From the NCBI GenBank assembly GCA_039179045.1, contig JBCDEZ010000019.1, positions 1 to 25,350 of the forward strand: 25,350 bases of DNA, written 5' to 3'. Each line of letters begins with the position of its first letter. The stretch's first letter is position 1. Shown in pieces: positions 1 through 25,350 of this stretch. The notes beneath the pieces were generated by a model that was not told the DNA's origin, searched no databases, and worked only from the letters and a program-made list of their open reading frames with translations. A program made the translations under genes and the position numbers. The stretch is from Chlamydiota bacterium. GTDB taxonomy: Bacteria; Chlamydiota; Chlamydiia; Chlamydiales; SM23-39.

Positions 1-65
1 AGATAAAGAGCCTCGCTTGTTTAGAGGCTTTTTATCAAGTTTTTTACTAGAGATTTTTTCAACAA
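1..65 (-). mobile_element. Copy of repeat family A (IS end or MITE), cut by the window edge
   Basis: The reverse complement of 7-65 (TTGTTGAAAAAATCTCTAGTAAAAAACTTGATAAAAAGCCTCTAAACAAGCGAGGCTCT) aligns with a few mismatches to the copies starting at 2382 and 25297. The 15-bp terminal repeat AGATTTTTTCAACAA lies at 51-65. Confidence 0.8.
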
Positions 66-68
66 GGC

Positions 69-470
69 CTACTTTTCCTCAAAGTCTCCAAACACTTGAA
101 TCATTTCACATTGATTTACCAATAAGTCATTGAGTTGGTAAAATTCGCCTTTATAGTTCTTAGTCTGTTTAAAATCGAGTCTTTTTTGATAGGAGTCATT
201 AGAGGTATAGGAGAGATTCTTTAGAAAGTTTATGAACATATCCTTTATATTATATCCAAAAACAATCTCTTTTATCTCGATATCGAAATCCGATGCGAAC
301 ACTTTCATGCTATCAATCATATTGTAGAGCGCCATGAAGTACCCCATCTTGTAGATAGCATCTTTCTCTCCATGGGATTGATCTTTATTGTTTTGCGCTT
401 GCTTGATTTTGCTCTTGAATTTAGCGACTAAATACCAAACGTAATGCTTGAACCTTTCCTCTGAAAACAT
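69..470 (-). CDS. Hypothetical 133-aa protein, third gene of the toxin cassette (possible orphan immunity protein)
   Basis: Its ATG (470-468) overlaps the TGA of the upstream gene (TGATG). The gene is AT-rich and helical-looking, with the motif YKMGYFMALYNMIDSMKVFASDFDI. The immunity role is inferred from position only. Confidence 0.6.
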   Translation of the reverse strand: MFSEERFKHYVWYLVAKFKSKIKQAQNNKDQSHGEKDAIYKMGYFMALYNMIDSMKVFASDFDIEIKEIVFGYNIKDMFINFLKNLSYTSNDSYQKRLDFKQTKNYKGEFYQLNDLLVNQCEMIQVFGDFEEK

Positions 471-688
471 CAATTGAGTAATTTTTCTTTGGCTTGCTTG
501 AGGATTTCAATGGCTTCATGGAAAGAAAACTCCCAGTATTTTTGCCTAGGATGTGGATAAAACTGAACGATGACTTCGTCTGTTTCTTGCGAAATTTCTA
601 CCCATTGGACGTTATCGTAAGCAATTTCTGCGACCGGGCGCTCTCTATCGGGAAGACTGGCTATAATTATTCTAAATTTTTCCATCAT
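470..688 (-). CDS. Putative cognate immunity protein, 72 aa
   Basis: Its ATG overlaps the toxin TAA (TAATG). It is small and charged, and IASLPDRERPVAEI...WVEISQE...QFYP...WEF resembles small proteins I recall downstream of polymorphic toxin tips. Confidence 0.7.
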   Translation of the reverse strand: MMEKFRIIIASLPDRERPVAEIAYDNVQWVEISQETDEVIVQFYPHPRQKYWEFSFHEAIEILKQAKEKLLN

Positions 689-2259
689 TATTTTTTAAAC
701 TCCAAAAATCCAATAAATTCACCTTCTAAACTATAACGAGCTCCACCAATATTTGGAGCATAAATATCGACCGTTTTTCCCATTCTACTGGAATCATAAA
801 GAATACATTCTCTTTTTGGGTGATTTAAAATCGATTCTAGCATTCTTTGTCCCTGTGCATTTATCTGGGCAGGATTGCCAACAGGCTTGGGGAATCCACT
901 TCCCTCTCTGTACCCATGCTTCATCAATCCCCTTCCTACTTTCGTAAAACCAGCTCTATCTATCGCATTTCCAGCCTTGATTAGATTGTTTGTATTGGAA
1001 AAAACTTTAGGGATCCCTCCTGGGAGAGGTATCATGCCAATAGCAAAATCATTCATGGGATCATTTGCCCTAGCTTCTGCTGTAAAAAACTCAGCTTGAT
1101 CTGTGGAGAAAACGTTATCGATTGCTTCGTGACCTTTAGCAACCAAGTTCTCATAATTTTCTATGGAGCTTAATTGCTCTCCGACAGCTGGCAACTTAAG
1201 ACTTTCTGGCAAGAACCTATCACCTAATTCTTTCACTTCTTCGCAGAGCTGAGGGACCACTTTTGCTAAATCGGTGATTGCATCCAAAGCTTCATGAGCA
1301 ACACCCGCTCCCACTTCTCTTGCTTTCTCCCCAAAGGACTTCTCATCCCATCCTTCGAATCCAGTTTCTTGCTGAGCGACCTTATCTTCAACGAGAAATT
1401 CTTTAAAAGAAGCAACATGTTCATCTAGGGCAGCCTTCATGACGGGAGCTTCACTTGTATCAACAGGAGGCAATGTTTCTTTTGGAGCTATAGAGGCAAG
1501 TGGAGACTTTTCCTTCGATTCTGATTTTTTTGATTCAGAATGGCCGGAATCTGAAGATCTTGTGCCAGCACCGGCTGCAGCTACAACAGCTACAACAACG
1601 ACTGTCGCTACTACGACCACTACAACCCCTATGATTATGGCTTTTTTGTGTTTCTTGCAAAAATTTTTGGTCTTCTTCCAAGCCTTGCTGATCTTCCCAC
1701 ACTGTATGATGTCGTAGCTAGAGTAACCATTGAGAACAGCTGGAATGATCACGTATTCATGGCTATTTTCCAGATAGCGCGTTAGCTGAAATGCACTGTC
1801 TTCTCCATACATCAGATCATACGTATCTTCTTCGAGCTCGCATTCTTTTTCAACCTCATTGGGGAGAATCCCCTCTTTTGCAAGAGTTGCTATGTAATCA
1901 TTTATTTTCTCCAACTGCATCGGCGAATATCTTCTCTCTAGCTCACCAGACTCCAAGTCCTCGAGCATCTGGATGATCTCATTGTATGTATTGGGGCGTA
2001 CCCATTGCTCTTTTTGCTCCTCGCTCCACCAGTCCCCTAACCAGTTCGCGGTTTGAGGACTTGGAAGAGACTGTTTCTGCCTCTGATTCACCACTTGAAA
2101 CGACACCTGTGATGCATTATTATGTTGAGGACAGGTTACAAGGGTTGGTGTGGTGGCTAGGATGGTACAGTGACTAAAAAGCTTCCATTTTCGCACACTC
2201 CCGGTACTCGATTCATTTGACAAACCACTTTGCGATTGAAGCGACAAGTTGTCAATCAA
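688..2259 (-). CDS. Putative polymorphic toxin, 523 aa, with one membrane segment and a C-terminal toxin-like domain
   Basis: Long ORF with an uncertain TTG start. A central CGKISKAWKKTKNFCKKHKK is followed by hydrophobic AIIIGVVVVVVATVVVVAVVAAAGAG. The last ~100 aa (TKVGRGLMKHGYREGSGFP...GNPAQINAQGQRMLESILNHP...GARYSLEGEFIGFLE) resemble tips found on Rhs/CdiA-type proteins. A small coupled gene follows. Confidence 0.7.
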   Translation of the reverse strand: MIDNLSLQSQSGLSNESSTGSVRKWKLFSHCTILATTPTLVTCPQHNNASQVSFQVVNQRQKQSLPSPQTANWLGDWWSEEQKEQWVRPNTYNEIIQMLEDLESGELERRYSPMQLEKINDYIATLAKEGILPNEVEKECELEEDTYDLMYGEDSAFQLTRYLENSHEYVIIPAVLNGYSSYDIIQCGKISKAWKKTKNFCKKHKKAIIIGVVVVVVATVVVVAVVAAAGAGTRSSDSGHSESKKSESKEKSPLASIAPKETLPPVDTSEAPVMKAALDEHVASFKEFLVEDKVAQQETGFEGWDEKSFGEKAREVGAGVAHEALDAITDLAKVVPQLCEEVKELGDRFLPESLKLPAVGEQLSSIENYENLVAKGHEAIDNVFSTDQAEFFTAEARANDPMNDFAIGMIPLPGGIPKVFSNTNNLIKAGNAIDRAGFTKVGRGLMKHGYREGSGFPKPVGNPAQINAQGQRMLESILNHPKRECILYDSSRMGKTVDIYAPNIGGARYSLEGEFIGFLEFKK

Positions 2260-2381
2260 CTATTTTAGTCCCTATTGAAAAAATCAGATTTTCAGAACAA
2301 CCAGGACTATCCTTGAAGATTTTCTAGCTCTCGGTTCTCATCATTTGATGCATCATCAGGCATTTTCAGCAACCTTCGGCG

Positions 2382-2456
2382 TTGTTGAAAAAATCTCTAG
2401 GAAAACCTTGATAAAAAGCCCATAAACAAGCGAGGCTCCTTAGATTTTTTCAACAA
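2382..2456 (+). mobile_element. 75-bp MITE-like element (repeat family A, complete copy)
   Basis: Perfect 15-bp terminal inverted repeats: TTGTTGAAAAAATCT (2382-2396) and AGATTTTTTCAACAA (2442-2456). Two further copies lie at the window ends. Confidence 0.85.
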
Positions 2457-2461
2457 GGCTA

Positions 2462-2525
2462 TCTTTTGGTTGTGAATTATTTTTTATCCTACTCTTTTTT
2501 AATTCATTAAACCCGAAACTCAGGT
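2462..2525 (+). mobile_element. Right-end fragment of repeat family B (IS982-like end)
   Basis: TCTTTTG...GAATT...TCTTTTT(T)AATTCATTAAACCCGAAACTCAGGT aligns to 23510-23572. The reverse complement of its end matches the left end at 23314 in 16 of 17 nt. Confidence 0.65.
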
Positions 2526-2591
2526 TTTGCAAGAAACAAGGTGCTGTGACAGACTGTGGGGAAAGTCTCAAATGTTGTTTTGGAGGGGCTC

Positions 2592-3392
2592 ATGCGAGTT
2601 CAAGATAAAGTAGTCTTAATCACGGGGGCTAGTAAGGGAATCGGTGCCGCAATCGCCAGGCTCTTTGCCGCTGAGGGCGCAAAAGTAGTGATCAGTGATG
2701 TTCTGATCGAAGAAGGAGAAGCACTGGCCCAAGAAATTGGGGGCACTTTCTACCTTTTGGATGTATCCGATGAGAAAGCCTGGCAAAGTACAATGGCGAA
2801 GATCCAGAAAGAATTTGGGAGGTTGGATGTTCTTTGCAACAACGCGGGGATCACGGGTCTGCAGGAGAATTTGGGATTGCAAGACCCAGAAAATACCACA
2901 CTTGATGCGTGGAACTATGTTCATAAAATCAACCTCGACGGAGTCTTTTTGGGATGCAAGTACGCACTCAAAGCAATGAAAGATCAGGGTGGTTCGATCA
3001 TCAATATCTCCTCAAGATCGGGGCTCGTAGGCGTCCCAGGAGCTGCAGCTTATGCCTCGAGCAAGGCGGCGATTCGCAATCATACCAAAACCGTTGCGCT
3101 GTATGCTGCAGATCGTGGTTACAAAGTGCGGTGCAACTCCCTACATCCTGGCGCAATTCTTACCCCTCTTTGGGATCCCATGCTGGGTAAAGAGGGCGCA
3201 GAGCGGCAAAAAATGCTACAAAAGATCGCAGACGGCATTCCTCTAAAGCGCATGGGAGAGGCGATCGATGTCGCCTACGCCGCTCTTTATTTGGGGTCAG
3301 ATGAGTCGCAATATGTCACTGGAACAGAATTAGTAATCGATGGGGGCATTTTGGCTGGAAGCAGTTCCGCACCCAAACCACGTGAAGAGTGA
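2592..3392 (+). CDS. Short-chain dehydrogenase/reductase (classical SDR, likely NAD(H)-dependent)
   Basis: TGASKGIG, NNAG and catalytic YASSK motifs, with Asp at the end of beta-2 (VVISD). GGAGG at 2582-2586 supports the ATG at 2592. Confidence 0.93.
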   Translation: MRVQDKVVLITGASKGIGAAIARLFAAEGAKVVISDVLIEEGEALAQEIGGTFYLLDVSDEKAWQSTMAKIQKEFGRLDVLCNNAGITGLQENLGLQDPENTTLDAWNYVHKINLDGVFLGCKYALKAMKDQGGSIINISSRSGLVGVPGAAAYASSKAAIRNHTKTVALYAADRGYKVRCNSLHPGAILTPLWDPMLGKEGAERQKMLQKIADGIPLKRMGEAIDVAYAALYLGSDESQYVTGTELVIDGGILAGSSSAPKPREE

Positions 3393-3576
3393 AGAAGCGC
3401 TGATAGGGCCCAGATATACCCATCTTGCCTGAAGAATTGTGTGAGGAATTTCTAAGGAATCTCTCCACAAGCAAAAAGGGGGAGTTTTGGAAGAGTTTAT
3501 CCCCACCGAGCCCAGAGCTTTTCCACCGACTAAAGAAACGAATCACAAATAGCTCCCATCTATATTTTTCCGCTTA

Positions 3577-3601
3577 ACCCAATTCTTCAAATGAATTGGG
3601 T
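3577..3601. other. Perfect 9-bp hairpin (possible terminator or miniature repeat)
   Basis: ACCCAATTC-ttcaaat-GAATTGGGT followed by ATATTTTGT, about 185 bp downstream of the SDR gene. Confidence 0.4.
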
Positions 3602-3836
3602 ATATTTTGTCCCTCTATTGGCAAAAGCCCCGGACGTACCAAAAAGAACACTTCCTTATCTTAACGATCCGGCGCCTCTTGTATACGCTTTTGTTGAAAA
3701 TATTTTCTTACAAGATCTCAAGAAATTAGACCATGTGGGCTCCTTATCTTTGCTTTAAGCCAAATACTGCAAAGAAAAAAGCGAAAAGAGCCTATAAACC
3801 TGTAGGTAAAGGAATAAGCGCAAGCGATCTTCTACC

Positions 3837-3866
3837 TTGAACGAATAGGAAAAGATCTGTTAATAT
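3837..3866 (+). promoter_or_regulatory. Possible sigma66/sigma70 promoter of rpmB
   Basis: TTGAAC-N18-TAATAT, followed by a GGAG ribosome binding site before the ATG at 3890. Confidence 0.4.
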
Positions 3867-3889
3867 CTGAAGAATATTGGAGAATTTCT

Positions 3890-4168
3890 ATGCCAAGAAA
3901 ATGTCAAGTTAGTGGAAAGCGGACCCGAGTCGGCAATAGCATCACCCGCCGCGGAATCGCGAAAAAAAAGAAGGGGATCGGTCTCAACACGACCGGCGTC
4001 ACAAAGAGACGCTTTTTACCAAATATTGTCCGGAAAAAGCGTTTTTGGTTTCCTGAAGAAAACCGGTACGTGAGTCTTCGCATCAGCACAAGCGTGCTCA
4101 GAACAATCAATAAGAAAGGAATATCTGCAATCATTGCCGATCTGCGCAAGAAGGGACAAACTGTATAA
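3890..4168 (+). CDS. rpmB: 50S ribosomal protein L28
   Basis: MPRKCQVSGK...GIAKKKKGIGLNTTGVTKRRFLPN...FWFPEENRYVSLRIST, the long chlamydial-type L28. Confidence 0.97.
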   Translation: MPRKCQVSGKRTRVGNSITRRGIAKKKKGIGLNTTGVTKRRFLPNIVRKKRFWFPEENRYVSLRISTSVLRTINKKGISAIIADLRKKGQTV

Positions 4169-4253
4169 GGAATTTTTTCCTTTGCACTACTTCTTGCCTC
4201 TACCCTTTCTCTTTTGCTAGAATGCGTTTCGAAGCAACCCATGTTGTACACCT

Positions 4254-5243
4254 TTGAAGCGCTTTTTCTTTCCCCTTTTTGTTGTTTTTCTTTTCTCCTT
4301 TTACCTTCATTACTTTTACCACTCTCTTTATCCCCCTCTACCACCTCCTGAATCCCCCCCTCTGCTGTACTCCACCCAGTACAAAACGGACCTTCGCTTA
4401 CTATTTCTCCATGCAATCGAGCAAGCAGAGTCATCAATTCATTTAGTGATGTTCGGATTGACGGAACCTTCCATATTGCAGGCACTAGCGAAAAAAGCGC
4501 GCGAAGAGGAGCTGCGCTGCTCGATTTACTACGACCCCACCGCTGCGCACCGTTTGCGCAGCTACCCTCCTTACTTCTCTGTATACCCTGTCGTGAGCCA
4601 AGGCCTCATGCACCAAAAAATTTTAGTGATTGACGAAAACCTTGTGTTTCTAGGCTCAGCGAATATGACACCTACCTCCCTACAGATGCACGACAACCTC
4701 GTGCTCGGGATGCAAAGTCAGAAAATCGCGCAGTTCTTATGTGATCGTACTCCTCAAAAATCAGGTAGTTTGAAAACAAGAGTAGGAGCCCAGGAAATCG
4801 AACTCTATTTGCTTCCCGATCCGAGAGGCCTTGCGCTTCAAGCGATCAAACGACGCATTGCAGAGGCACGCCACTCGATCAAAGTAGCGATGTTCACTCT
4901 AACGCATGCAGGTCTTGTCGATGCTCTGATCGACGCGCAAAAAAGAGGTGTTAGGGTAACGATCTCAATTGACCGCAATGCGCGCTACGGCTCGAGCCAC
5001 AAAGCGATCCACAAGCTAGAGAGCAGAGGAGCTACGATTGTCACCAGCAGAGGCCACCCCTTGATGCATCATAAGTTTTTGCTAGTCGATGATCGGACGC
5101 TCGTATTGGGCTCAGCGAACTGGACCAAGGCTGCTTTCTACAAAAATCGGGACTGTTTCGTTGTTTTGCCCATCATGACCCCTGCGCAAAAAACAACGAT
5201 CTCCTATCTCTGGAAACAGTTGGCGCAAATCCCCTCTTCGTAA
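4254..5243 (+). CDS. Phospholipase D superfamily protein with two HKD motifs and an N-terminal membrane anchor (Chlamydia CT084-like)
   Basis: HQKILVID...GSANMT and HHKFLLVD...GSANWT motifs. It lies near rpmB, as in Chlamydia. Confidence 0.92.
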   Translation: MKRFFFPLFVVFLFSFYLHYFYHSLYPPLPPPESPPLLYSTQYKTDLRLLFLHAIEQAESSIHLVMFGLTEPSILQALAKKAREEELRCSIYYDPTAAHRLRSYPPYFSVYPVVSQGLMHQKILVIDENLVFLGSANMTPTSLQMHDNLVLGMQSQKIAQFLCDRTPQKSGSLKTRVGAQEIELYLLPDPRGLALQAIKRRIAEARHSIKVAMFTLTHAGLVDALIDAQKRGVRVTISIDRNARYGSSHKAIHKLESRGATIVTSRGHPLMHHKFLLVDDRTLVLGSANWTKAAFYKNRDCFVVLPIMTPAQKTTISYLWKQLAQIPSS

Positions 5244-5311
5244 CAAATATGATTTCTTACTAAGGGAAAAATGCCGTTTTTGTTAAATGGAGAATTAGGG
5301 GGAAAAAGAGG

Positions 5312-5908
5312 ATGATGATACTACTACTTGCTTTCAAATTTTTCTTGCTTATGGATTCTCCAGGGAATATTCCCCTCTATACCTCTCTCTTGCGAGAGAT
5401 CCCCCTCGATAGACAGCGTAAGATCATTTTCCGGGAGATGCTGATCGCTCTTTTCGTGATCCTCTCTTTCAACTTTCTGGGAAAACCCTTCTTGAATTTT
5501 CTGGATATTTCAGACAACACCGTTAAGGTGGCAGGAGGTATCATTCTTTTCATGATCGCCATCAAAATGATCTTCCCTCCGGAAAAACATGCACAGCATG
5601 AGGGCAAACATATCGAGCCTTTTATTGTTCCTCTGGCCATTCCCCTGATCGCGGGACCCGCAGTGCTAGCTGCGGTGATCATCTATTCAAAACAGCAACA
5701 AAACCACCTTGTGATGATGCTTAGCATCACCCTCGCATGGATCATGTCTTTGATTGTCCTTCTTTTGTCTCCTTTGTTATCGAGAAAACTAGGGCAAAAA
5801 GGGGTAACTGCTTTGGAGAGACTCATGGGTCTTGTTCTTACTCTGATTGCTGTGGAGATGTTCTTGCAAGGATTGCAACTCCCCTCAATGCCTACAGATA
5901 CAGCTTGA
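5312..5908 (+). CDS. marC: MarC/YhgN family membrane protein
   Basis: MDSPGNIP, AGGIILF, VPLAIPLIAGPA and ERLMGLVL motifs. Confidence 0.93.
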   Translation: MMILLLAFKFFLLMDSPGNIPLYTSLLREIPLDRQRKIIFREMLIALFVILSFNFLGKPFLNFLDISDNTVKVAGGIILFMIAIKMIFPPEKHAQHEGKHIEPFIVPLAIPLIAGPAVLAAVIIYSKQQQNHLVMMLSITLAWIMSLIVLLLSPLLSRKLGQKGVTALERLMGLVLTLIAVEMFLQGLQLPSMPTDTA

Positions 5909-6140
5909 TCTGCTCAGTTGAACAGCCCACCGCCTTTGTTTGAAAATCGATCTCTTTGGAAACTTTACCTATTGAGCTCCCAGCTGTAACTTCCGGTAAT
6001 TTAAACCAAAATGATCCAAATTCTCTGTTTTCAAATCTTCCATGGAGAAATTTTTCCCTATTCAAAACAAAAATAGAACACGATTTTTTTGCTGACGAAT
6101 GACGGGTATACATAAAAAAATGCTTTTGATGCCATGTCAC
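5892..6140 (-). CDS. Doubtful small hypothetical protein or frameshifted remnant
   Basis: An 82-codon ORF fills the marC-truA gap. The best RBS (AGGTG) precedes an out-of-frame ATG at 6135. Confidence 0.25.
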   Translation of the reverse strand: MTWHQKHFFMYTRHSSAKKSCSIFVLNREKFLHGRFENREFGSFWFKLPEVTAGSSIGKVSKEIDFQTKAVGCSTEQIKLYL

Positions 6141-6221
6141 CTGTTAATGGCAATCCTCGATTCGCGGAAAAAAAAAGCCTTTGCTATCCTTGACTTGGTT
6201 ATGTAGATTTTAGAAAAAGAG

Positions 6222-6956
6222 ATGTTTCAATACCGTATCCTTATCTCTTATGATGGTGCCGGCTACTACGGATGGCAAAAGGCATGCCCCTATCCGAGCA
6301 TTGAGCGCTCTTTGCAAGGAGTGCTTGAGCAAATCTTACAAGAAAAGATTTCACTACAAGCTGCGAGCCGAACCGACCGTGGGGTACACGCAAAAGGGCA
6401 GGTTGTGACTTTCAACTGCACTCGCTCTTTTGACCGAGGGAAAATCCTTTGTAGCATCAATCGCCTTCTAAGCCCAGACATTCGAGCTCTTAGCTTAGAC
6501 CAGGTTCTTCCGACTTTTCATCCGAGTTTGGATGCACAAGCAAAGACGTATCTGTATCAAGTCTACGTGGGCAAGATTTTGTACCCCCATGAGCGTTTCT
6601 ATTTCTGGCATTACCCGGGAAAGATTTCTGAAGATATGCAAACAGTCTTTCCCCTCTTCTTAGGAAGAAGAAACTTCAACGCTTTTTCTTCCGAACCCAA
6701 AGCGGCACGGTCTCCAGAGTGCAATCTTCATACCATCCAACTTGAAACAATAGGAGAAAGGTGGTATATTCGCTTGAAAGGTGATCGGTTCTTGTATAAA
6801 ATGGTCCGAATTATTGTGGGCACACTCATGAACTTTTCGTCAGGCAAACTCTCTAAAAATGAAATCATCGCCCTTTTTTCTCAGGGGAACCGGGCAGATG
6901 CTGGGATTTCAGCTCCAGCTCACGGTCTTTTTTTAGAGAAAATCCACTACGAATGA
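6222..6956 (+). CDS. truA: tRNA pseudouridine(38-40) synthase
   Basis: ISYDGAGYYGWQ, ASRTDRGVHAKGQ, FLYKMVRIIVG and APAHGLFL motifs. Confidence 0.96.
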   Translation: MFQYRILISYDGAGYYGWQKACPYPSIERSLQGVLEQILQEKISLQAASRTDRGVHAKGQVVTFNCTRSFDRGKILCSINRLLSPDIRALSLDQVLPTFHPSLDAQAKTYLYQVYVGKILYPHERFYFWHYPGKISEDMQTVFPLFLGRRNFNAFSSEPKAARSPECNLHTIQLETIGERWYIRLKGDRFLYKMVRIIVGTLMNFSSGKLSKNEIIALFSQGNRADAGISAPAHGLFLEKIHYE

Positions 6957-6965
6957 AGAGCTGTT

Positions 6966-7826
6966 ATGATATCCCGCAATGATCCTTGCTGGTGTGGATC
7001 TCAGAAGAAGTGGAAAAAGTGCCATTATCCAGAAAAAGCACCCCAAACCAAAACCGAGTATTTCCAGGAAAAGTACCAGATCATCCTGAAAACAGAGGAG
7101 CAAATCGCAGGAATCAAGACTGCCTGCCAGTTTGCGAAAAGTGTCTTGGAAAAGCTGATCCTCGCAGCAAAAGAGGGAGTCACAACAAACGAGTTGGAGC
7201 TCCTTTGTAGAAAGTTGCATGATCAAGGGGGAGCAATCCCTGCTCCTTTGCATTACGGATCCCCTCCTTATCCGAAAAGCGCCTGCTTTTCTTTGAATGA
7301 GGTCATTTGCCATGGCATCGCAGATGAGCGCCCTTTATGTAGTGGGGATATCTTGAATATCGACATCACCTCGATTGTCGATGAGTACTATGGAGATCTT
7401 TCGAAGATGCTTTGCATCGGTTCGGTCAGCGAAGAAAAGCGTCTCGTTGTTGACTGCGCGCGCGCTTGTCTCCACCGAGCAATCCGGATTTTGAAGCCAG
7501 GCATTTTTCTTTTCGAAATCGGTGATGTGATTGAAGAAGAAGCCGCTAAGCGCGGGTGCTCTGTAGTAGACCAGTTTGTAGGCCATGGGATAGGACTTGC
7601 TTTTCACGAGCCTCCTCAAGTATGTCACCATAAGAATCGGATGAACATTCCTTTAGAAGAGGGAATGATTTTTACCATTGAGCCGATGGTCAACGCAGGA
7701 AAGAGGGAGGCTGTTATCGATCCAGTCGATCAGTGGACCGCGCGTACAATCGACGGGAAGCCCTCAGCTCAAGAAGAGCACACCGTACTGATTACAGAAA
7801 CAGGTTCAGATGTTCTCACTGCTTAG
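6966..7826 (+). CDS. map: Methionine aminopeptidase type I with an N-terminal SEC-C zinc motif
   Basis: RNDPCWCGSQKKWKKCH; NEVICHGI, DILNID, GHGIG..FHE, FTIEPM and EHT metal-ligand motifs. Confidence 0.97.
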   Translation: MISRNDPCWCGSQKKWKKCHYPEKAPQTKTEYFQEKYQIILKTEEQIAGIKTACQFAKSVLEKLILAAKEGVTTNELELLCRKLHDQGGAIPAPLHYGSPPYPKSACFSLNEVICHGIADERPLCSGDILNIDITSIVDEYYGDLSKMLCIGSVSEEKRLVVDCARACLHRAIRILKPGIFLFEIGDVIEEEAAKRGCSVVDQFVGHGIGLAFHEPPQVCHHKNRMNIPLEEGMIFTIEPMVNAGKREAVIDPVDQWTARTIDGKPSAQEEHTVLITETGSDVLTA

Positions 7827-8913
7827 CCTCAATCAAAGCTTGGTTGAGGTACGTGATTAAGGTAAAAAGTTCGTTTTCTTGCTGGCGCATCACCTCTAGC
7901 TCCTCACCCATTGCCGCTGCCTGCGCAACTAAATTCTCCGTTTCTTTCTCCGCATGATTCTTATCCGCCATTCTTTCTGTTTGCACATGGGTGATCTGCT
8001 CTTCTGCTTCGACAAGGCGCTCTTTTGCCTGCTCGAGAGCTACACTTTTTTGCGTCATCTGCTCTTTGAGCTGAAAGTACATCGGCTCAAATTTCTTCAA
8101 AGCGCTCGCATGCAAAAGGACGATCCTGAGATCTTCCGACTTTTCTGAGAATTTCTGGCGTAACTCATCGAGCTGCTTTTGTAGCGAATAGTGCATTGCG
8201 AAACTCTCTTTAGGATGCAGAGTAGTTTTTTTTAACTGCGCCGTTTCTAAAAGATCTTCCAACCTCTTTTTCTCGTCTTCAAAACGTTTCTGCTCTTCAT
8301 CAGAAGAGGCTTTCAAAGCGGCGATTGCCTGTTCTTTTTCCTCTAAGATTTTCTGTAGGGAGAAAAGATTTTCCAATTCTACTTTTCTCTCTTCCACCTG
8401 TAAATGCAATTTTTCTTGCATTTCTTCGTAGGTCTCTTGTAGAAAAATATAGCGCTTTTCTAGTTCAAGACATTCGGCTCTTTTACCGAGAAAATCTCTT
8501 TGCAAATTGGAGGAGATACTTTCCAAATCTCGGAGATGCTGCTCCCTTTTTTTCCCCTTTTCCAGGATAAGAAAAACTTGCATAAACAAGGCACGGATCT
8601 GGGAAGAACTCGCAGCAGCCATCCACAAACTCACTGAAACAGCCAAGTATACACCAATCTTTTCCACAGAAAAAGCTCCGGGAAGATAGTAGAAAAAAGG
8701 GAATAAAAAGAGATAAGCTACTAGAATGCACAACGTACTTTGTTTCGGGAAAAGAGCGGCACAAACTAAGGCTGTTGCTACGGAAAGAAGCATAGTTCCT
8801 CCAGAAGGGCCTTTCGTCAAGATCGGTGCGATACAACAAAGAAGAGTGGCTGCGAAAAAAAGGGGTAGGCAAGCATAGCGCCAGGACCGCTCCATATCTT
8901 CGAGATCATCCAT
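7816..8913 (-). CDS. Membrane protein with several N-terminal TM helices and a long coiled coil (Chlamydia CT850-like by synteny)
   Basis: Hydrophobic N-terminal third and an E/K/Q/L-rich C-terminus. GGAGGT precedes the ATG at 8913. It is convergent with map. Confidence 0.8.
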   Translation of the reverse strand: MDDLEDMERSWRYACLPLFFAATLLCCIAPILTKGPSGGTMLLSVATALVCAALFPKQSTLCILVAYLFLFPFFYYLPGAFSVEKIGVYLAVSVSLWMAAASSSQIRALFMQVFLILEKGKKREQHLRDLESISSNLQRDFLGKRAECLELEKRYIFLQETYEEMQEKLHLQVEERKVELENLFSLQKILEEKEQAIAALKASSDEEQKRFEDEKKRLEDLLETAQLKKTTLHPKESFAMHYSLQKQLDELRQKFSEKSEDLRIVLLHASALKKFEPMYFQLKEQMTQKSVALEQAKERLVEAEEQITHVQTERMADKNHAEKETENLVAQAAAMGEELEVMRQQENELFTLITYLNQALIEAKQ

Positions 8914-9129
8914 AGATACCTCCGTAAATTGTATCCTAGCAATTCCTCTCAAGAGAGAACAGGAGAAAATCTCTTCCCAAAGAAAATCTTGGTATGAGGG
9001 TCACGCGAATTGCAGGCAAAAAAGCGAAGAAAAGACTAGAGCGCGCTAAATTATAGTAAGCGTGCAAAACTTGTAGCCAAGAGAAAAAGTAGAAAAAACT
9101 CCGCGAAACGGACTTTTTAAAATTGTACT

Positions 9130-9375
9130 TCACTCGGGAAGAGGGGTTTCTTCTTCCCGAGAAGAGTTGAATACTTCTGCAGCGCTATCCAAAAGGTATG
9201 CAGCAAGCATTTCATCTCCCTCGTAAGACATTTCAACATCCATTCTTCCGTCTTTTACAGCATCTTTGCACGTGATCAAGACATAGCATGAGTGGTTGTT
9301 TCCCAGACTTTTTCTAATTTTCTGTATGGACCAATCCTTATGCTCCGTCTCTATTAGCTGTAACTTTTCTTTCAT
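9130..9375 (-). CDS. Small conserved chlamydial protein (CT849.1-like)
   Basis: CYVLITC...DGRMDVEMSYEGDEMLAAYLL motif recalled from chlamydial homologs. The start is probably 9375 or 9381 rather than 9507. Confidence 0.75.
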   Translation of the reverse strand: MKEKLQLIETEHKDWSIQKIRKSLGNNHSCYVLITCKDAVKDGRMDVEMSYEGDEMLAAYLLDSAAEVFNSSREEETPLPE

Positions 9376-9867
9376 GGACATTCCGATTAAACGTTGTTTG
9401 TAACAAAATCCTCTGCACTGCATCCGTATATTCAGTTTGTAGATCGCACACACCTCGATTAACATGCAACCTAAAACAATAACTACGAAAAATTTGCGCG
9501 GGATCATATAACAAAAAGGAGTATCTTGAATAGGGATTTCTTTCGTTTATTTTTTCATAGGAAAAATTCACTGGTATAGATCTATGTCGCAATCGGCAAA
9601 GCTACTTTCTTCCTGCCGATTGGAATCGATACCCACATTCCGCACCTCTTGTAGAGGGATTGTGGAATAGGGTTTTACTTAAGACTAGTTTCATGAAACC
9701 ATACACCCATCTTAGATGGCACTAGCGCAAAAATTCCTTTCTACCGATTTTACGAGAAGGATGCGAAAAAGGACAAAGTACGCCCTCCTCAGCTCTTCTT
9801 CGCACAAATAAGATGACTGGAAAAGCAGGCGATACAAGAGACGTCAGCGCATCGAGAAAAAATGCTA

Positions 9868-9896
9868 TTGACACACGAACTGCTTTCCAATAGAAT
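9868..9896 (+). promoter_or_regulatory. Sigma66/sigma70 promoter of htpX-mnmA
   Basis: TTGACA (9868-9873), a 17-bp spacer and TAGAAT (9891-9896), with an AAGGAG RBS before the ATG at 9938. Confidence 0.75.
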
Positions 9897-9937
9897 AAAA
9901 TCGGAGTTTGCTACTCTAATCTTTAATAAGGAGACGT

Positions 9938-10831
9938 ATGGGTTTTATCAAAAGAATTGGCTTTTTTCTTGTTTTGAACTTCCTAATTGTAATTACGATT
10001 TCTATCGTTTTATCTTTACTGGGAGTCCAACCTTATTTACAAAGAGCTGGCCTGAATTACAGAAGTTTAGCCGTTTTCTGTTTTCTATGGGGAATGCTAG
10101 GTGCTGGTATCTCTTTGGCTCTTTCCAAAAAGATGGCTCTGTGGATGATGAAAATACGCTTAATCCAAAGAGGATCTTCCCACGAGTTTCTTTTGCACAC
10201 TGTGGAAAGACTTGCAAAAAAGGCGCATATTCCCATGCCAGATGTGGGCATCTACCCTGGTAAAGAGGTGAACGCATTTGCTACAGGACCCACAAAGCGC
10301 CATTCTTTGATTGCTGTTTCCGAAGGGCTCCTCCATAAAATGGATCCCGATGAGATCGAGGGGGTACTAGCTCACGAACTGGCCCATATCGAAAATGGAG
10401 ATATGGTTACCATGACCCTTTTGCAGGGAGTGGTCAACGCATTTGTCATGTTTTTTGCGAGAGCTCTTGCCTATGCCGTATCGGGCTTGGGAAGAGGCGA
10501 CAGAAGAAGTTCCTACATGACCTACATTTTTTGCGTGTATGCCTTTGAAATTTGCTTCATGATTTTGGGATCTTTGCTCGTCTCCGGGTTTTCACGCTTC
10601 CGAGAGTATCGAGCAGATCGAGGAGGTGCGCGCCTTGCCGGAACCAACAAAATGATCCGTGCTCTGGAAACTCTGTTAGCGCAAAACTCGTCGGCACCTG
10701 CAGATATTCCTCAAGAGCAAGCTGCTTTCAACTCTTTGAAAATCTCTTCGAATAGGAAAAGTAACTGGCTGCGCCTTTTCGCTTCCCATCCCCCTCTAGA
10801 GGAGAGAATCGCACGCCTCCGCTCTTCATAG
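9938..10831 (+). CDS. htpX: Membrane zinc metalloprotease HtpX (M48)
   Basis: NAFATG, HELAH (HExxH), NGDMVTMTLLQGVVNAFV, SRFREYRAD and SHPPLEERI motifs. Confidence 0.97.
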   Translation: MGFIKRIGFFLVLNFLIVITISIVLSLLGVQPYLQRAGLNYRSLAVFCFLWGMLGAGISLALSKKMALWMMKIRLIQRGSSHEFLLHTVERLAKKAHIPMPDVGIYPGKEVNAFATGPTKRHSLIAVSEGLLHKMDPDEIEGVLAHELAHIENGDMVTMTLLQGVVNAFVMFFARALAYAVSGLGRGDRRSSYMTYIFCVYAFEICFMILGSLLVSGFSRFREYRADRGGARLAGTNKMIRALETLLAQNSSAPADIPQEQAAFNSLKISSNRKSNWLRLFASHPPLEERIARLRSS

Positions 10832-10832
10832 G

Positions 10833-11888
10833 ATGCAGAAAAAAACCGTTGTTGTTGGTCTGTCGGGAGGAGTTGACTCCTCTGTAGCCGCTTACCTACT
10901 GCAGAAACAGGGATATCGAGTAATCGGCGTTTTCATGAGAAATTGGGTTGAGCAGGATGCTACAGCGGCCTGCTCAGCGGAACAGGATTATGCAGACGTT
11001 GCAAAAGTTGCTGACAAGCTCTCGATTCCTTATTACTCAATGGACTTTTCCCAAGAATACAAAGAACTGGTTTTTTCCACATTTTTGGAAGATCTCAGAA
11101 AGGGAAGAACGCCCAACCCCGATGTGCTCTGCAATCAAAAAATCAAGTTTCATGTCTTTTGGGAAAAGGCAGGACGGAGACTCGGCGCCGACTATCTGGC
11201 TACGGGGCATTACTGCCAAACCAATGAAAAAGGCGCCCTGCTCAAAGGGGCAGACAAAGAAAAAGACCAAAGCTACTTTTTGCACACGGTTTCGTCCAAG
11301 ATTCTCCGGAAAACCCTCTTCCCCATTGGCCATCTTCCAAAAGCGGAGGTGCGAGAAATTGCGCGGAAGCTTGAACTGCCTGTGCACAACAAACGGGACA
11401 GTACCGGCATTTGCTTCATCGGTAAGCGAGACTTTCGTTCTTTTGTTGGTTCTTTTTTGGGTTACCAGCCAGGGAACTTTGTCGATAGCAAAGGGAACGT
11501 ATTGGGGAGGCATGTTGGCGCGGCTTTTTATACCATTGGCCAACGCAAAGGCCTCGGAATTGGAGGGCCAGGAGCCCCTTGGTTTGTGGCAAGCAAAAAC
11601 CTTGCAACAAACGAAGTGCTGCTCGTGCAAGGGGAAAATCATCCCGCGCTTTTTCGCACTTTTCTACAAGCAGACGAGCTATTTTGGGTCCAGAATCCTC
11701 CCCCTATCCCCTCTTCTTTGCACGCGAAAATCCGGTACCGGCAAAAAGAGGCTCCTTGCACGATTTTAGAACAACAAGGAACCATTCTCTCGATCCAATT
11801 TGCCGAACCACAAAGAGCGGTGACACCAGGACAATCGGTTGTGTTTTACGAAACAAACCGGTGTCTTGGTGGAGGAAAAATCTTGTAG
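10833..11888 (+). CDS. mnmA: tRNA 2-thiouridine(34) synthase
   Basis: SGGVDSS PP-loop, TPNPDVLCN, ATGHY, KDQSYFL, DSTGICFIG and TPGQ motifs. Confidence 0.98.
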   Translation: MQKKTVVVGLSGGVDSSVAAYLLQKQGYRVIGVFMRNWVEQDATAACSAEQDYADVAKVADKLSIPYYSMDFSQEYKELVFSTFLEDLRKGRTPNPDVLCNQKIKFHVFWEKAGRRLGADYLATGHYCQTNEKGALLKGADKEKDQSYFLHTVSSKILRKTLFPIGHLPKAEVREIARKLELPVHNKRDSTGICFIGKRDFRSFVGSFLGYQPGNFVDSKGNVLGRHVGAAFYTIGQRKGLGIGGPGAPWFVASKNLATNEVLLVQGENHPALFRTFLQADELFWVQNPPPIPSSLHAKIRYRQKEAPCTILEQQGTILSIQFAEPQRAVTPGQSVVFYETNRCLGGGKIL

Positions 11889-12188
11889 ATATAGTTATCG
11901 AAATTTGGTTTTTCTTTGTCTTATTGCATCTCAAAGAAAGACGCAATCAATCGCTCATTTTCTGAAGCATCAATCAAATAAGAAAGTTTACACTTCAAAT
12001 TACTATCAACACGCTTCTATTTTGCCCCTCGTCTGTACAACACATGCGCTTTGCCACAAAACCATCGCAACACTTTTCTTTCCATTTCAAAAAATTGGGC
12101 CTCTTCTCCACTACCCGGAAAAATACGTCTAGGGCTACATCTGCAAAATTTGCTATAAAAGAATCGATGTCACACAGGAGTAAACTTT

Positions 12189-13208
12189 ATGAATAAGGAA
12201 TACAGGAAGAGTCCTAGACGTGAACAGGGATGGATCGTAGTCACGGGAGCTGCTGGATTCATCGGATCAGGAGTCGTGCGCTACTTGAATGATCTTGGCT
12301 ATACCCAACTTCTGCTGGTAGACACGCTAGAAAAAACGGATAAATGGAAGAACCTAGTCGGGAAGTCTTTCATGGATCTAGTCACAAAAGAGGCACTTTT
12401 TCCCATACTAGAAGAAGAGCACCGCAATATCCGCGGTATTGTCCATTTGGGAGCTTGCTCTTCAACCACAGAAACAGATGGGGACTACCTTTTAGAGAAC
12501 AATTACCGCTATTCTGTCGACCTTGCAAAGGCTGCTATCCGCTGGAATATCCGCTTTGTATATGCCTCTTCTGCAGCAACGTACGGAGGAAGGGAAAAAA
12601 ATTTTGATGATGACGAAACTGCCCTTTTAGAATTAGCGCCTCTCAATCTGTATGGTTTTTCTAAGCAGTTGTTCGATCTATGGCTAGAAAGGGAGAACTT
12701 ACTCGATCGTGTTGTGGGATTGAAATATTTCAATGTCTTTGGGCCCAACGAGTACCACAAAGGGGCCATGGCCTCTATGGTTCTAAAAATGACAAAGAAA
12801 GCAGCTCAAGGGCAACCTATTTTGCTTTTCAAATCGAATGACCCTCAGTATCAGAATGGAGAACAGAAGCGAGATTTTATCTATGTAAAAGATGCCGTTC
12901 GCTGCACCGTCGATTTCCTGCTGGAACCCTCTTTACAAGATGTAGGAGGGATCTTCAACATAGGATCTGGTAAAGCTACGAGCTGGAATCAGCTTGCTCA
13001 TGCCCTGTTCTACGCCCTCGACAAGCCAGCGAAAATCGAGTACATCGATATGCCAAAAGAGCTGGAAGGGCAGTACCAGAATTTTACACAGGCAAATATG
13101 GGAAAACACCAGAAACTGCCTCATAGAGAGCCTCTACAAATGACCTCCATTGAAGAGAGTGTGCGTGAATATGTCCAACAATATATTCTTCCAGGTACTT
13201 ATTGGTAA
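12189..13208 (+). CDS. hldD: ADP-L-glycero-D-manno-heptose 6-epimerase
   Basis: TGAAGFIGS, HLGACSSTTE, YASSAATYG, PLNLYGFSK, KYFNVFGPNEYHKG and RDFIYVKD motifs. Confidence 0.95.
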   Translation: MNKEYRKSPRREQGWIVVTGAAGFIGSGVVRYLNDLGYTQLLLVDTLEKTDKWKNLVGKSFMDLVTKEALFPILEEEHRNIRGIVHLGACSSTTETDGDYLLENNYRYSVDLAKAAIRWNIRFVYASSAATYGGREKNFDDDETALLELAPLNLYGFSKQLFDLWLERENLLDRVVGLKYFNVFGPNEYHKGAMASMVLKMTKKAAQGQPILLFKSNDPQYQNGEQKRDFIYVKDAVRCTVDFLLEPSLQDVGGIFNIGSGKATSWNQLAHALFYALDKPAKIEYIDMPKELEGQYQNFTQANMGKHQKLPHREPLQMTSIEESVREYVQQYILPGTYW

Positions 13209-14518
13209 TGCTGACCGGAACTTTTAGCAAGCTGCGCAAATTTTTCGCTCTAGTAATCGGAGATTTTATGCTCGATACCTATACGAGTGGGTCAATCGAT
13301 AGAATCTCTCCCGAAGCTCCCGTGTCGGTCTTGCACGTAACAAAAAAAGAGTTCCGTTCGGGAGGAGCTGGCAATGTCGCTCTCGGGTTGAAAGCGCTAG
13401 GCGCTGACGTAGCTGTGATTGGCAGGGTTGGAAAAGATCGCGCAGGCAAACTGGTAAAAAATACCCTCGAAGGGGAAAAAATCCTCACACAGCATCTCCT
13501 CACATACAGCTCTTACTTGACGCCTATCAAAGACCGTCTCATTGCAGGAAGACAGCAAATTCTGCGCGTCGACGAAGAGAAGATTCTTCCCCTCCCCGAA
13601 CCTGCCGAATCGAGGGTCATGAGCGCTTTGGAAGAGATGCTCTGCAGCGCAACAATCGTTGTGATTTCCGATTACAACAAGGGATTTTTGACTCCCTCCT
13701 TGCTACAAAAAATCATCAAAAAAGCACAGCAGCGCTCTATCCCTGTTCTTTGCGATCCGAAAGGCGCCGACTTTAGCAAGTACTCAGGTTCACTCCTCAT
13801 CAAACCCAATGTGAAAGAGGCACTCATGGCCTCAGGTCTGGAGGAGCACGAGGGTTTGGACCGGATTGCGCAACAGCTGCTCTGTACTGCAGAGATTCCG
13901 TATCTTCTGATCACCCGCTCGGGGGAAGGGATGTCTCTTTTCGAAAAAAATCTGCCAGGCCGCCATTTTCCCGTAAAGTCTCGCGAAGTGATGGACGTAA
14001 CAGGCGCAGGAGATACCGTCTTAGCTACCCTAGCTTCAGGAATCGCAAGTGGTCTCGGTATGCCTCAAGCAATCGACCTTGCCAATGCTGCAGCAGGACT
14101 TGCAATCGAACGTTTGGGCTGCGCTGCAATCACTCTAAGCGCTCTTGCCCGAAGACTCTTAGAGATGGATACAGAGAACAAAATTTTCGATGAGACCCAC
14201 CTCTACGCGCTGAAAAAAGCGTTGGAACATCAAGAATTTTCTCTTCTTGTAATCGACACGACCGTGGGAATTACTCCAGAACTTTTCCGCACAATCCGCA
14301 AGATGACAGAGAAAAATCGGGAGCTTTTGCTCTATATTCGAGATCCTAATCCGAATGAAGACTTGATTCATATCCTCTCTTCTCTAAGTGAAGTGAGTTT
14401 TGTCATCCTCAAAAAGGAGAGTCTAGACAATTTGTGTCAAGCAATCCACCCTGACGAGGTCCACTTTCTGGAAAAAAGGGAAGAAGCCTGCTTCCCTCCT
14501 CTTTTTTCCTCTTCTTAA
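13208..14518 (+). CDS. hldE: HldE/RfaE-like heptose-7-phosphate kinase with a degenerate C-terminal adenylyltransferase-like domain
   Basis: GDFMLD, RISPEAPV, GGAGNVA, SDYNKG and DVTGAGDTV PfkB motifs. The ATG overlaps the hldD stop (TAATG). The C-terminal domain lacks HxGH. Confidence 0.88.
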   Translation: MLTGTFSKLRKFFALVIGDFMLDTYTSGSIDRISPEAPVSVLHVTKKEFRSGGAGNVALGLKALGADVAVIGRVGKDRAGKLVKNTLEGEKILTQHLLTYSSYLTPIKDRLIAGRQQILRVDEEKILPLPEPAESRVMSALEEMLCSATIVVISDYNKGFLTPSLLQKIIKKAQQRSIPVLCDPKGADFSKYSGSLLIKPNVKEALMASGLEEHEGLDRIAQQLLCTAEIPYLLITRSGEGMSLFEKNLPGRHFPVKSREVMDVTGAGDTVLATLASGIASGLGMPQAIDLANAAAGLAIERLGCAAITLSALARRLLEMDTENKIFDETHLYALKKALEHQEFSLLVIDTTVGITPELFRTIRKMTEKNRELLLYIRDPNPNEDLIHILSSLSEVSFVILKKESLDNLCQAIHPDEVHFLEKREEACFPPLFSSS

Positions 14519-14587
14519 GAGATAATGCGCTAGCATATACCCATTTTTACTGAAGAGTTGCGTAAGGAAATGCTTGCGTAAGCAAAA

Positions 14588-14730
14588 AAGAGGCAGGCGA
14601 TAGAGCCACGCATAGGGCACTCATGGGAAGTTGGGTAGCAATGACCTCAAAGGTACGATGGGAGTTTTCATGAACGCGACTCTATGCGGCATCGGTCATA
14701 ACTTCAGACTCATTTTGCATAAAATAGACG
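14588..14730 (+). pseudogene. C-terminal fragment of an IS5-family transposase, frameshifted
   Basis: KRQAIEPRIGH (14588-14620), then in another frame GKLGSNDLKGTMGVFMNATLCGIGHNFRLIL. This matches the IS5 pattern R-x-AIEPxIGH...LGRNxLKG...NAxL...GxNxRxxL. Confidence 0.8.
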
Positions 14731-14881
14731 CGCTTCCAACAGTTTCAAAAGAAAATTTTTCTTACAAAGAGGAAAACCTCCCGAGAGTTGTATCCAAAAA
14801 CAGTGAAAAAATACATGAAAAATATTTGAAAAACATCCGTTTTTCTTGGAAAAAATTCTTTCTTTTCATTAATATATTTAC

Positions 14882-15592
14882 ATGTCTTTTTGTTTAATTC
14901 TCTCTACAGAACTTTCTAACCCTGCGAAATCTCTTTCTCTACATGCTTCTTCGAAAGATGAACTCTTGCAATTGATACCATCCTTGGGCGTACGCAAAGA
15001 TGATTATTTGGGAGGAAAGACCCTTTCCCCGCTGCGAAAGCTTCTCTGTTCACCCGACTGGTTCACCTCTCTTGTTCCCCTTTTCCCTTGCATTTCTCTA
15101 TCTGTTGCCTACAAGCTACAGGATCGATGTGCGCTGATGCGGTACCCCCTATTTTTCCTATCTGCCGCTACCGACTTCTGCCTACTCCCCCTTTTTGTCA
15201 AGGAGAGAATGAGCCTTTACATTCTCCGCACTTTGTATGTTTTTTACACTTATTTCGATTGGTATACCTTTTCTTTCGTACCAAGGCGGCTTTACTACGA
15301 TTTGACAGGCCGACTACCCGACAACGCAGAAAAAAATCATTTGGAAATCGTGCACAGGTTGCTGAGTAGCCGTTATCCTATTTCGATTTACTTCGTAGAA
15401 TTAGACGTTACAGAGAATGGTACTTACCATGCCTACTCACACACTTTCCTTGATACAGAAAACAAGCCTAAAACACTATCAGAGGAGGAGACAAAGGCGG
15501 ACTCCTTGAAGGCATTAGTGCAAAAGCATATAAGCAAAGCGGGCGAAATGGGAGAGAAATTTGTGTCTATCGAGCTGCGTCCTATGATCTAA
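14882..15592 (+). CDS. Hypothetical protein, 236 aa
   Basis: A long ATG ORF fills the gap between the IS5 remnant and ispE. It has a moderately hydrophobic middle and no motif I recognise. Confidence 0.6.
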   Translation: MSFCLILSTELSNPAKSLSLHASSKDELLQLIPSLGVRKDDYLGGKTLSPLRKLLCSPDWFTSLVPLFPCISLSVAYKLQDRCALMRYPLFFLSAATDFCLLPLFVKERMSLYILRTLYVFYTYFDWYTFSFVPRRLYYDLTGRLPDNAEKNHLEIVHRLLSSRYPISIYFVELDVTENGTYHAYSHTFLDTENKPKTLSEEETKADSLKALVQKHISKAGEMGEKFVSIELRPMI

Positions 15593-15796
15593 AACGCTAC
15601 TCTAGCTGACTAAAGCTCTTTTAGATCGTTTTTTATAGAAAAAAGCATTGAAAAAAACAAAAGACGTTGTATGAAGTTCATTCTACTGAATAAATAGTAC
15701 GGCAATTGTGATCTATCCTATCAATTCTCGTTCAGGAGATGTAATGCGGCTTGGCAAGCTCGACTACTGTAGAGAAAATATCCATTTCTAAAGCAT

Positions 15797-16627
15797 TCAT
15801 CGCACTGATTCTTTGTACCAACCATTCTCTTCTCTTCGGATGCCTTGAATCGGCTTCATAACAACACCACTTGGAGACTTGCCCTCTCCAAGGCAAAAAT
15901 AGGCGGATCCCGAGCCACTCATCGACACGGTGGAAAATCCCCCTTGGATGAGAGCCTTTTTGTAGCAAGAGAGCTTGGACTGTAGGCCTTCTGCTGCTTT
16001 TTCTAAATCATTGAAATAAAGGGGGTGCGAGAAAAACTCCTCCAAAGGAAAGAGCGATGTACTGTAATCAGCAGCAGAGAGCTGTCTGTAAACAGCAGGG
16101 GTAGAGGAGAGGATCCCTGAAAGTGCCAAAGTAGACCTGAAAGAAAAGAGACGCTCTAGACTGGTGACATTCTCCCCCTTCCCTCGGCAGTAGGCAAGTC
16201 CCGTTGAGAAAAAGCAGGGCACATCTGCACCGATCCTGCCTCCAATTTGGGCAAGTTCTTGCATAGAAAGGGGAGATCCCATCCACTCGTTGAGCGCCCA
16301 AAGAGTGGTTGCCGCATTGCTACTCGCTCCCCCAAGGCCCGATCCTAGAGGAATCTTTTTGTCGAGGTGAACGTGGAAGTGGGGTAAATGGGGTATCCGC
16401 TTTCTCAAATAAGTTAGTGCCTGCAGCACCAGGTTAGAGCGGTCTAAAGGAAGAGTAGGGTCACTGCTGGTGAGTCGATCTGCAAAACAGGGGGTGAATT
16501 CAAGAAAATCGCCTAGATCAATCACTTGATAGACCGAGGCGATTTCGTGGTAACCGTCGCTTCTTTTCCCCAGCACTTGAAAAAAAAGATTCACCTTTGC
16601 GGGGGAAAAAATGCGTAGCTTAGACAC
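15797..16627 (-). CDS. ispE: 4-diphosphocytidyl-2-C-methyl-D-erythritol kinase
   Basis: SPAKVNL, KRSDGYHEI, KKIPLGSGLGGASSNAA, GADVP and MSGSGS motifs. A GTG start at 16627 overlaps the rplI end. Confidence 0.95.
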   Translation of the reverse strand: MSKLRIFSPAKVNLFFQVLGKRSDGYHEIASVYQVIDLGDFLEFTPCFADRLTSSDPTLPLDRSNLVLQALTYLRKRIPHLPHFHVHLDKKIPLGSGLGGASSNAATTLWALNEWMGSPLSMQELAQIGGRIGADVPCFFSTGLAYCRGKGENVTSLERLFSFRSTLALSGILSSTPAVYRQLSAADYSTSLFPLEEFFSHPLYFNDLEKAAEGLQSKLSCYKKALIQGGFSTVSMSGSGSAYFCLGEGKSPSGVVMKPIQGIRREENGWYKESVR

Positions 16628-17162
16628 TCGGTTCCTCTTGCGGAGATTCGCTTGCAAGAGCGGCCTTCTCTTCTGCTTGCCTGGCAAGAGCTAGCTTCAC
16701 CTCTTCATCTTCGGGATCCAAAATCACCTTCACAGATGTGATTACCTCCTCTTTCAAGGCGAGAGGGATACGGTGCGTTCCTAAAGTTTTGATCGGTTTT
16801 GTAATTCGCACTGCCTGTTTTTCAAGCACAATACCTTGTTGCTCCAAAAGAGAAAGAATCTCCAAGACCGTAAGAGAACCGTACATTTTACCATGCGGAT
16901 CGGTTTTTACCTTGGTCTGCAAGGTGATCGATACGAGCTGCTCTTTGATTTTTTCCGATTCTTGCCGATCGACACGCGCTTTTTCCTCCCGCTCTTTTTG
17001 CAAACGATCTTGCATACGGAGGGTTTGTGGCCCTGCTCGCAAGGCCATTTGCTGAGGAAGCAAGAAATTGCGGAAATAGCCAGGCTTGGCCTGCACAACT
17101 TCCCCTTTTCTTCCAAGTCCATGTACATCTTCTAAAAGTAGTAATGTCTGCTTTTTTTTCAT
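16620..17162 (-). CDS. rplI: 50S ribosomal protein L9
   Basis: LLEDVHGLGRKGEVVQAKPGYFRNFLLP, GKMYGS and PIKTLG motifs. Confidence 0.97.
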   Translation of the reverse strand: MKKKQTLLLLEDVHGLGRKGEVVQAKPGYFRNFLLPQQMALRAGPQTLRMQDRLQKEREEKARVDRQESEKIKEQLVSITLQTKVKTDPHGKMYGSLTVLEILSLLEQQGIVLEKQAVRITKPIKTLGTHRIPLALKEEVITSVKVILDPEDEEVKLALARQAEEKAALASESPQEEPSV

Positions 17163-17165
17163 GGT

Positions 17166-17408
17166 CTAGTCCTCCGCAACAAAGGGCAGTAGCGCAACGT
17201 GCCGCGCTTTTTTGATCGCCGCTTTTAAGAGTTTTTGGTAGCGGTGTGATACTCCCGTGATCCTTCTAGGAAGAATCTTACCTCGCTCGGTCACGAAGTG
17301 ACTGAGCATCTCAGTATCTTTGTAGTCAATATGCTTGCATCCAGAGACGGTAAATGGGCACTGTTTTTTTCTTCTCGAAAAGATCGAGCTATTTTTTCCT
17401 TTTTTCAT
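17166..17408 (-). CDS. rpsR: 30S ribosomal protein S18
   Basis: IDYKD...[16 protein letters not shown]...[13 protein letters not shown]. Confidence 0.98.
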
Positions 17409-17418
17409 CTTCCACTCC

Positions 17419-17763
17419 TCACACTTGTTTCAAGGGTTTGAATTCTAGTGGTTTTTCGGGTACCTGTTCGATTTGCAAGGTCATGAATCGAATCAAGTCC
17501 TCGTGCAGATGGTACTCTTTCCAAAGATCGGAAATGACAGCACAAGGGGCCTCGAAATAGACAAGATAATAGTACCCCTCTTTTTTTCCTTTGATTGTGT
17601 AGGCGAGTCTTTTTCTGCCCATCTCATGAACTTTTCGGATTTCTCCCGACTTCTCTGTGATCCCATCGAGAATTTTCTCTAGGGCCTTTTTCCGAGACTC
17701 CTCAGAGAGAGTTGTACTGATGACGTACATTCCCTCATAGAGGTTTTTCTTCATTTTTTTCAT
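17419..17763 (-). CDS. rpsF: 30S ribosomal protein S6
   Basis: [20 protein letters not shown] and LIRFM motifs, upstream of rpsR. Confidence 0.96.
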
Positions 17764-18352
17764 CCATGTTCTCCTTCTGTTTTGGATGAACGTTGACTAC
17801 ATTCATGGCATTTGCGCCCTCTTGAAGCCAAAGTTCTATGGCTTGAGAAGCCTCGGAAGCAATCTGAGGAAGCATTTCTGCCTCTTTTTGGGTAAATCTT
17901 CCAAGGACATGCTCTACCATATCGGAATCCTCTTGGGGAGTTCCCACACCCACTCGCAAACGAGCGTAGTGCCTCGTGCCTAGCACCTTTTCGATGTTTC
18001 CTAGACCATTGTGCCCCCCTGAAGAGCCGCTTTCGCGAAGGCGAAGGCGACCAAAGGGAAGAGCTGTGTCGTCAGCAACGACTAAAAAATGCGCAAGAGC
18101 AATTTTGTAGAAACGCAAAAACTGGTAGACAACCCCACCTGAGAGATTCATGTAGGATTGCGGTTTTACAAAAAAGACTCCGCTAAACTGCGTCCAAAAT
18201 GCCCCTCTACCCTTCTTCCAAGCAAGACCTTGCTGGGCTAGGTAGTGATCCAGAACATAAAATCCGAGATTGTGGCGCGTTTTGGCATATCGCTTGCCTG
18301 GGTTGCCCAATCCAGCAACAAGATAACGACTTTTAGGATCGCTGCTTGGCAA
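17735..18352 (-). CDS. pth: Peptidyl-tRNA hydrolase
   Basis: GLGNPG, TRHNLGF, KPQSYMNLSG, GSSGGHNG and RLRVGVG motifs. Confidence 0.97.
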   Translation of the reverse strand: MPSSDPKSRYLVAGLGNPGKRYAKTRHNLGFYVLDHYLAQQGLAWKKGRGAFWTQFSGVFFVKPQSYMNLSGGVVYQFLRFYKIALAHFLVVADDTALPFGRLRLRESGSSGGHNGLGNIEKVLGTRHYARLRVGVGTPQEDSDMVEHVLGRFTQKEAEMLPQIASEASQAIELWLQEGANAMNVVNVHPKQKENMDEKNEEKPL

Positions 18353-18905
18353 TGGTCACAGCCACTTCATTCAGATTCAGTAAGGGACGCACCTCAGGAG
18401 GAAGTGCGATATCACGCAGTCTTTTTGCATCTCCTACTTGCATCTCACGTACATCAACCTCTAAAAACGAGGGAATGTTTTCCATAGTACACTGAACGGG
18501 AAAAGAGCGGATCAAACGTCGTAAACTCCCCCCTAGCTTGATCCCCACGCAATCGATTACCCCGTTACAGACGATAGGTATCTTCACGTTTACAGGCTTA
18601 TCTTTGGGAATCATAAAATCGAGGTGCAAGACTTCATAAGTGGTTTTGTTGTACTCAATTCCCTTTACCAAGGCTTTGTATTCAGAACCGTCGTACTCGA
18701 TAGTAAAAATTGTATTCGAGAGGTGGTTTTCAGGAATCTGGCGCAAAAGAGCGGAAAACGCAGCTCCCTGCACGAATACCGGCTGATTCTTGATGGCTCC
18801 ATAGATTACCGCCGGAATATTCTTTTCAGCACGAATTTTCGTCAGTGCGCTCTTCTTGCGATCCAAACGGGGAAATAGGGATAGTTTCATTTCTGGTTGT
18901 TGCAT
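18333..18905 (-). CDS. rplY: 50S ribosomal protein L25 / general stress protein Ctc
   Basis: IPAVIYG, VLHLDF and GIKLGG motifs, with a GAGG RBS. It lies upstream of pth. Confidence 0.95.
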   Translation of the reverse strand: MQQPEMKLSLFPRLDRKKSALTKIRAEKNIPAVIYGAIKNQPVFVQGAAFSALLRQIPENHLSNTIFTIEYDGSEYKALVKGIEYNKTTYEVLHLDFMIPKDKPVNVKIPIVCNGVIDCVGIKLGGSLRRLIRSFPVQCTMENIPSFLEVDVREMQVGDAKRLRDIALPPEVRPLLNLNEVAVTIAKQRS

Positions 18906-19243
18906 ATGTCCTCTACATTCTACTCAAAATACGGTACAAAAACACCGATCGCTTTCCCGTTCCAAGCGAAGAATTCCGGGCAATTGCTGGGAAAGCTTTT
19001 TTACAATGCTTTTCGGTGACGTATCTTCTTTCTCTACCTATCAGCTCTCAAAGACCCTGCCAAAAAAAAGCATTCTCTAAAAATATACCTTTTTAACATT
19101 CTTCTCAAACTAGCCGAAAGAACTCATCTAATATAAGGCATGCGGAGGAAAGTGACCAGCCTTTTTCGAAAGTTATTGAAGCAGCGCATCTCAGAATCGC
19201 AAAGAGCAAAAGAGGCTGCTATCTAAATCTTATCGGCGAAAAA

Positions 19244-19315
<72 letters not shown>

Positions 19316-19367
19316 GTAAACCTTTTTTCAAAAGAGGAGTTAAGGAAATTCCCCAATTGAAATACAC

Positions 19368-19397
19368 ATCATACGCCGCACAACGAATTAATTGCAA
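19368..19397 (-). promoter_or_regulatory. Promoter of tRNA-Gln (possibly of the rplY operon too)
   Basis: On the minus strand, TTGCAA-N18-TATGAT lies about 50 bp upstream of the tRNA. Confidence 0.55.
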
Positions 19398-19557
19398 TCT
19401 CTCCTAGATGGGAAAATAGGAGGGAAAAAGAGCTTTTTTACCTTGCATCTGCGATTTAGGCAGCTCTTGATAAAGGGCAAATAAACACCTCTTTTTTATC
19501 CAAAAATTTTCTTGACTTCTAGAGGAATTTGTAAGAAACGGTAGAGATAAGGTAGTT

Positions 19558-21024
19558 ATGCATATAGTACACGTTGCCGCAGAGATGGCCCCAATCGCAA
19601 AGGCAGGGGGTCTCGGAGATGCCGTAACAGGTCTCACAAAAGAGCTGCAAAAGCATCACCAAGTCTCTGTAATTCTCCCCAAATATTCCCTAATCTCCTT
19701 GAGCCCCACTCAGCTGACTTTGGATATGGAATTTTCCTGCGAAAAGAAGCGCCTCTCCTACAATGTGCGCGTTTTTCGTGCTGAGGTAGAAGGAGTCTTT
19801 GTTTATCTCGTTGAGACAAGCCCTTTGATTGACCACTTTTACGAAAAGAAAATTTATCTAGGCACACAAAGAGATAGTGAACGGTTCATCTACTTTTGCA
19901 AAACTGTTGCGGAATATTTGATCCGAAAAAACCAAGTGATCGATGTCTTGCACCTACACGACTGGCACACATCGCTCTTGGTTCCCCTCGTAAAAGAGGT
20001 CTACCTCTCTTTGAAGGTACTCGTGCGCTCTGTTGTACTTACTGTACACAACCTCGCTTACATCGGGAGATGCTTTTTGCGGGAACTCGAAGAGATCCAC
20101 TACCCGCTCAACCATATCGAATCGTTCGCCTGCCGGGGAATATTTTTCAAAAAATATTCCTTGCTGCGGGCAGGACTCTTTGCAGACGCGATTGTTGCTG
20201 TCTCTCCCGGCTATCGAGAGGAAATGCTCACCAAACGGTACGCTTGCGGTTTTTTGCGGCTTTTGGAAAAAAGACGCGACAAGGTGCATGGGATTTTGAA
20301 CGGGATCGATAAGGATCTGTGGGATCCACAAAAAGACCCACATGTCCCCTTCCCTTTTTCTCCAAAGCAATCTTTAGCAGAAGTGTTTCGAGCCAAAAAC
20401 AAGGACAAAGAAGCTCTACAAAAAAAACTCGGCCTACCACTCAGCCATGAACCTCTTGTAATCTGTGTTGCAAGACTCGTCCCACAAAAAAGCCCCAAAC
20501 TGATGAAAGAGGGTCTTTTGCTTGCAAAAGAAGCCTCTTGCCAGGGAATCTTGCTCGGGACATCTCCTCTCAAAAAAGAGCAGGCCGTATTCGAAAAATT
20601 GGCAGATACCTACAAAGGCGACTCCCATCTGCGCTTTCTTCCCACATTCGATGAGCCGTTGAGTCGTTTACTCTATGCAGCAGCCGATTTTTTCTTGATG
20701 CCCTCTTCTTTTGAACCCTGTGGACTCTCTCAGATGATCGCGATGCGGTATGGCACCGTTCCCATTGTCCATCATGTAGGAGGGTTGAAAGATACCGTAT
20801 TCGATCCAAGGTATGAGAACGCTTCTCATAAAGTGAATGGATTTTCCCTACATAAGCTCTCCACTACAGAACTCAAAAAGACTCTTTCTTTTGCGATTGC
20901 CTCGTGGAGAAAAGATCGCTGCGCTCTTCTTGTCAGCAACGGCATTCAACACGACTATAGCTGGAAGGTGCCTGCCGAAAAGTACGTGCAGATCTATCAA
21001 AAGGTGCTCTCCTCAAAAAAGTAG
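19558..21024 (+). CDS. glgA: Glycogen synthase (GT5)
   Basis: EMAPIAKAGGLGD, HLHDWHT, TVHNL, GILNGID, PSSFEPCGLSQMIAMRYG and GGLKDTV motifs. Confidence 0.97.
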   Translation: MHIVHVAAEMAPIAKAGGLGDAVTGLTKELQKHHQVSVILPKYSLISLSPTQLTLDMEFSCEKKRLSYNVRVFRAEVEGVFVYLVETSPLIDHFYEKKIYLGTQRDSERFIYFCKTVAEYLIRKNQVIDVLHLHDWHTSLLVPLVKEVYLSLKVLVRSVVLTVHNLAYIGRCFLRELEEIHYPLNHIESFACRGIFFKKYSLLRAGLFADAIVAVSPGYREEMLTKRYACGFLRLLEKRRDKVHGILNGIDKDLWDPQKDPHVPFPFSPKQSLAEVFRAKNKDKEALQKKLGLPLSHEPLVICVARLVPQKSPKLMKEGLLLAKEASCQGILLGTSPLKKEQAVFEKLADTYKGDSHLRFLPTFDEPLSRLLYAAADFFLMPSSFEPCGLSQMIAMRYGTVPIVHHVGGLKDTVFDPRYENASHKVNGFSLHKLSTTELKKTLSFAIASWRKDRCALLVSNGIQHDYSWKVPAEKYVQIYQKVLSSKK

Positions 21025-21036
21025 TTCGGAAAAAGA

Positions 21037-21630
21037 TCAGTTTCCTGCGACAACTGCCTGACGGATCAAGGCGCGGTTGATATAAAGGTACTCAAAAGCT
21101 GAGAAAACAGAGCAAAAAGCGGTAGCCAGCATAGCGTAAAAACTACCCGACTGCAGATGGATCAAACTCACCCAGTCAGCTTGATAGAGAATCATCAAGG
21201 TGAGAATGAAAAAAGAGGAGACGCTTTGGAAAAACGTTTTGATCTTGCCTGAATTTCTCGCAGCCAAAACCAATCCTTTGATCGCGCATACGGTACGCAA
21301 AGCGCTCATCAAAAACTCCCGATAGAGGAAAACCAATACGAGGAGAAGGGGAATCTGGACGATGCCTTGCGTGAATGTGAAAAAAATTGTCATCGACATG
21401 ATGCTATCGGCCATCGGATCGAAAATCTTTCCAAAGCTCGTTACCTGGTTTTTCCGGCGTGCGATGAATCCGTCAAATAGGTCGGTAAAAGCACAGACCG
21501 CAAGCATGGTAATGAGGATGTAGGGAACGAGTATACCCGGAATACCCCAAGAGGTGTGGTAGAGGTAAACACAGGGGAAAAGAGGCGTGAGAAGCACACG
21601 CAAAAAGGTGAAGTAGTGTGCTACGCTCAT
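21037..21630 (-). CDS. pgsA: CDP-diacylglycerol--glycerol-3-phosphate 3-phosphatidyltransferase
   Basis: DLFDGFIARRKNQVTSFGKIFDPMAD motif. The ATG overlaps the rlmN stop (ATGA). Confidence 0.92.
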   Translation of the reverse strand: MSVAHYFTFLRVLLTPLFPCVYLYHTSWGIPGILVPYILITMLAVCAFTDLFDGFIARRKNQVTSFGKIFDPMADSIMSMTIFFTFTQGIVQIPLLLVLVFLYREFLMSALRTVCAIKGLVLAARNSGKIKTFFQSVSSFFILTLMILYQADWVSLIHLQSGSFYAMLATAFCSVFSAFEYLYINRALIRQAVVAGN

Positions 21631-22718
21631 GCGCACCCCGCGGCAGATACTTTGAGAGGAGTAACGGAAGATTTTTCAGAGGCGCCGGAGGCTGGGTGCA
21701 AGGCAAGCTGACCACAGGCAGCGGCAATTTCTGTTCCCTTCGTATACCTTCTCGTAAAGCGAATCCCCAGTTTTTGCAAAGTCCTTTCAAAAGCGAGTAT
21801 CGCTTTTTGCGAGGGACGCTTCAAACGGAGGCCGGGGACAGGGTTGTAGGGGATGAGATTGACAGTAGACTGGGTCAGTCTCTTTTCCTGAAGAAGCTTC
21901 GCTAGCATCGCAGCATGTTCAGGGGCTGCATTCAATCCCTCGATCAAGATGTACTCATATGTGATATCCCGTTTGGTTGTCTTCGCATAGTAGTCCATGG
22001 CGGCCAGGATCTCATCTAAATCGTACTTACGAGCATAGGGGATGATTTTTTTACGAATCTCTTGACTCGGAGCATGCAAAGACAAAACGAGAGGCACGCG
22101 AGATCCCGAATCAGCCAGCGCATAGATCTGGTCGACGATGCCCACGGTGGACACTGTGATCTTTCGTTGGGAAATCCCAAAAACTTTCGGGGATTGCAGC
22201 TGTTTTAGAGCGAATTGCAAAGCGGAAAAATTTTCCAAAGGCTCTCCCATACCCATGAAGACGATATGGCTGAGACGCTCCCCTTTTTGATGCAAGAGCT
22301 CTTCAGTCAAGAGAACCTGCTCCAGAATTTCTCCTCGGCTTAAGTTGCGCACCCCACCCTGCTTACCAGAAGCGCAAAAAGCGCAGCGAGCGGGACAACC
22401 TACTTGGGAGGAGACGCAAAGAGTCTTTCTTCCAGGTGAGAAAAGGAGCACTGACTCGACAAAATACCCATCCGGCAGGCGCCACAAACATTTGGTCGCC
22501 TCCTCGGTAGTCAAAGAACGCTCCAGCGAGATCCTAGGCAGGGAAAATGTAGCAGCTAAGGCAGTTCTATACTCTTTTTTTACATTGCTCATCAAAGCAA
22601 AGTCGAAAACTTTTTTCTGATAGACCCAATCGAAGAGTTGATCTGCTACGTAAGACCCCCATCCCTGCTCTTGGCACCAACGAGAAAGCACCTCATGATC
22701 TAGTCCGCAAAATTCCAT
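21627..22718 (-). CDS. rlmN: 23S rRNA A2503 / tRNA A37 C2-methyltransferase (radical SAM)
   Basis: CVSSQVGCPARCAFCASG, MGMGEP, SLHA, NLIPYNP and AACGQL motifs. Confidence 0.97.
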   Translation of the reverse strand: MEFCGLDHEVLSRWCQEQGWGSYVADQLFDWVYQKKVFDFALMSNVKKEYRTALAATFSLPRISLERSLTTEEATKCLWRLPDGYFVESVLLFSPGRKTLCVSSQVGCPARCAFCASGKQGGVRNLSRGEILEQVLLTEELLHQKGERLSHIVFMGMGEPLENFSALQFALKQLQSPKVFGISQRKITVSTVGIVDQIYALADSGSRVPLVLSLHAPSQEIRKKIIPYARKYDLDEILAAMDYYAKTTKRDITYEYILIEGLNAAPEHAAMLAKLLQEKRLTQSTVNLIPYNPVPGLRLKRPSQKAILAFERTLQKLGIRFTRRYTKGTEIAAACGQLALHPASGASEKSSVTPLKVSAAGCA

Positions 22719-22822
22719 ACAATCCCGTGTCTCTGCAATAGATTACCATCTTTACGATTCTTTTTGTCAAAAAAAACCCCAGGATGCTACACAAAGAAAA
22801 AGTATCATCTAGTAGGTCATCT

Positions 22823-23314
22823 ATGCTTGAAAAGTCTTCTTTCCTTATTCAGATCTATCAAAAGTTTGTGCGCTTGCTCTCCTCGTTTCAAAGTATATTT
22901 TTACTCATCATCCGAATCATATGGGGATACCAATTTTTTCTCAGCGGATGGAACAAAGTGGGAGACATACCAGGTTTTGCCCGCTTTTTGGAGAGCCTTG
23001 ACATTTGGGCACCGGTTTTCCATGCCTACTTTGTGAGCTACGCGGAGATGATCCTTGGCCTTTTCTTGCTCTTTGGACTCTTCAGCAGGCCGTCTGCTTT
23101 AGTTCTTACCATCATCATGTTCACCGCTTATTCAACCGCACATACTGACTCTTTCACCCTCTCCCTTTTTAAAGACCCTTCAATTTTTGCCAAAGAGACC
23201 CCTTTTGCCTATCTTTTTACCTCTTTGATCGTTCTTCTGTTTGGTCCAGGGCTTTTCTCTATTGATGGCTGGGCACGCCGACTCATACACTACAAAGAGA
23301 AATACCCTTACTAA
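22823..23314 (+). CDS. DoxX family membrane protein
   Basis: LLIIRIIWG..FFLSGWNK, E...GLFLLFGLFSR and GPGLFSID motifs. An alternative ATG lies at 22784. Confidence 0.9.
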   Translation: MLEKSSFLIQIYQKFVRLLSSFQSIFLLIIRIIWGYQFFLSGWNKVGDIPGFARFLESLDIWAPVFHAYFVSYAEMILGLFLLFGLFSRPSALVLTIIMFTAYSTAHTDSFTLSLFKDPSIFAKETPFAYLFTSLIVLLFGPGLFSIDGWARRLIHYKEKYPY

Positions 23315-23572
23315 CCTGAGTTTCGGATTTTCAATCCTCAAGAATTGGCTGCCTTCGGGCAAGAAGAGATTGCGTGATGGTTTTTTGTGGATGCATGTGG
23401 CGTATCTGTTTTCGGCACCTCTACACAAAGATAAGTTGCATCTACCATTTTTTGACTTCTTCTGGTTTGACCCTGTATTTGTGAAAGGACCGTTTTACCT
23501 CAGACAGAGGTCTTTTGAGGGGGAATTTTTCCTATCCCATTCTTTTTAATTCATCAAACCCTTAACTCAGGT
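23314..23572. mobile_element. 259-bp MITE (repeat family B) with IS982-like ends and a 5-bp target duplication
   Basis: The left end ACCTGAGTTTCGGATTT and the right-end reverse complement ACCTGAGTTAAGGGTTT match in 14 of 17 nt. TACTA is directly repeated at 23309-23313 and 23573-23577. Confidence 0.8.
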
Positions 23573-23632
23573 TACTAGGCAGTCAGGTCGGTAGACAATT
23601 GGTGATGGAGGCTCTTGCACGATCCCATTCTT

Positions 23633-24451
23633 TCAATAAAGGGAGAACACCTTCCTAAGTTTTCTGCAAAAGGCACTCCACCCGAAGCGCGCAAGATGCA
23701 AACAGTGAGAAAAAGCGCGCTGCGCTCCCAATCTCTCTTTGATGATGGCGATCTTTTCTATCGTCTTTTCCAAGGCCTGGTCACTCAAAAAGAGTTCTTC
23801 ATCCCAATCGATGTACACTCTCCTGGAGAGGTACATCTTGAGGTCGGCTCTTCCAAGTAGCTCTACTAAACAAGCAAGAGCAAGATGGTGTCGTACATCC
23901 CGGAAAAATGTTGTATCGGGAAACAAACTACCTCTCGCAAAAATTACTCCATGTAAAGGGGGATCAATGATCCCTTTTTTCCAAGAGGCGAGCAACGACT
24001 CGCCAGAAACCACCTCAGGAAGCCCCTGATCTCTTACGAATGCTGCAGAGATGAAAAGATCGAAAGAGCCCTTTTGCAAAATATATAGGATCTCTTCCAT
24101 GGCACCAGGCCACAGGTAACGATTGCCCAGAGAAAAAATTTGCATATACTCCCCTTTTGCCCGTGCAAAAGCATCTCGCATCATGGCCGCTACAGATTCC
24201 CCTTGCCCATAACATTGCGTTACGAAAAGATCGGGTCGCTCTGCAAACAGGGAACGCTCTTGCTGCGAGAGCTTCGCGCCAACAAAGATGATCTCAAAGC
24301 TTTGACAGCTCTGCTCCAAAAGGCTTTTGCATGTGGGAACAAAAAGTCTCCGGGATTCATGGAGAAAAACGATACAGGAGAGTCGGATGATTTGATCTTC
24401 CATATCCTCATCGTAGGACAGCTCTCTTTTTTCCGCGCCTTTTTTCAACAA
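23633..24451 (-). CDS. Glycosyltransferase family 2-like protein with degenerate catalytic motifs
   Basis: LSCIV...TCKSLLEQSCQSFEIIFV...MMRDAFARAKGEYMQI follows the GT-A N-terminal pattern, but the DDGS and DxD motifs are missing. The start may be the ATG at 24403. Confidence 0.7.
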   Translation of the reverse strand: MLKKGAEKRELSYDEDMEDQIIRLSCIVFLHESRRLFVPTCKSLLEQSCQSFEIIFVGAKLSQQERSLFAERPDLFVTQCYGQGESVAAMMRDAFARAKGEYMQIFSLGNRYLWPGAMEEILYILQKGSFDLFISAAFVRDQGLPEVVSGESLLASWKKGIIDPPLHGVIFARGSLFPDTTFFRDVRHHLALACLVELLGRADLKMYLSRRVYIDWDEELFLSDQALEKTIEKIAIIKERLGAQRAFSHCLHLARFGWSAFCRKLRKVFSLY

Positions 24452-24743
24452 TTTCTAACAATGTGATCCCTGGCAAAGTATCTGGAGAAGACGGAGTAGG
24501 CGTTCCTGGTTTCGACAAAACTGAGTTAGGGGAGTAGAGCCAAATGGATCAGAAAAGTAGGATCGCCGATTAAAGAAGCTGATTCCTTAAGACAGATACG
24601 AGCGCAAGGAATTTCCTAACTCTATGAATCTCAGACAGAACCACAGGCTATCTCCCGCAAAAAATCCTAAAAATTGCCCGCTACCATCCCTAGAGCAGGC
24701 ACGTGCAAAGCACCAAAAGTATGCTTAGCAAATGCCCACCATT

Positions 24744-25289
24744 TTATGCACTTCTTCCTAAGTATTTTTGTTGAATTGCCAAAAACGCTCGCTTATGACC
24801 TGTATATTCTGCGGTCTCTTTGTATTCTGAAATCGCAACGGACAAATCCGAGTTGGGATCGTTATTCAAAGCTTCCCCCGCCTTCCGTAGAAAAAGAATA
24901 GCCCTCCCCAAGTTGGGATGTGCTGCAATTAGAGTATCCGCTTCACTCTTGGATTGCACCGGGTGTAGAATAGAAAATGCATAGGCAGTGAAAATCTTTT
25001 GCATTAATGGAGGTCTTTTACCATATTCGGTATGCTCGATACAATCCCATAACGGAAGGAAAAGCCAGACTTGATTTTGTCGTAAGACATTCTGTACTTT
25101 ATCCTTTTCATTCTGTGAAGGCCTTAAACTCAAAAAATAACTGCAAAAGTAACTATTATAAATAATAGAATTAAACAATAAAATATTTCCAAAAATAGTA
25201 TTTGTATAAAGTGCCTTATTTGTTCTTTCAAAAAATTTAGGGGACCAGTTTTTTGCACCACAATATATGCAGAGAAAAATAATGGACAC
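24744..25289 (-). CDS. Hypothetical protein, probably 5'-truncated or interrupted by repeat A
   Basis: 181-codon AT-rich ORF. Its GTG abuts the repeat, and the frame stays open through the repeat to the window end. Confidence 0.5.
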   Translation of the reverse strand: MSIIFLCIYCGAKNWSPKFFERTNKALYTNTIFGNILLFNSIIYNSYFCSYFLSLRPSQNEKDKVQNVLRQNQVWLFLPLWDCIEHTEYGKRPPLMQKIFTAYAFSILHPVQSKSEADTLIAAHPNLGRAILFLRKAGEALNNDPNSDLSVAISEYKETAEYTGHKRAFLAIQQKYLGRSA

Positions 25290-25350
25290 TTCGGGGTTGT
25301 TGAAAAAATCTCTAGGAAAACCTTGATAAAAAGCCCATAAACAAGCGAGG
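25289..25350 (+). mobile_element. Copy of repeat family A, cut by the window edge
   Basis: 61 of 62 nt are identical to 2374-2435. Confidence 0.88.

What the first reader, a model, noticed from the sequence alone, without database searches (positions are those of the whole stretch)
69..2259. Candidate chlamydial polymorphic toxin-immunity system with an unrecognised delivery module
Seen: three minus-strand genes (523, 72 and 133 aa) chained by 1-nt stop/start overlaps (TAATG at 688, TGATG at 470), with visibly AT-rich distal genes. Established: a large protein with a C-terminal toxin tip followed by a tiny coupled immunity gene is the polymorphic toxin layout (CdiA/CdiI, Rhs, MafB, LXG). Seen: the first ~420 aa show no Rhs/YD or FHA repeats, no VENN motif, and no PAAR, LXG or WXG motif that I can recognise. 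Inference: this may be an undescribed, Chlamydiae-specific toxin trafficking family. In an intracellular bacterium it could act against co-infecting bacteria or the host, while the immunity gene implies the producer itself is susceptible.
Basis: partly seen in the sequence, partly recalled or inferred. Interest (0 to 1): 0.85.

Follow-up and report, generated by a model that had tools for sequence, protein, structure and literature searches.

The report
Chlamydial toxin family with swappable tips
Many environmental chlamydiae carry a gene for a probably secreted protein whose constant, unclassified front half is joined to interchangeable toxin ends, each followed by its own antidote gene, which suggests these host-dependent bacteria poison their own relatives.

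Summary
The large gene (true start at 2196, 502 aa) has a signal-peptide-like N-terminus, an all-helical carrier and a C-terminal tip. The tip is a homolog of the Pseudomonas PABL017 CdiA tRNase (6D7Y; Z 13.3), with the catalytic His aligned to H448. The carrier occurs in 150 of 401 Chlamydiota genomes (110 strongly) and carries about 12 tip classes. The downstream gene family follows the tip class, and near-identical carriers bear unrelated tips. The 72-aa protein is predicted to cap the active site (ipSAE 0.81, best control 0.00). Gene 3 is an orphan relative of the partner gene of another tip class. The carrier matched no Pfam, NCBIfam or PDB family or fold, and is not CdiA, Rhs, LXG or MafB. 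A member lies on the plasmid of cultured Simkania negevensis. Best reading: a MafB-like, Sec-exported polymorphic toxin used against related chlamydiae. Toxicity, secretion route and target are untested. The flanking repeats are ends of an abundant insertion sequence.

The parts
688..2196 (-). Toxin gene, about 502 aa from the GTG at 2196 (open frame extends to 2259)
   Evidence: ORF; homologs align from residue 22; Simkania plasmid member starts with ATG at the same place
2128..2196 (-). Signal-peptide-like N-terminus (aa 22-44): basic start, hydrophobic stretch, no lipobox seen
   Evidence: Own heuristic scored 83 of 96 homolog N-termini as signal-like; no dedicated predictor was run; this copy is less hydrophobic than most
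1696..2007 (-). Carrier part N1 (aa 85-188): acidic helical region ending at a conserved Cys187
   Evidence: 22 D/E vs 7 K/R; Cys in 92 of 104 aligned rows; helices in model
1564..1695 (-). Lys-rich amphipathic helix (aa 189-206) plus strongly hydrophobic helix (aa 207-232)
   Evidence: 9 K/R and no D/E; Kyte-Doolittle peak 3.49; F200, H204, K205 in 98, 101, 103 of 104 rows; also shared with a second chlamydial family
1465..1563 (-). Low-complexity Ser/Lys/Glu/Pro linker (aa 233-265)
   Evidence: low pLDDT in model; variable in alignment
1015..1464 (-). Carrier part N2 (aa 266-415): helical bundle ending in a conserved IGxxPxP motif, the junction at which tips are exchanged; long members have TPR repeats in this region
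   Evidence: alignments; BLAST end points; TPR hits
691..1002 (-). Toxin tip (aa 420-523): BECR-fold nuclease, homolog of CdiA-CT PABL017; putative catalytic H448 at 916-918
   Evidence: HMM E 2.3e-5; Z 13.3, rmsd 2.0, 92 aligned; Foldseek E 2.1e-4; same tip on a chlamydial Rhs protein
470..688 (-). Cognate immunity protein, 72 aa
   Evidence: co-varies with tip; predicted complex 0.81 vs best control 0.00, touching tip residues 24-29 including H448
69..470 (-). Orphan immunity-type gene (133 aa): first ~70 aa belong to the partner family of tip class 4; last ~55 aa are private
   Evidence: 33% over 66 aa to L029 partner and 38% to the Simkania plasmid partner; third class-4 pair in L059; no class-4 tip in this 88% complete assembly; no full-length relative
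4..69 (-). End of an insertion sequence abutting the stop codon of gene 3; the element runs off the contig
   Evidence: dispersed repeat B, 38 copies; 18-nt terminal repeat, 92 matches in the genome, next to transposase-like fragments
2268..2460 (+). Remnant of the same insertion sequence (three terminal-repeat copies) upstream of the toxin gene

Best explanation
A stand-alone polymorphic toxin-immunity cassette of environmental chlamydiae, working like MafB but with an unrelated carrier. Shown by computation: constant N-terminal carrier, exchangeable nuclease-type tips, tip-matched downstream genes, orphan tip/immunity cassettes, a tip with the PABL017 tRNase fold and catalytic His, and a predicted immunity complex over that His. 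Inferred: the protein leaves the cytoplasm through Sec (leaving the immunity protein behind), crosses the outer membrane by the type II secretion system or vesicles, and travels as a soluble helical bundle that hides its hydrophobic helix. At a related chlamydia sharing the same host cell or vacuole, the basic and hydrophobic helices engage the membrane, the tip is released near the IGxxPxP junction and cuts tRNA. Cells with the matching immunity gene survive. Approximate odds by step: polymorphic toxin system 0.93, tip is a tRNase 0.8, Sec export 0.75, main target is related bacteria 0.7.
For: About 12 tip classes on one carrier among 229 proteins, with LHH/colicin-DNase-like, DUF4258 and BECR hits. 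Starred sister pairs with unrelated tips in the N1 tree. Seven downstream families in 44 pairs, each tied to one tip class. In 20 class-0 loci, immunity identity tracks the tip's C-half (Mantel rho 0.80), not the carrier (0.00). Complex 0.81 vs best control 0.00; the mark was reached by 116 of 157 solved and 2 of 215 mismatched pairs; runs agree in at least 87% of contacts, partner pLDDT at least 89. Same tip plus three same-family immunity genes on a chlamydial Rhs protein. Signal-like N-termini; gspD/E/F in this genome. Carrier model pTM 0.78 as one unit.
Against: No toxicity, secretion or expression data. The signal peptide rests on my own heuristic and this copy's is weak. No conserved neighbour gene that could act as receptor, chaperone or MafA equivalent. 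Type II secretion is general in chlamydiae (recalled), so its presence is not specific. Burial of the hydrophobic helix is inferred from pTM and an aligned range, not from coordinates. Gene 3 carries a private extension and its L004 counterpart is split, so it may be decaying debris rather than selected protection. Loci are related and partly duplicated, so the co-variation statistics overstate independence.
Confidence: 0.62

Rival explanations
1. Same toxin-immunity system, but tethered: the hydrophobic helix (aa 207-232) is a true membrane anchor, the conserved Cys links it into the envelope, and the tip is displayed and delivered only on contact between cells in a shared vacuole.
For: Hydropathy peak 3.49 preceded by a Lys-rich helix, as in membrane anchors; Cys187 in 92 of 104 rows; Zhang et al. 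propose anchoring roles for lineage-specific N-terminal domains (PMC3482391 section 37).
Against: The model folds N1, the hydrophobic helix and N2 as one confident unit (pTM 0.78), which a membrane-spanning topology would split; no stalk or repeats to reach out; no lipobox seen.
Confidence: 0.2
2. Host-directed effector: a secreted or Inc-like protein that delivers nucleases into the eukaryotic host, with the small gene serving only as self-protection during synthesis.
For: Obligate intracellular lifestyle (established); long hydrophobic segment reminiscent of inclusion membrane proteins; tRNA exists in hosts; host-cell toxicity of the PABL017 tip is recalled from Allen et al. 2020, which I could not read.
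Against: The immunity-binding half of the tip diversifies in step with the immunity gene while the catalytic half is conserved (0.43 vs 0.67 mean identity), and orphan immunity genes accumulate: both are expected from conflict among kin, not from host targeting. Inc model hit is insignificant (E 0.43). Host-directed effectors of endosymbionts generally lack immunity genes (PMC3482391 section 46).
Confidence: 0.12
3. Selfish addiction module: a cytoplasmic toxin-antitoxin pair spread by insertion sequences and plasmids.
For: Cassettes sit at unrelated sites, often beside transposases; members lie on two chlamydial plasmids; insertion-sequence ends flank this copy.
Against: A conserved 400-aa carrier with signal-like start is not needed for addiction; tips are those of CdiA and Rhs; the insertion-sequence ends occur about 90 times in 1.3 Mb, so flanking is unremarkable.
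Confidence: 0.05

Closest known systems
MafB/MafI of Neisseria and the 'lineage-specific N-terminal domain after a signal peptide' class (MafB-N, Microscilla-N, APD1/2; PMC3482391 section 37)
   Same: Signal peptide, conserved lineage-restricted N-terminal domain, variable C-terminal toxin, adjacent immunity gene, orphan cassettes, similar size.
   Different: No MafB Pfam hit (Atlas feature score 0.83 is a lead only); no conserved upstream mafA-like gene; internal basic-plus-hydrophobic helix; optional TPR insert; spread over many genera of an intracellular phylum.
CdiA-CT/CdiI of Pseudomonas aeruginosa PABL017 (PDB 6D7Y), BECR-fold tRNase
   Same: Tip fold (Z 13.3, rmsd 2.0, 92 residues) and the Lys-His motif; H448 aligns with chain position 25, which is His3372 by the numbering.
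   Different: 23% identity; no TPS domain, FHA repeats or CdiB; the immunity family has no sequence match to 6D7Y chain B and is half its size.
Rhs/YD-repeat toxins
   Same: The same tip and immunity family occur on a chlamydial Rhs protein.
   Different: No RHS repeats; carrier profile vs that Rhs protein gives E 0.22.
Colicin D and other colicin-type nucleases
   Same: Tip fold related (Z 7.0-7.6); gene order toxin then immunity; plasmid-borne members.
   Different: Signal-like N-terminus, no lysis gene or colicin receptor/translocation domain found, tips exchanged among unrelated folds.

Membership tests
Polymorphic toxin systems (Zhang et al. 2012) | Conserved N-terminal region with variable C-terminal toxin domains | tested here: met
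   20 tip clusters in 229 proteins, about 12 judged real classes; tip swaps on near-identical N1
Polymorphic toxin systems (Zhang et al. 2012) | Adjacent immunity gene that changes with the toxin | tested here: met
   predicted complex
Polymorphic toxin systems (Zhang et al. 2012) | Orphan toxin/immunity cassettes downstream | tested here: met
   L007, L008, L014, L015, L017, L058, L059 and gene 3 here
Polymorphic toxin systems (Zhang et al. 2012) | Toxin is exported, inhibits other cells and is neutralised by the immunity protein | not testable with these tools
   needs experiments
PABL017-type BECR tRNase | BECR fold and catalytic His3372 equivalent | tested here: met
   His invariant in 14 of 14 tips; His3372 and tRNA-Gln/Pro preference from passages of PMC9086364
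PABL017-type BECR tRNase | Cleaves tRNA | not testable with these tools
   needs in vitro assay
CdiA (contact-dependent inhibition) | TPS domain, FHA repeats, VENN-type pre-toxin domain, cdiB neighbour | tested here: not met
   no such Pfam hits; 502 aa; no conserved upstream gene
Rhs toxins | RHS/YD repeats and core | tested here: not met
   no longer forms of 917-2615 aa found, weak evidence
MafB | N-terminal signal peptide | tested here: inconclusive
   signal-like in 83 of 96 by own heuristic; no dedicated predictor
MafB | MafB-N/DUF1020 domain and upstream mafA | tested here: not met
   no PF06255 hit in any of 13 carrier sequences or the full protein; no conserved upstream gene. Genome search was uninformative (no control rang)
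LXG/WXG (type VII) or PAAR/VgrG (type VI) effectors | LXG, WXG100 or PAAR domain; cognate secretion system | tested here: not met
   no Pfam hit; no VipB in the 88% complete genome
Amoebophilus APD1/APD2 and Microscilla-N | Sequence similarity to those prodomains; lipobox after the signal peptide | not testable with these tools
   no models or sequences at hand; the paper's Additional File was held as 1,214 characters only; no lipobox seen by eye
Any solved fold (carrier) | Structural match over most of the domain | tested here: inconclusive
   best Z 9.2, rmsd 3.4, 126 of 346 residues to a Cse1 helical bundle, below the level trusted for helical bundles; Foldseek none at E<=0.001
Chlamydial inclusion membrane (Inc) proteins | Bilobed hydrophobic domain, type III secretion | tested here: inconclusive
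   one hydrophobic peak; Inc model E 0.43; secretion route untested

The most novel reading that the evidence does not exclude
A phylum-specific toxin delivery module with a new fold, by which obligate intracellular chlamydiae wage kin-discriminating warfare inside shared host cells. Its basic-plus-hydrophobic helix is a membrane-entry device reused by a second chlamydial family with hydrolase-like tips and lipoprotein-like partners, and it diversifies at two levels: whole tips, and half-tips stored as immunity-half-tip fusion genes.
Probability: 0.4. Interest if true: 0.85.

Novelty: new variant of a known kind. Interest (0 to 1): 0.72.

Why it matters
Zhang et al. [quoted passage not shown] This family shows balanced, fast-swapping toxin-immunity pairs in over a quarter of sampled Chlamydiota genomes. 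It makes competition and superinfection exclusion among intracellular bacteria directly testable, with a member on the conjugative plasmid of the cultured Simkania negevensis Z. It also offers an unclassified carrier fold for crossing bacterial envelopes and several uncharacterised toxin and immunity families.

Tried and rejected
Flanking ~65-bp inverted repeats as ends of a dedicated mobile cassette: rejected, they are two of 92 terminal-repeat matches of a degraded insertion sequence (the IS5/IS903-like label is recalled, not tested). Pfam, NCBIfam and PADLOC gave no credible family for the three proteins. Single-sequence PDB searches found nothing; the carrier profile found nothing significant; no fold match for the carrier in PDB or BFVD, which does not prove a new fold. 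No longer fused forms (weak). No carrier in 50,697 phage records; the one IMG/VR hit is a chance motif. No conserved upstream partner. A carrier stub lies just downstream of the gsp operon on C23, but no other inspected locus showed that neighbourhood. Promoter/terminator counts were near chance. The RNA-library contigs (X6) show presence, not expression, and small-share runs were not used for habitat. Tip classes 1, 3, 4, 8, 9, 10, 14, 17 got no Pfam or NCBIfam name where scanned; class 1 has only a weak hit to PDB 8OWU_B (E 0.008). Literature: ten searches found no description of this family; subscription papers and the Additional File of PMC3482391 could not be seen and may list members. 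Earlier scan notes held nothing on it.

Full report
Observation. The three minus-strand ORFs and their 1-nt overlaps are real, and GC declines from carrier (0.444) to tip (0.381), 72-aa gene (0.393) and gene 3 (0.341). The window is contig C19 of an 88% complete, 1.32-Mb genome. Homologs start at residue 22, so the protein is about 502 aa. All parts compared with L004 are under purifying selection. Contigs of two other studies bridge the gene junctions.

The N-terminal region defines a family. A search with residues 75-420 gave 125 proteins; of the 120 listed, 13 carry an organism name and all 13 are chlamydial. A carrier-only profile (13 sequences) found 689 representatives at 50% clustering, of which I saw the best 150. 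It matched 150 of 401 Chlamydiota genomes; by my count from the table 110 have E<=1e-20 and 40 are weaker. The spread is patchy: 42/68, 26/35 and 53/90 in three families, 0/23, 0/30 and 1/46 in three others. Of 18 loci from GTDB, 10 are labelled chlamydial, 7 unnamed (3 of these recur in the phylum search) and 1 is labelled Verrucomicrobiae. No genome-wide search outside the phylum was run, so restriction to Chlamydiota is likely, not proven.

The tips are polymorphic. Of 252 proteins, 229 had a tip of 40 aa or more; these formed 20 clusters. I judge 12 to be real classes and 8 to be truncated ends. The largest are ours (98), class 1 (38), an LHH/colicin-DNase-like class (29; E 1e-4 to 6e-3, below cut-off), class 3 (21), class 4 (14) and two DUF4258-like classes (8 and 4). 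A quick, poorly resolved tree of the N1 region (197 rows, 117 columns) needs 85 label changes (minimum 11, shuffled mean 102) and has well-supported sister pairs with unrelated tips, such as P0118/P0116, P0202/P0190 and P0088/P0094. Long members have TPR repeats between carrier and tip.

The downstream gene follows the tip. In 44 pairs (36 non-identical; some genomes were reached twice) the downstream genes form 7 families: 31 with class 0 (one of these, L033, has a toxin frame that stops before the tip), 5 with class 1, 4 with class 2, and one each with classes 4, 6, 10 and a new tip; 5 carrier hits had no partner called (a contig end, a frameshifted orphan seen twice, an opposite-strand artefact seen twice). 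Within class 0 (20 loci), immunity identity tracks the tip's C-half (Mantel rho 0.80), weakly its N-half (0.30), and not the carrier (0.00); kinship inflates such tests. Orphan tip/immunity cassettes follow several loci. In six loci (L014, L015, L031, L033, L037, L038) an immunity gene is fused to the C-half of a tip, which looks like a store of half-tips (inference).

The tip is a known kind of toxin. Its profile hits only PDB 6D7Y_A (E 2.3e-5). Its model (pLDDT 89) matches 6D7Y_A at Z 13.3, rmsd 2.0, 92 residues, then colicin D at Z 7.0-7.6 (Foldseek E 2.1e-4). Passages of PMC9086364 describe that protein as the PABL017 CdiA tRNase with catalytic His3372, preferring tRNA-Gln and tRNA-Pro. 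H448 aligns to chain position 25, which is His3372 given that position 96 is residue 3443, and is invariant in 14 of 14 tips. The Atlas places the same domain (PF31217) on DUF637/haemagglutinin and, below its naming bar, Rhs proteins; a chlamydial Rhs protein carries it with three tandem genes of the same immunity family. The predicted tip-72-aa complex scores 0.81 against a best control of 0.00; that mark was reached by 116 of 157 solved and 2 of 215 mismatched pairs; runs agree in at least 87% of contacts, partner pLDDT at least 89. Contacts cover tip residues 24-29 (including H448) and the variable strands 67-74 and 97-104. The immunity profile has no match to the 6D7Y partner, so the pass is not obviously recalled from that structure; it supports binding but does not show it.

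Gene 3 is an orphan. Its first ~70 aa resemble the genes behind class-4 tips (33% and 38% over 66 aa; third pair). No class-4 tip is in this assembly, which is incomplete and broken at this very end. Its last ~55 aa have no relative, its stop abuts an insertion-sequence end, and the L004 counterpart is split. It is either retained protection or decaying debris.

The carrier. Anatomy: signal-like start (83 of 96 homologs by my heuristic), acidic helical N1, conserved Cys187 (92 of 104), a Lys-rich helix, a 26-residue hydrophobic helix, a linker, and helical N2 ending in IGxxPxP. The model is all-helical and confident as one unit (pLDDT 83, pTM 0.78). It matches no Pfam, NCBIfam or PDB family and no fold beyond a partial helical bundle (Z 9.2, rmsd 3.4, 126 residues). 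The Atlas lists MafB (0.83) and PT-TG (0.77) clusters, scores that shuffled proteins often reach. No upstream gene recurs apart from one unrelated pair. The genome has gspD/E/F and no VipB. A second chlamydial family shares only the basic-plus-hydrophobic segment (hhalign 96.8%, 49 columns of biased composition), followed by a domain with an HSQG motif and a lipoprotein-like neighbour; the hydrolase reading is recalled and had no family hit.

Mechanism. Most likely: Sec export, release by type II secretion or vesicles, membrane engagement through the basic and hydrophobic helices, release of the tip and tRNA cleavage in a related chlamydia lacking the matching immunity gene. Domain layout, swapping, pairing and tip fold are shown by computation; export route, processing, entry and target are inferred. 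Rivals are a membrane-tethered contact version, a host-directed effector and an addiction module.

Context. This genome holds further members and remnants: a TPR form with class-1 tip and partner (C12), a transposase-interrupted class-0 member with the other immunity subtype (C73), a carrier start at a contig end (C7), a stub (C23) and immunity or tip fragments (C8, C23, C24, C64). The Simkania negevensis Z plasmid pSn encodes a TPR-form, class-4 member across the record origin, absent from the PLSDB gene table, followed by WP_013935110.1; another member is on a Ca. Algichlamydia plasmid.

Comparison and novelty. It belongs to the polymorphic toxin systems and works like the class with a lineage-specific domain behind a signal peptide. 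In PMC3482391 I saw the abstract, sections 37, 45 and 46 and passages: they name MafB-N, Microscilla-N and APD1/2, list chlamydiae for several toxin domains, expect more such domains, and describe no chlamydial carrier; its Additional File was not readable. PMC9424270 passages had no mention of chlamydiae. PMC6520448 and the other listings were seen as search listings only. Ten searches found no description of this family. Verdict: new variant of a known kind; interest 0.72.

Noticed in passing
genome-wide; window 4-69, 2268-2460, 25293-25350: A degraded insertion sequence with an 18-nt terminal repeat (92 matches) sits at most contig ends; its transposase fragments are frameshifted.
   Followed up: partly
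L014, L015, L031, L033, L037, L038: Genes in which an immunity domain is fused to the C-terminal half of a toxin tip lacking the catalytic helix, in L014 and L015 followed by another immunity gene; possibly a reservoir for half-tip exchange.
   Followed up: partly
L062 580-2654 (+); L063 435-2674 (-): Second chlamydial family sharing only the basic-plus-hydrophobic helix, with a Pro-rich linker, an HSQG-motif domain and an overlapping lipoprotein-like gene; resembles a lipase effector with periplasmic immunity (recalled pattern).
   Followed up: partly
NC_015710.1 origin (L049 1-615, L050 8222-10039): A full family member on Simkania plasmid pSn spans the record origin and is missing from the PLSDB gene table.
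   Followed up: yes
G000:C23 8154-14600 (L052): A truncated copy of the toxin's N-terminus, cut by an insertion-sequence end, lies directly downstream of the gspD-E-F-pseudopilin operon.
   Followed up: partly
L051 1-4432: Chlamydial Rhs protein with the same tip followed by three tandem immunity genes of the same family.
   Followed up: yes
G000:C9 6554-11270 (-): A 1572-aa open frame with an RHS repeat hit that ends shortly after the core with no recognisable toxin tip.
   Followed up: no
window 7816-8952, 9130-9507, 14882-15592, 23633-24451: Four ORFs of 125-378 aa without a significant Pfam match among housekeeping genes.
   Followed up: no
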